This document shows, one piece after another, positions 1 through 64,000 of a stretch of DNA of 64,000 bases. Source of the stretch: Candidatus Poribacteria bacterium (GTDB lineage Bacteria > Poribacteria > WGA-4E > WGA-3G); assembly GCA_964291315.2 (NCBI GenBank), contig OZ219753.1, positions 192,001 through 256,000 of the forward strand, in the 5' to 3' direction. A model generated the notes under the pieces. It made no database searches, was not told where the DNA came from, and was given only the letters and a program-made list of their open reading frames with translations. The stretch's first letter is position 1. Every line of letters begins with the position of its first letter. The position numbers were made by a program, and so were the translations under genes.

Positions 1-35
1 ACCACAAACAGAAACGGATACAAGCAACATTTCAT
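1..35 (-). CDS. 5' end of a gene running off the window edge (MKCCLYPFLFV..., signal-peptide-like)
   Basis: ATG at 35-33 preceded by GAGGAG RBS; hydrophobic start. Confidence 0.55.
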   Translation of the reverse strand, partial: MKCCLYPFLFV

Positions 36-193
36 GAATAGCTCTCCTCTCTAACTAATAAACCAGAACTGTATCTTTTTCTTGACACAATTTAAATAAG
101 CCCATATACTTAAGATAATACATATTTGACATTTTTGACATAAAAAACTGTAAGTTACAAATTAATGCTAAGTGCTCACATCCAACAAGTATC

Positions 194-835
194 ATGAAAC
201 TTTTATCTATAAACGTCTCAAAGCCGAAGCCTATCCAATACGGAGGTAAGACTATCCGGACCGGGATTTTCAAAAAACCGGTATCAGGGGTTGTCATGCT
301 CGGAAAAAAGAACATCGACGGTGATGGCCAGGGTGACCCCCGAGTACACGGCGGCACCTATAAAGCTATCTATGGGTACCCGTTTGAACATTATAACCAT
401 TGGCAACAGGTATTGCAGAGAAATGACTTGATGTATGGGCAGTTTGGCGAAAATCTTACCCTTGAAGGCCTGTTGGAAGACAACGTCCATATAGGGGATG
501 TTTTTCAAATAGGTTCAACAGTGAAATTGCAGGTTACTCAACCGCGCGTACCATGTTTCAAACTCGCTTACAAAATGGGGCTGCCAGAATTCCCTAAGCA
601 GTTTCTAGAGAGTCGGCGCGTCGGGTTCTATTTTCGAGTGCTTGAAGAGGGCGAGATCACGGCGGGTGATACAGTTGGATGCGTTGAAACCGCCTCGGCA
701 TCGTTGAGTGTAACAGAGATACTGAATCTGCGGTATTTTGATACCAGTAACCATGAGAAAATCTCACAAGCGAGAAAACTTCCAGCCCTGTCTCCAAGTT
801 GGAAACGGGATTTTACAAAGCTTCTAAACCGATGA
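194..835 (+). CDS. MOSC domain protein with 3-alpha domain (YiiM-like)
   Basis: [40 protein letters not shown] motifs. Confidence 0.9.
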
Positions 836-1563
836 ATATTTTTAAATCTACAACTAGACAGGAAACTAGTGAAGCCGCAGCACATCTTGCAAGTAAGAGT
901 CTGCGCGAAGCGATCGCCGAAAATGGACATGCCAACTTCATTGTAGCAACTGGGGCATCACAATTTGACTTCCTTGCTGCCCTCACAGCCGATAGGGCAA
1001 TCGACTGGAAAAAAACCACGATGTTCCATCTCGATGAGTACATAGGCATTCGTGAGACGCATCCTGCTAGTTTTCGCAAGTACCTACGTGAACGTTTCGT
1101 GGACATCGTTCATCCCGGAACGTTGTATTTTCTTGATGGAGAATCTGACCAACCGCAAGTCGAGTGTGATCGGCTCAATCAGATCATCTCACAGCAGCTC
1201 ATCGACGTGGCATTCGTAGGGATCGGTGAGAATGGACACCTCGCCTTCAACGATCCACCAGCGGACTTTGAAATAGAGGATCCGTATATTCTTGTCGAAT
1301 TAGATAGGGCTTGTCGCCTGCAGCAAGTGAGGGAGGGATGGTTCAAAAAATTAGACGAGGTACCGACCCAAGCGATTTCAATGTCTATCTGTCAGATTCT
1401 GAAAGCGCAAACAATTGTCTGTACTGTGCCAGATGAACGGAAAGCGGAGGCGGTACGGAATTGTCTGCATGGAGAGATAACACCTATGCACCCCGCCTCA
1501 ATTTTGCAAACGCACCCGGATTGCTCAGTGTTTCTAGACGCTGGATCGGCATCTCTGTTATAG
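832..1563 (+). CDS. nagB: glucosamine-6-phosphate deaminase family protein
   Basis: [25 protein letters not shown]; ATG 832 overlaps the upstream TGA (ATGA coupling). Confidence 0.85.
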
Positions 1564-2026
1564 GTAAAACTCACAAGCCCGCCGGGGAATTTTACTATTG
1601 AGAAAAGATTCATTTTATGTCAAATTCCTTTTTCGGTTAAAGCTGTCCTGCTGCGTGTCAAGACGTTTTTTCGATTATTTCTTGTATACCAACCATTGAA
1701 GATCGATAATTAGTAACCGGCGACTAGTTCAAATCAGTGAAAACAAATTATAAAATCTTCCCAAATTTTGGATATAGCAATATATAAAGTCAACGTGAAA
1801 TATCAAGGATTTTGAAAATGGAGTCATTTAGTTTTCTTGTACTGCGGAAACCCGAAGCCCCAATTTCTAGCTATAGGATAGATTACCCAGTTCCCGCTGA
1901 ATGCCCTACAAGCATTCAGTGTTGATTTCTTTTCTTGTAGAAGCAAGCTCCCGTTCTCGACTTTCGGAGGGAAATGAAGAAAAAACTGAAAGCTAAATGG
2001 CTTTGTTTTGAAGATCGTTCAGTTTA

Positions 2027-2887
2027 ATGAAAGGAAAGAAGGTGGCACAACCTATCTACGGATTAACCGTTCGCGGGGTAACGAAACATTTTCGCAGAAC
2101 CAAGCGGGTGAAGAAAAAAGCCCGCTTTTATCAGAATATCCGCCAGATGTTCAAGCCAGAGAAAGATGTTATCCCTGCTGTTGACAATATCTCTTTAGAG
2201 GTGAATATTGGAGAAATCTACGGGATTCTCGGTGCAAATGGTTCAGGGAAATCGACCTTGATCCGCCTTATTTCAACGCTACTTGTTCCCGATGCGGGGA
2301 GTATTCACGTCTTCGGAGATGATGTTGTCACAGACAGCCTGAAGGTAAGACGCATAATGAATCGGGTTTCTGTTGAAGCCTCATTCTTCAAACGGCTTTC
2401 TTCAGCAGAAAACCTGATTTACACAGCTCGTCTTTACGGCATTCCTACTCCTGAAGCTGAACGAAAGGCGAGACAAATTTTGGAAAGACTTGGTTTTGAC
2501 GTGGATCGAATGAACGAGGAAATGGAACATCTATCGCGCGGGATGCAGCAGAAAGTTGCTATTGCCCGGGCCTTACTAACGACACCCATGCTCCTTTTGC
2601 TTGATGAACCCACCACGGGACTTGATCCCAAATCCAAGCGCGATGTGCAAAGCTTTATTGAGGAGGTCCGTCAAGAGCGAAGTGCTGTTATTGTCCTCAC
2701 AACGCATGATATGGCAGAGGCTGAAAGGTTGTGTGACAAAATCGCAATTATCGATGGTGGCAGGTTTATCGCACAGGGGACTGTCGAGGAGCTCATTGCT
2801 AGCACACTATCGCAGAACGGAGCACCTGTAACATTAGAAGAAGCCTTTATTGCATTAACCGGCAAATCGATTGAGGAGGAAGAGTAA
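2027..2887 (+). CDS. ABC transporter ATP-binding protein (ABC-2/DrrA-like)
   Basis: Walker A GANGSGKS, LSRGMQQ signature, LLLLDEPT Walker B, TTH. Confidence 0.92.
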   Translation: MKGKKVAQPIYGLTVRGVTKHFRRTKRVKKKARFYQNIRQMFKPEKDVIPAVDNISLEVNIGEIYGILGANGSGKSTLIRLISTLLVPDAGSIHVFGDDVVTDSLKVRRIMNRVSVEASFFKRLSSAENLIYTARLYGIPTPEAERKARQILERLGFDVDRMNEEMEHLSRGMQQKVAIARALLTTPMLLLLDEPTTGLDPKSKRDVQSFIEEVRQERSAVIVLTTHDMAEAERLCDKIAIIDGGRFIAQGTVEELIASTLSQNGAPVTLEEAFIALTGKSIEEEE

Positions 2888-2891
2888 AGTC

Positions 2892-3698
2892 TTGCTTAAT
2901 CTCGCTCGAGAGACGATTGTCTCTTACGCTTTCATTGAACGCAACTTTAACTTGTTGAAGCGGTATCTGAGTTGGGAAATCCTCTTTTTCAGTTATTCCA
3001 TCGTCAATGCCCTAACTATCGGTTTGATTATGGTAGGGCGTGGCAGCAGTGAAGATGTACTGTACCTCGTCATTGGTGCATTAATCTGGGGATTTCTCTC
3101 TATTATGATGCGTGAGGTGAGCGACGCAATTACTTGGGAACGTTGGGAAGGAACAATCGAATATACCTTTATGGCACCGATTTACCGCATCACACACTTA
3201 GTCGGTTCGTGTCTCTTCGCAATTCTGTACGGATTGCTGCGAACCGGTTTAGTGCTGGCGATAATGCCATTTTTTTTTGGTGAGTACATCGACTTGGGGT
3301 CCGCAAATTGGTTAACTATGTTCGTTATTGTCCTAATTTCCAGTCTCTCTTTCATCGGTATCGGTCTAATAGCAGCAATTTTCCCTTTGCTCTCCCCTGA
3401 AAAGGGACAATCTGCAACCGGTATTATCCAATCGTTCCTGCTTTTAGTCTCCGGTGTTTATTACGAAATTGAGGTGCTACCGGACTGGATCCAACCAATC
3501 TCCAAAATTTCACCTGCCACCTATACACTCAAATCTATCCGGGCGGCGATACTTGATAACGCCTCTATTCAGAGCCAGATGGGTAATTTAGCCTTGCTGT
3601 TGATCATCGGTACTCTACTCATTCCCTTCGGATTTTGGGTCTTTTACCTCGGTGAAAAGTATGCGAAGCGCGTTGGTAGACTTAAAAGGAGTGGTTAG
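2892..3698 (+). CDS. ABC-2 type transporter permease
   Basis: About six TM segments, ERWEGTIE...MAP, SGVYY...LPDW motifs; start uncertain (TTG 2892 or 2871). Confidence 0.88.
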   Translation: MLNLARETIVSYAFIERNFNLLKRYLSWEILFFSYSIVNALTIGLIMVGRGSSEDVLYLVIGALIWGFLSIMMREVSDAITWERWEGTIEYTFMAPIYRITHLVGSCLFAILYGLLRTGLVLAIMPFFFGEYIDLGSANWLTMFVIVLISSLSFIGIGLIAAIFPLLSPEKGQSATGIIQSFLLLVSGVYYEIEVLPDWIQPISKISPATYTLKSIRAAILDNASIQSQMGNLALLLIIGTLLIPFGFWVFYLGEKYAKRVGRLKRSG

Positions 3699-3946
3699 AT
3701 ATTTAAGAGCGAACCTGTAGTTAACTTCAGGTTCATGCAACCTTAAGCGCGGCTGTAGGTGTTGCTAGTTAAGTTTTCTTCGGAATCAGCCAGTGTGCCA
3801 ACCAATTTGTTGTGTTCTAAGTGACATGCCGGGGCTTACATGGGTTTAAGGTGTTCCACTTTCCCGCTCCAAGGTGTAGGAGGTGTATAAAAAGTAGCGC
3901 ATCGGACGGGGATGCGTATAGCTATTTATTTACTACGGAGGAGTTA

Positions 3947-6900
3947 ATGTCAGGATATTACAGATTTCCAACAATTTGTCAGGAGACTATTGTTTTTGTA
4001 TGTGAAGATGACTTATGGACAGTTCCAGTCGAAGGCGGTATTGCCCGAAGACTCACATCAAATCGTGGGGCAGCAAGCTCTCCATGTTTATCCCCGAATG
4101 GCGAATTGCTTGCTTTTTCTGGGCGTGAGGAAGGTCCGTCAGAGGTTTATGTTATGCCTGCCCTTGGCGGTGAGGCGAAGCGCCTCACTTATCAAGGTAG
4201 CAACGCTGCTGTTGTTAATTGGGATGCTGAGGGTGAATATATCCTCTATTCAAGCGGTGCTGGTTTAGCATTTGATCCATGGATATGGAAAATTTCCGCA
4301 GAAGGTGGAGAGCCGCAACGACTTGCCTACGGACCTGCTAATCACATCGACTTCGGCAACGCGGGCCGGGTGATCATCGGGCGATTGACGCGAGAACCCG
4401 CACGGTGGAAACGCTACCGGGGCGGTACAGCTGGACAACTCTGGGTAGACATCAAGGGAGATGGGGAATTCCGCCACATCGCGCCTGTCGATGGTAATTT
4501 CACTGCACCCATGTGGATCGGCGAACGTCTCTATTTTATTTCGGACCATGAAGGAGTCGGAAACATCTACTCCTGCTTCCCTGACGGTGCGGGCGTTCAA
4601 CGCCACACTCACCAGGATATCTACTACTGCCGCTCGGCGCAAACAGATGGAACCCAGATCGTCTACCATGCTGGCGCAGACTTGTTTGTTTATGACATTG
4701 GAAGCGACACCGACACTCGCGTTGATGTTGAGTTCCGCAGCCCGCGTATTCAGAGACAGCGGAAGTTTATTAGTGCATCGAGATATCTACGAGAGTATGC
4801 CCTAACCCCGGATGGACATGCATTAGCTTTGACAGTCCGGGGCAAACCCTTTACTATGGCGAATTGGGAGGGCGCTGTTCTCCAACATGGCGAGCGCAAT
4901 GGAACGCGTTACCGCTTTACAAAGTGGCTCAATGATGCCAAACGTCTTATTACCCTTTCTGATGCTGGTGGAGAGGAAGCACTTGAAATCCATACACTCG
5001 ATGACAGTGCAGACATAATCCGTTTTGACACGTTTGACCTCGGACATGTTCGTTCTCTTACAGTCTCACCACAAACGAAGGCAGGCAAAAGTGACTGTTT
5101 ACTTCTAACTAACAACCGTTTTGAGCTTCTGCACATTGACCTCGAAATGCAGAAAATGCGGATCCTTGACGAAAGTATCTATCGGAGCATCCAAGGCGCG
5201 GCGTGGTCCCCTGACGGCGAATGGTGTGCATATAGTTTTTCATCAACAGAGACTACTATTTCGATCAAACTCTGCAAAATCGCGACAGGTGAAACATGGC
5301 TCATTACCCAGCCTGAGTTTAAAGATTTTTCACCTGCGTGGGACCCCGATGGGAAGTATCTCTACTTTCTTTCGTACCGTGAATTCAATCCAATTTACGA
5401 TGCGCTTCACTTTGATCTGGGTTTTCCTTCAGCGATGCGTCCGTTTTTGATAACTTTGCAGGAGACTCTAGGGAATCCGTTCGTGCCGGAGCCGCGTCCA
5501 TTTGAAGAGGAGAAGGAAGATAGGGACAAGGAAAACCAAGAAGAGCAACCAGAATCGTTCGTTGAGAAGGACGACGGGGCTGAGAAGGAAAGCCCACCGA
5601 TCACCATCAATCTAGATGGGATTTCACAACGTGTTGTCGCTTTTCCCTATCCGCGAGGACATTATGGACAGATTGCCGGCATTGAGGGCAAGGTCATCTT
5701 TACTTCCTTTCCTTCGCAAGAGGTATCAGATCCTCTCACTGATGATAGCAATACGGGACGGGGCAAGCTCCACTCCTATGATTTCAAGGAGCAGAAAAAA
5801 GAGATGCTTGTTTCAGGTATTACGGATTTTCAACTCTCTGGTGATGCGAAGACGCTTGTATATTCTAGCGGAAATCGGTTGCGTGTTATCAGAGCAGGTA
5901 AAAAAATCGAAGACACCTCGAAGTCTGGGCATAAAGGTGACCCAAGTCGCCAAAATGGTTGGGTTGATCTCAACCGTATCAAAGCTTCTGTCATTCCCAC
6001 GTCCGAGTGGTATCAGATGTATCGAGAGGCGTGGCGCCTTCAACGAGATTACTTTTGGACAGCGGATATGTCTGGCGTGGATTGGGAAAACGTCTATCAA
6101 CGTTATCTTCCACTCCTCGACCGAATTGCAACGCGCGGAGAATTTTCTGACCTCATGTGGGAGATGCAAGGCGAGCTCGGCACCTCACACGCCTATGAAT
6201 TTGGGGGCGATTATCGCAATTCACCGAATTATGCCCAGGGGTTTCTCGGTGCTGATTGTGCCTATGATGCTGAGAGCGGAGGGTATCGCGTCACGCATAT
6301 TCCGCAAGGCGATCCTTGGGAAACAACGAAGAATTCTCCGCTGAATGCCCCTGGTGTTAACGTCCGCGTAGGAGATATTTTGCTTGCGATCGGGGGACAA
6401 AGCGTCAGCGAAACCGTTTCGCCCTGTGAACTCTTAGTGAACCTCGCTAACCAAGAGGTACAAGCTGTCTTCCAAAACGCGGAGGATAGCGAGAAACGTT
6501 TTGTTACGCTCAAAGTGTTGGGAAGTGAAAAAGAGTTACTGTATCGCGAGTGGGTGTCCCGAAATCGGCAATACGTCCATGAAAAAACGGATGGAAAAGT
6601 CGGATATGTCCATATTCCAGATATGTCGCGACGTGGATATGCAGAGTTTCACCGTGGTTTTCTTGCTGAGGTTAGTTATCCGGGGTTATTGGTTGATGTC
6701 CGTTATAATGGTGGTGGACACGTTTCCCAATTGCTTTTGGAGAAATTGGCGCGGCGTCGGATCGGCTATGACGTGCCGCGTTGGGGAACACCACACCCGT
6801 ACCCAGATGCTTCAGTCCTCGGTCCGATAGTGGCGGTTACTAACGAAAACGCAGGTTCTGACGGCGATATCTTCTCACACTGCTTTAAACTCATGGATCT

Positions 6901-7216
6901 AGGGTTGCTTATCGGAAAACGAACCTGGGGCGGCGTTATCGGTATTTCACCGCATCAGATGTTTGTGGATAGAGGGGGAACGACGCAACCCGAGTATTCT
7001 TTCTGGTTCGTTGATGTCGGTTGGAACGTTGAAAATTACGGCACCGACCCTGATATCGAGGTAGACTATCGCCCGCAGGATTACGCCGCCGAAAACGATC
7101 CGCAGCTCGACAGGGGAATAAAAGAGCTCCTCCGGCAGATGGAAGAGAATCCACCCGAAGTTCCTGATTTCGGCGACCGTCCACGTTTAACCTTGCCCAC
7201 TTTACCTAAGGCTTAA
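3947..7216 (+). CDS. tricorn protease homolog (S41 peptidase with beta-propellers and PDZ)
   Basis: WKRYRGG, GYVHIPDM, DVRYNGGG, AGSDGD catalytic Ser, GKRTWGGV; ATG 3947 after GGAGGAG. Confidence 0.93.
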   Translation: MSGYYRFPTICQETIVFVCEDDLWTVPVEGGIARRLTSNRGAASSPCLSPNGELLAFSGREEGPSEVYVMPALGGEAKRLTYQGSNAAVVNWDAEGEYILYSSGAGLAFDPWIWKISAEGGEPQRLAYGPANHIDFGNAGRVIIGRLTREPARWKRYRGGTAGQLWVDIKGDGEFRHIAPVDGNFTAPMWIGERLYFISDHEGVGNIYSCFPDGAGVQRHTHQDIYYCRSAQTDGTQIVYHAGADLFVYDIGSDTDTRVDVEFRSPRIQRQRKFISASRYLREYALTPDGHALALTVRGKPFTMANWEGAVLQHGERNGTRYRFTKWLNDAKRLITLSDAGGEEALEIHTLDDSADIIRFDTFDLGHVRSLTVSPQTKAGKSDCLLLTNNRFELLHIDLEMQKMRILDESIYRSIQGAAWSPDGEWCAYSFSSTETTISIKLCKIATGETWLITQPEFKDFSPAWDPDGKYLYFLSYREFNPIYDALHFDLGFPSAMRPFLITLQETLGNPFVPEPRPFEEEKEDRDKENQEEQPESFVEKDDGAEKESPPITINLDGISQRVVAFPYPRGHYGQIAGIEGKVIFTSFPSQEVSDPLTDDSNTGRGKLHSYDFKEQKKEMLVSGITDFQLSGDAKTLVYSSGNRLRVIRAGKKIEDTSKSGHKGDPSRQNGWVDLNRIKASVIPTSEWYQMYREAWRLQRDYFWTADMSGVDWENVYQRYLPLLDRIATRGEFSDLMWEMQGELGTSHAYEFGGDYRNSPNYAQGFLGADCAYDAESGGYRVTHIPQGDPWETTKNSPLNAPGVNVRVGDILLAIGGQSVSETVSPCELLVNLANQEVQAVFQNAEDSEKRFVTLKVLGSEKELLYREWVSRNRQYVHEKTDGKVGYVHIPDMSRRGYAEFHRGFLAEVSYPGLLVDVRYNGGGHVSQLLLEKLARRRIGYDVPRWGTPHPYPDASVLGPIVAVTNENAGSDGDIFSHCFKLMDLGLLIGKRTWGGVIGISPHQMFVDRGGTTQPEYSFWFVDVGWNVENYGTDPDIEVDYRPQDYAAENDPQLDRGIKELLRQMEENPPEVPDFGDRPRLTLPTLPKA

Positions 7217-7242
7217 TGCAAGCTAACATCGGTTCTCGAATT

Positions 7243-7268
7243 GGTAGGCGCGGTTTCTTAACCGTGCC
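7243..7268. repeat. GTAG-headed REP-like hairpin
   Basis: GGTA-GGCGCGGTT...AACCGTGCC stem; first 10 nt identical to 41000-41009. Confidence 0.55.
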
Positions 7269-7406
7269 GAATCCGCTTCCCTATCTTACCTTAGGGTGTT
7301 TCTGGTCCTGACTCTTTTGCTGTAAGGGCGAGTGCCGGCTCTCAACTGCTTCCGCAGTCTTGCAAAAAACGGAAAATAAATGGTTCTAAATCGCTAAAAG
7401 ATATTT

Positions 7407-7436
7407 TTGACATCTACCTTAACTTTATGCTATACT
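7407..7436 (+). promoter_or_regulatory. sigma70-type promoter of dprA
   Basis: TTGACA-18 nt-TATACT with extended TG. Confidence 0.65.
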
Positions 7437-7494
7437 CTTTAATATAAATATATAAGAACCTAAAATGGACAATTGCACACTTCAGAGGACAAGC

Positions 7495-8457
7495 ATGGCG
7501 GATTCAAAAGAAGGAGCTCTTGTTGAATATTGGCTAGCCCTTTCTTCAGTCGAAGGATTAGGGAGTGTTCGCATCAAGCGCCTCATTGCCCGCTTCGGGA
7601 GTGTCAAGGCAATTTTTGAAGCAGAACTCCCGGAAATCGCACGGTTGCCCTCCTTCAACCCTCTTCTCGCTACGCGGATACTTACGGTATCGAGCAATTT
7701 TCGGATGTTCCGAGATAGGCTCGCTGTACTCAACAAGCAGAATGTTCGTGTTTTGTGTCCGGATACCCCTAGCTATCCGATGCAACTTAAAATACTTCCT
7801 GATGCCCCTGGGATTCTCTGTCATGTCGGTGAGTTGATAGAGATTAATAGACCGTGTGTCGCCGTCGTAGGCACACAGCGGCCCAGCACAGAGGCGATTC
7901 AGCTTACACTTGCACTCGCGACAACCCTGGCGCTCACCGGGTTTACCGTCGTCAGTGGACTCGCAGCAGGTATTGATACTTATGCTCACGCCGGCGCGCT
8001 GGCCGCTATGGGGCAAACCATCGGAGTTGTCGGCGCAGACCTCTCTTCTATCTATCCAGCACATAATAATTCACTTGCTATGCAGATCTCTGAGAACGGG
8101 TGCTTGTTTTCAGAGCATCCCTTTCCGACTGTGCCATCGCCCGGAAACCTCGTTCAACGCAACCGTATCATCAGCGGACTTTCAACGGCAACAATCGTAA
8201 TTGAGGCGCAGAAAGCCGGTGGGGCAATGCACACGGCCCGATATGCACAACGTCAAGGTAAAGCACTCCTAGCTTGCCGATGGGAAGGAGCCCCCACCGC
8301 TACCCGTGAAGGGCCACGAGAGTTGATAAAGGGCGGCGCTTTTCCTTTCCGGCCCACCGAACTCGATAAAGTCATTGATGTACTTCTGCATCCAGAGCAG
8401 TTCGAAAGTTACATGGCCAGTACATCCAGTGAGCAGATAGGACTGTTTGAGGAATAA
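7495..8457 (+). CDS. dprA: DNA-processing protein DprA
   Basis: N-terminal HhH/SAM-like GLGSVR, AVVGTQ, VSGLAAGID, QRNRIISGLS; ATG 7495 after GAGGA. Confidence 0.92.
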   Translation: MADSKEGALVEYWLALSSVEGLGSVRIKRLIARFGSVKAIFEAELPEIARLPSFNPLLATRILTVSSNFRMFRDRLAVLNKQNVRVLCPDTPSYPMQLKILPDAPGILCHVGELIEINRPCVAVVGTQRPSTEAIQLTLALATTLALTGFTVVSGLAAGIDTYAHAGALAAMGQTIGVVGADLSSIYPAHNNSLAMQISENGCLFSEHPFPTVPSPGNLVQRNRIISGLSTATIVIEAQKAGGAMHTARYAQRQGKALLACRWEGAPTATREGPRELIKGGAFPFRPTELDKVIDVLLHPEQFESYMASTSSEQIGLFEE

Positions 8458-8980
8458 CGGTCAGCAAGAAACTTTTGTACCAATTAGATAGATTAGAACG
8501 CAACGAATTGGTGCACTCCGAAAATGGACAAAGTCGATGTGCTAACAACTAATAACTGAAACTAACTTTGAGGATATACGAGTTAATATCTCTATTCTGC
8601 TGTGAAGAGATATGGGTTGATAAGCCAGACTCTGTGAGCTTGTGGTTTGATTCCAAATAACCTTGCTGATTTCGAATCTTTACTGCAGATAGCAAGTAGG
8701 TTCAGCAAACAAAACAGAATATCTTATTCTGCTTACCTCGATCTCAAGTATCTTAATGCTGATCAATACGTTGAATTTATCTACGACATCGCCAGCACCT
8801 TCTTTATCATATTTTACTTGCTTTTTTTTAAAAAATGTGTTAACATATATCTAAAGTATCTCGGAGCGCCCTTTCCAGGAGTGGAGCCCATTTCAACTGG
8901 CAGAGGATGTTAAAGTATACTTGCATGTTGAACAGTGTCCTTAAAATCGATTTCGTATAGCAGTATGTATCATTTTTTTC

Positions 8981-9058
8981 TTGACAACGTTTAAATCTAT
9001 GGTAAATTTACCATATAATAAGTTTTTTCTTGACAAAAGAAAACTACTTTTGTATAAT
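8981..9058 (+). promoter_or_regulatory. tandem sigma70 promoters with an 18-bp palindromic operator
   Basis: TTGACA 8981/TAAATT 9003; TTGACA 9030-17 nt-TATAAT 9053; perfect palindrome TATGGTAAATTTACCATA 8998-9015. Confidence 0.7.
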
Positions 9059-9159
9059 CTTTAATAGAACCCATATTTTACCTTTACAGAGTTTTCAATT
9101 TTTGCTAAACTTTTAAGGTACTTGTTTAGATATTGACTTTCGGGCGAAGATGCGGTTTT

Positions 9160-9450
9160 CCAATGGTGTTTTAACAAATCGTTCTCGCGAAATTCTATTC
9201 TCAAGGTGTCGGATCGCTCTTTATGAAATCGTAAAGGACGCCAACGAAATAGCCCTGCGTTACTCGACTTAACGAGAATATAACCGTGGGTTCTCAGCAT
9301 CGCTGTTGAATTGTACAAGCAACAACGATCGCGAAACCAACTTTCCCTAAAATCTAATTTTGCAGACTAATAGGGAAAGCACCGAAAGTTTTTAGCACAC
9401 CCAATCCAACGGGTGTATTTTGATAATTTAAATTTAAGGAGTTAACTCTA
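9160..9450 (+). ncRNA. putative large structured 5' leader RNA, copy A
   Basis: Multiple stems; co-linear similarity and covariation with 46051-46380 (minus). Confidence 0.6.
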
Positions 9451-10104
9451 ATGACAAAATTGTTTAGAACCTTAGCCTTATTATTAGCAGGCTTGCTTGC
9501 TGTTTCCATGCTCGCCGGCTGCGGAGGCGATGATGATACTAGTGATGAGGAACCCACCCCGGCGAGCTTTACAAGCGCAAACCCGCCAAGCGGTTCAACC
9601 ATTGCCTCTAATGCAAGTGTCACCCTCACTTTCGACAACGCACCGACTGATGTTACAGTAAGTGCCGGCACTCACACAGTTACCGGTAAAACCGTGACCG
9701 TCACCGGTTTCACACCCGGAGCCTTAAGCCTAACAGTCACTTGGGCTGATGGGACCCAGGCTCTTAACTACACCGTTACTGCTCCTGACACGGATGCACC
9801 ACAAGTTACCGGTGGAACCGTTGAAGACGGGGCAGAAGATGTCGATCCCGAGGAAATCAATAGCGGTGCTATGCTGGAAGTTACCTTCAATGAAGACGTA
9901 ACCGGAAACATCGCGCTTCAAACCGAAGCCGGCGATGATGTCGGTTGGCTCGGAAAAGTTGAGGGGAATACAGCTACTCTCGAACTTGTTAAGGGCAAAG
10001 AGATCGGCAACGAAACCACCTACGTTATCGCAGGTAAGGTTTCTGATGCCGCAGGCAACCCGGCTGACGTTAACATAACCTTTGTAACCAAGGGTAAAGA
10101 GTAA
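9451..10104 (+). CDS. lipoprotein with two bacterial Ig-like (Big_5/SbsA-like) domains
   Basis: Lipobox LAGC, acidic linker, Thr/Val-rich beta strands, LTFD/VTFNE and VSDAAGN motifs; AAGGAG RBS. Confidence 0.85.
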   Translation: MTKLFRTLALLLAGLLAVSMLAGCGGDDDTSDEEPTPASFTSANPPSGSTIASNASVTLTFDNAPTDVTVSAGTHTVTGKTVTVTGFTPGALSLTVTWADGTQALNYTVTAPDTDAPQVTGGTVEDGAEDVDPEEINSGAMLEVTFNEDVTGNIALQTEAGDDVGWLGKVEGNTATLELVKGKEIGNETTYVIAGKVSDAAGNPADVNITFVTKGKE

Positions 10105-10127
10105 ATTTTGAGGCTATTTCGGTACCG

Positions 10128-10163
10128 AGGGCGGCGTATTTTCGAATACGTTGCCCTTTTTTT
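10128..10163 (+). terminator. intrinsic terminator
   Basis: AGGGCGGCGTATT-TTCG-AATACGTTGCCCT followed by a T run. Confidence 0.85.
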
Positions 10164-10238
10164 GTTAGCAGTCAACCCTTGACAAGAAAGACAGAATCTC
10201 TGATAACTGATTGCTGGCAGCTAACAACCTTTTTTTTA

Positions 10239-10328
10239 TTGACACAATTTTTCATTAATGCTATGATCGTGTAGTTAGATTCAAAAGCAGATATTTTTTT
10301 GAACAGTTTTTGAAAAGGTGTTGTCTAA
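10239..10328 (+). promoter_or_regulatory. sigma70 promoter plus candidate ECF promoter of the sigma gene
   Basis: TTGACA 10239-17 nt-TATGAT 10262; GAACAG 10301-16 nt-GTCTAA 10323. Confidence 0.6.
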
Positions 10329-10365
10329 TCAATCAGACATCAGAACACTTAAGGAGTAAAGTTCG

Positions 10366-10950
10366 GTGGAAAGAACTGAAGCCTTGCTCATAGCTGACCT
10401 TTGCGAAGGTGATGAGTCGGCGTTAGCACCGTTAATAGAAAAGTACAAACGTATGGTGTATCGTCTTGCAGTGCGGATTACTAAGAATCACGCAGATGCC
10501 GAGGATGTCATGCAAGAGACTTTTTTCAAGGTGTACCGCTCAATCCGAACGTTCCGAAGGGATGCGGCTTTTGAGACTTGGGTCTATCGAATAGCCGTCA
10601 ATGAAGCATTGAACTTCGTTAAGCGTAGGAAGCGCCGACAGGAACGTACGATTGAGAGAACAGCAGATACTGAATTTGCAGCGGATATGCGGGAGCGTGC
10701 AGCTCAAGCCAATGACCCGCATGTACACGCCGAAAAAGCTGAACTCCGTCGCTATGTTACAGCGGCGGTCAACAGTCTCTCGTTGAAACACCGTACCGTG
10801 GTAATTCTGCATGAATTTGAAGGATTAACACATGCCGAGATCGCTTCTATTCTTAGTTGTTCAGAGGGAACTGTTCGTTCTCGACTGCACTATGCACGCA
10901 AAAAACTCCGAAATTTGCTCAAACCGTATGTAGATGCCGGGGCAATTTAG
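10366..10950 (+). CDS. ECF RNA polymerase sigma factor
   Basis: DAEDVMQETF, FETWVYRIAVN, EIASIL..SEGTVRSRLHYAR; GTG after AAGGAG. Confidence 0.93.
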   Translation: MERTEALLIADLCEGDESALAPLIEKYKRMVYRLAVRITKNHADAEDVMQETFFKVYRSIRTFRRDAAFETWVYRIAVNEALNFVKRRKRRQERTIERTADTEFAADMRERAAQANDPHVHAEKAELRRYVTAAVNSLSLKHRTVVILHEFEGLTHAEIASILSCSEGTVRSRLHYARKKLRNLLKPYVDAGAI

Positions 10951-11023
10951 CTTCTAAATGCTGATCTCCGGTAGCGACATAGAATTATAAGCGCAAAAGC
11001 CCATAATGTCGTGGAGAATACTG

Positions 11024-12016
11024 ATGAGCTTGAAGTGCCAGAAAACACAACGTCTTTTATCAGACTATTTTGATGGAACGCTTTTCGAACGGCAGATGAA
11101 AGCTGTCGACAAGCATCTCAAAGCTTGTCTGTACTGTAAACGAGAAGCCATTAACCTGAAAAAGATGTCCTACCTCCTCGAAAATTTTTACGTTGAACCT
11201 GAAGCGTCCGACGCGTATTATGCACGATTCACAAAGGAGCTCCATCAACGCATTGAACAGACTGCACCTATTCCTTTCTATCAACGTCTGCACGATATGG
11301 GTACTAAGTTGACTTGGCAGCTCTTGACGCAGCTGCGCCGGGCTGTTGACCATTGCATCCCTTGTGGATTCACCACTCTGCGGCAAAAGATGCTGCCGTA
11401 CTACGCACTCGTAGCAACGATGATGATGCTTCTTGTGGTGCCCTTCGCCTTGAAGCTTCTGCCTTCAGGTGAGAATGGAGAACAGACCCTTGGACACTTA
11501 TACGCAGTAGTAAAGGCACGACTTTTTTCTACATCAATAGATGTTTCGCGTCAGCCCGCGGCAACGCTTGCTATCCAACGGGATACTGCAGCGCAACCCA
11601 CCGAGGTCCGTCGAAACGTCAGTAGAAACCGTACAACAGAGATGCTTATTGTGGACTCAGGCACCGATGTCTGGCAATTTACTGACGACCCATTGGCTGA
11701 TGGATATATTTTAACTACACTTCTTGAAAGTAGTGAAGGCACACTCCCTAGCGTGGCTTTAGACATTGATTCAAAACTTCTAACCTATGCTGAATTATCA
11801 AGCCAAGGCACACCATGGGAATACCCGACAGCCCGGGAGGTACTCACCGACGGTAGGCATACCCTCCTTTTGCTACAAGGTATCCATTTAGGGCAGCAGG
11901 TGCCTCAACAGTATCAACGCAAAAGAAGTCAACCTGAAGATTTCTCAAGGAAATTGTTGGACGTATCGTTGGAAACCCTCTCAATTACAGAAATCTACGA
12001 TTCAATAGAATTATAA
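11024..12016 (+). CDS. zinc-finger (ZAS, zf-HC2) transmembrane anti-sigma factor
   Basis: C...LSDYFDG...HLKACLYC motif, single TM helix, directly after the ECF sigma gene. Confidence 0.8.
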   Translation: MSLKCQKTQRLLSDYFDGTLFERQMKAVDKHLKACLYCKREAINLKKMSYLLENFYVEPEASDAYYARFTKELHQRIEQTAPIPFYQRLHDMGTKLTWQLLTQLRRAVDHCIPCGFTTLRQKMLPYYALVATMMMLLVVPFALKLLPSGENGEQTLGHLYAVVKARLFSTSIDVSRQPAATLAIQRDTAAQPTEVRRNVSRNRTTEMLIVDSGTDVWQFTDDPLADGYILTTLLESSEGTLPSVALDIDSKLLTYAELSSQGTPWEYPTAREVLTDGRHTLLLLQGIHLGQQVPQQYQRKRSQPEDFSRKLLDVSLETLSITEIYDSIEL

Positions 12017-12051
12017 GTTGATATATTGACAATGTGTATTTTATTAATTAA

Positions 12052-12185
12052 CTCCTCGCCCGCGGGTTGCGGGAGAGAATGAATGCCTGTGGAACCGTTA
12101 TAAGACCACAGCGGGTGGCTGTGGGCGGTGAAGCAGGAACTACTAATCTGCACTGAAGCAACGTTCCTACCGTGACAGGGCAGGT
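12052..12185 (+). ncRNA. putative structured 5' leader of the TPR gene
   Basis: GC-rich island with four stems ending just before the AAGGAG RBS. Confidence 0.4.
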
Positions 12186-12204
12186 TAAAAGGAGCAGAAT
12201 ACGA

Positions 12205-15200
12205 ATGAACCCAAGGATTTTGGGAATTATCGGCGGCCTTGCCTTGATAATCGCGCTCCTCTCACCTTTAATGATGGGAAGCTCTAAAAAGGTGGAGCAG
12301 CTGTACCAAGCTGCTGAAGATTTACGCGGGCAAGCAGACTATGAAGGCGCGATTGAAAAGTATAATGAGGCACTCGAAGAATCAACAAAACGAGGCGTTA
12401 AAACCGAAGTTATTGACAAAGACTTTGCAACCCTCGCTAACTATAAAATTGCTGTTAGTTACTCACGACTTGCAGAACAAACAGGTGATGTCAATTATTA
12501 CGACACTGCGGTTGGGTACATCGAAAAGGTCGCGCCTACAGCGACGATCCCCAAACATCAGGAGGGACTCACCTACCTCTGGGGACATATCCTCTATCGC
12601 ACGGAGCAGTTTGAATTGGCAGAACCGAAGTTTACGCAGCTCATTGAGAACTTTCCGAACAGTCTCTTTGTTGAAAACGCTTGGTATGCTATTGGACAAC
12701 TGAACTTCAAATTACAGAACTATGAAGACTCCCGACAAGCATTCAAAGCCGTTCTTGACGGTTTCCCGAATTCGGACTTCAAAGATGATGCGCAGCACCT
12801 CATCGCGCAGTCGTTCCTCAACGAATCTAACTATGAACAAGCCTATCAGGAGTTCGATAAAATCGCGACGGAGGAGTTCAAGAACTACCCGGACTTGCAA
12901 GCTGAAGCGATGTACAAGGCCGCGTATAGCCTAAACCAGCTGGGTAGGGATGATGAAGCTATCGGTCGCTACACAAACTTCATCACACAGTTCCCGGAAA
13001 GCCAATACGTCACAGCGGCATACTTCGACCAAGGTGCAATTTATGCTCGCCAGAAAGACTATGACAATGCACGCGTCAATTACGAGTTAGCACTGCAAAA
13101 TACAGCTGACCGGACGCTACAAGCAGAAATTCAGTCTGCCATCGGCCGCACGTACTTCGACCAAGGGGACTATGAAAACGCTATCGTTTCATACACGTTA
13201 CTCCTCGAAGAATACCCGGAGAGCGATTATATTGCAGAAGCAAAGCTCGGTATTGCAGATAGTTACTTCCGGTTGGATAACTGGAGTCAAGCAACCGTTG
13301 CATACGAACGGGTCATCAATGAACACCAAGAAGCTACTGATTTTATCCCTTACTGTTCTTATCAGATCGCTGAGGCATACTATAAACTCGGCACTGATCA
13401 GAGGAAAGCCGGGGATGTTGAATCAGGAACAGCAACGCTTGAACTCTCATTGCAATGGTATCAGAGAACGATCGACGATTTCCCGCAAGATCCTGTTGCG
13501 CCGCATGCACTCTATGGGGCAATCTGGGCTCTTAACGATCTCGGACGTAAAGATGATTTAGAAATCATGGCACGCGAGTTTATCGACAAGAACAAGAATG
13601 ATAACGAGTTCGACATCCTCGCTGCGGAGGTCCAACTCCGCTTTGCTGACATCAAGCGAACAGAGTTCAAACAGTACGTTGAAGCTGCTGAAGAATACGC
13701 AAAGTTATGGGATTACCGTCCGCTGCCTAAGTTCCATCTCGTCAAATTGATGGGTAAGTTTTTTGAAGGACGTTCCTACTACGAAGCCGCCAAACCCGGG
13801 GGGTATCAGGAAGGCGATCTAGACGCTGAGTTCAATACGGAATACCTTCAGATGTCTGTCTCAGCGTATCAAGAGGCAATAGGCAGGTTTAATGACGAAG
13901 CCTTCCTACCAGGTGTTGCCGAGGAACGCTATGATGACTTCAGCGAGCGTGTCGCCCAAGTGGAAGCCTGTATCATGAACGAAGCACTGTCTCATGAAAT
14001 GCTTGGTGATTGGGGAGAGGCACGCGATCGGTACGCCTCTATCCCGGAAACCAGCGAGTACTACGAACGCGCGCTCCTTCTCGTCGCTAATAGCCACGTT
14101 AAGCAAGGCAATAAAGACGATGCGATTGACTACTACAATAGCATTTTGGATAAACTTGCCGATGCTGACAATAGATCGTTGGCAGAAATCAAGCTCGCTG
14201 ACCTGCTCCGCGCAGAAAAACGGTTTGAAGAAGCTGCTGTCCAGTATCAAGCTGTAGTTGACGGTAACCCGTCGGGTGAATATGCTGACGACGCGCTTTA
14301 CCTCGTTGGCCTCTGCTACTACCAAGCCGCGGCTGATAATCCGGACCTCTTGGCCCCCTCTGAAACGGCATTCAAACGCGTGATTTCAGATTACGCCGAT
14401 AGCCCGAACGCCGTTGAAGCCTATTATGGGTTGGCACTCGCTTACCGTGATGCCGCTCAAAAACAGGACGATGCAGACAAATGGCCACTTATTCTTCAGA
14501 TCGCTGACGAAGCTAACAGTAAATATGCTTCAAGTGAAAACGAGCTTGTTCTCAAGACCCTTGGACATATTGATCTGATAAAAGCCACTGCTATTGAAAA
14601 TAGTAGCGAAGTGGTGGATTTAGAGGCATTAGTGATGTCTCTAAGGCGGATCGTCGAGAACACCGGGGCACCTGGAGATGCTCGCAGCCGTTCACAGTTG
14701 AAGATTGGACATACCTACTATTCTGCTGAACGCTACGAGGAAGCTCTCGCGGAATATCTCGCTTTTGTGCAAAATTTTCCAAACAGCGAGCTGGCACCAA
14801 ATGCCCAGTACCAAGCGGCTGTTTGCCATTATCAAATTGCACAAGCTGCGACAGATGCCGGTAGCAAGCAGTTAAGCCTCCAGAATACTGTAAGTGCTGC
14901 TCAAAAAGTGGCGACTTTAACAGATGATGCTGACAACCTGATTAGCGCGAATTACACTGCAGGATTGGCGAAACTTGGACTAGACGATAATAAAGGTGCT
15001 GTGGACGCGTTCAAAGCCGTCACTGCATTAGAAGGGCAAACCAAGGACGAGGCGCGGATGTCTCTTATTTTTCAAGCCCATTCTCGTCTTGCTGAACTCA
15101 ATGGCTCCCTTGGTGACCACGCCGCAGCTGTGCAAGAGTATCAGTATATTGTCGAGCACACTGATGATCCAGATATGAAGGGACGTTCCTACTTCGCAAT

Positions 15201-16896
15201 GGCGTTTGCCCAAGAGGAGCAGTTGAAAGCATATCCAGAGGCGTTGATGAGCTACCAGAACTCCGCTGAATTGGTAAAGGACCCGCTTGTCAGAGCACAG
15301 TCCTACTATCGGATGGGTTTGATCTATCAAGATCGGCTTAAACAGCCCGAAAAAGCATTAGAGACTTTTCAGACGTTGATCGGTGAGTACAGCGGTTCGG
15401 ACAATGCAAATGTCGCTTCAATGGTGGCTGACGCTGGCATCCGGCGCTCCACGCTCTATGTCGAGTTGGGGCGTTTGGATGAAGCGATCGCCGAGGCCCT
15501 TGATACGCGCGACCGGACCTTAGAGAATCCGCAAGCAACTGTGGCAGAAAGAGCTGCTGCTCAATACAACGTTGGGTTCCTCTATTTCGACAAAGCACGT
15601 TCTCTCTACTCAACGGAGGCCGGTACAGAGCTGCAACCTTATATTGATACGAGTCGTGAGGCTGCTGGTTCGTTTCATGAGGTAATAGCTATCGCAGCAC
15701 CGGTCGAGGAAGCTGACAAACAAAGTGTCATCCCGTATGTTCAAAATTCACTTTTTCAAGCTGGACAGATCTACTACTCCGTCGGCCTCGGCGTGAAGCT
15801 GCCGCAAGACTTGACAAGTGCAATTGCCCCACTCACAGCATTTGTGAGCTATGCCGATAAAGGTATTTTCCCGATGTCCGACGATCTCCGGAAAAACATA
15901 GAGACGGCACTGAATTACCTTGCTGCTGCTAACTTCGAGTTGGGCAGGATGCAAGTTGGTATGGATGGCGAGATGTCTGAAAAAGCGGTGAATTACTTCC
16001 TCGCAGCTGGAGATGTGTTCCGGGATATGGTACGCCGTTATCCAAGTGCTAAAGATGCAGCTTCTTGGCAATATCATGTCGGTGAATCGCACTACGCAGC
16101 GCAACAATTCGAGAAAGCGATTACGGAGTATGAGAAGGTCCGTTCTGTAGATCGGAATCACAAGAGTGCACCAGAATCACTTTATGCGATCTCGACGTGT
16201 GCACAGCTTCTCAGTCAAGCTGCTGAAGAGGCTGGCGATGAAGAGGAAAAACAGCGCTGGTATGATCGACTTTTTGAGGCGAACGAAGTACTCGCTGCTG
16301 AGTACCCGAACAGTCAGTACACGGCTGATGCCCTTATTAACATCGGCAATAAGTACTACCATTCTGGGTCCGAACAAGGTGTCGAGCTAGCAGAACGTAT
16401 CCGTCTTTATCAAACCTCGATCGGTTACTACCAAAGAGCGATTGATACACCTGGAATCGGAAATGAGTCGAAATCGCTGGCACTCAACTATCTCACCGAT
16501 ACAGCGAATGCTCTTACTTTCCATGAGTATGAGGTAGCAACCGAGCTACTCAATAAAGCGAAATCCACAAGAGGTGAAGAGCAGTCAACCACCATCCAAG
16601 CCGCTATCGATGCTTTTTCGAAGATCATCGAAACCTATCCGATGACCAAGTACGCTGATCTAGGGTTTGCACAGATTGGTGACGCGTATATGGTGTTAGC
16701 AGATAGTGACGATAAGTATTTCAACGATGCGTTGGATTACTTCAACCGCTTGTGGGCGAAATACGAGACAAGCCCACCCGTAGATTCAAAAGTCAGTCAG
16801 GCTCTCAAGTATGCAATCAGCCAGATTCAGGTAATCCAAAGCTACATGCGAGCAAACAACTTGGAAATTCGGGGTGGTGCTGCTGGTGGTGAATAA
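12205..16896 (+). CDS. very large tetratricopeptide-repeat protein with N-terminal membrane anchor/signal
   Basis: Many TPR units with FPNS/YPES/YPNS turns (BamD/CpoB-like); ATG 12205 after AAGGAG. Confidence 0.9.
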   Translation: MNPRILGIIGGLALIIALLSPLMMGSSKKVEQLYQAAEDLRGQADYEGAIEKYNEALEESTKRGVKTEVIDKDFATLANYKIAVSYSRLAEQTGDVNYYDTAVGYIEKVAPTATIPKHQEGLTYLWGHILYRTEQFELAEPKFTQLIENFPNSLFVENAWYAIGQLNFKLQNYEDSRQAFKAVLDGFPNSDFKDDAQHLIAQSFLNESNYEQAYQEFDKIATEEFKNYPDLQAEAMYKAAYSLNQLGRDDEAIGRYTNFITQFPESQYVTAAYFDQGAIYARQKDYDNARVNYELALQNTADRTLQAEIQSAIGRTYFDQGDYENAIVSYTLLLEEYPESDYIAEAKLGIADSYFRLDNWSQATVAYERVINEHQEATDFIPYCSYQIAEAYYKLGTDQRKAGDVESGTATLELSLQWYQRTIDDFPQDPVAPHALYGAIWALNDLGRKDDLEIMAREFIDKNKNDNEFDILAAEVQLRFADIKRTEFKQYVEAAEEYAKLWDYRPLPKFHLVKLMGKFFEGRSYYEAAKPGGYQEGDLDAEFNTEYLQMSVSAYQEAIGRFNDEAFLPGVAEERYDDFSERVAQVEACIMNEALSHEMLGDWGEARDRYASIPETSEYYERALLLVANSHVKQGNKDDAIDYYNSILDKLADADNRSLAEIKLADLLRAEKRFEEAAVQYQAVVDGNPSGEYADDALYLVGLCYYQAAADNPDLLAPSETAFKRVISDYADSPNAVEAYYGLALAYRDAAQKQDDADKWPLILQIADEANSKYASSENELVLKTLGHIDLIKATAIENSSEVVDLEALVMSLRRIVENTGAPGDARSRSQLKIGHTYYSAERYEEALAEYLAFVQNFPNSELAPNAQYQAAVCHYQIAQAATDAGSKQLSLQNTVSAAQKVATLTDDADNLISANYTAGLAKLGLDDNKGAVDAFKAVTALEGQTKDEARMSLIFQAHSRLAELNGSLGDHAAAVQEYQYIVEHTDDPDMKGRSYFAMAFAQEEQLKAYPEALMSYQNSAELVKDPLVRAQSYYRMGLIYQDRLKQPEKALETFQTLIGEYSGSDNANVASMVADAGIRRSTLYVELGRLDEAIAEALDTRDRTLENPQATVAERAAAQYNVGFLYFDKARSLYSTEAGTELQPYIDTSREAAGSFHEVIAIAAPVEEADKQSVIPYVQNSLFQAGQIYYSVGLGVKLPQDLTSAIAPLTAFVSYADKGIFPMSDDLRKNIETALNYLAAANFELGRMQVGMDGEMSEKAVNYFLAAGDVFRDMVRRYPSAKDAASWQYHVGESHYAAQQFEKAITEYEKVRSVDRNHKSAPESLYAISTCAQLLSQAAEEAGDEEEKQRWYDRLFEANEVLAAEYPNSQYTADALINIGNKYYHSGSEQGVELAERIRLYQTSIGYYQRAIDTPGIGNESKSLALNYLTDTANALTFHEYEVATELLNKAKSTRGEEQSTTIQAAIDAFSKIIETYPMTKYADLGFAQIGDAYMVLADSDDKYFNDALDYFNRLWAKYETSPPVDSKVSQALKYAISQIQVIQSYMRANNLEIRGGAAGGE

Positions 16897-16944
16897 TCGC
16901 CACACGTTTTACTTGTAGCCTCGGTATCTTGTTTGAGGTGTCTG

Positions 16945-16976
16945 AATAGAGGGTGCTAACGGCATCCTCTATTTTT
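16945..16976 (+). terminator. intrinsic terminator
   Basis: AATAGAGGGTGC-TAACG-GCATCCTCTATT then T run. Confidence 0.8.
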
Positions 16977-17055
16977 GCGAATCCGCTTTAACCTCAATCG
17001 CCCCTCTAATTCTGAAAACTGCTGATTTATGAAATGTCTGAGGAGCCTCCAAAAA

Positions 17056-18246
17056 GTGTATGATGAATTGATAGTGTCCCCACGCGTTCTGCTTGGTCCC
17101 GGACCCAGTGAAGCCAATGCGCGGGTCCTTAAAGCAATGGTGACCCCGATGTTGGGGTATTTAGACACAGAATTTGTTCAAATAATGGAAGATACGGTGG
17201 CCATGCTCCGTCGTGTCTTTGGGACTGAAAATAGTTTAACGTTGCCCATCTCTGGTACTGGTACGGCCGGAATGGAAGCCGCCCTTACTAATCTCATTGA
17301 ACCTGGAGACGCGGTTGTCGTAGGTATCTGCGGTTATTTTGGTGGAAGAATCGCTGACATCGCTGCACGCTGCGGGGCAACGGTAACAACCGTGGAAGCA
17401 GAATGGGGCAAACCTGTCCCGACAGAAAAACTTGCTGAAGCTGTTGCTAACGTTTCCAAACTCAAGCTCGTCGCGCTCGTACATGGTGAAACCTCTACCG
17501 GTATTCTCCAGCCGCTGACCGATGCTGTCCAAATTGCCCATGATAACGGTGCTCTCTTTCTTGCGGATTGCGTGACATCCCTCGGTGGGCAGCCTGTGGA
17601 CTTGGATGCCCGCGGTATTGATGTTGCCTATAGTTGCACCCAAAAGTGTCTTGCCTGTCCGCCAGGGCTTTCACCTATCAGTTTCAGCGATCGCGCCGTC
17701 GAAGTCATCCGAAACCGAAAGACCCGTGTCCAGAGCTTTTATCTCGACATGACACTCCTCGAAAATTATTGGCATGGCGAAAAACGCGGTTATCATCACA
17801 CAGTTTCGATGTCGCTTGTTTACGCTTTAAGAGAAGGGTTGCGCGTCGTGTTAGAAGAAGGTTTAGCGACTCGTTACGAACGACATGAACGCAATGCGCG
17901 AGCACTTCTAGCAGGTGCTAAAGCGATTGGACTACAACCTGCTGCCGAGGATGGTTACCGGGCACCTATGCTAACGACATTGCGTATTCCTGATGGCATT
18001 TGCGACGCAACTATTCGGGGGCGTTTAATTGCAGACTACGGTATAGAAATCGGGGGTGGGCTCGGGATCTTTGCAGGGAACATGTGGAGAATCGGGTTAA
18101 TGGGGGATTCATCTAGCCAACGGAACGTGATGCTATTTCTCAATGCTTTGGAAAAGCTACTGATTGAATTTGGACATAAGACAAGACCTGGTACCGCCGT
18201 TCAAGCTGCTTCACAGGCTTACGCCGCATCATACGACTTCCCATAG
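17056..18246 (+). CDS. alanine-glyoxylate/serine-pyruvate aminotransferase (class V PLP)
   Basis: LLGPGPS, SGTGTAGMEA, VHGETSTG, TQKCLACPPGL; GTG 17056 after AGGAG. Confidence 0.92.
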   Translation: MYDELIVSPRVLLGPGPSEANARVLKAMVTPMLGYLDTEFVQIMEDTVAMLRRVFGTENSLTLPISGTGTAGMEAALTNLIEPGDAVVVGICGYFGGRIADIAARCGATVTTVEAEWGKPVPTEKLAEAVANVSKLKLVALVHGETSTGILQPLTDAVQIAHDNGALFLADCVTSLGGQPVDLDARGIDVAYSCTQKCLACPPGLSPISFSDRAVEVIRNRKTRVQSFYLDMTLLENYWHGEKRGYHHTVSMSLVYALREGLRVVLEEGLATRYERHERNARALLAGAKAIGLQPAAEDGYRAPMLTTLRIPDGICDATIRGRLIADYGIEIGGGLGIFAGNMWRIGLMGDSSSQRNVMLFLNALEKLLIEFGHKTRPGTAVQAASQAYAASYDFP

Positions 18247-18457
18247 AATTGGCAGGCGTGATTTTACAACGTCGCCTAACACTAATTTGCTCTCAAGTTA
18301 TCTAGGTCATGCTAAAGAAATATCGCGGATCGGATATTTTGGGGTTAGCTTGATTTATCTTGCTTGGGCTGCTACATCGCGGAGGCTGGAATTAGGTATA
18401 TTCTTCTATACAATTTCGGTCGGCTAGACAGAAAGAGAGCGTTGACCTTCAGCTTCA

Positions 18458-20029
18458 CTATTCCCATTCGATGGTACTCGGCGGCTTCGAGCTAATATCG
18501 TAAACAACCCGGTTGATGCCTTGTACCTCATTAATAATACGGTTCGAGATTCTAGTGAGTAAGTCGGTAGGGATACGGGCCCAATCAGCGGTCATCGCAT
18601 CACTGCTGGTGACTGCTCGCAACACGACAGCATTTTCGTAGGTCCGGGCATCTCCCATAACTCCGACACTTTTGACCGGTAGGAGCACTGCTAATGCCTG
18701 CCAAATCTCGTTGTACAATCCTGCCTCTTTAATCTCATCTATAAAAATGGAGTCGGCTGCGCGGAGTACTTCCAACCGGGCGTAGGTAACCTCACCGATA
18801 AGGCGCACGGCGAGTCCGGGGCCTGGAAAAGGGTGCCGACCTAAGACATGCATTGGTATATTTAATTCTTTACCAACCGCGCGAACCTCATCCTTAAAGA
18901 GCTCCCGGAAAGGTTCTAGCAATTCAAACGGCATGTCAGCTGGGAGTCCACCAACATTGTGATGGGTCTTGATCGTAGCAGATGGGCCTCTCACGGAGAT
19001 ACTCTCTATTACGTCCGGATAGAGTGTGCCTTGTGCAAGAAATCGGAGGTTATGTGCCATTCTGAGGACTGTAGTCCTAAAGATTTTGATGAACTGTGCT
19101 CCAATCACCTTACGTTTTTCTTCAGGATCGGTAATTCCTGCTAAAGCATTCAAAAACGGAGTTGCTGCATCAACAAGCACAAGCGGGATACCGAGTGCCT
19201 TGCAGGTCGCAAGGACCTCCGCCGCCTCGTTCTCACGAAGGAGCCCATTGTCAACAAAGACTGGGACAAGTGCATCACCTATTGCTTTATGGAGAAGCGT
19301 CGCCAGCACCATGGAATCGACACCACCACTCACGGCGCATAGAACGCGCTCATCTCCAACTTGCTTCTGGATTTGCGCCGTTGTCCGGGTGATAAAAGCT
19401 TGCATCGTCCATCCGTTGTGACATCTGCAGATTTTCTGTGTAAAATTCCGTAGAATTTTATCAGCATCCTGCGTATGTTCGACCTCAGGGTGAAACTGCA
19501 AGCCGTAAAACGCGCGATCAGAATCTACCATAGCAGCGATTGGGGCATTTTCTGTCTGTCCAATCGTCTGAAACCCGATTGGAAGTCTTCCAATTTGGTC
19601 CCCGTGGCTCATCCACACAGACAATTCCGAAGGAAGTCCTTCAAATAGAGGCTCTGATGTCTTGAGAATTTGAACGGAGGCGTGTCCGTACTCGCGCTCA
19701 CTGGCTGGTTGAACCTCACCCCCCGCGAGAAGTGCCGCCATAAGCTGCATACCGTAGCAGATACCTAATATGGGAATACCTAATCCAAAAAGTTTGGTAT
19801 CAATTTTTGGAGAGTCAGTGTCGTAGACGCTCGCCGGTCCACCACTCAAGATGATTCCCTTTGGTGCAATCTCCTTAATCTTCGCCAGGGGTAGGAGATA
19901 TGGATGAATTTCGCAGTAAACATGCTGCTCACGGATACGCCGAGCAATTAGCTGCGTATATTGTGAGCCAAAGTCCAAGATAAGGATGGTCTCTTGCTGT
20001 TCTGATGTTACATTATGCGTCTGACTCAT
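18458..20029 (-). CDS. guaA: GMP synthase (glutamine-hydrolysing)
   Basis: [45 protein letters not shown]. Confidence 0.97.
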
Positions 20030-20057
20030 ATTGTTAACGGCTTGCGGGGGACAACAG

Positions 20058-20345
20058 TCAATCTGTACGGGTCGGTTCACAATCAATAATCTCGCCTGTT
20101 TCTGGTCCAAAGATTACGCCGTAACGCCCTAGAGGCGCGAAATCGATATCGCTCCACATCGCCAAGCCTGTATTTGCGTCTTGTAGGTAGTAATATCCAT
20201 GATATGGATGTTCGGGTATATCGATACTTCTAACATAGTAGCAGTGGTTGTGAAACTGAATAGTATTCTCATAAATTATGATATATCTGTCACCAAACAG
20301 GTTCAGGGCAATTTGATGGATGACATAAGGTTGTTTGTGTTGCAC
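20058..20345 (-). CDS. small Tyr/His-rich hypothetical protein
   Basis: Fills the gap between the OmpA-family gene and guaA; GTG with GAGGA RBS. Confidence 0.6.
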
Positions 20346-20351
20346 AAGTCC

Positions 20352-22001
20352 TCAGTTTGTCTTGATAATTATATCAATTCTGTGGTTATGTTCCATTTTG
20401 TCTGTACCCTCCGTAGCAATCGGTTTGTCCTCGCCCAAACCGGCTGCAGTCAATCGTTCGATGTCAATATTTCCGGTATCAATAAAGTAATTCTTCACCG
20501 CGGCGGCGCGTGCTATACTTAAATTCCGATTGACATGGGCACTTCCCAATGAACTTGTATGCGATTCAATTCGGATGAGATAGGCACGAAAATCATTTCT
20601 CTGTAGAATTTCAGCAAGCTCCGCAAATGTAGGGAAAAAATCCTCTTGGAGAGATGCACTCCTAGGAGCAAATACATTTCCCTTAATACGAATTAGCACA
20701 CTATTCGGCAATTCTATGACATCGGAAACCTTAGCAATTTTCTTTGTTAACCCTATCAAATCTGATTTAATAGAAGTCAACTGCTGTGTGTTTTCGACAG
20801 CACGCGTTAAGAAACCGGTACCTTCCGCTGCAGCTTCAATTGCAGCCTGATATTCTTTAGCCTCCAATGCTGCCTCTGCCTCTGTCTGCTTGGATTTGGC
20901 GTTTTCGTACAGTTCTGCCCCTAATTGAGGCACCTCTGTGTTTTTTTGTTCAGCAATCTTTTCACCAAGTGTTTGAACTGCTTGCTCTGCTTTGGCTATT
21001 AGCAAATTCAATTTGGCTTGCGAGCGCTCCTTGAATTCTATCATCTCCACAATCGTGACCATGTCGTCTGCCATCCGTTGGGCTTGCTGGGCGGATTGGC
21101 TTGCTTGCTCATAGAGGCCTTTTGTCAACGCCTGTGTGGCACGTTGCAATTGTGCGCTCGTCTCTTCGAGTCGCTGTGGTTCATGCTGACTAGCATTGAG
21201 AAGTTGCGCTCGCTGAATGATGACTTCAGCCTTGGCAATCGAAATCCACGCACTGGTCTTCGCGTCCGTCTCTTCTTTCCATTTTTGTCTCGCCAACTCA
21301 TAAAGACTGTTGAGCATGGGTTGTGTCTTAGCAATAACCTTCTCTGCTTCGGCAAAATCTTCGCGTTCAATCAGGTTCGCTATCGAGGCAAGTGCTAGCT
21401 GGGTTTTTTCGTAATTCACAGTTGTTTCAATCGCCGGATAGAAATATAGAGTAGCACTAGTCAGAGCCTCTAAATTTGTGAGTGGTAAACGGAATTCTGC
21501 CTGACGCAGCGCGCCCTTTAAATCAGCAATTTCGGTCAAAAGTTGTTCCTTGACCTGCTGTACTTTGGCGTGTGAATCCAAAGTGTGATCAAGTTGCTTT
21601 TCGGTAATTACTTGCCGAATGTGGACGGCTTCGTGTTCATACTTCAGTGTCTTTATAATTTGCTGATATGTTTGTTCTCGGATAGTGGTAACCTGTTGTT
21701 GTGCTTGATGCTGTCGTGCCTTTGCTCTAGCAATTTGTGCTACTAATTCCGCTTGATACGCAAACTCTCCACTTTGAGAGGTATCGCCTTCTTTTTGTGC
21801 ATTGTGTGCGAAGTTTAGGAGTTTCACGGCTCTCCCATATTCTTCGGGAACCAAAGCTTCAGCCTCCAATTCAGCTGCCCTATTAATTGCCTGCTGGGCA
21901 TCTTGCAGTTGCGTTGCTAGCATGACTTCATTAATCTCTGGGACGGTACATCCAAAAAAAACGAGGTATACGGCTAAGAGCAACCATCCGTAGACTTTCA
22001 T
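20352..22001 (-). CDS. OmpA-family lipoprotein with DUF4398-like/coiled-coil repeats
   Basis: Lipobox-like FFGC, long Ala/Gln/Glu helices, C-terminal SHTSSLG..NRNLSIARA..GLGE..P..NHRIDI. Confidence 0.85.
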   Translation of the reverse strand: MKVYGWLLLAVYLVFFGCTVPEINEVMLATQLQDAQQAINRAAELEAEALVPEEYGRAVKLLNFAHNAQKEGDTSQSGEFAYQAELVAQIARAKARQHQAQQQVTTIREQTYQQIIKTLKYEHEAVHIRQVITEKQLDHTLDSHAKVQQVKEQLLTEIADLKGALRQAEFRLPLTNLEALTSATLYFYPAIETTVNYEKTQLALASIANLIEREDFAEAEKVIAKTQPMLNSLYELARQKWKEETDAKTSAWISIAKAEVIIQRAQLLNASQHEPQRLEETSAQLQRATQALTKGLYEQASQSAQQAQRMADDMVTIVEMIEFKERSQAKLNLLIAKAEQAVQTLGEKIAEQKNTEVPQLGAELYENAKSKQTEAEAALEAKEYQAAIEAAAEGTGFLTRAVENTQQLTSIKSDLIGLTKKIAKVSDVIELPNSVLIRIKGNVFAPRSASLQEDFFPTFAELAEILQRNDFRAYLIRIESHTSSLGSAHVNRNLSIARAAAVKNYFIDTGNIDIERLTAAGLGEDKPIATEGTDKMEHNHRIDIIIKTN

Positions 22002-22014
22002 AGTATTTTTCTCG

Positions 22015-22473
22015 CTATTTCTCCAGCGCATCTAGTTCAACTTTTATGGACTTAAGTTTCTGAAGTGCTTCAGTGGCGCTTTGTTGGTTGGTTTTCAACT
22101 GTTTTTTCGCTTCTTGAACATGTCCCTCTTCTCGAACAGCAATAGCGATTTCTGTTGCGATACGAGCATGAAGGTACGCTCGTAATGCTAATCGGTAAGC
22201 TTGTTCTGCATCACCCCCGTTCATTGCGTTCTTAGCGCTGGTAAGCATCTCCTCAGCAGTCCGTAGGGGCGGCAATGCAGCCCCTGTCTCCTGTGCCCCC
22301 ATGGTGTTTGCTGAAGTAAGGGCGACTTGGGCATTCTCCATAGTTTCTACAGCGAGCTGCTGTAACTGTCCACCACACCCTATGAGCATGGCTAAAACAA
22401 AAAGGCACACCGTCGATTTCACAATTAATCTGTTCTGTCTGTTTTGAAATGGTGTTGTCACTTGAACAGTCAT
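22015..22473 (-). CDS. DUF4398-like helical lipoprotein
   Basis: Lipobox LIGC; A..MGAQE...L..AEEML..A pattern; paired with the OmpA-family gene. Confidence 0.75.
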   Translation of the reverse strand: MTVQVTTPFQNRQNRLIVKSTVCLFVLAMLIGCGGQLQQLAVETMENAQVALTSANTMGAQETGAALPPLRTAEEMLTSAKNAMNGGDAEQAYRLALRAYLHARIATEIAIAVREEGHVQEAKKQLKTNQQSATEALQKLKSIKVELDALEK

Positions 22474-22719
22474 AGGTGGTCAGGTTGAATAAAATGTCAA
22501 AAACCAGATACTTAAGCTCCGTAAATGCTTTGAAATGCATGAACCATCAGTGGGAACGAAGGTTTGCTGCCTGTTCATGGCTAATAACCAACGGCTTATC
22601 AAAAGGTTTTCAACTTAATAGTGATTTCGCGAAATTGGAAACCTCCGATTCACTAGTGTTGTCAGTTATTATCACAAGGATGGCATCATATCATTAGTTA
22701 AATCAAAACCTGTTTTATC

Positions 22720-22771
22720 AAAAAAGCCTCGCTCAGATCGTGTGTCAATGCACGTCCCTTAGGCGAGGCTT
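22720..22771 (-). terminator. intrinsic terminator after rpmA
   Basis: AAGCCTCGC...GCGAGGCTT stem followed by a T run on the minus strand. Confidence 0.7.
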
Positions 22772-22797
22772 CTCATCGTTCCTGATGCCGGAATATT

Positions 22798-23064
22798 CTA
22801 AAACTCAGGACGTTCTGTATACACACTCACCTTCCGGCGATATTTGTCTTTCCTCTCGAACCATACATATCCATCTATTTTTGAGTAGAGCGTATAATCG
22901 CGTCCAACGCCGACGTTGTTGCCGGCATGAATGTGGGTTCCACGCTGTCGGGCGAGTATGCTCCCTGCCGTGACGTAATTTCCAGAAAACCTTTTGACAC
23001 CAAGTCGTTTTCCGATACTGTCACGTCCATTGCGAGTGCTTCCGCCGCCTTTTTTATGTGCCAT
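22798..23064 (-). CDS. rpmA: 50S ribosomal protein L27
   Basis: [27 protein letters not shown]. Confidence 0.98.
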
Positions 23065-23392
23065 CAGATTCCTCCTCCATTGCACCAATTGCGGTAATTT
23101 TCACGCGTGTGAATGATTGTCTGTGTCCTAATTTCCGTTTATATCCTTTACGCCGTTTCGATGTGAACACAATTGTCTTTTTCGCGCGCGCTTGTTGAAC
23201 AATCTCACCTGTAACTGTGGTGTTATCAAGATACGGTGAACCGGTTTGTAACTCGCCGTCCTCATCCTTGAACGCTAAAACGGAAGGGAACGAGACACTG
23301 GCACCGACATCAGCGTCCAGTTTTTCAACATCAATAAGGCTTCCAACTTCTACTCGATGCTGTTTCCCACCGCTTGCAAAAACTGCATACAT
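23054..23392 (-). CDS. rplU: 50S ribosomal protein L21
   Basis: [27 protein letters not shown]. Confidence 0.98.
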
Positions 23393-23420
23393 TTTTAAAT
23401 ATCCCTCCTTTCTGTTTAAA

Positions 23421-23449
23421 ATTATACTCTAAAAACAATCTGATGTCAA
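23421..23449 (-). promoter_or_regulatory. consensus sigma70 promoter of rplU-rpmA
   Basis: TTGACA-17 nt-TATAAT. Confidence 0.85.
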
Positions 23450-23506
23450 TTCAGATTTTCCTGTCAACACTGACTAGAATCTAAAGTGGAGATCATCAGG
23501 ACAGCG

Positions 23507-25069
23507 TCAATCGAGAAATAACTCTTTGCCTCTGCCGACAAAGATTCTATAATCTTCGAGGTGCAGGTCAGCATTGGGTTCGAGGGTCAGTTTTAATTTC
23601 AACGTGTGTGTGAGTTCACTTAACTTATTTGACATCTCGGACTTTATGTGGGAAACGACATAATCATTTGCCATAACGCGTAATTCCGAGTGCTGGGTTT
23701 GGTGATGTGCCAATTTTATTGCGCGGAGCAGCTGAATGACAACCGTTTCGATCGAGAGAACCGTACCGTGTCCATCGCAATAGGGGCAATCTTCCATCAA
23801 TAAAGTGGCAAGACTTGGTCTAGTGCGCTGGCGTGTCATCTCGACGAGCCCTAGATCAGAGAAATGCAAGATATTCGTGCGCGCCCGGTCCTTTTGCAGT
23901 GCTTCTTGGAGCATTTTAAAGACCTGTCTTCGGTGTGCTGCCTCGTCCATGTCAATAAAATCGACAACGATAATACCTCCTAAGTCTCGCAGTTGAATTT
24001 GGCGGACGACCTCTTCAACTGCCTCAAGATTGGCGCTGAGAATTGTGTTATCAGGATCGGATTTGCCGACGAATCTCCCTGTATTAACATCAATAGAAAC
24101 CATCGCTTCAGTCTGTTGAATGATGATGTGGCCGCCACACTTGAGCCAAATTTTTTCACTGAGAGCGTCCTTGAGTGCACGTTCGACACCATAAGTGTCA
24201 AAGAGCCTTGCTTTGCCTCGATAGTGTGAGACTCTCGATTGCAGCTTAGGCATGACAGAAGAGACATACTTCATAACTTCTTGGTAGCCTGTTTTTGAAT
24301 CAATAAGGAGTTGTTTGACATCTTTAGTGAGCATATCTCGAACAATCCGATTCGTAAAGCTCAAATCTTCGCTAATGAGGGCGGGTGCGGGTTTTCGTTC
24401 GGCGCGCTCACAGGTCTCTTTCCACTGCTCAATGAGATATCGGATTTCAGCTGCAAATTCATCTTTGCATAAACCTTCAGCGGCAGTTCGTATGATAAAA
24501 CCCCCTTTGATGTCTGCCTTAATAGATTTTGCCATATCCCGGAGTCTATCGCGTTCTGCAAGCGATTCAATTCGCCGTGACACCCCGATATTTGAGGAGT
24601 TCGGCATGTAGACGGTATACCGTCCAGGGAGCGTGATGTTACTTGTAACGCGAGCCCCTTTGGTGCCTATAGGTTCTTTGCCGACTTGTACGAGGATTTC
24701 CTGATTTTTGGAAATGAGGTCGCTTATCAAAAACGGGAATCCGCGTCCACCGCGGAATTGATGCGGCTGCTTCGTTTTCAAATCCACGATAGCCGTGTTC
24801 TTAGCGGGCTTCCCATTCCCGTTCTCGCTTTCGTTGATGTTCTCATACCTGAGATCAGAAATATGCAGGAATGCATGCCTATCCAGTCCAATATCGACAA
24901 AGGCTACTTGCATGCCTGGTAAGACATTCTCCACCCGTCCTTTGTAAAGGTTGCCCAATGTTTGCGTCGCAGCTTTCCGTTCAATACAGATCTCTGTCAC
25001 CACTTGCTCTTCTAGCACAGCACAGCGGGTTTCATACTCATCGTCAGAAATAAGGATCTCCTTTTCCAT
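23507..25069 (-). CDS. rng: ribonuclease G (Rne/Rng family)
   Basis: GNLYKGRV..VLPGMQVAFVDIG S1 domain, IDVNTG, GGIIVVDFIDM, CPYCDG Zn-link; no long RNase E tail. Confidence 0.93.
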   Translation of the reverse strand: MEKEILISDDEYETRCAVLEEQVVTEICIERKAATQTLGNLYKGRVENVLPGMQVAFVDIGLDRHAFLHISDLRYENINESENGNGKPAKNTAIVDLKTKQPHQFRGGRGFPFLISDLISKNQEILVQVGKEPIGTKGARVTSNITLPGRYTVYMPNSSNIGVSRRIESLAERDRLRDMAKSIKADIKGGFIIRTAAEGLCKDEFAAEIRYLIEQWKETCERAERKPAPALISEDLSFTNRIVRDMLTKDVKQLLIDSKTGYQEVMKYVSSVMPKLQSRVSHYRGKARLFDTYGVERALKDALSEKIWLKCGGHIIIQQTEAMVSIDVNTGRFVGKSDPDNTILSANLEAVEEVVRQIQLRDLGGIIVVDFIDMDEAAHRRQVFKMLQEALQKDRARTNILHFSDLGLVEMTRQRTRPSLATLLMEDCPYCDGHGTVLSIETVVIQLLRAIKLAHHQTQHSELRVMANDYVVSHIKSEMSNKLSELTHTLKLKLTLEPNADLHLEDYRIFVGRGKELFLD

Positions 25070-25417
25070 TGTTACCTCCTATTGTGCCTGTATCCGAAAG
25101 GCACATCGATTAATTGACATGTCAAAAATCAGCAGCGTCGCAAAAAACTGTAAAGGCATTGCAGAATTGCCTCTTACGTTTTAATTCATGGCAGTGAGGC
25201 GTGTCTGCGGTCCAATCGAACGTCTGAGAAAAACCAGTATGTATGTGCGCTCGCCTCCTTTGGAGGTGAACGATACGGGGCGTACTATCTATCGTAAAAT
25301 CCACAATGACAGATCCGACATTGTACCATCTATCCTTGCTTGCGAAGGTGCGTCTGCTTAGATGCAATGTTTGTATATTTATGGACTTTACGGAATATTG
25401 GCATGTAAAGCCGCGTT

Positions 25418-26986
25418 CTACAGTCGTGGTGTCAGCGTCACAACGGGTGTTATCAGTTCACCCATCGAAATACCGCCGTGCTGGAATCCTCCTTGAAACT
25501 GCCGTTTATACTTGTGAAAATCGTTCGGATAGACGAAATAGTAATCGTCTTTTGCGAGAATATAGTCCTTGCTTGTGCTCTCCGAGGGAAGTCGATAATC
25601 TTGTGGGTTGCGAATATAGACTGCCTCGCCTTCTTCGCACCCTAAGTTAGCCCCAATTTTAAAGCGTAAGCTGGTGGTCGTGTCGCGGTTTCCAAAGGCA
25701 GGTGTCGCGCGGTTGCAGAAGACAGAGCCATGATCGCTCGTGAGTACGACAGTGGCGTTTTGTGCTGCAATAAGGCGCAAAATATCAAAAAGGACCGAAT
25801 GTGAGAACCACGAATGGGCTAGGGTACGAAAAGCTGTCTCGTTTGGAGCAAGCTGCTGTAAAATATCTAATTGTGAACGTTGATGTGTTAAGATATCAAT
25901 AAAGTTGATAACCAAAGCAGAGAGACTGGTGTGCTTAGTAGCAGCGACACGTTTCTTATAAGTATTTCCGCCCCGTGTGTCAAAAATCTTGAAGTATTGG
26001 AGTCCTGGTTTCAAACTTATACCTCTACGTTCAAGATGTGCTTCAAGAAGATGTCGCTCATATCGATTTGTGCTGGTGTTTCCATCTGATGCCTCTTGCC
26101 AATACTGTGGATAGCGTTCTGCAATCTCTTCCGGAAATAAGCCGCTAAACAAAGCGTTCCGCGAATACATGGTTGCACTCGGTAGGATTGAAAAACTATA
26201 TTGGCGATCAATAGAGAAATAGGGGTATAGAAGTGGTTCCACTGCCAGCCAATGGTCTAAGCGGAAGCAGTCAACGACAATAAAATAGACAGATTTTCCT
26301 GCTTGGAGCTCGGGTATAACATGTCGATCTAAGACATCTACGGAGAGTGGTGGTGTATCTGGACTCCCTGCGACCCAGTCTGGATAATGTGCCTCGACGA
26401 AATCAGAAAACTCAGCATTGCACTCCTTCTTTTGTGCAAGGTGTGTCTCTTCCAGTCCACCTTCAGCTAATTGCTCAGAAACCAAGTCCCATTGTAATAG
26501 CTTCAGATAGATGTCAACCCAGTTTTGCCAATTAGGTTCTGAGGCCTTCAGGGTACATATAGCATTGAAGTCCAGCGTATACCGGTTGGGAATTTGGCTT
26601 GCAACTATCTCGGGTTGATCTAGTACCCGTTTTAAGGTTGAGGCGATCTGGGCTACACCGATGGGTTTCACTAAAAAATCGGTCACCTGTTTACCGAGGG
26701 CACCCTCAACAAACTGCTCATCGCTGGATTGCGTAACAAGGATAACAGGAATTTGGGCATCAATGTCGCGGATAGCATCAAGTGTTGCCATTCCATCTTT
26801 ACCGGGCATGACCTGGTCAAGAAGAACAGCATTGTACTGTTTGTCAGTATTTGCTAAGAGCGCGATTCCATCATCACCGTTTGTGACCGAGGTGACAGCG
26901 TAGCCTCGTTCGCGCAACACATGAATATGTGGTTGCAGCGCTTCTATTTCATCATCAATCCATAAGATCTGGTGTGCTTGTACCAT
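25418..26986 (-). CDS. PorX-like response regulator with PglZ/alkaline-phosphatase-family domain
   Basis: ILWIDDEI, LLDQVMPG, VDCFRLDHW, SILPSATMYSRNALFSG, TSDHG, FQHGGIS. Confidence 0.88.
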   Translation of the reverse strand: MVQAHQILWIDDEIEALQPHIHVLRERGYAVTSVTNGDDGIALLANTDKQYNAVLLDQVMPGKDGMATLDAIRDIDAQIPVILVTQSSDEQFVEGALGKQVTDFLVKPIGVAQIASTLKRVLDQPEIVASQIPNRYTLDFNAICTLKASEPNWQNWVDIYLKLLQWDLVSEQLAEGGLEETHLAQKKECNAEFSDFVEAHYPDWVAGSPDTPPLSVDVLDRHVIPELQAGKSVYFIVVDCFRLDHWLAVEPLLYPYFSIDRQYSFSILPSATMYSRNALFSGLFPEEIAERYPQYWQEASDGNTSTNRYERHLLEAHLERRGISLKPGLQYFKIFDTRGGNTYKKRVAATKHTSLSALVINFIDILTHQRSQLDILQQLAPNETAFRTLAHSWFSHSVLFDILRLIAAQNATVVLTSDHGSVFCNRATPAFGNRDTTTSLRFKIGANLGCEEGEAVYIRNPQDYRLPSESTSKDYILAKDDYYFVYPNDFHKYKRQFQGGFQHGGISMGELITPVVTLTPRL

Positions 26987-27098
26987 ATTCAAATTTATAC
27001 AATCCTGCTCGCTGCAGTGCAGCACCCTTTTTCTTTTCAGTAGAAGTTAGACAGAAAGGGGTGTTTCTATTTAGTCGACAACGCTGGGTACTTAGGTT

Positions 27099-28589
27099 CT
27101 ATGCAACAGGCATCCGAATTTCAAAAATCGTTCCTTCAGGACTCGTTTTAACAACTCGGATACTTCCATGATGATACTCACGGATGATGCGCTGGACGAC
27201 TGTTAACCCGAGTCCCCATCCGTGTGTCTTCGTAGACATCCCCGGTTCAAATATCTTTCTCTGATTTTCGCGGGCGATACCGCTTCCATTGTCGGCGTAT
27301 CGTATGATAATATTGTCGGAGCGTTTATCGTGCCTCGCTTCAATCTGGATCCATCCATCTGTTTTATCCATGGCATCTAAGGAGTTGCGAACGAGGTTTT
27401 CAAACACCCAATGCAACAACAGCGCATTTGCAAGGATAGCGGGTATTTTATGTGGTATCAGCCGAATTTCCACACGGCGGCTAATATGCGGGAGCCGTTT
27501 CTCAAAGTAGATTTGAACTTCTTGAAGAATATCATCTAAATCCACTTCTGTTCGCGGAGGTTGAGTGCCGATCATGCCGAAGCGGGCAGTCGTTTTCTGC
27601 AAACGTTCAAGATCGCTTTGCATGTTTTCTGCGAGTTCAACGAGTGCTGGCTCAGTGGCTTCTTTGCTGCGTTCGTGCAGAAGCTCTGTCCATGCTAACA
27701 ACGACGAAATCGGCGTTCCGAGTTGATGCGCTGTTTCCTTAGCTAAGCCTCCCCAAATTGCCGAGAGTTCATAAGATTTTATCCGCTGATAGATAAGAAA
27801 ACAGACTGCCCCAAAGGCTAATAGGATTATCGGGACTATGAAAGGGATTATTAACCCATAATAGGGTTTACTTTCATAATAGAAGGAGCCGTAGTGCCAT
27901 TCTGGGTTCGTTTCAATCGCAGAAGATGCTTGTGCGTTCTGAATGAAGATTTCTGCTCGTTTACGTTGCTGTGCAGTTGCGTTATCAATCGTAATAACAT
28001 CGCCCCATATCTGCCACTTCTGCGGTGCGCCGGTGGTATCCGTTATCACAAACGGCAAGTGATAGAGCTCGCTGGGCGCTGCGTCGCCATAGTAGATATA
28101 TCCTTTTAGATGCCTATCTTCGAGGAGCATCGGTATTTTACGGGGCACATTTTTATTTTGCATCCGATCCAAAGTCGATCGCAATAAGACTTTTTCATCT
28201 TCTGTTAACGCCTCTCCATCATTTTGGTTGACTTGTATATCCAAATTGTTGATTTTGGCATCTAATTTTCTGTCAACACCTCGCGTGATTAAAACATTTT
28301 CCTCTGCATCTGTGATGATAAATGAAAATGGGCGTAACCTTTCTTCAGAGAACGACTTCTTGACGATCTTTATCAGCTTTAACTGAAACTCCCGCTCCTC
28401 GACACTGGGGAGCTCGGCCGCGAGATCGGCGAAAATGTCTATCTGCGCATCTATATCAGCGTTTAGTTGTGAGATTTGCTGGTTGTAATAAACAAATCCA
28501 AAGACTAGCATGCTGAGTCCAACAATGAAATAGACGGATATTAAGCGGGTGGTTGTATACCCCGGAGTAATTCGACGATTCAGGCGCAC
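27099..28589 (-). CDS. membrane sensor histidine kinase (PorY-like)
   Basis: Two TM helices, AKETAHQLGTPISSL H-box, ENLVRNSLDA, DNGSG, GWGLGL; start uncertain. Confidence 0.88.
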   Translation of the reverse strand: MRLNRRITPGYTTTRLISVYFIVGLSMLVFGFVYYNQQISQLNADIDAQIDIFADLAAELPSVEEREFQLKLIKIVKKSFSEERLRPFSFIITDAEENVLITRGVDRKLDAKINNLDIQVNQNDGEALTEDEKVLLRSTLDRMQNKNVPRKIPMLLEDRHLKGYIYYGDAAPSELYHLPFVITDTTGAPQKWQIWGDVITIDNATAQQRKRAEIFIQNAQASSAIETNPEWHYGSFYYESKPYYGLIIPFIVPIILLAFGAVCFLIYQRIKSYELSAIWGGLAKETAHQLGTPISSLLAWTELLHERSKEATEPALVELAENMQSDLERLQKTTARFGMIGTQPPRTEVDLDDILQEVQIYFEKRLPHISRRVEIRLIPHKIPAILANALLLHWVFENLVRNSLDAMDKTDGWIQIEARHDKRSDNIIIRYADNGSGIARENQRKIFEPGMSTKTHGWGLGLTVVQRIIREYHHGSIRVVKTSPEGTIFEIRMPVA

Positions 28590-28972
28590 TTTCGCATTTC
28601 TCCGTACACATCGGACACAACATATCAATATATTAATGGTACCACTTTTAAGGGGAAATTGCAAACCTATTTTGACTTTCGCGCGTTTTGGGGCCAAAGT
28701 CTGCTTCCGCAATTTTGATCTCTAAGTCATCTTGGTTACTTGCCGGATGCTAGTTCAACCTGCCTCAGCCCGTTCGAACAAAACAACACATTAGTTGACT
28801 TTTTGGAATAAATAGTGTAAAATAAAGTCTAAGGTTGTAGAATACAGTTTCTATTATCACCACTGCGTCAGAAGCTGCGTTCGTAGATGACACAAGAACA
28901 TTAACTCAATACTATTCGGAAAACACTCAGAGATTGGAAAAAACGAAAAAGACTTAAGAATGGGGCCACGTA

Positions 28973-29695
28973 ATGCTCAGAGCGATTACATTCGATTTTT
29001 GGCAAACCCTTTACGCTGACTCGGAAGAAAACTGGCAAAAACGTCAGGCGATACGGGCGAAAAAATGCCACATCTACTTGATCAGTCGTGATTATACTTG
29101 TAAGTTAGATGATGTCCTCTTCGGACTTGAAGAAGCATACAATTTGGTAATGACTCTATGGCATCAGCATCGAGGCGTATCCGTAAAACGATGCATGATT
29201 CGATTTGCAGAAGTGCTGGAGATGCAGCTGGAAGAGACAGATTTAAATCATCTAATTGCGTGCCTTGGTGTGGCTTTCTTGGAAGTACCGCCGATTATGA
29301 TACCACATGTCAAACCCGTGGTTTCGGGGCTTAGCGAAAACTATCCGCTTGGAATCATCTCAGATTCCGCATTGACACCGGGTAGTTTTGTGCGACAATT
29401 GATGGACCGGGACGGTATCCTACAATTTTTTTCGGCATTTACATTTTCTGACGAAACCGAGTATACAAAACCTCAAGCACCGCAGTTTCATTCAACCTTA
29501 GCAGAGCTCAACGCTGAACCAAAGGACGCGGTGCACATCGGTGACATTTTCCGAACTGATATTGTTGGCGCGAAAAACGCTGGGATGAAGGCAATTCGCT
29601 TCAAAGGTTTCAACAACGCGGAAGTAAACGACACCCTTAGCGATGCTGTTATTGATGACTACCGACAGCTAAAAGCTATTACCGCTGAACTTTGA
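28973..29695 (+). CDS. HAD family hydrolase
   Basis: FDFWQTL, IISD, KP, HIGDIFRTDIVGA. Confidence 0.88.
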   Translation: MLRAITFDFWQTLYADSEENWQKRQAIRAKKCHIYLISRDYTCKLDDVLFGLEEAYNLVMTLWHQHRGVSVKRCMIRFAEVLEMQLEETDLNHLIACLGVAFLEVPPIMIPHVKPVVSGLSENYPLGIISDSALTPGSFVRQLMDRDGILQFFSAFTFSDETEYTKPQAPQFHSTLAELNAEPKDAVHIGDIFRTDIVGAKNAGMKAIRFKGFNNAEVNDTLSDAVIDDYRQLKAITAEL

Positions 29696-29722
29696 AAATA
29701 TAAGACTTTACGGAGAGTAAAA

Positions 29723-30631
29723 ATGGCAAATGTATTGGTTACCGGTGGTACAGGTTTCATTGGCAGTCGGGTATGTGAAGCCCTTCACCAAAAAGGCGAT
29801 ACGGTTTATGTATTATCTCGCAATCCAGCACGTGTCCAAAGTAAATTAGGTTCAGCAAAAGCAGTCTATGGTTGGAATCCGGAAACTGAGAAATTACCAA
29901 CAGAAGCTACATTAGATATGAATGCAGTTATCCATCTGGCAGGTGAAACTATTGCCGGTAGATGGAATGCTGAAAAGAAACGGAAAATACGGGAGAGTCG
30001 AATTCTTTCGACACAGAACCTTATTGCCTCTTTCTCCGATATGGATACTACCCCGGATGTACTCGTCTGTGCGTCGGCAATCGGATACTATGGGGGTAGC
30101 AACAACGGAAACTTCACAGAGGGATCGCCCGCTGGCACGGATTTTCTCGCCGAGGTCTGTAAAGAGTGGGAAGCAGAAGCACAGAAGGCCGATGAGCTCG
30201 GTATTCGGGTTGTCACAGTTCGGATCGGGCTTGTACTCGGATTAGGGGGTGGACTTTTACAACAGGTGCTTCCCCCTTTTAGAATGGGAGTCGGCGGTGT
30301 ACTCGGCAACGGCAAGCAGTGGATGTCTTGGATTCATATCGACGATGTGGTGGGTATTCTACTTCACGCCTTGGATAGTAGTCATATTCATGGAGCGTTG
30401 AACGCGACTGCCCCGACCCCCGTTCGGAACACGGAGTTTACGAAAACACTCGGCGCAGTGCTACGGCGACCAACACTATTTCCTGTTCCGACTTTTGGGT
30501 TAAAACTTATGATGGGTGAATTTGCGGACTTCGTTGTGTTGAGTCAGAAAGTTATTCCGGAGAGAACCGAGGCAAGTGGTTACGAATTTTACTATCGCAC
30601 GCTGGGATCCGCTCTCAACGCCCTCCTCTAA
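29723..30631 (+). CDS. TIGR01777 family NAD-dependent epimerase/oxidoreductase
   Basis: TGGTGFIG, ASAIGYYG, FLAEVCKEWE, QWMSWIHIDD. Confidence 0.92.
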   Translation: MANVLVTGGTGFIGSRVCEALHQKGDTVYVLSRNPARVQSKLGSAKAVYGWNPETEKLPTEATLDMNAVIHLAGETIAGRWNAEKKRKIRESRILSTQNLIASFSDMDTTPDVLVCASAIGYYGGSNNGNFTEGSPAGTDFLAEVCKEWEAEAQKADELGIRVVTVRIGLVLGLGGGLLQQVLPPFRMGVGGVLGNGKQWMSWIHIDDVVGILLHALDSSHIHGALNATAPTPVRNTEFTKTLGAVLRRPTLFPVPTFGLKLMMGEFADFVVLSQKVIPERTEASGYEFYYRTLGSALNALL

Positions 30632-30644
30632 GTGAGGGCATACA

Positions 30645-31963
30645 ATGAAACAGACATGCAGATTCGCGATGTTTTATTTTCTGCGTACGGAAATGCATCT
30701 GATGACCGACTTGCTGTCGGCTTTCGGGATGAGTAGGATGTCAACCTTGGCGTCTGATATGTCAATGAACAGACAATTCCGCACCAACAGATTCAGGCTG
30801 TTTGTGAAGGAGTCCTCTCCCCCGGAAAAAACACCGGGCTGCTCTTAATTACGGAGGGGCATAGGGCTCACTAAACCTGATTGCGTCACTCAAACGATTT
30901 TACATTAATAACCAAATTCGGGGGATAACTGCAGAGACTTTCCATAGTCGAGACATCATTATTGGCTCGAACGGCGCGACGAGCGTCTTGGAAAGCATCA
31001 CACACTTCCTTTCCTGTCGGGCTCGTGCTCACTGCGGACCCGATGTATTATATCTATTTAACGACTTGGATTGGCAAGGTTTCGACGTTATAGCGATACT
31101 CGAAGATGTAGAAGGAATCGATAGAGCACGTTTAAAAGACAAACTAACAGCATTCGGTAATCAGAAACAGACCACCTAATTTTTCTATGTTGTGACGGTC
31201 AACAATCCGACCTGCGCTATTCTATCCAATGAGCGTAAGAGAGATTTGGTCAGTATTGCTACGTAACTTTTATACGGAGTCAGTGGGAAGATCCTTGTTT
31301 TTTTCGATAATACCTATAGCGATCTCCTACATGGCAGCAACGTCCAACATCTAGAATCTGCTTTCTGCTATGATGAACTCGGTATCATCTATGAGATCGG
31401 CACGTTGTCAAAAATTCTCGCTCCCGGATTACGTATCGGCTATCTTATTGGTCCCAAGGGAGCCTTCCTAAACAGCATCATCCAGCGCACAAGCGACATC
31501 GGTTTTAGTGCCCCGCTAATCAATCAGGAAATTGTGAGTTATCTACTCGACCAAGGAATTGAAGAGCGAATCGCGAGGGTTAATAAGGCATACCGTCGGA
31601 AGGCAAAAGCCGTTAAAAGTGGATAACCGAATTATTGCTGGTAACGTTCAGGAATGCCGAGGTGGAAGAGTAGGCTTCTATTACTATCTGACCCTGAAGC
31701 AGACAGCAACCGATTCGCCCTCCAATTTCTTCAGGTTTTTAACCCGAACGACTGGAAAAGAGAGTATTGATGGACCATTAGATGCTCAGCTCTCTAAGGT
31801 AATTTATATACCTGACGAATACTGCGTCCATCCAAGTGGTGAGATGGTTGAGATTGGAAAACGGCAGTTCCGCATATCTTACGGATTTGAGGAACTGCCT
31901 CAGATTCACGCTACTTTGAAACTCATGAAGTCTGCGATAGTCTATAGTAGTAAAAACCCGTAG
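30645..31963 (+). pseudogene. degraded class I/II PLP-dependent aminotransferase
   Basis: Fragments over several frames with internal stops: NLGV*YVNEQTIP, NYGGA*GS, GSNGATS, VNNPT, GTLSKILAPGLRIGY, RISYGF. Confidence 0.85.
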
Positions 31964-31991
31964 CCCTAGCGAGGTACAGAGACTAGGCTAC
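31960..31991. repeat. GTAG...CTAC inverted repeat between convergent genes
   Basis: GTAGCCCTAG / CTAGGCTAC. Confidence 0.5.
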
Positions 31992-32009
31992 ATAGTAAAG
32001 GCCTTTGAA

Positions 32010-32816
32010 CTACCACTGCACTTGGCAGAATTCTTCGTAGTTGATCAGTTCGTGGATTGTGGGATTTTCACCGCACATCGGGCAACTGTCATCCTGACGG
32101 AGTTTCAGTCGTTTAAAATCCATCGTGAGTGCGTTGAAAAGCAGAAGGTTTCCGATTAACGGTTTGCCGATGTCTAGTAGCATTTTGATCGCTTCAACGG
32201 CTTGAATCGTTCCAATAATACCGGGTAACACTCCAAGGACACCCGCTTCTTGGCAGCTGGGAACCATTCCGGGGGGCGGTGGTTCCGGATAGAGGCATCG
32301 GTAACAGGGGCCTTTGCCCGGGTAGAGGACGGTAACTTGTCCCTCAAACTGGAAGATGCTTCCATGGACAATTGGTTTACCTAACATAACGGATGCGTCA
32401 TTGAGAAGATAGCGTGTTGGTAAATTATCGCACCCGTCCACAATCAAGTCGTACTGCTCCAGAATTCGGAAAGCATTTTCCGAGGTGATGCGTTCATTGT
32501 AAGGGATCACTTTGACATCCGGATTCATCTCTGTGATAGTAGCTGCTGCCGACTCAGTTTTGGGAGCACCTATGTCGTTGGTGCCGTGCAAAATTTGACG
32601 TTGTAAGTTGCTAAGGTCAACCTTATCATCATCAATGATGCCGAGTGTACCGACCCCTGCAGCAGCGAGATAAACCCCGACAGGAGAACCGAGTCCGCCC
32701 GCACCGATGAGCAGCACCTTCGATTCGAGGAGGCGCGTCTGGCCCATCCCGCCGACTTCTTTGAGGATAATATGCCGGCTGTAGCGTTCAATCTGTTCGT
32801 TGCTGAAATTAAACAT
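32010..32816 (-). CDS. moeB: MoeB/ThiF family sulfur-carrier adenylyltransferase
   Basis: RYSRHI, GAGGLG, SNLQRQ, DGCDN, PCYRC, SCQEAGVLG, CPMCG; no rhodanese domain. Confidence 0.9.
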   Translation of the reverse strand: MFNFSNEQIERYSRHIILKEVGGMGQTRLLESKVLLIGAGGLGSPVGVYLAAAGVGTLGIIDDDKVDLSNLQRQILHGTNDIGAPKTESAAATITEMNPDVKVIPYNERITSENAFRILEQYDLIVDGCDNLPTRYLLNDASVMLGKPIVHGSIFQFEGQVTVLYPGKGPCYRCLYPEPPPPGMVPSCQEAGVLGVLPGIIGTIQAVEAIKMLLDIGKPLIGNLLLFNALTMDFKRLKLRQDDSCPMCGENPTIHELINYEEFCQVQW

Positions 32817-32822
32817 CTAATC

Positions 32823-33401
32823 TTACCCTCCGAGATTAGCGAGGAGCTCTGAAATCGGTTTATTTGAATTCGCGGAAATCCGTAAAGCAAAACGTTCACG
32901 CGGATCTTTGGACGTACGATCCACCGTGAAGTCGTCTCTGCCATACATCTGTTCGAGAATAGGTGTGAGTTCTGCTTGAATAGCAGCTGCCGTTTCGGGA
33001 GTATTCGGGGCGATGTGGCGATTGTTTATCATAAGTAAGAGATCTGCCCCGTTGAAATGCACTGCGCCTTCCAATTCTGCTGCTGCTTCAAGCAGATTAC
33101 ATTTGGAGAGCACTTCCGCGAGTGCTTGACGAAGTTTTTCAGCGTTATTTCCTTCGACTGTGTGTTTCCGGTTGTAAAGGAATCCAGGTTGATGATAAGC
33201 ACTGTCAATGCTGTAGTTGGCCTGTTTCAAAATCAACAAGACACCCGGCCCCGCATCAACATGTGAATAGTCAGCGTAGTTCAGATAATCGTCCGAATCA
33301 GCTTCCTCCATCCATCGGTTAAATACCTTGATGAAGTTCGTGTAATTGATTTCGCTATCTTCGGTTGTAAAAACTTTGACGTTAATTTGTTGTAGATCCA
33401 T
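32823..33401 (-). CDS. hypothetical protein co-transcribed with moeB
   Basis: 192-aa ORF ending 6 nt before moeB; ADYSHV..GPGVLL motif. Confidence 0.75.
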   Translation of the reverse strand: MDLQQINVKVFTTEDSEINYTNFIKVFNRWMEEADSDDYLNYADYSHVDAGPGVLLILKQANYSIDSAYHQPGFLYNRKHTVEGNNAEKLRQALAEVLSKCNLLEAAAELEGAVHFNGADLLLMINNRHIAPNTPETAAAIQAELTPILEQMYGRDDFTVDRTSKDPRERFALRISANSNKPISELLANLGG

Positions 33402-33549
33402 TCTGTTAAAAAACTTCCTATAAATCTAATCCCCAACGGGGCTTTCTTGTAGAAGCAGGCTTCGCCTGCAAATTTTGGTTCTACTGCTTTAGAATTACTA
33501 GCACACTTCCTGCCTGTACATACGCCTGCTGTATTCGCTATCTGTCTTT

Positions 33550-33578
33550 ATTATACTGCAAGTTGATGTGAAAGTCAA
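33550..33578 (-). promoter_or_regulatory. sigma70 promoter for the hypothetical-moeB pair
   Basis: TTGACT-17 nt-TATAAT. Confidence 0.65.
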
Positions 33579-33806
33579 TTCACATTTTCCCTGACCAGCT
33601 GATAAGAGTTGATCACAATCGGGTTCGGCTATTTACAGAACCGCATAAATACTATAACGTGGGTTTGATAATATTTGGCTTATTTTTCAATAAAGAGAAA
33701 CCTTTTGATATGAGGAAGTAAAACTGTTAATGTGGTTGCATTGATTCCGAAAAAAAATACGAAACGGTGATTGTTAAACGCCCCCAAGGTTTTGTATAAG
33801 TAAGAC

Positions 33807-34043
33807 TTATTTCTTACCTTGGATAGCTCTTGAAAGTCCCTGAATTCTATTGAGCGTGAAAATCCACAAAATTTTTTGCCTAAAAATCATCATAAAACTG
33901 AGTAAGAGAAGTCCTATGACGATTGTGCCAGGGGCTCCATCGTATTCTTGTCCACTATGGGGCCGAATCAGTAACATTGTAACTAGCAACGCCACTATTA
34001 ATGGTATAATAAATTGCTTTGCAAAAATCTGTTCCCTATCCAT
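33807..34043 (-). CDS. small two-TM hypothetical membrane protein
   Basis: Two hydrophobic helices; AT-rich; weak start signals. Confidence 0.4.
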   Translation of the reverse strand: MDREQIFAKQFIIPLIVALLVTMLLIRPHSGQEYDGAPGTIVIGLLLLSFMMIFRQKILWIFTLNRIQGLSRAIQGKK

Positions 34044-34156
34044 GATGCGGTATTTCCCATCGTAAAAAGGCGATTGATCGCCTATACCTAGTTTTGGCAT
34101 AAGCGACAATCGCCGGCAACGTAACGTTCAATAAGATGACCCCCAGATATCAAAGC

Positions 34157-36601
34157 TTATTCACACTTCCTGATGGTAAGCCTGTAGTGTTGGCCAACTT
34201 TTTTAGTGTCAACAATTTCATGTCCATCGCTGGTAAGACTTTTCGGCACGTTTTCAATAGGTTCACCGTCGTCAATGGTAATTTCAAGGAGCTGGCCGAG
34301 GTCCATCGTTTCCAATCGGATTTTTGCTTGAACATAGTTGAACGGGCAAGCGACTCCTTTGAGATCGAGGCTATCCACGATTTCTTCGACAGGTTTCGTC
34401 TCTTTGACAATCCTTGGTTTCCGTGACGATCGCGATCGCCGTGTTTTGCGCCGGCTGGCTTCTTCTTCCTCTTGCTTGATACGCATGCGTCCATAGACGT
34501 TATGCGATTCTTCTACAAAGAGTGTTGCTTCTTCAACGCGGCGGTGCGCCAATTCGTTGTCAAACGTAGAGGCATTTTCCTCTGTTGCCTTGAAGAAATG
34601 TGCCCCATAACCCGGGAAGAAGTTACCCGGATCGAAAAAATGAGTGCGGAAGGCTTCGACGGTAGTAGCATCGTCAATATACTGTAAGCCCATTGTCGTC
34701 AGAAGCCCGTCTGCGGCTCTGATCATCGCATCAAAAGCCAGCTCCGCGGAGGCTTGATATTCCCCTCTTTCCAAGTTCAATCCAGACTCATAAATGAGCC
34801 GATCTGCTTCTTCCAGCTTGAAGGAGACGAGTGCCACTAACTGTCCTGCGCATTCTCCAACCCCTGTTTTGAGTTGGAATTCTTTCGTATCCCCGGTATC
34901 TACGTAGTATTCTGGTGCTTCCTCGTAAGAAGGAATCTTGTCGTATTTAGACAAAATCTGCTTTATTTCTGCTTTGCCGAGGCGGGCGATGTAGTCGGTC
35001 AAAGCTTCTTCAACGTGCCGTTCAGCAGTATATTTTCCAGTCAACTCTTCGATAAACGCCGGAATGTATTTCCCGTGGATTTTTCCATTGGCGAGCCCGT
35101 AGGAACTAGCGTTCTCAATCATGTGTCCACCGAGCAGTACCTGATAGTAGGGCGCGATATGTTCACCCATTCGACGCGATGAACCAAAGAAACCAATGTT
35201 CGCTATATGATGCTGTCCACAGGAATTAGGACACCCGCTGATTTTAATCCGGAACCCCTTGATTTCATCCTGTACTCCAGTTTCAAGGAAATGGCCCCGC
35301 AGATGTGCTGCCAACCCTCGCGAGGAAGACACACCGAGTTTGCAAGAATCTGTACCCGGGCAGGCAGTAATATCAACCATGGATTCTGCTCCCGCGTCCC
35401 CTAAACCGATTTCCTTTAGTTCCCGATAGAGTGCGGGCAGGTCCATCATCGTTACCCAGCGTAGAACGATATTCTGTTCGACGGTAGCGCGGATAGTGTC
35501 TTTCACGTATTTTCGAGATATGTCTGCTAAAGCGCGCGTCTGATCCGCGGTAATATCACCTAGCGGCAGTGCTACCGTTACAAAGGCGTAGCCGGGCTGC
35601 TTCTGCAACCGCACATTGGATTGATACCACTCTTCAAACCCATCAGGTTTTGTGGCCCCGTTAAGCTGTGTCGGTGCTTTGAGCGGGCTCTCTTTGTAAG
35701 CATCCAGATTATCCAGATATTCTGTCCATACAGGATCGTGCCGCAGTGTTGCCCGGTCTTCAAGTACCTGTCTGCGGAATTCCTCAATACCGTATTTAGC
35801 AATGACGAACTTCAAACGTGCTTTGTTCCTATTTTTACGTTCGCCTAAACGCGTGAAGACTCTGGCGATCGACTGTGAAATGGGAAGAAGTTCTTCTGCC
35901 GGAATGAACTCGTCAAACACCTTCGCCTGATGGGGGACAGCCCCGAGACCACCACCGACGTAAAGCTTGAAGCCGCGTTTGACTTTACCGTCGACCTCTT
36001 TGACTGCGGCAACTGCACCGATATCGTGCATATTTGCCAACCCACACGCATGCTCCTCACATCCGGAGAACGCAATTTTGAACTTACGTCCGAAATCTTG
36101 GGCATCCGGGTGTCCTAAAAGGAACGAAGACAGAGCCTTAGAGTACGGCGTTACATCAAACGTTTCATCTTCACACACGCCGCTGATAGGGCACGCTGTG
36201 ACATTTCGCACAACATTACCGCATGCTTCCTTTGTTGTAATGCCGACACTGGCGAGGCGGCGCATCAGCTCCGGGGTGTTATTAATATCTACATAGTGGT
36301 ATTGCACATCTTGACGGGTGGTAATATGGATGATATTATCGGAAAATTCTTCGGCAACATCCGCTAACATTTCGAGTTGGGTTGCTGTGAGTCCACCGAA
36401 AGGGATTCTGACACGGATCATTTGAGATCGGTCATCGCGTTGGCCGTAAACCCCGTGACGAAGTCTAAATTCGGTAAAGAGAGTTTCTTCCACTTGGCCG
36501 GCTTGTACGCGACCGAGTTGAATTTCGTAAATTTCAATGGCGCGGGCAACATCAAGCGGAATTGCCGATGCATCGTAGGGTCCCACGTATTCAATAGCCA
36601 T
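34157..36601 (-). CDS. ferredoxin-type sulfite/nitrite reductase fused to a helical (HEPN-like) domain and a C-terminal TusA/SirA domain
   Basis: HITTRQDVQ, RKFKIAFSGC, ACPGTDSCKLG, SGCPNSCGQH; terminal LDLKGVACPFNYV...DDGEPIENVP. Confidence 0.92.
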   Translation of the reverse strand: MAIEYVGPYDASAIPLDVARAIEIYEIQLGRVQAGQVEETLFTEFRLRHGVYGQRDDRSQMIRVRIPFGGLTATQLEMLADVAEEFSDNIIHITTRQDVQYHYVDINNTPELMRRLASVGITTKEACGNVVRNVTACPISGVCEDETFDVTPYSKALSSFLLGHPDAQDFGRKFKIAFSGCEEHACGLANMHDIGAVAAVKEVDGKVKRGFKLYVGGGLGAVPHQAKVFDEFIPAEELLPISQSIARVFTRLGERKNRNKARLKFVIAKYGIEEFRRQVLEDRATLRHDPVWTEYLDNLDAYKESPLKAPTQLNGATKPDGFEEWYQSNVRLQKQPGYAFVTVALPLGDITADQTRALADISRKYVKDTIRATVEQNIVLRWVTMMDLPALYRELKEIGLGDAGAESMVDITACPGTDSCKLGVSSSRGLAAHLRGHFLETGVQDEIKGFRIKISGCPNSCGQHHIANIGFFGSSRRMGEHIAPYYQVLLGGHMIENASSYGLANGKIHGKYIPAFIEELTGKYTAERHVEEALTDYIARLGKAEIKQILSKYDKIPSYEEAPEYYVDTGDTKEFQLKTGVGECAGQLVALVSFKLEEADRLIYESGLNLERGEYQASAELAFDAMIRAADGLLTTMGLQYIDDATTVEAFRTHFFDPGNFFPGYGAHFFKATEENASTFDNELAHRRVEEATLFVEESHNVYGRMRIKQEEEEASRRKTRRSRSSRKPRIVKETKPVEEIVDSLDLKGVACPFNYVQAKIRLETMDLGQLLEITIDDGEPIENVPKSLTSDGHEIVDTKKVGQHYRLTIRKCE

Positions 36602-36776
36602 TCTGTACTCCTTATTAATAACTTCAGATTCGTAGTGTGCGTCAATTAATGTCCTGTTGCTTTCTATTTAGATGAAAATTGCGAACCCATGTTGCGCACA
36701 ATATCTCCGAGCCGAAACCTTTTAAATAAAATAGTATACCATAGTGAGAACTAAAAAGCAAGCTCGATCTTCTGTT

Positions 36777-37871
36777 TTAATTTTTTGGGGCATTGCCCCA
36801 ATCTGGAACTGGCAATAATTCTCCATCCCTTAGAGCGGATTGGTGTGCGATAAGTCCGGGGGCACAGTACCGAACCGCTTCCCAGACATTCACGCGCGGC
36901 AAGCGTTGACGATTGACAGCATCCACAAACTCGTGTACAAGATAGGCATGGGAACCTCCGTGCCCACCCAGATCCTCCATGAGTGGTTTAGGAAGGTATT
37001 CGTGCAATCTTGAGGGCTGAACACTCTCTCGTCCACGTTTATCTGCCCAGACGCTTCCCGCGAGACTCTGTTCGTAACTCCCTTCTGTTCCATAAATACC
37101 GCTGACGCGTTCGGACCCGGGATGTCCAACTCGCCGGAATTCACAAATTTGCATTGTTGCTCCATTGCTCATCTTGAAAAGTCCGACTTCATTAGAGAAG
37201 GGATTTTTGTGAATAGTGTCTTCTCGGAACCAATCGTCGTTTGGATAGATATACCCTTGCGCTGATACCGATGTTGTGTGTGCTTTCATAACGGAAATCG
37301 GGAAACAGGTTGAATGTGTAGGATAGTGCATCGGAACGCTTCCAGTCTTGTCTCGACTCCATTGGAGGCCCCAACGATTTTTCGCCACGTCGTAGAGCCC
37401 ATGGCTCATATCATGAAAGTATTCAGCGCGGCAGTGAACGAACTCTCCAAACGCCCCTTCTGCCGCCTTCTGTCGACAGAAGACCGCCTCCGGACGGAAA
37501 TAACTTGTCTCTCCATTCATATAGATCATCCCTGTTCGTTCGACCGTTCTGACAAGTGCTTCGCATTCATCTAAGGATGCCGCGGCAGGAACAGCAGTAT
37601 AGGTGTGCTTTCCCGACTCCATCGCTTGAATTGCTTGTGGCGCGTGCATCCAATGCTGGGTGATAATTACGAGTGCGTCTAAGTCCGATTTGCAGATATC
37701 GTCAAGACTGGAATACGTTTCAGCAATCTCAAACTGCTTGGCTCGCTTCGACAATCTATCTGACCGCAAATCACATAGAGCTAGTCGGTTCACATCAGGG
37801 TGCGACTTATATAATTGGATAAACGACGGTCCAAACATCCCTAAACCTACTATCCCGATGCTAATACTCAT
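36777..37871 (-). CDS. Gfo/Idh/MocA family oxidoreductase
   Basis: IGIVGLGMFG, H..QAIQAMESGKH, YPTHS, GHGGSH. Confidence 0.88.
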   Translation of the reverse strand: MSISIGIVGLGMFGPSFIQLYKSHPDVNRLALCDLRSDRLSKRAKQFEIAETYSSLDDICKSDLDALVIITQHWMHAPQAIQAMESGKHTYTAVPAAASLDECEALVRTVERTGMIYMNGETSYFRPEAVFCRQKAAEGAFGEFVHCRAEYFHDMSHGLYDVAKNRWGLQWSRDKTGSVPMHYPTHSTCFPISVMKAHTTSVSAQGYIYPNDDWFREDTIHKNPFSNEVGLFKMSNGATMQICEFRRVGHPGSERVSGIYGTEGSYEQSLAGSVWADKRGRESVQPSRLHEYLPKPLMEDLGGHGGSHAYLVHEFVDAVNRQRLPRVNVWEAVRYCAPGLIAHQSALRDGELLPVPDWGNAPKN

Positions 37872-37905
37872 CTATCCTTCCTCCTCTAAGTACTGTTTCT
37901 ATCAG

Positions 37906-37983
37906 AAAATAGCATGTATCAAGAATACTGTCAAATACTTTTTCAAAGATATCTATTGACAAAACTGCCGATGTGCTTATAAT
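37906..37983. promoter_or_regulatory. divergent sigma70 promoters
   Basis: Plus: TTGACA 37956-16 nt-TATAAT 37978; minus: TTGACA 37934-37929, 17 nt, TATTTT with extended TG. Confidence 0.6.
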
Positions 37984-38088
37984 TGAGACATAAAATCTGC
38001 TGCTGCACACTTTTTGCAATCGGACATCCAGATTGTGAATTCTCGGTTAAAGCAAGATTAAACTGTACCTATTGAAAGGAATAACAAA

Positions 38089-39168
38089 ATGGCACTAAAA
38101 GTTGGCGTTGTCGGTATGAGCGGCATAGGGAATAACCATGCGAATTGCCACGCGAATGACAATTTAGCGGAGCTGGTCGCGGTGTGTGATATTGTGAAAA
38201 CGCGCGCGGACAGCGCTGCAGAACGTCTCGGCGTAAAGGCATACTATAGTATAGCAGACATGATTGATGGTGAACCGGATTTAGATATCGTTGATGTTGG
38301 CACCGGTGGTAACGAGAACGGGAGTTGGCACTACGAGCCTACCATGGAGGCCTTGGAAAATGGGAAGCATGTACTCGTCGAGAAACCGATTTCTAACGAC
38401 ATCGGACAAGCACGGGAAATGGTAGCAAAAGCCGCGGAGGAAGACCTCTACTTGGGTTGCAACCTGAATCATTATTTTACCCCACCTGCAGAGCAGGCGA
38501 AAAAATATATCGATGGTGGACACATCGGCGAGATGGTATATTGTCTTCATAAAATGGGATTTGCGGGGGGTGAATTCAACTATAGTTACTCAAAAGCACC
38601 GCGTTCTGACGGGTTTCCCTATTTTCATGTGAAAGCCTTCTTATCACATCCATTCAGTGTGATGCGCCATTTCTGCGGCGATGTGACGCATGTGCAGTCT
38701 TTTATGGAACGTCCGCATTTTAGACGCTGTGCGGGAGATCTGATGGTTTCTATTAACAGCATTCATCTCCGATTCGAGAACGGATGTGTAGGCTACCTTC
38801 TGAGCCAACGCGGCGACGCTACTTTTGGTCTCGGAGGTTGGTGGAGCGTTGAACTCGCCGGCACGCGCGGCACATTCTGCATCGAGAACTGCATCGAGAA
38901 GGTAACGTATTGGCCTTCCCCTGGTGCTCCCGACTTTTCAGGTGAACCTATTGTTACCGAATCTGGCATCAGCGATTTCGGCCAGACATTTCCGTTGCGA
39001 ATTCATGCGTTCTTGGAGGACATTACAAGCGGTGTACCGAAAGAGAAACTGCGCGCTTCTGGCAGAGATGCGCTCGCAGCACTTGAATATACGTGGGCAG
39101 CGATGGAGTCCTATGAGCAGGGCGGTATTTTAGTGCGTCCGCATCCGCTTCCACCCCTAAAAGGTTAA
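38089..39168 (+). CDS. Gfo/Idh/MocA family oxidoreductase
   Basis: VGVVGMSGIG, GKHVLVEKP. Confidence 0.88.
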   Translation: MALKVGVVGMSGIGNNHANCHANDNLAELVAVCDIVKTRADSAAERLGVKAYYSIADMIDGEPDLDIVDVGTGGNENGSWHYEPTMEALENGKHVLVEKPISNDIGQAREMVAKAAEEDLYLGCNLNHYFTPPAEQAKKYIDGGHIGEMVYCLHKMGFAGGEFNYSYSKAPRSDGFPYFHVKAFLSHPFSVMRHFCGDVTHVQSFMERPHFRRCAGDLMVSINSIHLRFENGCVGYLLSQRGDATFGLGGWWSVELAGTRGTFCIENCIEKVTYWPSPGAPDFSGEPIVTESGISDFGQTFPLRIHAFLEDITSGVPKEKLRASGRDALAALEYTWAAMESYEQGGILVRPHPLPPLKG

Positions 39169-39215
39169 TCTATTAAATAGAACAAGGAACATCTACCTCT
39201 AAGGAGAAATCACAT

Positions 39216-40013
39216 TTGAAATTAGGAGCAAATTCAGTACTCTTCGGCGGTTATAACATGGAAACCGCCTTCAAACACATCGCTATGGCGGGTTACGATG
39301 GCATTGAACTCTCAGCGATTGATGGAATGAGTCAGCACCTTGTCCTTGCAAACTGGCCGGAACTCGCCGACGAAATCAAACGTCTCGCGAAATATTATGA
39401 ACTCGATTTGCTAGCGATGGAGCAGCCTTCACGCGATCCAGAACGAATGGAACTCGCGTTCCAAGCAGCAGCCGAGATAGGCATTCCGATCATTAACTGC
39501 GGTCCGGGGGGAGTGTCCGATGATGAATCTGCCTGGCCCGAGGTCGTTGATTCGTTGGGGAGCCTCTCAGCACGTGCAGAGCATTATGGGGTGATACTTT
39601 GCGTCAAAGCACATGTCGGTGCTAGCATCTATAATACACCAACGACTCTTCGTATAATGGAGGCGATTTCATCTCCAGCCTTTGGTATCGACATGGATCC
39701 GTCGCATATCTATCGGGCAAATGAAAATCCTGTTGAGGCGATCGCCGCCGTGATCCCGCGCGTCAAACATGTGCATATTCGAGATTGCCAAGGAACACAG
39801 CGCGGGCCTGGGGCCCCTGAATTACAAGCGAACGGACGGGGAAACATTGACTTAGTAGGGTATATCCGAGTTCTGCATGAGAATGGCTATACGGGGCCGT
39901 TGAACCTGGAGGTGATCGGCGCAAAGGAATACACCTTGGAACAGTGTTGCACGATTGCTGCGGAGTCGCGCGGGCACATGCAGGCATGTTTGCAGGCATG
40001 TGGTGCCCGTTAG
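39216..40013 (+). CDS. sugar phosphate isomerase/epimerase (AP endonuclease 2 TIM barrel)
   Basis: GYDGIEL, DMDPSH, HVHIRD, GYTGPLNLE; TTG after AAGGAG. Confidence 0.88.
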   Translation: MKLGANSVLFGGYNMETAFKHIAMAGYDGIELSAIDGMSQHLVLANWPELADEIKRLAKYYELDLLAMEQPSRDPERMELAFQAAAEIGIPIINCGPGGVSDDESAWPEVVDSLGSLSARAEHYGVILCVKAHVGASIYNTPTTLRIMEAISSPAFGIDMDPSHIYRANENPVEAIAAVIPRVKHVHIRDCQGTQRGPGAPELQANGRGNIDLVGYIRVLHENGYTGPLNLEVIGAKEYTLEQCCTIAAESRGHMQACLQACGAR

Positions 40014-40064
40014 TCAAGATATAGAACGTACTCTAGTCTATAGTGTTGAGAGGAAAGGGTTATT

Positions 40065-40901
40065 ATGAGATTAGAAGGGAAAGTTGCGATTATCGCAGGT
40101 GCTGCATGGGGTGGTATCGGCGCGGCGACCGCTTACAGATTTGCCTGTGAAGGGGCAAAATTGGTTGTCAACACGCGCCGACGCGAAGAAAAACTTGCTG
40201 AAACTGTGCAGCGTATCCGAGAGGCCGGCGGACAAGCTGCAGCTGTTATGGGCGATGTCGCAGACGAAACAACTTGGCAAAAACTCGTCGAAACAGCTCT
40301 ATCAAGCTACGGTAAAATCACAACACTCGTTCATAACGCAGCACATTCCTACACAAAAAAAGCGATTGAGTTCACCCGCGAGGAATGGAACGAAAGTCTG
40401 GGCGTTACCCTCGGTGGGCCTTGGCTCGGTGCAAAGTATTGTATCCCAGAAATGATCCGGCATGGCGGTGGTGCTCTGGTGTTCGTTTCTACAGTCAACG
40501 CAACGATTACAAATCCGGGATTCGGACTTTACGGAGCCGGAAAAGGTGGTTTAAACGCCTTGACGCGGAGCATCGCACTTGATTACGGGAGAGAAGGCAT
40601 CCGCGCCAATGCGATTGCTCCTGGGCAGATTGTTGGAGAACGAGGTAGAGCCTCTCTTGCAAAGGATGAATTGGAGGAACGAGCCTCCCGCGATTGCTAT
40701 CCTATCGGACGCTATGGAAAACCTGAAGATATTGCTAATGCTGCACTTTTCCTTGCCTCCGATGAAGCTGACTTTGTTACCGGTATCGTATTGACTGCAG
40801 ACGGGGGCTTAACGCTTCAATCAGCAGAGGCACTCGTACGTCCCTCTTTCCGGCTCCGCTGGAGAGAGGACATTCTTGTTCCTCAATCTAAAACGTCATA
40901 G
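40065..40901 (+). CDS. SDR family oxidoreductase
   Basis: GAAWGGIG, HNAA, YGAGK, NAIAPG, ADGG. Confidence 0.9.
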   Translation: MRLEGKVAIIAGAAWGGIGAATAYRFACEGAKLVVNTRRREEKLAETVQRIREAGGQAAAVMGDVADETTWQKLVETALSSYGKITTLVHNAAHSYTKKAIEFTREEWNESLGVTLGGPWLGAKYCIPEMIRHGGGALVFVSTVNATITNPGFGLYGAGKGGLNALTRSIALDYGREGIRANAIAPGQIVGERGRASLAKDELEERASRDCYPIGRYGKPEDIANAALFLASDEADFVTGIVLTADGGLTLQSAEALVRPSFRLRWREDILVPQSKTS

Positions 40902-41087
40902 ATAAAATTACTGGATTTTAGGCATCTTACCCGTTTCCATTTGACAAGTTTGGATTTTTCTGATACATTTATAATATGTAGGTTATGATTGATAAAACCG
41001 GTAGGCGCGCTTTGGGAACGCATCTTTCTATAAGCCCTACCTGCTAAACGGAAAAAAATCATATGCTTTGATTTTGAGGGGTAAAAA

Positions 41088-41795
41088 ATGTGTGGACGCT
41101 TTACGCTTGCAAGCGACGCTGAAACCTTACAGCAAGCTTTCTTCGACTTTGATGTGCCGATGAACCTGTCTCCTCGCTACAACATCTCACCAACACAAGA
41201 TGTCGCTGTTATTGCGAATACGGAGACACATTCAGAAGATGGACATGTAGAATTCTTCCATTGGGGACTTGTTCCATCTTGGGCGAAGGAGCCGCAGATC
41301 GGAAACCGGATGATTAACGCACGTTCGGAAACGTTGGCGGAAAAACCGTCCTTTCGGAGCGCTTACAAACGCAGGCGATGTCTCATCTTGTCGGATGGCT
41401 ACTACGAGTGGCAAAAAATCTCTGGAGACAGGATCAAACAACCTGTCTATATCCGTCTTAGATCGCAAAAACCGTTCGTGTTTGCAGGACTCTGGGAGGC
41501 GTGGCACTCGAAAGGCATGGACCAACCACTGTGCTCTTGCACTATCATTACTTGTCCATCAAATGATCTGTTGGAGGAAATCCACCACAGGATGCCAGTG
41601 ATTCTGCCCCGAGATGCTTATGCAGAATGGCTGGCACCAGATGAACGCTCAACCGATGCACTTCAACCACTCCTCATCCCTTATCCTGGTGAAGAGATGG
41701 AAACGTATCCGGTGTCAACTTTTGTCAACCGTCCGATGCATGACTCTCCGCAATGTATTGCACCTTTTGAGGCTAACAATCCATCACTGTTTTAA
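41088..41795 (+). CDS. SOS response-associated peptidase (SRAP/YedK, abasic-site protection)
   Basis: MCGRF, RYNISP, WGLVP, INARSET, GYYEW, HHRMPV. Confidence 0.93.
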   Translation: MCGRFTLASDAETLQQAFFDFDVPMNLSPRYNISPTQDVAVIANTETHSEDGHVEFFHWGLVPSWAKEPQIGNRMINARSETLAEKPSFRSAYKRRRCLILSDGYYEWQKISGDRIKQPVYIRLRSQKPFVFAGLWEAWHSKGMDQPLCSCTIITCPSNDLLEEIHHRMPVILPRDAYAEWLAPDERSTDALQPLLIPYPGEEMETYPVSTFVNRPMHDSPQCIAPFEANNPSLF

Positions 41796-41871
41796 ATTTA
41801 AACAATGTTCCTGAGATCGGGTGATTTGGAGAACTGTAGGACAACTGGATACTCCAAATGGGAAGGGGATT

Positions 41872-42858
41872 ATGTCAAATCCGAGTAAAGATCAGATGCT
41901 CTTTATGTATCGCAAAATGGTAGAGATTCGTCAATTTGAAGAAGCAGCTGGAAAGCTTTATCAGAGTGGTCAGCTTCCGGGTTTCCTCCACCTCTATATC
42001 GGCGAAGAAGCTACAGCAGTCGGTGTTTGTGCACACTTGCGAGACAGTGATTACATCACGAGTACACACCGAGGTCACGGGCACTTGATTGCCAAGGGCG
42101 GCAAACGCGACCGAATGATGGCAGAATTGTTCGCTCGTACCACCGGCTACTGTAAAGGTAAAGGGGGGTCGATGCACATCGCCGATAAGGAGACCGGTAT
42201 TCTCGGTGCGAACGGTGTCGTTGGAGCAGGGATTCCGCTCGCAGCCGGTGCCGCACTCTCCGCCAAGCTCCGGGGCACAAAGCAGGTTGCAGCGTCTTTT
42301 TTTGGTGATGGCGCGACGAACCAAGGTGTGTTCCATGAAACGCTCAACCTCGCTGCCGTATGGGAATTGCCCGTCGTCTTCGTTTGTGAAAATAACCGAT
42401 TCGGTATGGGGACACCACAGCGGGAACATCAACGCGTAGAAGATATTGCTGCTGTCCGCGCACCCGCCTATGATATGCCGGGCGTTACTGTTGATGGAAA
42501 CGATGTGCTTAAAGTTTATGCAACAGCTGGCGAAGCTATTACACGTGCACGCGATGGAGGTGGACCAACGCTTCTTAACTGCGATACCTACCGATTCCGA
42601 GGACACCACATCGGGGATCCAGGCACTTCCTACCGAGACCGTGAAGAAGTACAAGAACAAGAACGCCAACGTGACCCTATTCGAAGGCTTGCTCAGGTTC
42701 TCATCGAAAAAGAGCGGATCACTCAAGAACAACTCTCGGCACTTGAGGAAGAACTTTCAAACGAACTTGACGAGGCACTTGAGTTCGCTAAAAGCAGTCC
42801 TGAGCCGCTGCCTGAAGATGCCTTGAACGATCTCTATGCCGGTTCTATTCAACCCTGA
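41872..42858 (+). CDS. TPP-dependent dehydrogenase E1 alpha subunit (pyruvate/acetoin type)
   Basis: HLYIGEEA, STHRGHGH, GKGGSMH, GDGA...ENN, TYRFRGH. Confidence 0.92.
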   Translation: MSNPSKDQMLFMYRKMVEIRQFEEAAGKLYQSGQLPGFLHLYIGEEATAVGVCAHLRDSDYITSTHRGHGHLIAKGGKRDRMMAELFARTTGYCKGKGGSMHIADKETGILGANGVVGAGIPLAAGAALSAKLRGTKQVAASFFGDGATNQGVFHETLNLAAVWELPVVFVCENNRFGMGTPQREHQRVEDIAAVRAPAYDMPGVTVDGNDVLKVYATAGEAITRARDGGGPTLLNCDTYRFRGHHIGDPGTSYRDREEVQEQERQRDPIRRLAQVLIEKERITQEQLSALEEELSNELDEALEFAKSSPEPLPEDALNDLYAGSIQP

Positions 42859-43109
42859 TGCAGAAACGCCAGAGAACAGGCTAGTCCGCTTTGCATATTC
42901 TTGGCAACGGTTTCTAAAGAACTAGATGGATTCACTGCTTTTTTAATCAAAACCTAAATTAACACAAGTTGGCTGGAAAAGGTATGCAACCTTGCTTTCC
43001 ACAAACCCAAAAAAAGCGTTTTGTGGCATCGTGTGCAGTCTCGTGCGTTTTCTCTGGGTGTTGTGCGGGTGTCTTCTTTGACACTCTTGTTTGATGCCGG
43101 GGTTGACGG

Positions 43110-43511
43110 TGCGGCATAGTCGGCTGTCACAACTTCAATATAAGTGCGTGATTGTCCTCCCGGTCTACTTGTAATGAGAGCTTGATGTCGATCATTTTTC
43201 GGTAAAACAAAGAGAATATCCGGACATTCTGCCTCAATCGCCTGCACATCAGAACGTGTGTAACGTTCGGTCGTGAGTCTCACGAATCGACCGCGTTTCC
43301 AAATAGAGTGGCGCGTCCTAAAATGAACTGGGTTAGGACCTCCAAGTTTCTCAAGGTCTTTTTCTATGAGAAACTTCGCTCCATCGCCAATTGCAACCAT
43401 GCATAGAACACTCGCAATACCGATGAAGATACCGAGGATAGAGAGAACTGCCCGCAATCGGTTTTCAATGAGGTGTCTGAAACCGGCATGTATTGCATCT
43501 TGAAGTTTCAT
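43110..43511 (-). pseudogene. 5' fragment of a MacB-like ABC permease
   Basis: NRLRAVLSILGIFIGIASV..MVAIGDG start; resemblance ends near VTADYA with no C-terminal FtsX TM domain. Confidence 0.8.
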
Positions 43512-43512
43512 G

Positions 43513-45479
43513 TTATAGATACGGTTTCATATCCCAGAGCAGGATCGTCCCATCAAAACTGCCACTCGCCAAAAGCGTGCCATCCGGGGAAAAGGCAAGA
43601 TCCTGAACATCGGTAGGGTGTCCCCAAAAGGTTACGATATTCTCACCACTGACAACATCCCATAAACGGATGGAGACTTTCTCGGTGCCTTGCCACCAAG
43701 AACCGGATGCAAGATACCGCCCACACGGTGAAAACGCTAACGCAAATGGATAATAACATCCGAGTGGTGGAAGTATGGACATCGAAATGTCATAAGTTTT
43801 GCATCCCACAAGCGGATCTCTCGATGGAGCCCACCTGCGATGATATTGCCACAAGGTGAAAAAGCGAGCGTCTGAATCTGGATAGAACGCTGTTTTGGCA
43901 CAGTTTTGGAACAGGAGTTACTCCGTCTTTGAATTTCACCAGCATCTCCTTTATACAAGGAAGTGTCTAAAAGTGGTGTTAAGCACAGCAAAGCAATCTC
44001 TCTGCCTGACACAACATCCCACACACGGGCTGTTTTATCTCTTGAAGCACTTGCAAGTCGATTTTCATTAGGAGAGAACACCAAGGCCTCAATGAACTCA
44101 GTATGCCCAATAAGGACTGCCCGTTTTCCCCGATAATCCCATACGTACATTTTCCCTTCTATATCCGCACTTGCCCAGAGTCCACTTGTAGGTGCAAACG
44201 CAGTTCTCTTTACATACTCATCTTGTTCGGCAAGCGTGGCAATCGTTTCGTTGGTTTCAACATTCCACACACACATTGTGTTTTTCTGGGTGCCCAGCGC
44301 GTGAATGCTACCATCTGGGGAAATGGAGATGGAATGGATGCAGGTTTGGGCACGGCGGATATGCCGCGGTTGTTCCTTGGCGACATCCCAACAGGTGGCA
44401 AGTCCGGAACCGGCACTTATAAGCTTTTCTCCATCGGCGGAGAACGTCAGGGAAAACGGTAAGTGTGTGTGCCCAGGAATAGAAGATACTCGATGAATGT
44501 TATCCGCAGTCCATACTTTGAAATCAAAAGCACTTGCAACCGCCAGATGGGTACCCCTTGAAAAGCACATCGCACGGATGGTGTCCCGATGTTCAAACGT
44601 CTTCAGTTTTTTACCTTTTTCGACATCCCACACGGTGATTGTGGTCGCATTAACACCAGCCGCATGCAGTTCTCCTGACGCGGTGTAAGAGGGGATCACT
44701 CTATACTTTTGCGCGTATTCAGAGGAGGCCCACACTTGCCCTTCAGTGGCGATATCCCATACGCGTAAAATGCCAGACTTGTCCCCGGAGGCGAGTAACC
44801 GCCCACAAGGTGAAAAGGAGAGGGCATACACCTGGGTCGTATGCCCTCTGAAACAGGCAACGCGCTCACCAGTACTCACATTCCAGACAGAAATCAAATC
44901 AGCATGAGGGGTGGCACCAGGGCTTACACATGCCAAAAGGCAATCATTCGGGGAAAAAGTCAGGGGGATAGCGGGCCTATAGCTGCGATAAGCGGTATTG
45001 TCTGTGAATCGGGTAACTTCTTCACCTGTTTTTGAGTGCCAAATGAAAACAACCGCCTCTCGTTGACAGGATGCTGCAAGCAGAACGCCCCCTCGCGAAA
45101 AGGCGATCTGGGAAATCTTCTGTGGTTTCCGCGGCTGCTCCATCTCACTGATACAGACACAACCCTTCACATCCCACACCTTTACAATACCATCCCAGTT
45201 GCCAGTAGCGAGCCATCTTCCACATGTTGAAAAATCAACAGCAGAAACTAGCCCCCGCTCCGTCTCCCACAAATCCACCGGAGACATTGTAGCTAATTTA
45301 TACCACCAGAGTCCAAGGCGAGTGCATAAAATCAGATGTGAACCATCTGGCGAAAAGGTTATGGCTTGGACCCATCCCCTTCCCAATCGGGAGATTGCTC
45401 CTTTGGGGAGGTCCCATTTGGTGATGTCCGTGTAGGTACGGGAGCCTTGAATAGAAATAGGCGGAATTCTGCTGCTCAT
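43513..45479 (-). pseudogene. WD40-repeat protein split by a single-base frameshift
   Basis: Repeated FSP.G..LASG...I.LWD units; frames join at 43797-43800 if one A is added (EIRLWDA-KTYDIS). Confidence 0.85.
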
Positions 45480-45609
45480 CAAATCACTCCTATAAACAAG
45501 GTTTGGACACATTAAGGGAAATGTGTCACGAATTGGCCAAACTTTTATCCTATGAGTAAACGAAATTGAAACGGCTTGCCAAATACGTTACTCCTTTGCC
45601 TCGTTTGAA

Positions 45610-46050
45610 TTACTCTGATCTGGTATTCTGTGGTTCACAACCGCCGGAGCAGTCATAGGAATTACATTGGGCGACACAAATGCAATCTGAAACACATTTA
45701 TCTGGAGGGCACTTCTTGACAGTACAGTCATTTGGGTCACAACTTGTGCTGCCGCAGCCGTGACTAATTCCGAGACACTCACACGGATCCTCTTCTGATA
45801 CACTGATAGAGGCATCAGTTCCAACACTTGGAACATCAGTTTCTTCACTGCCACAGCAGCTTCCTGTTTGCACAACAGCTATATCTGAAGAAACAGCATT
45901 CGCGTCTCTCACACAGCAGTTCCGCTTTTGAGTCTCGGTGTTTGCAACAAAGCTGTCATACGTACCCGCGAAAACGAGTCCTCCGACAAAAAGTAGAGCG
46001 ATTAAAACTTGCTAGAGAACATTCGGTTTGTTCAAAAATTTGCTCAACAT
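45610..46050 (-). pseudogene. exported Cys-rich protein (16 Cys) with in-frame TAG at codon 13
   Basis: AAGGAG + ATG 46050; MLSKFLNKPNVL*QVLIALLFVGGLVFAG... continues in frame into ORF 45610-45912. Confidence 0.7.
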
Positions 46051-46380
46051 TACTGTTAAATCTCCTTAATTGTTTTCGGCTTTTATTGGATCCACCAGGC
46101 ACAAGCATGCCGGGGGACAATTCTTGATAGTCTACAGAGGATTGCTTTCGGAAGGCAAAGTGAAAGCAGCTTGGCCTTAGTTGGGAATCCCCTGGTCATT
46201 GTAAAAGGTGCTAACCGAAACAATTCACAAAACGCGCAGCGTTTATGATATACTTCCGGTGAGCACGACCCACCTCGGGTTATGGTAGGGCTCTCCGCGT
46301 CGAGGGGCGCTTTCACCCCCTCGACGCATCTGAAAATCTTTGAGAAACTGCCCATTCCAAAACGATTTGATTAACATTGA
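46051..46380 (-). ncRNA. putative large structured 5' leader RNA, copy B
   Basis: 11-bp stem 46297-46327 and further stems; co-linear similarity with 9160-9450. Confidence 0.6.
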
Positions 46381-46432
46381 AAAAATCTCCAAGAAAAAAA
46401 ACAACGCTGCTCTTTGCATCACTATAATTATA

Positions 46433-46460
46433 CACAAATACACGTTCACAAATACACGTT
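46433..46460. repeat. perfect 14-bp tandem repeat in promoter region
   Basis: CACAAATACACGTT x2, adjacent to a minus-strand TATAAT at 46427-46432. Confidence 0.8.
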
Positions 46461-47062
46461 TTTTGTAAAGAAAATTTGTAATAAAATATGATTTTCACCC
46501 AGATTTAGATAAATATTAGCATATTTATGGAAATATCTCACTGAAAAATGGAAACAAATAGGTACTTATGTTAAAATCTATTTGGTCATCTGAAAGAAAC
46601 GCGATGCGATGGAATGCGCTTATTATCCCCCCGGTGTGGCATCCACGAAGGAGATATCACTACACAGTCTGAGGCTTGCAGAGCGGGCTTCCTGCAACAG
46701 CCCCAAGGGTTCTTGTTGCAACTGCACGAAACGCGCGTAACTCACAAGCCATGGAAACGACGCAGCCCTGTAGACACAGGCGTGCCGAAATAAAAGTGAT
46801 TGCAGGGGCGATTCCGGCTGTAATGACAGGCGATTCAGATCGTCAGAACTTCCCTCGGATGTAGCCCCGGCGGCCGCGTCTCTCTGCTGAGAGTTGCTTT
46901 CTCTGATATGCAAGAAAACAGTAGTCCATTTTGCAGAAGAGTGATACAATACGCATCGGAAAACTCCTTTGGGTCGAGATATAATACGCTTATTTTATCA
47001 AAGCGGTTCTCTTCAGAGAAAGAAAACAGTCAAATATTTATTAAACTCACGTTAAACTATTC

Positions 47063-48994
47063 ATGAGAGAAGATGAACTTCCGAAATCGCACGGTGTCAC
47101 ATGGAAATCTATTGCTATTACACTCGTGTTGATTCCGTTTAATTTCTATTGGATCATCGCTGGCGAAGTCGGACTCGTCGGTTACGCGTTGAATACGTAT
47201 GCGGTGCCTTTTTATAACGTTGTCTTCGTTGTATTTGCTTTTACCCTCCTCAATCTCGCGCTTCGCCGCCGCTTATTCACCGATGCGGAACTCCTTACAA
47301 TATATATACTGCTCAGCACAGCTTGCACGTTCCCTTCTATTACGTTGATGACGATCCTCGTCACGACTGTGGGGCATGCTTTCTGGTTTGCTACTCCGGA
47401 AAATGAGTGGAGGCAGCTCTTCTGGGATTACCTTCCGAGGTGGCTTCTTGTGGACGATCCTAAGGTATTGTGGGGATACTATAAAGGAGAATCCAATCTT
47501 TCTACACTAGACATCATCGGCGCATGGTTAGTTCCGGCGTTGTCTTGGGTAGGTTTCATGACGGTTATAGTTCTCATGATGTTATGTATCAACGTCATCT
47601 TACGAAAGCAGTGGGTCGAACGAGAACGCCTCGCGTATCCCATCACACAGATAGCGTTCTATCTTACCCATAACACAAAATCCCTGTTTGCGAGCCGGGT
47701 CACATGGGTGGGTTTTGGCGTTGCAGCGGGCATTGCGATTCTCAACGGCTTCAGTTTTCTGTATCCAACCCTCCCTACTTTGCCTATTAAGCGTATCGGG
47801 GGTTGGCATGGTTTTGGACATCTGTTCACCGAAAAACCGTGGAATGCTATCGGGGCGATCAGTATGTCCTATTACCCCTTTGTCATCGGCCTTGGGCTTT
47901 TGATGCCGTTAGACCTCTCTTTCTCGAGCTGGTTCTTCTTTATCTTCTATAAGGCACAATTGGTGCTTACAAGTGCAGCTGGACTTTCTAGCCTGCCCGG
48001 ATTTCCGTATATTGATAGACAATGTTTTGGGGCAGCTATCGGGATTTTTATCTTTGTGTTTGGGCTGAACCTGCGCCATTTCCGCGGAGTCCTCCGGATT
48101 GTCTATCGCGGCACAGGGGAAGATTCTGACGAGCCTATTCCGTATGGGCTGGCATTGTATGGTATCGTTGGGGGACTCATTATACTCTTTATTTTCTCTA
48201 AGCGGATCGGTATGTCGCTCTGGTTAATTCCACTGTTTTTCGCGATCTACTTTATCATTGTCTTAGTACTAACACGCATGCGCGCCGAACAAGGGTTTCC
48301 TGTGCATGCAATGGAAAATATGCCGAACCATCAGATCCTCGTTGACGCTTTTGGGACACGGATGTTGGGCACAAACAACCTTGTAGCCTTGACGCTCTAT
48401 CGTTGGTTCAACCGCAGTTACACAAGCAATCCGATGCCACATCAGTTAGAAGGTTTTAAGCTCTCGGAACGTTCTAGCATCGCACCGAGGCGACTGTTTC
48501 TTGCATTATTAGGGGTTTCCGCATTTGCTGCTGTGATGGTATTTGCCGTTATCCTCTACCTTTTTTACACGTATGGTGCGTTAAACATGAGTGGTGGCAG
48601 CAGCTGGTCAACCGGTTTTGGTGGGCGTGTCTTCAACGGACTTCAACGTTGGTTCTATTACCCCACAGAACCCAATTTTTATGCCACCGGCGGTATCGTA
48701 TTCGGTTTACTCTTTTCAACGTTCTTAATGTTCATGCGAGCACGTTTTTTTTGGTGGCCCTTTCATCCGATTGGGTTCGTCGTTTCAAGCGATTGGGGTA
48801 TGCGGTATTTATGGAGTTGTATGCTCGTAAGCTCAATTATCAAATGGAGTGTTTTGAAGATGGGTGGATCGCGCTCATCACAGCAATTGGTGATGTTCGC
48901 GATCGGTTTGATGTTAGGTGATTTTACGGTGGGCGGTCTCTGGAGCCTTGTAAGTGTGGTGACGCAGCGACCGATGTACAATTTTTGGCCATAG
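47063..48994 (+). CDS. polytopic membrane protein, putative peptide transporter (DUF6785/DUF6784-like)
   Basis: ELLTIY, RKQWVERERLAYP, GLLMPLDLSFS.WFF, RMRAE.G.P, WWPFHPIG. Confidence 0.8.
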   Translation: MREDELPKSHGVTWKSIAITLVLIPFNFYWIIAGEVGLVGYALNTYAVPFYNVVFVVFAFTLLNLALRRRLFTDAELLTIYILLSTACTFPSITLMTILVTTVGHAFWFATPENEWRQLFWDYLPRWLLVDDPKVLWGYYKGESNLSTLDIIGAWLVPALSWVGFMTVIVLMMLCINVILRKQWVERERLAYPITQIAFYLTHNTKSLFASRVTWVGFGVAAGIAILNGFSFLYPTLPTLPIKRIGGWHGFGHLFTEKPWNAIGAISMSYYPFVIGLGLLMPLDLSFSSWFFFIFYKAQLVLTSAAGLSSLPGFPYIDRQCFGAAIGIFIFVFGLNLRHFRGVLRIVYRGTGEDSDEPIPYGLALYGIVGGLIILFIFSKRIGMSLWLIPLFFAIYFIIVLVLTRMRAEQGFPVHAMENMPNHQILVDAFGTRMLGTNNLVALTLYRWFNRSYTSNPMPHQLEGFKLSERSSIAPRRLFLALLGVSAFAAVMVFAVILYLFYTYGALNMSGGSSWSTGFGGRVFNGLQRWFYYPTEPNFYATGGIVFGLLFSTFLMFMRARFFWWPFHPIGFVVSSDWGMRYLWSCMLVSSIIKWSVLKMGGSRSSQQLVMFAIGLMLGDFTVGGLWSLVSVVTQRPMYNFWP

Positions 48995-49261
48995 AACGGA
49001 GGACGAGAATGCGTATTCGTCTAATTTTAAGGGTTTTAGTTTGAGGGATTGTTAAAGATGTGCTACAATAAAAATATCATAAAATTAAATCCCTATTTCT
49101 TAAAGGTGTCATCAAAAGAGAATCAATTGGCAAATTCCGTTTTCTTACCTTCCTATAGGAGCGTGTTGGCCAAATACTTGTTAATTTTTACCTTGTCATG
49201 CTATCCTATTCTCTAACGGAAATAAGATATGGTGCACCGCGATCACCTAAAAAACAGAAAA

Positions 49262-50419
49262 ATGGCTGAACAAACCCTGCTCCAACAGATTATAGACTTC
49301 TGCTCCTTGCTCCGACAGGTTGGAGTCAACGTAACGACAACCAATCAGCTCAGCTGGTGCCGGAGTGTTCAACTTATAGCCATCGGTGAGCGCGAGATAT
49401 TTTATCATACAGCGCTGACAAACCTCATCTCTAAAGACACCGATAGAGAGGTGTTCGATATTGCCTTCAATCTGTTTTGGTGCCATCCACGTGCCGAGTT
49501 TCAAACTGTTGATGCAGAGATAAAAAATGCTGAACCCTCTAGTCTCCAAGACCTCTCTGATGTAAGTGGAGAGCAGAACCACTTGGAAAAGTGGGTGGAT
49601 TTCGATACAGAGGGTGACGAGGAAGGAAGGCAAAACGATCTAGTCGCTTACAGTGCGGAAGAAGTGCTGGCTCGAAAAGATTTTAGCGAGTTTACAACAC
49701 AAGACATGGAAAAAGCGAGAGAGATTATCGCGAAATTAGCAGCACTACTTGCGACAAAACTGAGTCGCCGAAAGGTTTTGGGCAAGAAAGGTAAAACCAT
49801 CGACTTCCGGCGGAGTTGGCGCAAGAGTCTCTCACACGGGGGCGAACCGATCGAACTAATCCGGAAACAGCAAAAAATTAAGAAAACAAAAATATTGCTT
49901 ATCTGTGACGTAAGCGGATCAATGGAGTGTTACGCAAAATTCCTCATCCAATTTATATATGGTATGCAGAAAGAATTGAGGGAAGTGGATGTTGCCGTTT
50001 TTAGTACACATATGACCAATATTACTGGACTCCTCCGCAGCAGAGGGGTAAGGGAAGGCTTAAATGAAGTCGCAAATGTCGTACCGGACTGGTCGGGCGG
50101 GACAAAGATAGGAGAAAGTTTGCTGGAATGCTATCGGCAATTCTCCACCTCTTTCTCGACGTACCGTTCAGTGGTCCTCCTCATTAGCGACGGCTGGGAT
50201 CGAGGTGAAGCGGGAGTGCTCCGGCACGCGATGGAAATGTTACATCGGCATGCCTATCGGTTAATCTGGCTCAATCCGTTGCTTGGTAGCGACAGCTACC
50301 AGCCAATTTGTCGGGGCATTCGCACAGCTTTGCCCTACATTGATTATTTTCTGCCGGCTCACAATTTGGAAAGTCTGGAGGAATTGACAAAGCTATTGAT
50401 TCCACTTTGGGTACAATAA
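49262..50419 (+). CDS. CoxE-like VWA domain protein
   Basis: IDFRRS.R, CDVSGSM, WSGGTKIG, ISDGWD, IWLNPL. Confidence 0.88.
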   Translation: MAEQTLLQQIIDFCSLLRQVGVNVTTTNQLSWCRSVQLIAIGEREIFYHTALTNLISKDTDREVFDIAFNLFWCHPRAEFQTVDAEIKNAEPSSLQDLSDVSGEQNHLEKWVDFDTEGDEEGRQNDLVAYSAEEVLARKDFSEFTTQDMEKAREIIAKLAALLATKLSRRKVLGKKGKTIDFRRSWRKSLSHGGEPIELIRKQQKIKKTKILLICDVSGSMECYAKFLIQFIYGMQKELREVDVAVFSTHMTNITGLLRSRGVREGLNEVANVVPDWSGGTKIGESLLECYRQFSTSFSTYRSVVLLISDGWDRGEAGVLRHAMEMLHRHAYRLIWLNPLLGSDSYQPICRGIRTALPYIDYFLPAHNLESLEELTKLLIPLWVQ

Positions 50420-50470
50420 GATGAAGAACTCGCAAGATAATTTCAAATAAGAAAACGAGGAACACTAACT

Positions 50471-51595
50471 ATGCAAGTTCAAGCGGCAGTGATGCTCCAA
50501 CCGGGACAGATAGAAATCCGAGAATTTGAGAAACCGACACCTACAGAGGATGCCCTTCTGTTACAGGTGGATAGAGTCGGTATATGTGGCAGTGATAAGC
50601 ACATGTATCTTGGCCACACTGCTCTGAAATTTCCGGTTATTCCAGGCCATGAAGTGGTTGGGACAGTGGCTGATATCGGCAAAGATGCGAATCGGATGAT
50701 GAACGTAATAGGCGGTCCCATCAAAGCAGGCGATCGCGTAACCGTAGTACCCGGTTCAAAAAACTGTGGCAGATGCTACTATTGTCTGCATGTACCTGGC
50801 CGCCCGACGCTCTGTTCTGGAAGAACAATCTACGGCTTTAGTAACAGTGAAACCCCTCCGTATCTAAATGGCGATTTTTCCGAGTATACCTACATTCACG
50901 GTAATTCTTGGGTTTATAAGATGCCAGAAAATATTCCTCAGGAAATTCAGGTGTTGACAGAGCCTGGGGCGGTAGCGACACGTGCGGTTGAACGCGCTTG
51001 TGCACCCGGGATGCCACAAATTGGGAATGGATACAGCATTGGAAGTCGGGTTGCAGTGCTCGGGTGCGGACCGATCGGTCTGCTTGTTGTTGCAGTGCTA
51101 CGGGACAGCGGGGCTGGTACTATCATCGTCACTGATCTCCTCGAAAGTCGATTGGAGATGGCAAAACAGATGGGGGCAGATGTCGTTATCAATGTCGGAG
51201 AAACAACGCTTGAAGAACGAGTCGCGCAAATTCATGACCTCACAAACGGAGTCGGTGTGGACATCGCAATTGAGTGTGCGGGGTTGCCTATGGTCTTCTC
51301 TGAGGCATTGGAGACCGTGCGACGCGGCGGGAAAGTTATTGAAGTCGGACACTATACAGATTCCGGGGATACACGAGTGCGTCCGCATCAAATTTGCAAT
51401 AAGGACCTCGATGTCTGCGGGGTGTGGGCATACCCGCAGATTCAATTTCAGACGGCGTTAGACTTCCTCCAGATAACTCGCTCCCCGCTGCACAAGTTGA
51501 TAACACATCATTTGCCCCTGTACCAATTAGAGAAAGGCATCGACATGCTCGGACAAGAAGGAGTGTATAAAGTTGTGATTGAACCACAACTGTAG
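50471..51595 (+). CDS. zinc-binding alcohol dehydrogenase family protein
   Basis: GICGSD, GHE, CGRCYYC...C, GCGPIG. Confidence 0.92.
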   Translation: MQVQAAVMLQPGQIEIREFEKPTPTEDALLLQVDRVGICGSDKHMYLGHTALKFPVIPGHEVVGTVADIGKDANRMMNVIGGPIKAGDRVTVVPGSKNCGRCYYCLHVPGRPTLCSGRTIYGFSNSETPPYLNGDFSEYTYIHGNSWVYKMPENIPQEIQVLTEPGAVATRAVERACAPGMPQIGNGYSIGSRVAVLGCGPIGLLVVAVLRDSGAGTIIVTDLLESRLEMAKQMGADVVINVGETTLEERVAQIHDLTNGVGVDIAIECAGLPMVFSEALETVRRGGKVIEVGHYTDSGDTRVRPHQICNKDLDVCGVWAYPQIQFQTALDFLQITRSPLHKLITHHLPLYQLEKGIDMLGQEGVYKVVIEPQL

Positions 51596-51893
51596 CACAA
51601 AGCTAACACTTTGGTAGATGGAATAGGCTGCGTTTTGCAGAGGATCTGCCGGTGTATGAGCCCGTTTAAAATTCATTATAAAATTAACGTGAGTTTGAAA
51701 AAAGACTGAGCAGGTTCTTTTGTAGCGGAACATGTTCGCTTCCTCTGCAAACGACTTGTAGCATAGACTGTCCGTCTTTGCATCCGCAACACTTGCAGCT
51801 AAAACGGATCGGTTTTGCAAGGTTCTCTTTATCCAAATATGAACTCAATAATTATCAAGCTTGCATTAAGATTAGATATGAGGTCAAAGAAAC

Positions 51894-52907
51894 ATGAAAA
51901 ACCATACCAGCATGCACATGTTGATATATTGTCATATACTGTTGTATCTCTTAACAGGAATGAAAGGGGACACTTTTGCCGATAACGAAGCCTCGCTTGT
52001 GAAAAGTCTGCGTTCGTATGAAGCCCCGGTCGAACCACCTCTCTATAAAACTATAGAAGGCGCGAAAGCCTATATTGTGCAGCACCAAAACCGAGATGGC
52101 GGCTGGCCCCTGATTCCGGGCGGCGAAAGTAACGTCGAGAACACTGCCTTTGCGATTTGGGCGCTAATTGATGCCGGATGGGGGACAGGATCTCAGGTAA
52201 TCCGAACCGGTGTTATGTATCTCAGGAATATGCAGTGGGACAACGGGAGTTGGAACAACAACACCGCCCATACCATTTTTGCCCTTATTGCTTTGACAAC
52301 AGCAGAAACCGATCCAGAAATCCGTTTTAAAGGGCTTCAATGGTTACAAAAAGCACAGAATCCGAATGGGGCATGGGGGAAAGAAGAACGCGGTCCTGAC
52401 AATGTTCTTTATACTGCAGCTGTTTTAGCAGGTTTCAGAAGACTCGGTTTTAAACAGAACTTTACACCCGTCTCTAAAGGGGCGGATTGGCTGGCTGAAG
52501 GTATTAATTTTGACAGTGGTTGGGCTCTACAACGCGGGCAGCAGTCAGATATTTTTCTCACCTCTTGGGTGATACAAGGTTTAGAACCTGTTTACGACAT
52601 TGATGCACAAGTTGTGTGGCTAAAGCAGCTACAGAATGATGACGGCGGTTTCGGCAGATATAAAAACAGTCCGAGTGATCCAGAAATTACTGCCCTCGCG
52701 ATTATGGCGCTCGCCGCTGGAAACGATCCGCTTAATACCCGCCGTGTTGCTATCAATTATTTGACAACTATTGGCCAAGAAAATGGCGGCTTCATCAGTG
52801 ATATACCTATAGAGTTGGCGAAACCGGCGGACAATTTGCAGTCAACCTGCTTTGTCCTTATTGCCATTTACGCGGAAACACCAGATGAAATTGCTTTGGA
52901 GCAATAG
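51894..52907 (+). CDS. prenyltransferase/squalene-cyclase repeat (alpha/alpha barrel) protein
   Basis: QW-type repeats QNRDGGW, QWDNGSW, QNPNGAW, QNDDGGF, QENGGF. Confidence 0.82.
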   Translation: MKNHTSMHMLIYCHILLYLLTGMKGDTFADNEASLVKSLRSYEAPVEPPLYKTIEGAKAYIVQHQNRDGGWPLIPGGESNVENTAFAIWALIDAGWGTGSQVIRTGVMYLRNMQWDNGSWNNNTAHTIFALIALTTAETDPEIRFKGLQWLQKAQNPNGAWGKEERGPDNVLYTAAVLAGFRRLGFKQNFTPVSKGADWLAEGINFDSGWALQRGQQSDIFLTSWVIQGLEPVYDIDAQVVWLKQLQNDDGGFGRYKNSPSDPEITALAIMALAAGNDPLNTRRVAINYLTTIGQENGGFISDIPIELAKPADNLQSTCFVLIAIYAETPDEIALEQ

Positions 52908-52937
52908 ACAAATATCGAAAGGGATGCAATTGCACAA

Positions 52938-54353
52938 CTAACGCCCTTCGTCAGCGATAATAGAGCCTGGCATGATGTAATGTTTCCCTTTGGTTAGTTG
53001 CGCAACTCTGCGTTGGAAATTATCCGAAATTGAGCTGCTTCGCATAGAGGTGACGCCCCCTATAACATAAATTTTTGCGAACGTCCCTCGGCACACTGAA
53101 ATCGCTTGCCTTACGGTATACCCTTTTTTGGTACGCTTGCTTGTTGATTCATCTGTAACAATGATAAAAACAAGATCGCGCGATGAGTCGATTCGAAGTT
53201 TCGGTATACCCTCAATTACAGCATCTAATAAATGTTCATCACCCATTTTGGGAAGACGAAAGAGGGATTTCACTTGCTCGGGTTCCAGGGGTGGGTTGGT
53301 CACGACAACAGTACTTTCGCCGCCCCCAACTGCTGCCCAAAATCTGATAATTCCAAACCTATAATCCAATCCTGCTGACTTAAATACAGAAACCATCTGA
53401 TCCAAGCCGTCACAGGCAGCATCGGTTTTCGTTTCCATGCTTAGGCTGTAATCGAAGATGAACACAACATCTATTTTTTGCAGATGACTTGCAACCAGGT
53501 TTTCCGCAATACGCTTGAATATACCGTCTAAGCGGAGTAAGGCTTTATCTGCTATTGTATCTCCACTCCGGATCCGTTGTCCATCTATCCGTTGCTGCTT
53601 TGAGTCAATAGGATACCATTTTCCGGCTGTTTCATCTGTAAGCTCCGCTTGGACCCTCTCACTAATACCGATAAAATTGATCTGAACATTGTTTTGACGG
53701 GATCGGCTGATAATTTGATTACTAATTTTGTTTTTCGCTTTTGCGTCTGTCCATGAGGTCCGTATGCGTGAGTTGGTAACCACGACAAATTGCGTTGTAA
53801 CCTCATCGCGGAATTCCAATTCGTTCAGTCCCTTCACAACAGCATCAAGCCCATAGCCTGATCCGGTATTATTCCCCGATTCAACCCTTATATTTTGGAG
53901 TGTATTAACAATACTGAGATAGTCAAATGTCCAGGGATGAAGAGCCACGCGCGGTTCCGCTTGCACCGAGTGAAAACTTACCAGGGCGAATCTGTAGTCC
54001 ATCGTTTTTGCCTCTATAACAGTGAGCATATCAACGATTTTCTTTTCAAGGACAGAGAGATGTGCTCTCATCCGCCTACTACCATCAACCACAAACACGA
54101 CATCTATCTTCGGAGTTTGGGCGTGCTGTGTTGTCCGTTGTGCAATATCTTTGAGACTTGCACCTATATCTGCCTTTAATACCCTCTTTTTTTCTTTGGC
54201 ACTTTGATCTACCATTATTCTGTGTCTTCGGCGAGGGGGGCGGATCTGTGCCGATGCTTGCAGCGTGCCCACTACTATACTCATTACACACAAGCAACAT
54301 ATCCAAATTTTTAGATGCTGCTTACAGACCAAAACTTGCATGATAAAAGCCAT
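52938..54353 (-). CDS. exported protein with two VWA domains
   Basis: IDVVFVVDGSRRM and IDVVFIFDYSLSM, DYRF, VTDE; ATG 54353 after GGAG. Confidence 0.8.
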   Translation of the reverse strand: MAFIMQVLVCKQHLKIWICCLCVMSIVVGTLQASAQIRPPRRRHRIMVDQSAKEKKRVLKADIGASLKDIAQRTTQHAQTPKIDVVFVVDGSRRMRAHLSVLEKKIVDMLTVIEAKTMDYRFALVSFHSVQAEPRVALHPWTFDYLSIVNTLQNIRVESGNNTGSGYGLDAVVKGLNELEFRDEVTTQFVVVTNSRIRTSWTDAKAKNKISNQIISRSRQNNVQINFIGISERVQAELTDETAGKWYPIDSKQQRIDGQRIRSGDTIADKALLRLDGIFKRIAENLVASHLQKIDVVFIFDYSLSMETKTDAACDGLDQMVSVFKSAGLDYRFGIIRFWAAVGGGESTVVVTNPPLEPEQVKSLFRLPKMGDEHLLDAVIEGIPKLRIDSSRDLVFIIVTDESTSKRTKKGYTVRQAISVCRGTFAKIYVIGGVTSMRSSSISDNFQRRVAQLTKGKHYIMPGSIIADEGR

Positions 54354-54602
54354 ATTATCTCCAATCAAAATTCTGTATGAAAACCTGATGCACTTAGCAA
54401 ACATTTCTGTAGTAAACATCAAATTGTTTTCCGGTGAAGGGTTTTCAAAACTTTTCTCGGATGCCGCGCTATCAAATTCGCGCTAGCCCGGTATGTGTGT
54501 CTCTTCGGAAAGGTGGTCGATTTGTCATAAAATCCCATTAACTTCGTTGTCAAATCTCATTAGATTCGAAAAGAAGCGAATCTTCCAATAAAGTCTTCAC
54601 AA

Positions 54603-55619
54603 CTAATATGTATCTAAGTCAATTTCTTCTTCGCTAAACCGCAGGTGTGCTTGATTAATGAGCTCAACAATAGCTGTCCACTGCTTCTGCGTTTCATCAG
54701 ATGCACCTTCTGTCTCAAGCAATTTAGCAAACTCAAGGAGAGTTTCGCTAAACTTATTTTGTAGGTAGACATACTCCTCAGTCTGATCTGCATTCTTCGG
54801 AGGCTCGAAATCCGAGATGCTCTTGGCATATTTGGCTAGGCGTTTTGCTGCCTGAATAGCTTCTGTTTTGCTCTCTTTTTCCTCGAAGTAGTCCATAATG
54901 ACAAAATAGTCGTCTATCATCAACGCCATGAGGGCTTTTAGGTCTTCGACCTCGGGTATCTGTTCCGTTGGCGTATCCGGCTCTGGTGTTTTTTCTTCCT
55001 CAAGGCTCGGCTTGTTTTTTCTGAAGAGGGCGTAACTCATTACCAACGCCTTCTTTGGAATCAAAGCGACAGCGTTTGAGGCATCCTCATGTCCTTCAAT
55101 GGCTGTAACGTCTTTCTTAACCTTGAAAAGATTATCTATCCCCATACCGACGAACTGTTTGAGAAATGCCTCTTCTGCAATCGCGGCCGACTCCTTATGG
55201 CGATAGACTGCTATTTTCACAACCTTTCCTTTCATATCCAATCCAACGGCCCCTTCAATTACACCCTGGGGCCCCTTGCTATCGGAAAAAAGCACTAAGC
55301 CCATCGGTTTCTTTTCGTTGTTGATTGGAATGTAGAAAATCGGTTTCAGATCTGTTGTCCGAAGCTTCGTTCCCAGTTTTTCCTCAATTGCGGTGATTTT
55401 CGCTGGGCTGAGTATAACACTTCGCTGAACAAAACGTTTGGCTTTTGGAAACATAACCGCCAGCTTTTGCTTTGGGTATTCTGTTTCATGTGTGTCGCTA
55501 AGTAAGGCAGGGCTTAAAAGAAAAAAGGCAAACGCCAACAAAATACCTATATAGTGTTTATAGCGTTGGCGGTAGATTGGGGCGAGAAATTGAAAACAAA
55601 TCAAATCCCGGGGTTGCAT
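54603..55619 (-). CDS. exported FMN-bind-like domain protein with C-terminal helical bundle
   Basis: N-terminal hydrophobic helix, KGPQG.I..AVGLD..GKV, FLKQFVG. Confidence 0.72.
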   Translation of the reverse strand: MQPRDLICFQFLAPIYRQRYKHYIGILLAFAFFLLSPALLSDTHETEYPKQKLAVMFPKAKRFVQRSVILSPAKITAIEEKLGTKLRTTDLKPIFYIPINNEKKPMGLVLFSDSKGPQGVIEGAVGLDMKGKVVKIAVYRHKESAAIAEEAFLKQFVGMGIDNLFKVKKDVTAIEGHEDASNAVALIPKKALVMSYALFRKNKPSLEEEKTPEPDTPTEQIPEVEDLKALMALMIDDYFVIMDYFEEKESKTEAIQAAKRLAKYAKSISDFEPPKNADQTEEYVYLQNKFSETLLEFAKLLETEGASDETQKQWTAIVELINQAHLRFSEEEIDLDTY

Positions 55620-55623
55620 TATA

Positions 55624-55701
55624 TGCCTCCGTGAAATTAAAACGCAAGAACGCCCGATACCGAGCGAAACTTGCGTTTTGTGCCTCCGTGAAATTAAAAC
55701 G
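55624..55701. repeat. 21-bp direct repeat flanking a hairpin
   Basis: TGCCTCCGTGAAATTAAAACG at 55624-55644 and 55681-55701; AAAACGCAAG/CTTGCGTTTT inverted repeat. Confidence 0.85.
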
Positions 55702-56746
55702 AATAGGTTGTAGTCAAAGAAACCAAATTGCCAAATTCAATCGCATCCCCTTCATCATAAAGCGTCTCTTGCGTCAGCGGAATCATCACGTTGGCAGACA
55801 GGCTCATATCGGTCAGTATTTTCAAGGATACACCGAGTGCTGCCATGCTGTAACGTAGACCTGTATTAATGTCCTTCTCGCCAGCCCAGGCAGCAGGGGA
55901 CTGGTAAAGGCCGAGATAGTTTGCATTAAATGTGAACTGATCGAAAAGGCGATATGTCCAACCAGCTGTATAGGTTAACTCTATTGGAGCCCTATAAGTT
56001 TTGCTGTTCTCGTAGATAGGAAACGTTCCACGGCCGGAAGCAGTAAGCGTCATACCTCGGTAGAGCGGTAGACTATACTGCAGACTGGCAGTAGGATTAA
56101 AGGTGCCAGTACCAAACTGGATATGAAGGTGTTCAATACCTGCATCTCCAAGTTTCCACGGATTTTCTTCTGTTTTGCCGGTTGGAATCGTCGCCCCTAA
56201 CCGAGCAAACAGCGTGTCATCTGTTCTAAAAATGCCATGGCTTTTATAACCGAAGAACAGATCTGAATCCGAGAGACCGGTATAGGTTTCATCTCGATGA
56301 TGGATATCCCTACTCCGCAAGATCGCTTGCTCATCTTCAACATTGACTGGGTCAATCCATTCAATGCTTGCGTCTTGATCCTTGACTGCATACGGAATGT
56401 TTGCTTGTAAAAACCAGCGAGCATTAAGTAAGTATTGTAAGCCAACATCAATTCGGTAAGTACTCAAAGTTACACGGTGCCTATGCAAAGGCACGTCTAT
56501 CACTTCCCCTATTGTTGACAACCCTGTCGATGCTAGATGTCCGCCTCGCGCATCGGGGGACATTAACATATTGACATTTACTCGAAATTGCGCTGTCTCT
56601 TTTGAAGTCAAACTGACTTCACTCATCAAACCGCTTGGCGGTAAGACGGGATTGCTTCACGCAGGACAACTCTCTTGTGCGAAGCCGACAGAAATAAAAA
56701 TCCAATTCATTAACAGCGCGTATAAAAACGAACGTATTTTCGTCAT
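55694..56746 (-). CDS. outer-membrane beta-barrel (transporter-like) protein with in-frame UGA in a CxxU motif; candidate selenoprotein
   Basis: Signal peptide, QESCPA-TGA(56659-56657)-SNP in frame with ORF 55694-56629; GLSD, PTGK, QFGTG motifs; terminal TYSF. Confidence 0.72.
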
Positions 56747-56919
56747 TTGTAACCATCCTAATAAAGTATTGTAATGCAGCGAAACACAAGACGCTGCACC
56801 ACAGATTTCCAGCACTAACTTTTATTGTGAGACAGTGCGGAAAAACAGGGTATAAGAATTTCTAAAATAACGGATAGGTGCGTTTGATTTGAAAGGCACC
56901 TTAGGGAGTCTATCTACCG

Positions 56920-57354
56920 CTATGTAGACGGAGGGCCTCTACGGGATAAGAAAAATTCGAGGTAAAATATTGATGTTAGAGGGTCGGAAAGAGGCTCAAG
57001 GCGGTATCGGGGCAGGATAAGCGAACTTGCTGAAATAGGAAGGATTGAAACGGGGACGTATCCAATCAATTCAGGGGAGCCAGATGTGTTGTACCTATCG
57101 TCTGGAAGCACAAGCTCTAAGTTGGTAGAGCAACACAATTTCCTACTTTCTGATGGCGCACTCTCTCCATCCGCAGCGTCTGCTTCGCTTCCGGAGCAGC
57201 AACTTGCGCGAATTTTTACATCCCCATTCAGAAATTTTTGAGGAGATCCGGGACAGAACCGTTGTCCGAAAGCCGTACAAAGAAGCGGGCATACCGAATA
57301 AACGTACAATAGGCCTACAAGTAGGATGAGAGCTTGTCGATGTTTCTGCGACAT
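56920..57354 (-). CDS. Cys-rich upstream ORF ending in RGPP (DUF2946-like arrest peptide)
   Basis: Hydrophobic N-terminus, CPLLC, two CC pairs, Pro-rich tail ending RRGPPST*; GGAG RBS. Confidence 0.75.
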   Translation of the reverse strand: MSQKHRQALILLVGLLYVYSVCPLLCTAFGQRFCPGSPQKFLNGDVKIRASCCSGSEADAADGESAPSESRKLCCSTNLELVLPDDRYNTSGSPELIGYVPVSILPISASSLILPRYRLEPLSDPLTSIFYLEFFLSRRGPPST

Positions 57355-57415
57355 TTTTGTTTAATAACTCCGCTGTTTCGTCAGGAAAGTGGGAACGAAG
57401 TAAACGTTTTGTGAT

Positions 57416-57445
57416 ATTATACACCAAAATCTCAAAAAGTTGCAA
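57416..57445 (-). promoter_or_regulatory. sigma70 promoter of the uORF-beta-barrel unit
   Basis: TTGCAA-18 nt-TATAAT. Confidence 0.5.
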
Positions 57446-57648
57446 AAAAACATTTAACTATCTGACACACCAAAAATCTACATGTATTCCAGATTGCAAA
57501 ACTACCTAACCAACACATCGGCACTCCGGGATGATGACTGACGTAGGTGTTTGCAAGCGTTTGCATTGAAACTTGCTAAATGGAGATTTAGAGTACCTAA
57601 CCGCTATAGCGTTCGTGCATTAGGAAGACACAGCTTCCGGCGATTCGG

Positions 57649-59049
57649 TTAAACCTCAACGCGGACGAAAGTTAAATAACTGCCTAACAGAAGCACGATG
57701 AGAAATAGCACTAACAGCAGGAGTTCTGTCGCTGTGCTATCAAAATTGCGCGTCAGACTGCGCGTGTCCTCAAAGACCGGGATGGATTCTGGGATGACAG
57801 CTCGCTGCGACATGCCCTCACGAACCCCTACAAAGTGAAGACTCTCTGGATCTGCCTTGTCGGTATATACGATGAATTCCATGTACTCACGCGCGTACCG
57901 CTGGGCGTTCTCTAAAAATTGAAGATGCCGTTCGAATCCTGTGGCGGCGAACGATTCTAGGAGGTAATGGAAAATCGCAGCGGGCGAAATACGCGTGATG
58001 GAACGCGCACGTTTCACCTGGGCAACCTGGCGGGCTAAGTGTTCATCAATTAAACGTTGCTGTGTCGCTACGTCTTTGATGACATAATCACTTCCGGCCC
58101 GCATATTTTCCTGCTCAGACCCACCCAATGTGTTCCAGTATTTCTCTACTTGTTCTTCATTAACTTGCTTTTGGCGAGCTCGAAGTTCGTCAGCAGACAT
58201 CAAGGGGGCTCGCCTACTAGCAATGGAGGCGAGAAGGTTGGGCGTAAAAACCACAAAGGTAACCCAGGTCAGCAGAAGTATCACTAGTGCTACTACGCTT
58301 CGGCCCACACGCGCCGACACAAGCAACCCTAACGCCAGAAAAATACACATATAAAGAAGTGTAATGCAGTATATAATACCCAAACGTCCCCAACCAGAGG
58401 CACTAATATGAACCGTACTTGCCGTGGAGATCACCAATAAATTCATCAACACAGCAAACGTGAAGGGGATGTTAAGTGTGAAGAGGGCCCCTAAAAATTT
58501 GCCAACTAGCACTACATGGCGCGGCATCGAATTCGTTAGCATCAGTCGCAGCGTACCCCGCTCACGCTCGCTAGACACCGAATCAAAAGTTAACAACAGC
58601 GCGACCAGGCTCAAGATATAGCCGCTGATGAACCCCCAATCCACTTTCATAACCGCTGGTCGAATATTTGTCAGATTCGGGGTAGCAGGTGGATACACCA
58701 TTCGCCAGAAACTCTTTAGATCCCCGTTTACCCAAACATGGTGTTTCCCTTGAACGGTATCTGGCAAAAAGGTATCGCTGCTTGCTGCACAGAAATGGAG
58801 GTCCGAAGGTTTTTTGTAAAGTCTTCCGGGGCCTTGACGCGCTAGTTCGTACAGACTGCCCGTGAGTGTCTCTAAAGCGTTGCGGGCCTCCTCGCTAGCG
58901 GTGAGATACGTTTGTAAGCGCGCGGGGTGTTCTTGCAGATGCACGATGGCGTTCGTCAACATTAATCCCAACAACAGTGCGGTCGTGAGTCCGAATCGGA
59001 GGTTATTGAGGTTGTCATAGAGTTCCCGTTTTGCTATATGCCAAATCAT
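57649..59049 (-). CDS. large ABC-2 type permease subunit
   Basis: IAKREL, FDSVSSERERGTLRL, GKFLG, ISPA. Confidence 0.85.
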   Translation of the reverse strand: MIWHIAKRELYDNLNNLRFGLTTALLLGLMLTNAIVHLQEHPARLQTYLTASEEARNALETLTGSLYELARQGPGRLYKKPSDLHFCAASSDTFLPDTVQGKHHVWVNGDLKSFWRMVYPPATPNLTNIRPAVMKVDWGFISGYILSLVALLLTFDSVSSERERGTLRLMLTNSMPRHVVLVGKFLGALFTLNIPFTFAVLMNLLVISTASTVHISASGWGRLGIIYCITLLYMCIFLALGLLVSARVGRSVVALVILLLTWVTFVVFTPNLLASIASRRAPLMSADELRARQKQVNEEQVEKYWNTLGGSEQENMRAGSDYVIKDVATQQRLIDEHLARQVAQVKRARSITRISPAAIFHYLLESFAATGFERHLQFLENAQRYAREYMEFIVYTDKADPESLHFVGVREGMSQRAVIPESIPVFEDTRSLTRNFDSTATELLLLVLFLIVLLLGSYLTFVRVEV

Positions 59050-59057
59050 TTTTTTCG

Positions 59058-60578
59058 TTACGTTACTTCTCTTTTGAGAAAAATCAGAAATATTATGATA
59101 AATAGAACAACATTGATTATCAGGAGTAGAAACTGATCAGGCATAGCACGTTTCGCATTTATTCGGATGTCGCTTCTCTGAAAAGTGAATTGGGGGAGTG
59201 TGCTCCAGTCCGCTGCCTCTTCGTGTGCAGTGAACCACTGTGGAGACTCGAACGTTTTTCTATCGTATAAGTAACCGATCACTGTGTTTCTGTATTGTCG
59301 AACCGCCTCGAAAAAGTCTTGATTCCCTTTTAAACCGGTACCTGCCCAGGCTTGGGTTGCCGAGTCGTATATCCCTATTGGAGAAAGTTTGAGCCAGTTT
59401 CTATCAACTACAGCTGGGCGCACGAAGATATCATGGAGCGCAGATTTTCGAGTGATCCAGGTTCGATCTGCTGTGTTAATAACCCGGGGTACGAGGAACC
59501 CATAGTAATTTTGAACGACGGGTATCTGGGGTAGGTATCTATCGTAGAGTTTGTTAAAGTATATTACACTCCAATAGTAATAAGCCAGGGTCGATCGGTC
59601 TCCGCTAAACCCATCGCCGCCACCCCCGCCAGCGGGCCCATCCATGTTAAACATCGGGTCCTCCCCCGGGGCAGTATCAGTTTCGAGAAAGCGTTTCCGC
59701 TCTCTCTCAAATTCTCCCCATATCTGTTTGATTTGATGGTAAACCGCTGATGTACGTGTTTTCGGGGGGGCAATCGGATTTATTGTCGCGAGGATCATGT
59801 TCGGATAGACTAGCACCCAAAATACCCAAACGAACATGCACATAATGAGGGTAGTGCTGGTGCTGCGCGTTATCGCTGAAATCAGCATGCCCATGAGATA
59901 GAATATTGACAGATACGCGATAGAAGCCCAAACAATTCCAGCAACCCGTACAAAATCATCGGACTTTAGGGAAATAGACGCGGATGTCACCATCAAAATC
60001 AGCGCAAAGATCAGACTCACAAGCAACGGAACAAGCAAGCAGAGCATCGCACTGACGTATTTTGCAAGCAGTATCGTCCCCCTACGGACGGGATGCGTCA
60101 AAATCAAACGTAAGGTGCCAGCTTCAATCTCTCCTACAAGAGCATCGTAGGCAAATATGAGTGCAAGTAGACTGAGAACGATCTCAAAAATAAATACAAT
60201 ATCGATCGCAGAGAAGATGTTGAGGAACGAGTTATGTAACCCATGCATCTCAGCGTCCCATAGCGAAGGCACAAATTCATGAGATACCAAGATTTCGTTC
60301 CCGATCCGTTTATCTAAGCCTGCATTGAAGATGCTCATAGGATTGGGGGGCCTGTCAACTTGCAGTTTTCTTATCCCCAATGAATAGGTTTTTGTATCGT
60401 GTACTTCTTGATGATGTGTTTTAACGGAGGTGTCGTAACTCGCTAACCGCTGATCGTAGTCATTGATGAGCACAAAAGTAGCAGCAACCACTAGCGTCAA
60501 CATAATAAAGACAGCTGCTACGAAACGGAAAGTCATCAGGTTGTCGAGGAGTTCACGCCGAATGAGTGGGATTAACAT
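59058..60578 (-). CDS. large ABC-2 type permease subunit (paralog)
   Basis: IRREL, YDALVGEIEAGTLRL...PVRR...LAKY, LSP. Confidence 0.85.
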   Translation of the reverse strand: MLIPLIRRELLDNLMTFRFVAAVFIMLTLVVAATFVLINDYDQRLASYDTSVKTHHQEVHDTKTYSLGIRKLQVDRPPNPMSIFNAGLDKRIGNEILVSHEFVPSLWDAEMHGLHNSFLNIFSAIDIVFIFEIVLSLLALIFAYDALVGEIEAGTLRLILTHPVRRGTILLAKYVSAMLCLLVPLLVSLIFALILMVTSASISLKSDDFVRVAGIVWASIAYLSIFYLMGMLISAITRSTSTTLIMCMFVWVFWVLVYPNMILATINPIAPPKTRTSAVYHQIKQIWGEFERERKRFLETDTAPGEDPMFNMDGPAGGGGGDGFSGDRSTLAYYYWSVIYFNKLYDRYLPQIPVVQNYYGFLVPRVINTADRTWITRKSALHDIFVRPAVVDRNWLKLSPIGIYDSATQAWAGTGLKGNQDFFEAVRQYRNTVIGYLYDRKTFESPQWFTAHEEAADWSTLPQFTFQRSDIRINAKRAMPDQFLLLIINVVLFIIIFLIFLKREVT

Positions 60579-60934
60579 TAATTCTTTCTCATCTGTTTTC
60601 TATATGGCATTGGGTACATCGTCCCTCTAAAGGTATGTTTCTCTCTAATTCTGCCACGGAGGTCGAACTTTGATAACAAGTTTAAGCGATGTTAGGGGGC
60701 GTGTCAAGAAAAATTAATTGGATGAGAGAAGTGAAACGGTTTTGCTTTCTGACAGCAAATTTTCCGGGCAACGTCAGTAAACAGATAGATTTGATTTGCG
60801 TTTCGGATTTAAATAGTGTATACTATTCAACATATCCCGCGCTTGCATTTGTGGTGTTCTGAAGTGTTGTTCTCCGTTTATGAGAAACAGCACAAAAAAA
60901 TCCCGTAGATTAAACCGAAGCGGAGAAAAATCTT

Positions 60935-61897
60935 ATGCCATATGTCAAGATTCCAAAGGAATGGGAAATCCCCGAAGATCCGGTAACGTCTGAGGTAGAC
61001 TATATCAATCGCAGGAAATTCATCAAAGATTTAGGCTTGGCGAGTGCAAGTATGTTACTTTTTTCCGGATCAAGTGCTTGTGCAGCTGAAAAGGGAGTTG
61101 AGAAACAGTTGGCTCCCTTCCGTGCCCAAGGCCTTGCTGCTGAAAAGAACTCTGCCTTTGCTGTAAATAGGAAAATGACTGACGAAATAGTTGCTGCTAC
61201 CTACAATAATTACTATGAGTTTACTATGTCTAAGCGGACTGTTTGGAAAAAAGTAGAAAAATTCAGAACACGTCCGTGGGAGGTCGAGATATCAGGGCTC
61301 GTCGAAAAACCGATGACTTTGGACGTAGATGACTTAATCAGACAGATGCCACTCGAAGAACGTGTCTATCGGTTCCGTTGTGTTGAGGCATGGGCAATGG
61401 TGGTACCTTGGATCGGCTTCCCGATGAAAGCACTGCTGGAAAAAGTTCAGCCGAAAGCCGAAGCTAAATATGTCCGAATGTTCACTTTTTTGGACCCCGA
61501 TGTCGCTCTTGAGCAAAACAACACGCGTTTACCGTGGCCCTATTTTGAAGGCCTCACACTCGCTGAGTCAATGAACGACCTGACACTGCTCACTGTCGGT
61601 ATTTATGGGCATATTTTACCACCACAGCACGGTGCTCCCATACGGCTTATTGTGCCTTGGAAGTACGGGTTCAAAAGCATAAAGTCCATCGTCAGCATCG
61701 AATTGACGGATCAGAAACCACGCACTTTTTGGAATACACTTATGCCGAGAGCATATAGCTTTGAAGCAAATGTCAACCCTAACGTACCACATCCGAACTG
61801 GTCGCAAGCTAGCGAGAGAATGATTGGGACTGGAGAAAGGTTCCCGACGATGATTTACAACGGCTATGGGAGCTCTGTCGCGCACCTCTATCCCTAA
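60935..61897 (+). CDS. msrP: methionine sulfoxide reductase catalytic subunit MsrP
   Basis: Tat motif NRRKFI, TYNNYYEF, YRFRCVEAW, HGAPIRLIVPWKYGFKSIK, NVNP.V.HP.WSQ. Confidence 0.95.
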   Translation: MPYVKIPKEWEIPEDPVTSEVDYINRRKFIKDLGLASASMLLFSGSSACAAEKGVEKQLAPFRAQGLAAEKNSAFAVNRKMTDEIVAATYNNYYEFTMSKRTVWKKVEKFRTRPWEVEISGLVEKPMTLDVDDLIRQMPLEERVYRFRCVEAWAMVVPWIGFPMKALLEKVQPKAEAKYVRMFTFLDPDVALEQNNTRLPWPYFEGLTLAESMNDLTLLTVGIYGHILPPQHGAPIRLIVPWKYGFKSIKSIVSIELTDQKPRTFWNTLMPRAYSFEANVNPNVPHPNWSQASERMIGTGERFPTMIYNGYGSSVAHLYP

Positions 61898-62058
61898 CCT
61901 ATTTACACGTTCGCGCGGGTTTGAGATGGAATAAATAGAAAACAAGAACCAACTGAATTATTACTGCGCCAATCCTCATAATTCTACTACTCTTTGTGTA
62001 GCTATGAAAAGCGCCCCTGTGGCTGGTTCAGTTAATAGCAGCCTTGGCGTTGCAAAGT

Positions 62059-62967
62059 ATGAAATATCTTATTTGTTTTCTTTTACTGATGCCGATAGTT
62101 TCAGCATCAGCAGCTTGGAAATCAGCAGAGAGTCCACATTTTCGGGTCTATTATCGAGAGGGCACAGTGGACCCAACGTCAATCCTTCAGATTGCGGAGG
62201 ATTTCTATGCTGAGATGTCACAGTTGACAAGTCGGATGCAGGCCGGACTGATTGACATCTGGGTCTGTAATACGCATCAAGAGTTTCAAGCTTCTGTTCA
62301 TGCACCTATTCACGATTGGGCTGTCGGGTGCGCCTTTCCACTCAGCCGGCGAATCGTTATTCAGAATCCAAAGCATATAGCTCTTGCCCAACTACAACTA
62401 GTACAAGTCCTCCGCCACGAAATTGCACACGTTTTCTTTGGACAGTGCACCCGCAAGACTGTTAGAGAGATACCTTTGTGGTTTGTGGAGGGAGTCGCCA
62501 TCTATTTCGCTGATGAATGGGTACCCAATCGGCACGGAACCCTCCTCAAACATATTTTCTCGAAATCCGTACGCCCCCTGCAAGAGCTCGCTCGCAGCTT
62601 TCCACGTTCACAAACCGGGGCAGATTTGGCCTACGCTGAAAGCCAAGACGCAGTCCGCTGGTTAGTCGAAGTCAAGGGCAAAAATGTCCTATTCGAGATT
62701 ATTGGAAAACTGCAGGCAGGCAGTAATTTCAATACCGCTTTTAAAGAAAGCGTTGGATGGGACTTGAATACATATGATAGTCTTTGGCGCAAATCACTAA
62801 CCGAGCGTTACCGATGGGCCTCCCTCTTTTCTAACGCATATTTCATGTGGGGTGGACTTGGTGGGCTTGCACTCCTCAGCTACCTTGTCTGTTGGAATCG
62901 CAGACGGCGGCACCTCAGCAAACTTGCACAACAAGAAGACACTGTGGATACCTTCTTCAAAACCTAA
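62059..62967 (+). CDS. peptidase MA family metallopeptidase with C-terminal TM anchor
   Basis: Signal peptide, HEIAH, PLWFVEGVA, AYAES. Confidence 0.85.
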   Translation: MKYLICFLLLMPIVSASAAWKSAESPHFRVYYREGTVDPTSILQIAEDFYAEMSQLTSRMQAGLIDIWVCNTHQEFQASVHAPIHDWAVGCAFPLSRRIVIQNPKHIALAQLQLVQVLRHEIAHVFFGQCTRKTVREIPLWFVEGVAIYFADEWVPNRHGTLLKHIFSKSVRPLQELARSFPRSQTGADLAYAESQDAVRWLVEVKGKNVLFEIIGKLQAGSNFNTAFKESVGWDLNTYDSLWRKSLTERYRWASLFSNAYFMWGGLGGLALLSYLVCWNRRRRHLSKLAQQEDTVDTFFKT

Positions 62968-62975
62968 AAAAACCG

Positions 62976-63974
62976 ATGTACACTTCTCTGATTTACGTTA
63001 TCATCTGTCTGATCTGCGTTGTTTCAATGGTGATCGCTCAACCCAAATCGCTCTTGCAATACCCTAACCAATTGACTCGCGATGGACACGTCGTTGTGCT
63101 CCCCGGCCACGGCACCGTCTATATTGTCTCTGACCTGCATGCGCACTGGGACGATTTTAACCGATGGCTGCAGCTCACAAATCTCATTGAACGGATTCAA
63201 GCGGGCGAAGATGTTTATGGTTTAATACTCGGGGATGCGATTGATTATAAACCAAGTGAGCCCAGGCACTCCCCTTACGGGGATATACTTATTGTTGACC
63301 GAGTGATGGAACTCCACAAGCGACTTGGCGATAAAGGTAAGAGGCTTATCTACGTCCGGGGCAATCACGAATTCGCCGCAGCAGAGGCTTATGCAATGCT
63401 CAAAAGGATGGGAATGACAGCAGAAAATCGGTCCCACTTTATTCGCTTGCTCTATGAGAGCCCGTCTGGCGCTTACTATGAACAGTTCAACTTCATTGAA
63501 AGAATGACCGATCTGCATTATGAATTCCTGATGAATTTACCCACGGTCGTTGTTGCGAAAAATGGATTCGTCGGTGTTCATGCCGGACCGGCGCGTTTTG
63601 TCACAAGCTTTGACGATCTCGTTGAGCCTGATTCCAAGACCTTAGAGGAACTCCTTTGGCCCCGGCCGGAAATCGCATATACAGGCGGATACACTCTAAG
63701 ACATATTGAAAAATTTCTTAAAGTTCTCCAGGGCAACCTGCTCATCGTTGGGCACACGCCGATCAGTTATTTTCCAAAAAAAAACGTCAGAGATGGTATA
63801 GCGACATTCGGAGAAAACCAGATTATTTTCTCGACTGGCTATAGCGGTCCACCGGGAATCCAAGCATATATAGAAATTGACTTGGCAGATACCTATCCTT
63901 CCGTACACGCGCTGAAGTTGGGCGCGAATATCCATCATCTTTACAATGATAGCGGAAAACTAGAGAAGCATTAG
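62976..63974 (+). CDS. calcineurin-like metallophosphoesterase
   Basis: SDLH, GDAID, RGNHE, VHAG, LLW, VGHT; N-terminal hydrophobic helix. Confidence 0.88.
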   Translation: MYTSLIYVIICLICVVSMVIAQPKSLLQYPNQLTRDGHVVVLPGHGTVYIVSDLHAHWDDFNRWLQLTNLIERIQAGEDVYGLILGDAIDYKPSEPRHSPYGDILIVDRVMELHKRLGDKGKRLIYVRGNHEFAAAEAYAMLKRMGMTAENRSHFIRLLYESPSGAYYEQFNFIERMTDLHYEFLMNLPTVVVAKNGFVGVHAGPARFVTSFDDLVEPDSKTLEELLWPRPEIAYTGGYTLRHIEKFLKVLQGNLLIVGHTPISYFPKKNVRDGIATFGENQIIFSTGYSGPPGIQAYIEIDLADTYPSVHALKLGANIHHLYNDSGKLEKH

Positions 63975-64000
63975 CGGTATGCTTTTATAGGAAAGCTGCA

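Follow-up and report, generated by a model that had tools for sequence, protein, structure and literature searches.

Among the large structured RNAs of bacteria, the raiA motif, OLE, GOLLD, ROOL and HEARO are orphans whose function is unknown. A different role is filled by the leaders of the E. coli ompA gene and of S-layer genes, 5' UTRs that stabilise the mRNAs of abundant envelope proteins or enhance their translation. The Poribacteria are uncultured sponge symbionts. For this phylum Rfam has a Poribacteria-1 RNA motif, and our search of the literature returned no report of RNA-based regulation in Poribacteria. Here we describe a leader RNA of a Candidatus Poribacteria bacterium, found in a stretch of 64,000 nucleotides of its genome (GCA_964291315.2, OZ219753.1:192001-256000), which is referred to below as the window and whose numbering is used throughout unless a contig is named. 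An earlier reading of this sequence (the original prediction) had proposed that one large structured leader occurs twice in the window, as copy A on the plus strand and copy B on the minus strand, and had suggested a comparison with Rfam. That comparison returned no known family for either leader: no model of Rfam 15 (4227 models) matches the 64-kb window or 20 related loci at its gathering score, and at E ≤ 10 the two leaders yield only chance-level snoRNA, miRNA and intron matches (E 0.7–8.6). Copy A itself proves to be real: a conserved leader RNA with structure that has so far gone uncatalogued.

The stretch 9160–9450, to which copy A had first been assigned, has a consensus sigma-70 promoter upstream and, downstream, the lipoprotein gene whose ATG is at 9451, and represents the 3' three quarters of what we term the A-type leader (9065–9450, plus strand; about 386 nt from the predicted start to the ATG). 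The promoter (9030–9058, plus strand) is composed of TTGACA (9030–9035), a 17-nt spacer and TATAAT (9053–9058) and agrees with the consensus at 12 of 12 positions; it is kept in the aligned orthologs and reads TTTACA-17-TATAAT in the sister genus. From it we infer the RNA itself and a transcription start predicted near 9065. The conserved element begins right behind the promoter and is therefore about 386 nt long; its first 90 nt (9065–9150), which lie outside the coordinates first proposed, are the most conserved part of the leader. At the other end, a ribosome-binding site (RBS), AAGGAG (9436–9441), is followed by the gene (9451–10104, plus strand), which encodes a protein of 217 aa with a signal peptide, a lipobox (LAGC) and a Big_5 domain (Pfam, E 6.8e-9). 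A strong intrinsic terminator, a 14-bp stem followed by TTTTTGTT (10127–10158, plus strand), closes the transcript, and the ECF sigma factor gene further downstream has its own promoter (10239–10267, 11 of 12 consensus positions); the leader therefore serves one gene only.

Two features flank this unit. On its 3' side, a separate unit with its own promoter (10239–16896, plus strand) encodes the ECF sigma factor, a zf-HC2 anti-sigma factor and a TPR protein of 1574 aa, and an ECF sigma gene follows the lipoprotein gene in 36 of the 44 related loci with enough flanking sequence. On its 5' side, just upstream of the A promoter, the segment 8981–9019 (plus strand) holds a TTGACA box, which is conserved, together with a 16-nt perfect palindrome, ATGGTAAATTTACCAT (8999–9014), which is probably the binding site of a dimeric regulator.

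Homologs of the A leader, whose existence the original prediction had made a point of, are present throughout the genus and in other genera of the family. By BLAST, the full-length leader was recovered from 34 of the 36 genomes of the genus at 72–83% identity; the two negative genomes are 92% and 78% complete. More distant relatives were sought with R3, a covariance model of the core of A (9190–9342), in a sample of 151 genomes under strict filters, so that the resulting counts are lower bounds: within one Poribacteria family, 75 of the 99 other genomes contain the core, with all five genera of the family represented (56/56, 15/38, 2/2, 1/1 and 1/2), and none of 51 genomes from eight other families of the phylum gave a match. 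Each positive genome has exactly one match. An ortholog of the lipoprotein gene lies directly downstream in all 31 loci returned by, or fetched after, the search with the RNA model; the lipoproteins of the sister genus at such loci are only 42–52% identical. In the reverse direction, the leader is present at 46 of 71 loci found through the protein; we take the remaining 25 to be mostly paralogs or partial matches, because many of them match part of the protein or are the second locus of a genome. The A element is thus a single-copy element, always placed before the same gene, within one family of Candidatus Poribacteria.

The leader evolves at a slower pace than the gene downstream of it. Measured against the window, identity is 0.770 for the leader and 0.733 for the coding sequence, the leader being higher in 36 of 42 loci; for the sister genus the values are 0.630 and 0.611 (13 of 15 loci). 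Compared with the next intergenic spacer the difference is larger, 0.773 against 0.586, with the leader ahead in 30 of 30 loci. A coding function was considered and rejected: across 30 orthologs there is no conserved open reading frame and no three-base periodicity, the minimum over these orthologs of the longest open stretch being 21–31 codons per frame and the variable columns being divided evenly among the three phases (57, 56 and 57).

A stable fold is indicated for the single sequence (minimum free energy −95.1 kcal/mol, z −2.75) and also by the alignments. Within the genus, an RNAalifold model of 96 pairs is satisfied in 97.7% of cells, compared with 43–52% when partners are slid, and 16 of its pairs are changed on both sides, compared with 3–8 in the slid controls, which ignore the kinship of the sequences. 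A core alignment of 47 sequences (44 distinct) was assembled from 28 leaders, non-redundant at 94%, out of a set of 74, and from 19 loci fetched after the R3 survey; although it was fitted to R3 and thus leans towards that model, it shows 89.3% pairing against 37–52% with slid partners, double-sided changes in 19 of 36 pairs, and a covariation score of 0.305 against 0.05–0.13, these controls again taking no account of kinship. A larger set of 91 leaders combines the 74 with those from the sister lineage, of whose 19 loci 17 were used, because no −10 box had been found in L191 and L192. As the sequence is U-rich, a helix scan of this set was noisy, and only helices changed on both sides were used from it.

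The fold begins with a 5' hairpin (9079–9120, plus strand) composed of H1 (9079–9084 with 9115–9120) and H2 (9088–9097 with 9103–9113), in which RNAalifold and pair counts reveal two pairs with compensatory changes (AU in 24 and GC in 5 sequences; GC in 24 and AU in 4). Its segment CUAAAC (9105–9110) may instead pair with GUUUAG (9124–9129), an alternative predicted on 23 diverse leaders. Helix S2 (9142–9188, plus strand) joins 9142–9149 to 9180–9188 around a variable loop with a conserved AUCCAAUGG; among 23 leaders, double-sided changes affect three adjacent pairs in 6, 10 and 11 cases, and its arms read GCGAGG/CCUCGC in the genus and GGAACUG/CAGUUCC in the sister genus. The central domain (9190–9285, plus strand), conserved in sequence, contains H11 (about 9215–9240; 6 of 7 pairs changed on both sides in the core alignment), and a hairpin at 9245–9266 (UAGC/GUUA) in which one pair, 9253–9259, covaries (of 23 leaders, 11 have CG and 10 have UA); CAAACGAAAUAGCC is one of the sequence blocks of this domain. 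It is followed by a long hairpin (9290–9337, plus strand), in which H13 (9290–9294 with 9333–9337) surrounds H14 (9299–9308 with 9320–9329), with double-sided changes in 5 of 6 and 7 of 7 pairs of the core alignment, respectively. Hairpin H15 (9342–9378, plus strand; UUUCCC/GGGAAA) varies in size and is missing from the sister genus. The last hairpin, H16 (9397–9428, plus strand), pairs 9397–9402 with 9411–9416 and runs into a conserved A/U-rich stretch, AUUYUGAUAAAC; 5 of its 6 pairs are changed on both sides, and a script located it, immediately 5' of AUUYUGAU in every case and with 28 different sequences, in 90 of 91 leaders. Insertions among the A leaders fall within hairpin loops. A thus folds into at least six hairpins or helices with compensatory changes, H2, S2, H11, H13, H14 and H16.

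Helices H9, H10 and H12 of the RNAalifold model, which would enclose the central domain, were discarded. They are not kept in the sister genus, being unpaired at some positions in 10–14 of 44 sequences, approximately the number of sister-genus rows, and the core fold of A is therefore not settled by that model. The stems read by eye in the original prediction had mixed fates. Its CUUUA/UAAAG hairpin is part of the covarying H11, but the UGAAAUCG loop assigned to it is exact in 0 of 29 orthologs; its enclosing stem CUAUU/AAUAG is pairable in 450 of 455 cells over 91 leaders, but with one-sided changes only, and competes with the UAGC/GUUA hairpin, which has the covarying pair mentioned above. 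Neither the long-range stem UCGCGA/UCGCGA (paired in 292 of 546 cells) nor the stem GUGUC/GACGC (293 of 455) is kept.

Between the 5' hairpin and S2 lies a near-invariant segment, UUGACUUUCGG (9133–9143, plus strand), for which three candidate partners can be written: CCGAAAGUU (9382–9390), GAAAUU (9189–9194) and the RBS itself, GGAGUUA (9438–9444). The first of these pairings is canonical in 732 of 819 cells over 91 leaders. The pairing of 9134–9140 with the RBS (9438–9444) is a prediction from 23 leaders in which none of its pairs shows double-sided changes, and it is weak, with 3 G-U among its 7 pairs. That with GAAAUU, next to S2, is a candidate proximal pairing according to our reading of the alignments. 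Both long-range partners are near-invariant over the 91 leaders, and since these pairs never vary, covariation neither supports nor refutes them. A second candidate for sequestering the RBS, CUCGUU..UAGAU, was predicted within the genus and did not prove general: CUCGUU is deleted in two lineages (L098 and L105), and the sister genus has a non-complementary sequence instead.

The mechanism that we think most likely would have the A leader act in cis on the lipoprotein mRNA, with the start of translation, the fate of the mRNA, or both, set by alternative pairing of UUGACUUUCGG. In a first state this segment would pair with CCGAAAGUU (9382–9390) and close the whole folded domain, leaving the RBS free behind H16 and the A/U-rich standby stretch; in a second it would pair with the RBS (GGAGUUA, 9438–9444). 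The choice between the states would depend on a factor, be it a metabolite, a protein or an RNA, that is recognised by the central domain (9190–9285), and H16 with the A/U-rich stretch would serve as a border and ribosome standby site or as a weak terminator. We lean, by a modest measure, towards A being a cis-acting functional leader RNA of this general kind. A riboswitch is one possible form of it. As in riboswitches, the structured core is conserved, its helices covary, and nucleotides of junctions and loops are invariant; no clear expression platform was found, the candidates being the weak terminator-like H16, for which no covarying antiterminator was seen, and an RBS pairing that is invariant together with its competitor. 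The single associated gene, that of a Big_5 lipoprotein, holds no metabolic hint and thus no clue to a ligand.

Together with AUUUUGAU, H16 passes a loose terminator rule in our scan; it has only 6–8 pairs, its U run is broken (AUUCUGAU), the U-rich part begins 5 nt later in the sister genus, and it is far weaker than the lipoprotein gene's own terminator. It resembles a weak intrinsic terminator, or a structured border before a ribosome standby site. A covarying antiterminator was searched for among the leaders, and pairing was seen in at most 4 of 90 of them in any 10-nt bin; a classical terminator/antiterminator switch at H16 looks less likely, no alternative partner having been found at a consistent place.

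Among the alternatives, the one that survives best is that A senses nothing and is a constitutive 5' UTR that stabilises the mRNA of a very abundant envelope lipoprotein and boosts its translation. We regard it as possible, if on balance doubtful. Like the ompA leader, A has a stable hairpin at the 5' end, a strong promoter and a strong RBS, and the details agree with such a role: the promoter is consensus, the RBS is AAGGAG, the hairpin near the 5' end is highly conserved, H16 and then an invariant A/U-rich stretch stand ahead of the RBS, H16 lacks an antiterminator in our searches, and the element is tied to a single gene. However, a length of about 390 nt, at least eight helices, and single-stranded blocks that stay invariant across genera whose proteins are 42–52% identical exceed what protection of an end would need, and several conserved segments have mutually exclusive partners.

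It is improbable that the region is instead mainly a gene for an RNA about 355 nt long, with its end at H16, which would act in trans or as a leader-derived sRNA and supply the lipoprotein mRNA by read-through. The passing of the loose terminator rule by H16 with AUUUUGAU, the presence of H16 in 90 of 91 leaders and the greater conservation of the RNA part relative to the coding sequence could be read in this way; yet the stem of 6–8 pairs and the broken U run (AUUCUGAU) make H16 a far weaker stop than the gene's own terminator, the promoter scan found no promoter between H16 and the ATG of the lipoprotein gene, and the strict linkage to one gene, in 31 of 31 loci, also speaks against it.

Very improbable, in our judgement, is the original proposal itself, by which a single large riboswitch-like RNA would be present as two paralogs, A and B, with covariation of the stems from one to the other. 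The observation that gave rise to it was accurate. In a search of the whole 4.40-Mb genome for CAAATCGTT followed within 5–40 nt by TTCTCAA, with one mismatch allowed in each, all 7 further blocks were found only at window positions 9175 (plus strand) and 46369 (minus strand), other places having 0–2 of them, so that the two leaders do share the same short blocks, at least nine, in the same order. A TATAAT also stands upstream of both, at 9053–9058 for the ATG at 9451 in A and at 46432–46427 for the ATG at 46050 in B; both leaders precede genes for exported proteins, and both families are confined to the same Poribacteria family. Comparison with shuffled controls gave a divided answer: the local alignment of A with B is at the level of chance (z 1.39; 61 of 500 dinucleotide shuffles score as well), and the end-free global score is somewhat raised, 3.1–3.7 standard deviations above controls (z 3.68 and 0 of 500 against shuffles; z 3.08 and 1 of 500 against random genome segments), part of which stems from a similar ribosome-site context.

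Against common descent stands the behaviour of the blocks within each family. They were followed in one alignment of 30 A leaders and in another of 22 of the 24 extracted B-like sequences (L062 and L068 excluded), and none of the 11 is conserved in both. Among 29 A orthologs, TTCTCAA is kept in 29, GTGTC in 29, AGCCCT in 20 and TGAATTGT in 28; these four are exact in 0–2 of 21 relatives of B. The only block often kept in B, GACGC (9 of 21), is exact in 0 of 29 A orthologs. The UGAAAKCG loop, to which a T-loop-like character had been ascribed, is conserved in neither family: none of 29 A orthologs has TGAAATCG exactly, and none of 21 relatives of B has TGAAAGCG, so that the T-loop reading falls. 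Profiles and models do not cross-detect either. With nhmmer, the A profile matches A only and the B profile has 17 matches at E ≤ 0.01 in the genome, none of them at A, with no cross-match at E ≤ 10; with filters off and at E ≤ 10, the models of the two halves of B (R1 and R2) find nothing at 9065–9455, and R3 finds nothing at 46050–46420; in the window each of the three locates its own locus alone. Helix layouts, derived separately for each family, differ, with no equivalent helices at equivalent positions, and the blocks that A and B share do not occupy corresponding structural positions; for example, TGAATTGT forms the loop of a hairpin in A but one strand of a junction in B, where TTCTCAA is located at helix P2. 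Finally, A occurs once per genome and the B type in up to 9 copies. A constitutes a separate RNA family, with no relationship to copy B or to any family in Rfam, and the blocks shared by A and B are no evidence of common descent.

Copy B (46137–46362, minus strand) is a member of a different, multi-copy and modular leader family found before genes for small secreted proteins. Its domain 1 (46265–46362) is a three-way junction of P1 (GGCAG/CUGCC), P2 and P3, with an additional P4; domains 2 and 3 (together 46137–46268) comprise P5 (GCUAACC/GGUUAGC) with P6 and P7 (GGAUUGC/GCAAUCC) with P8. The GAGGGG/CCCCUC stem recognised in the original prediction is part of P3, and the long-range stem GGAAU/AUUCC, paired in 65 of 110 cells, is not kept. 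Overall, 90.2% of cells pair, compared with 38–40% when slid; for domain 1, in 31 sequences, the figures are 90.0% and 29–49%, with 13 of 24 pairs changed on both sides. The type was modelled as two shorter covariance models, R1 and R2, which score 64.8 and 99.7 bits at B, a match by construction, B being in the sets from which they were built. Modules also occur singly, and the genome itself has 7 R1 matches, 6 R2 matches and 17 nhmmer matches at E ≤ 0.01. Members outside the window were placed at C4:3100564-3100794, C4:1844996-1845092, C3:193855-193952, C2:26386-26486, C2:28905-29005, C1:345019-345177, C4:26427-26562, C1:216933-217045 and C4:31863-31970. Outside this genome, R2 was positive in 61 of 99 genomes of the same family, where a genome has up to 9 copies, and in none of 51 genomes from the rest of the phylum; the B-type family has no match in Rfam.

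A downstream reading frame could be called at 26 B-type loci, in all cases on the same strand, with a median length of 106.5 aa. Of their products, 22 have an N-terminal hydrophobic segment by a crude rule and 11 an ADA/AEA-type motif; 22 lack a Pfam match above the cut-off, and the rest include one Laminin_G_3 and one protein with LRR repeats. Several have similar signal peptides (MK.SL.QI.AI.CIL...ADAD) and unrelated mature parts. At several loci, according to our reading of the alignment, a TTGACA-17-TAAAAT promoter abuts domain 1. Leader and signal peptide appear to behave as if they were one cassette. Near-identical pairs of leader plus gene occur at C2:26386-26486 and C2:28905-29005, 2.5 kb apart, and at C4:31863-31970 and about C4:32632-32710, separated by 0.7 kb, an arrangement that points to whole cassettes having been duplicated in tandem recently. 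At C4:341964-342035 (L008), a consensus promoter is followed by the first half of B domain 1 only, 85% identical to B over 46 nt, and then by unrelated sequence; it looks like a truncated or recombined B-type copy.

Copy B itself shows several irregularities. A tandem 14-nt direct repeat (ACGTGTATTTGTGA / ACGTGTATTTGTGT; 46459–46432, minus strand) overlaps its −10 box, and owing to this repeat there is no good −35 box at 17 nt. The reading frame behind it (46050–45610, minus strand) meets an in-frame TAG at 46014–46012 after 12 codons and then runs for 133 codons, opening with the signal-peptide-like QVLIALLFVGGLVFAG ahead of any canonical start; its product is Cys-rich and has no Pfam match. 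The frame could be a pseudogene, an assembly error or a case of read-through.

That the conservation of A is due to control at the DNA level (operators or nucleoid-protein sites) and not to an RNA can be dismissed as exceedingly improbable: there are palindromes 5' of the promoter (ATGGTAAATTTACCAT, 8999–9014) and in the H14 loop (TTGTACAA), but compensatory changes in H11, H13, H14, H16 and S2 preserve RNA pairing, G-U included, and not the DNA sequence, and insertions fall in hairpin loops.

The preferred reading of A as a cis-acting leader RNA can be extended. The A-type leader might have the sensing role in a control RNA of a new kind, unusually large at about 390 nt and either riboswitch-like or protein-binding, that sets the level of a major surface lipoprotein in sponge symbionts, and with the multi-copy B-type leaders it might form a lineage-specific RNA layer acting on the mRNAs of exported proteins, for instance on their translation, stability or targeting; we rate this as rather unlikely. 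Of the lineage-specific cis-regulatory RNA or riboswitch for exported proteins that had been envisaged, the following part stands: A is a lineage-specific, structured, non-coding leader of a lipoprotein gene, and B likewise precedes a gene whose product has a signal-peptide-like segment. The analysis delivers a well-delimited, strongly conserved leader RNA, for which a working alignment and part of the structure are now available; it has also brought to light a second family of leaders, multi-copy and associated with secreted proteins. Either could be entered in Rfam, and either is a target for metatranscriptomics, in-line probing and reporter assays. The case is also instructive in that short blocks shared by two leaders of one genome mimicked the covariation of paralogs, with no conserved block common to the pair of families.

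Set beside the systems described so far, A has counterparts in several of them. With the B-type family it shares a position as the 5' leader of an exported-protein gene, the same Poribacteria family as host, absence from Rfam, and a CCGAAAG some tens of bases before the start codon; the B type differs in the distribution of its helices P1–P8 over three separable modules, in its copy number of up to 9 per genome and in the many different small secreted-protein genes that it precedes. The Poribacteria-1 motif comes from the same phylum, but no Rfam family has a meaningful match, even at E ≤ 10, on the sense strand of A or B. Like the orphan riboswitch candidates and large structured RNAs, A is long, lineage-restricted and non-coding, with covarying helices and highly conserved unpaired stretches; unlike the orphan large RNAs held in Rfam, it is without an Rfam match and is a strict 5' leader of one gene, in single copy, in one Poribacteria family. 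With the leaders of ompA and S-layer genes it has in common a strong promoter, a long leader, a stable 5' hairpin, a strong RBS and a product at the cell surface, but compared with the ompA leader it is three times longer, has a far higher sequence conservation and carries segments with competing partners.

Follow-up and report, generated by a model that had tools for sequence, protein, structure and literature searches.

Results

Structure of the gene and its read-through frame

The window that we analysed is a stretch of 64,000 nt from a Candidatus Poribacteria sponge symbiont (GCA_964291315.2, contig OZ219753.1, positions 192,001-256,000), and all coordinates given here are positions within it. 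On the minus strand, the ORF call with translation table 11 reports a 311-aa protein that begins with the start codon TTG (55694..56629). Upstream of TTG 56629, the same frame is open as far as an ATG at 56746, except for a single TGA at 56659-56657. When this TGA is translated as selenocysteine (U), the whole gene (55694..56746, minus strand) becomes a selenoprotein precursor of 350 codons with one in-frame UGA that runs from ATG 56746-56744 to TAA 55696-55694. The 350-aa translation begins with MTKIRSFLYALLMNWIFISVGFA, continues with QESCPAU and SNPVLPPSGL, and has the C-terminus TYSF, directly followed by the TAA. Orthologues at 30 loci have an identical layout and lengths of 347-355 aa.

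Residues 1-23 (56678..56746, minus strand) form a predicted signal peptide with a basic n-region, a hydrophobic core and a small-x-small end. Cleavage would probably occur after G-F-A, and a predicted structural model has a helix at residues 2-20, in the signal-peptide region. The C-P-A-U motif (56657..56668, minus strand) comprises Cys27, encoded by TGT 56668-56666, and the putative Sec30 at TGA 56659-56657, and it lies inside the invariant block Q-E-S-C-P-A-U-S-N-P. Among the 30 orthologues the signal peptide drifts conservatively, whereas the following 17 residues are invariant; the block that runs from G-F-A-Q-E-S through C-P-A-U to S-N-P-V-L-P-P-S-G is the same in 30 of 30. The invariant columns of the N-terminus are Q24, C27, A29, U30, S31, N32, P33 and P36. 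The predicted beta-barrel body spans approximately residues 54-350 (55697..56587, minus strand). The original prediction had described a frame from ATG 56746, a signal peptide, C-P-A-U, a length of 350 aa and the ending TYSF, and we found each of these at the position it gave. The C-terminal Phe of TYSF, which the original prediction had read as the BAM signal, is a putative one, and several homologues of the barrel end in L or I.

Directly upstream of the barrel gene lies a gene for a 144-aa protein (56920..57354, minus strand). The further neighbours in the window, a 338-aa protein with a weak FMN_bind match, a VWA protein and ABC-2 permeases, are common only to the locus of the close orthologue and not to the loci of paralogues or other families. 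Positions 56450-56900 were matched without any difference in two public contig sets from one study, which may be the source of this DNA.

The in-frame TGA is conserved and very probably encodes selenocysteine

The search of 61 related Candidatus Poribacteria genomes gave 88 strong matches (E ≤ 6e-61), of which 87 carry one or two in-frame TGAs; the remaining one begins at residue 70. A sample of the phylum contained the barrel gene in 122 of 151 genomes, with one to three TGAs in every match among the best 150 of 219. The TGA is kept across four families of the order, in proteins with 35-79% identity and either one or two TGAs. Because the C-P-A-U motif, the TGA and both of the RNA hairpins described below recur in 30 of 30 orthologous loci, we regard their combination as more than chance.

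The genome also encodes the machinery for selenocysteine insertion. Matches to selA, selB, selC (tRNA-Sec) and selD all exceeded the curated cut-offs, with 515 bits for the SelA profile and 78 bits for tRNA-Sec, which adjoins the SelB wing domain. SelD of this genome is itself of the Sec type with its own in-frame TGA, and the other Sec-type genes are three HMA-like genes (GMT-U-xx-C) and one FdhA-like gene.

If the TGA were simply a stop, the locus would hold either a pseudogene or two ORFs, a leader of 29 codons and then, from TTG 56629, a barrel ORF that lacks a signal peptide. All gene callers end or start at the TGA site; the best 120 of 599 database entries are 252-312 aa long and cover at most 89% of the query, in no case its N-terminus; and pseudogenes elsewhere in the window had been noted in the original prediction. 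However, the TGA and its flanks are conserved in at least 122 genomes and four families, the residues ahead of the TGA are invariant and thus more conserved than the remaining protein, a signal-less outer-membrane barrel could not be exported, and full-length homologues have Cys at the aligned site. We therefore strongly disfavour this explanation and consider it very improbable.

In this lineage TGA has kept its function as a stop codon, since 8 of the 30 orthologues terminate with it, and this argues against its translation as another residue (such as Trp or Gly) through a changed code or tRNA. A W does stand at the site in two database entries (P0164 and P0166), but it reflects the code choice of the gene caller. 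In-frame TGAs are moreover confined to sites that correspond to Cys in metal or redox motifs, structured RNA follows each TGA site and the full Sec machinery is present, and an amino acid other than selenocysteine is thus extremely improbable.

From the structure of the gene, the conservation of the TGA, the exchange of Sec and Cys, the machinery and the RNA hairpins, we infer that TGA 56659-56657 is very probably read as selenocysteine. The original prediction had proposed this reading and had named two comparisons that bear on it, a TGA in several lineages with Cys in others and a genome search for selA, selB, selC and selD. The TGA was found in four families and C-P-A-C, C-A-A-C or C-A-G-C in homologues, and all four sel genes were found, so that the reading is supported by the conserved TGA, the Cys homologues and the full machinery.

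Exchange of selenocysteine and cysteine within the barrel family

The motif is C-P-A-U in orthologues and U-G-A-U in other families and in paralogues, the latter with U at position 27. Distant homologues have Cys at both positions of the same site, and U-P-A-U forms also occur among distant relatives. Alignment of the Sec-type and Cys-type profiles by hhalign superposed the two motifs with a probability of 100% and an E-value of 9e-78. On a tree built from 100 sequences, the first position of the motif switched at least five times between CxxU and UxxU, in one direction or the other. A signal peptide, the mature N-terminus [C/U]-x-x-[C/U]-x-N-P, H70, H90, HHRxE149-153, D160 and HxH206-208 are invariant in 26 Sec-type and 12 Cys-type sequences; by these sequence features, the protein is a member of a [C/U]xx[C/U]xNP outer-membrane barrel family. 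In a cluster look-up, the Cys-type proteins were named only 'hypothetical protein' or thioredoxin.

Two RNA hairpins follow the UGA

The best SECIS candidate is hairpin 1 (56624..56648, minus strand), in which ACCGC (56642-56638) pairs with GCGGU (56634-56630) around the loop CAA (56637-56635) and outer pairs join 56648-56645 with 56627-56624. Its loop lies 20 nt past the UGA and occupies nt 23-25 when the U of the UGA is numbered 1. Hairpin 2 (56603..56621, minus strand) has an 8-bp stem, which is conserved with compensatory changes, and a G-U-U loop that sits 43 nt past the UGA. Two hairpins after the UGA had been part of the original prediction, and both exist at the positions it gave and together constitute the minimum-energy fold from RNAfold (-20.9 kcal/mol).

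Both hairpins were present in 43 of 43 distinct sequences, and the site of hairpin 1 was kept despite changes in the peptide. Of these 43 distinct homologous sequences, which are related and hence not independent, 35 had a more stable fold than their synonymously re-coded versions, at a shuffle fraction ≤ 0.05 (median z -2.4). For hairpin 2, 91.6% of 368 cells were paired and four of the eight pairs changed on both sides; its covariation score was reached by 0 of 500 shuffles, and slid controls paired in 24-49% of cells. RNAalifold on a MAFFT alignment recovered nothing beyond hairpin 2 and a helix of 2 bp that is trivial. Because codon indels and alternative 5′ arms prevent a column alignment of hairpin 1, we assessed this hairpin sequence by sequence.

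The loop position of hairpin 1 matches that of the SECIS loops of five other Sec genes in the genome (nt 21-23 in SelD, GGUCU at nt 22-26 in the FdhA-like gene and approximately nt 25-29 in the HMA genes). Bacterial SECIS loops usually contain a G, and their usual distance from the UGA is 16-37 nt. In the gene and its orthologues the loop of hairpin 1 is C-A-A, C-C-A or C-G-A and lacks the usual G, as the original prediction had cautioned for this gene; in paralogues it is GUG, GUA or GGA. Because the loop of hairpin 1 lacks the G and that of hairpin 2 lies beyond the usual range, either hairpin may be the acting element, and hairpin 1 is a candidate assignment. A search of positions 56400-56900 against Rfam gave no family match, its sole row being a chance snoRNA at E 6.4, and a promoter and terminator scan returned matches no more than chance.

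The predicted barrel resembles COG4313 and FapF channels

The AlphaFold2 model had a mean pLDDT of 78.4 and a pTM of 0.74, with pLDDT < 50 for the N-terminal 16-50 residues, and its DSSP strand list is consistent with about 12 long strands. The best Foldseek match was FapF (5o67; E 1e-12, TM 0.57/0.68), and the COG4313 channel Pput2725 was also matched (4rl8; E 1.4e-10, TM 0.56/0.71). On the basis of this model, the protein resembles the 12-stranded COG4313 and FapF barrels. The term porin in the original prediction thus holds for the outer-membrane barrel and not for a general porin, the fold matched by Foldseek being of the COG4313/FapF type. Invariant residues of the barrel are H70, H88, H90, H149-H150-R151-x-E153, D160 and H206-x-H208.

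Sequence families gave less. The barrel protein scored 21.7 bits against Pfam PF13557 (Phenol_MetA_deg), below the cut-off of 22.0, and Cys-type relatives scored 18-19 bits or had no match; an NCBIfam scan returned 0 families at E ≤ 0.01, and a sequence search of the entire PDB with the profile of the barrel family returned 0 matches at E ≤ 10. As a lead only, PF13557 is annotated in 51-75% of the members of Atlas clusters of relatives.

The fold bears on an explanation in which the protein would be a channel of the COG4313 type that takes up hydrophobic or small organic molecules, with the N-terminus a mere plug and the selenium structural or protective. Besides the matching fold and the near-threshold score for Phenol_MetA_deg, the report on the solved channel implicates COG4313 proteins in taking up hydrophobic molecules (PMC4493636), and in four genera of the family the UxxU paralogue adjoins an SBP_bac_5 ABC importer (L066, L167 and L168; in L169 the AKR gene only). 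A plain plug, however, needs no invariant [C/U]xx[C/U]xNP motif with repeated exchange of Sec and Cys, no conserved catabolic genes are found nearby, and the available part of that report does not mention the invariant His/Glu/Asp residues for COG4313 (PMC4493636). We consider an uptake channel of this kind quite improbable.

Gene neighbourhoods point to a possible role in metal handling

The 144-aa protein encoded directly upstream of the barrel has an N-terminal hydrophobic helix, ends in R-G-P-P and contains seven cysteines (C22-x3-C26, C34, C52C53, C74C75) that are invariant in an alignment of 37 sequences. Its gene holds this position at the loci of orthologues and also in further families of the order, at L069 and L070, at L170, L171, L173 and L164 (E 4e-7 to 1e-5) and at L163 (E 1e-3). 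The protein had no Pfam or NCBIfam match, and none of its 192 database homologues is named or has a Pfam family. Two assignments were rejected: DUF6769, an Atlas lead, reached only E 0.22 in one of three sequences, and hhalign gave a likeness to MerTP a probability of 0.2%. We regard the seven-cysteine protein as the candidate partner of the barrel, with which it may be in contact.

Within the Poribacteria the neighbourhoods vary: depending on the lineage, the barrel is accompanied by the small Cys-rich gene, by an SBP_bac_5 ABC importer and an AKR gene, by BlaI/BlaR-like genes or by a cation-efflux (CDF) gene, which three genomes of a single genus (G044, G115 and G127) have next to it. No mer, cop or HMA gene is located near the barrel within the window, and the metal link comes mainly from distant Cys-type and U-P-A-U relatives that are 24-48% identical. 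An HMA and thioredoxin gene is located directly upstream of the barrel in 12 of the 17 Cys-type or U-P-A-U loci scanned, and at two loci (L195 and L197) this partner itself reads GMT-U-PSG-U. Neighbours of the relatives include MerA (493 bits, cut-off 454), MerTP (273 and 204 bits, cut-off 180), a copper P-type ATPase, a CusA/CzcA pump, CsoR-type and ArsR repressors and a ZIP transporter. Fusions of the barrel with HMA (P0135) or with thioredoxin (P0222, P0224, P0233 and P0244) were also found. The gene context of the Cys-type relatives, with its HMA-thioredoxin, MerA, MerTP, copper ATPase, CusA/CzcA and CsoR-type genes, backs the original suggestion of a metal-binding or redox protein.

Of these two functions, the redox one would make the Cys/Sec pair a redox centre instead of a metal ligand in an otherwise real Sec barrel, either as a thiol-selenol/disulfide relay for reducing or isomerising a substrate in the periplasm or at the surface, or as a selenenyl-sulfide that gates the channel. 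The thioredoxin domains fused to the barrel or encoded beside it and the vicinal cysteines of the upstream seven-cysteine partner are consistent with such a role, and most of the CxxU and UxxC selenoproteins in a 2026 catalogue are regarded as redox proteins (PMC13188914, section 7). However, the thioredoxin partner nearly always also carries an HMA domain, as in the 12 of 17 loci, the genes in the wider neighbourhood are specific to metals (MerA, MerTP, copper ATPase, CusA/CzcA and CsoR-type repressors), and the barrel has three invariant His pairs that are typical of metal sites. Although the redox and metal readings are mutually compatible, a redox centre in place of a metal ligand seems rather unlikely.

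Discussion

Taken as a whole, an intact gene for a selenocysteine-containing barrel with a role in metal handling is the probable explanation of this locus, and we lean towards thiophilic metals such as Hg or Cu as what is handled. UGA 56659-56657 would be decoded by SelB and tRNA-Sec, guided by the stem-loop or stem-loops just 3′ of it. The product would be exported, lose its 23-residue signal peptide and insert into the outer membrane as a 12-stranded COG4313/FapF-type barrel. Its first mature residues, Q-E-S-C-P-A-U-S-N-P, would present a flexible thiol/selenol pair on the periplasmic side, and by analogy with the solved COG4313 channel this N-terminal segment may enter a lumen lined with the invariant histidines. 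A thiophilic ion such as Hg(II) or Cu(I), possibly also Zn or Cd, could then be bound by the histidine sites together with the Cys/Sec pair, which is Sec/Sec in paralogues. Passing across the outer membrane, the metal would be delivered to, or taken over from, a cysteine-rich partner in the periplasm or a membrane. For this lineage the partner may be the seven-cysteine protein encoded just upstream, and in Cys-type relatives it may be the HMA-thioredoxin fusion that would feed MerTP/MerA or copper efflux. What selenium might add is a permanently ionised, tightly metal-binding and easily re-reduced ligand in the oxidising periplasm. Within this proposal, the topology of the N-terminus, the identity of the metal, the direction of transport and the contact with the partner are points that we infer.

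A broader and more doubtful possibility, offered tentatively, is that the family is the missing outer-membrane component of systems for the thiophilic metals mercury and copper, with a relay that was rebuilt with selenium in some lineages. The N-terminal dithiol of a histidine-lined barrel would hand the metal to a periplasmic HMA-thioredoxin or, in Poribacteria, to the seven-cysteine partner. Sponge symbionts and some marine lineages would use a U-x-x-U barrel with a GMT-U-xxx-U partner, and the two UGAs, 6 nt apart, might be decoded from one compound SECIS of two hairpins. The association with MerA, MerTP, the copper ATPase and CusA suggests a dedicated outer-membrane step in mercury or copper handling, of which a literature search found none, including any outer-membrane component described for mer systems.

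With 122 of 151 sampled genomes of the phylum and lineages from marine metagenomes, the barrel constitutes a widespread selenoprotein family that has been missed. Because every gene caller shortens it to a signal-less ORF, too few selenoproteins are counted in sponge symbionts, and a protein that is exported is annotated as cytoplasmic. The family places selenium at the outer membrane and in the periplasm, and its natural CxxC, CxxU and UxxU pairs make it possible to ask what Sec adds to a metal or redox site. UGA-x-x-UGA followed by two conserved hairpins is also a compact case for the spacing rules of SECIS elements. Literature searches found no work that links selenocysteine with COG4313 and, for Poribacteria and selenocysteine, no work that is apparently about this barrel protein.

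The predicted fold, the similar size and the N-terminal segment ahead of strand 1 are shared with the COG4313 channel (PDB 4RL8), in which approximately 14 N-terminal residues fill the lumen from the periplasmic side, according to the description of its structure (PMC4493636). Unlike that channel, the barrel family alone has the [C/U]xx[C/U]xNP N-terminus and the invariant HxH, HHRxE and HxH motifs, and the context of its relatives is metal handling and not the uptake of hydrophobic compounds. The likeness to FapF (PDB 5O65/5O67), which we take to be a 12-stranded barrel closed by a plug, is in fold only, at 13% identity; FapF lacks the Cys/Sec motif, and no fap genes were seen near this barrel gene.

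In the mer relay from MerP to MerT to MerA, the likeness lies in the Cys-type relatives, which stand beside MerA/MerTP and behind an HMA (MerP-like) fusion and by this analogy suggest a hand-over chain of paired thiols; the barrel itself has no homology to Mer proteins. A barrel with an N-terminal metal-binding tail is presumably likewise the layout of PcoB among the outer-membrane copper proteins PcoB/CopB.

The barrel family is absent from the 2026 catalogue of 119 selenoprotein families (PMC13188914). Table 1 of this catalogue lists two outer-membrane selenoproteins, the GSU2204/MtrB-PioB barrel NF041027 and the FCYXU-type TonB-dependent receptor NF049945 (PMC13188914). Because both carry Sec in outer-membrane barrels, an exported Sec barrel has precedent; what the original prediction had called an unusual exported Sec porin is thus supported as a probable exported Sec barrel but not as one without precedent. 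These two are like our protein in being outer-membrane barrels that carry Sec, whereas they belong to other families and folds, are large and have their Sec elsewhere, and the barrel protein matches neither model. The barrel protein also has no HMA match in Pfam or NCBIfam, and only the fused C-terminal domain of its relative P0135 matches HMA. In NF041115 (UxxU metal-binding) and NF045683 (MerT/CopZ fusion-like), Sec likewise stands in place of Cys in a heavy-metal CxxC motif; both are catalogued as selenoproteins with a link to the handling of Hg or other metals, and the HMA-like genes of this genome read GMT-U-xx-C. NF041115 and NF045683 comprise small HMA or MerT proteins that are soluble or located in the inner membrane, whereas here the motif stands at the mature N-terminus of a predicted outer-membrane barrel.

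In-frame TGA of the barrel gene

Under translation table 11, the barrel gene yields an ORF of 311 aa that starts with TTG (55694..56629, minus strand). Upstream of this TTG the frame stays open to an ATG at 56746, except for a single TGA at 56659-56657, and translation with TGA as U gives a product of 350 aa with the N-terminus MTKIRSFLYALLMNWIFISVGFA-QESCPAU-SNPVLPPSGL and the C-terminus TYSF, followed by TAA. The ATG, the read-through frame, the C-P-A-U motif, the length and the TYSF end were therefore all present as the original prediction had described them. Because the region 56450-56900 is identical, with zero differences, in two public contig runs of one study, from which the assembly may derive, we do not regard the TGA as a consensus slip. 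Because TGA is the terminal stop in 8 of 30 orthologous genes, it still terminates translation in this lineage.

The barrel gene's own genome (four contigs, 4.4 Mb) encodes the full selenocysteine (Sec) machinery, namely SelA (515 bits), a SelB wing domain directly adjoining tRNA-Sec (78 bits), and SelD, which has an in-frame TGA of its own. Single in-frame TGAs were also found in three HMA-like genes (GMT-U-xx-C) and one FdhA-like gene. All three HMA-like genes lie outside the window (G000:C4:1113047-1113724 and G000:C3:363065-363274), two as a tandem pair; their TGA falls within the metal-binding motif (GMT-U-GSC, GMT-U-QAC), 25-29 nt downstream there is a hairpin whose loop is G-rich, and they probably encode Sec-containing metallochaperone-like proteins. 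The FdhA-like gene, also outside the window (G000:C4:696287-697030), has the S-R-A-U-H site in canonical form, and its SECIS loop, GGUCU at nt 22-26, resembles that of E. coli.

A six-frame search of 61 related genomes with the read-through protein matched the barrel gene in 54, and 87 of the 88 matches with E ≤ 6e-61 carried one or two in-frame TGAs; the remaining match starts at residue 70, so that the motif region lies outside its coverage. In a phylum-wide draw, the gene was found in 122 of 151 genomes, with one to three TGAs in all 150 matches listed (of 219); it was not found in any of the 11 genomes sampled from families f5-f9. Of the 80 best-matching loci in the named GTDB collection, 75 were titled Candidatus or uncultured Poribacteria and 5 "uncultured bacterium".

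Exchange of selenocysteine and cysteine

The block GF[AT]QES-C-P-A-U-SNP[VI]LPPSG was present in 30/30 orthologous loci, preceded by a signal peptide with conservative drift, and the sequence 5′ of the ATG was unrelated between genomes. A paralogue, whose copy in the same genome is at G000:C4:674618-675694, reads Q-[ED]-S-U-G-A-U-S-N-P with two TGAs, as do homologues from three other families of the order. Cysteine stands at the first motif position in several separate places: as C-P-A-U in the barrel gene's orthologue group, C-G-A-U in three genomes (G040, G102, G143), C-A-A-U in G115 and C-S-A-U in G039. In a quick maximum-likelihood analysis with a masked motif, the tree required at least five changes between UxxU and CxxU; its input was 100 distinct sequences, without duplicates or X and with 290 to 345 residues following the motif. 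Because this tree is unrooted, no direction of change is claimed. One locus of G115 (G115:C1:6229400-6245100) holds a C-A-A-U and a U-G-A-U barrel copy at a distance of 2.5 kb, with a transposase fragment and a cation-efflux gene between them; this arrangement points to a recent duplication in which Sec and Cys were exchanged.

Searching 1.84 billion representatives with a profile returned 513 proteins, mostly N-terminally truncated calls. Full-length homologues carry C-P-A-C-S-N-P, C-A-A-C-G-N-P or C-A-G-C-R-N-P right behind the signal peptide, and W at the TGA positions of two entries reflects the gene caller's code. Profiles of the Sec-type and Cys-type sets aligned end to end with the motifs superposed (hhalign probability 100%, E 9e-78). 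Scanning metagenomes brought in a further group, U-P-A-U, adjoining the C-P-A-C clade; among 67 loci, 27 were UxxU, 20 CxxC and 3 CxxU, and the other 17, mostly fragments, had no complete motif. Both checks proposed with the original prediction, a search for selA, selB, selC and selD and a comparison of lineages for TGA and Cys at the site, thus came out in its favour. Judged from sequence comparison, TGA conservation, two-sided coding and Sec/Cys exchange form the classical signature of a selenoprotein family, and the TGA of the barrel gene almost certainly encodes selenocysteine.

Paired hairpins downstream of the TGA

The two hairpins predicted originally were reproduced at the same coordinates by RNAfold, adjacent to each other and immediately 3′ of the TGA (-20.9 kcal/mol). 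Hairpin 1 (56648-56624, minus strand) has the inner stem ACCGC/GCGGU and the loop CAA at 56637-56635, and hairpin 2 (56621-56603, minus strand) has 8 bp and a GUU loop; Rfam gave no family at this region. Two neighbouring hairpins followed the second (or only) UGA in 43/43 distinct sequences, and the fold was stabler than 95% of same-peptide synonymous re-codings in 35/43 (median z -2.4), these being related sequences and hence non-independent trials. For hairpin 2, pairing was kept in 91.6% of 368 cells (24-49% in slid controls), four of the eight pairs showed changes on both sides, such as A-U replaced by G-C in the closing pair of 12 sequences, and the covariation score was attained by 0 of 500 shuffles.

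Numbering from the U of UGA, the hairpin 1 loop occupies nt 23-25, in the same range as the other SECIS loops of the genome (SelD, nt 21-23; the FdhA-like and HMA-like genes, nt 22-26 and about 25-29). Its sequence is mostly G-U-G, G-U-A or G-G-A in UxxU genes and C-A-A, C-C-A or C-G-A in the barrel gene's orthologue group. We therefore take hairpin 1 as the likelier candidate SECIS; hairpin 2, itself conserved, might serve as an accessory element or as a second SelB site.

Predicted fold and conserved residues

Pfam returned Phenol_MetA_deg alone, just under threshold (21.7 bits, cut-off 22), and an NCBIfam scan of the protein gave zero families. An AlphaFold2 model from a 26-sequence alignment (pLDDT 78.4, pTM 0.74) showed a beta-barrel and a signal helix, with residues 16-50 at low confidence. 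Both the Sec-type and Cys-type sets share invariant [C/U]27, [C/U]30, N32, P33, H70, H90, H149-H150-R151-x-E153, D160 and H206-x-H208; H88 is invariant only in the Sec-type set.

Genes around the barrel

Within Poribacteria, barrel neighbours differ between lineages. Directly upstream, here and in orthologue loci, lies a gene for a 144-aa protein (56920-57354, minus strand) with an N-terminal hydrophobic helix, seven invariant cysteines (C-x3-C, C, CC, CC) and an R-G-P-P end; none of its 192 database homologues is named or has a Pfam family. Diverged relatives precede barrels in two other families (six loci at E 1e-5 or better, L163 at E 1e-3). The gene was not found next to the UxxU paralogue of family f1, which is flanked by an aldo-keto reductase gene and an SBP_bac_5 ABC importer. 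A cation-efflux (CDF) gene adjoins the barrel in three genomes of one genus (f3 g6; G044, G115, G127).

The stretch that separates the barrel stop from the following ATG at 55619 (55624-55699, minus strand) contains a 19-nt direct repeat, TTTTAATTTCACGGAGGCA, at 55699-55681 and 55642-55624; each copy includes GGAGG, and the two copies flank an inverted repeat, AAAACGCAAG ... CTTGCGTTTT (55679-55670 and 55648-55639). One possible reading is a ribosome-binding region that was duplicated around a hairpin resembling a terminator or attenuator; the hairpin was not among the matches of a simple terminator scan. The next genes encode a 338-aa protein (54603-55619, minus strand), which is hydrophobic near its N-terminus and has an FMN_bind/RnfG-like match just below threshold (21.4 bits, cut-off 22), and a 494-aa VWA-domain protein (52938-54422, minus strand); in G024, whose orthologue locus is a close one, both also follow the barrel (75% and 72% identity), but they do not do so in other lineages. 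Two adjacent ABC-2 type permease genes (57649-60578, minus strand; 466 and 506 aa, a DUF3526 region in each), with no ATPase gene seen between them and the small Cys-rich gene, are not kept beside the barrel in G024. Further away are a 643-aa DUF6785+DUF6784 protein (47063-48994, plus strand) and a 591-aa WD40-repeat protein (43737-45512, minus strand); WD40-rich genes also occur near the barrel paralogue of L166, and eukaryote-like repeat proteins of this kind are typical of sponge symbionts.

The metal-handling context is clearest in the Cys-type and U-P-A-U relatives, where 12 of 17 loci scanned have an HMA + thioredoxin fusion gene directly upstream of the barrel. Wider neighbours include MerA (TIGR02053; 493 bits, cut-off 454), MerTP (273 and 204 bits, cut-off 180), a copper P-type ATPase, a CusA/CzcA pump, a ZIP transporter, five CsoR-type repressors and one ArsR-type regulator, and fused barrel+HMA and barrel+thioredoxin proteins exist. 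On two metagenome contigs, L195 (about 4230-4944) and L197, the lipoprotein-like fusion upstream of a U-P-A-U barrel reads GMT-U-PSG-U, with two in-frame TGAs in the HMA motif, and then an unchanged WCGPC thioredoxin motif. It looks like a second unlisted double-Sec protein, and the change to selenium seems to have occurred jointly in the barrel and its partner.

We lean slightly towards an outer-membrane barrel that handles thiophilic metals. The thiol/selenol pair at its N-terminus, on the periplasmic side and perhaps extending into the histidine-lined lumen, would take a metal ion from a cysteine-rich partner or give one to it, with selenium as an ionised, very metal-avid and readily re-reduced ligand; metal identity, transport direction, N-terminal topology and partner contact are what we infer. 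The main rival, a purely redox role of the pair, is compatible with the thioredoxin partners.

Comparison with known systems

Within the library searched, no paper mentioned both selenocysteine and COG4313, and the barrel family is absent from a catalogue of 119 prokaryotic selenoprotein families (PMC13188914, Table 1). This analysis adds the conserved seven-cysteine partner, the HMA-thioredoxin partner (apparently a selenoprotein too in one lineage), the explicit occurrence of MerA and MerTP among the neighbours, and the examination of the RNA as two hairpins. The top Foldseek matches of the barrel model were 12-stranded barrels, FapF (the best, E 1e-12) and the COG4313 channel 4RL8 (E 1.4e-10). 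In 4RL8, according to PMC4493636, the N-terminal ~14 residues fold inward from the periplasm and occupy the lumen. Because the catalogue includes an MtrB/PioB-type barrel and an FCYXU TonB receptor, both of them selenoproteins of the outer membrane, as well as metal-binding UxxU and MerT-type selenoproteins (PMC13188914), there is precedent both for an exported Sec barrel and for Sec in metal motifs.
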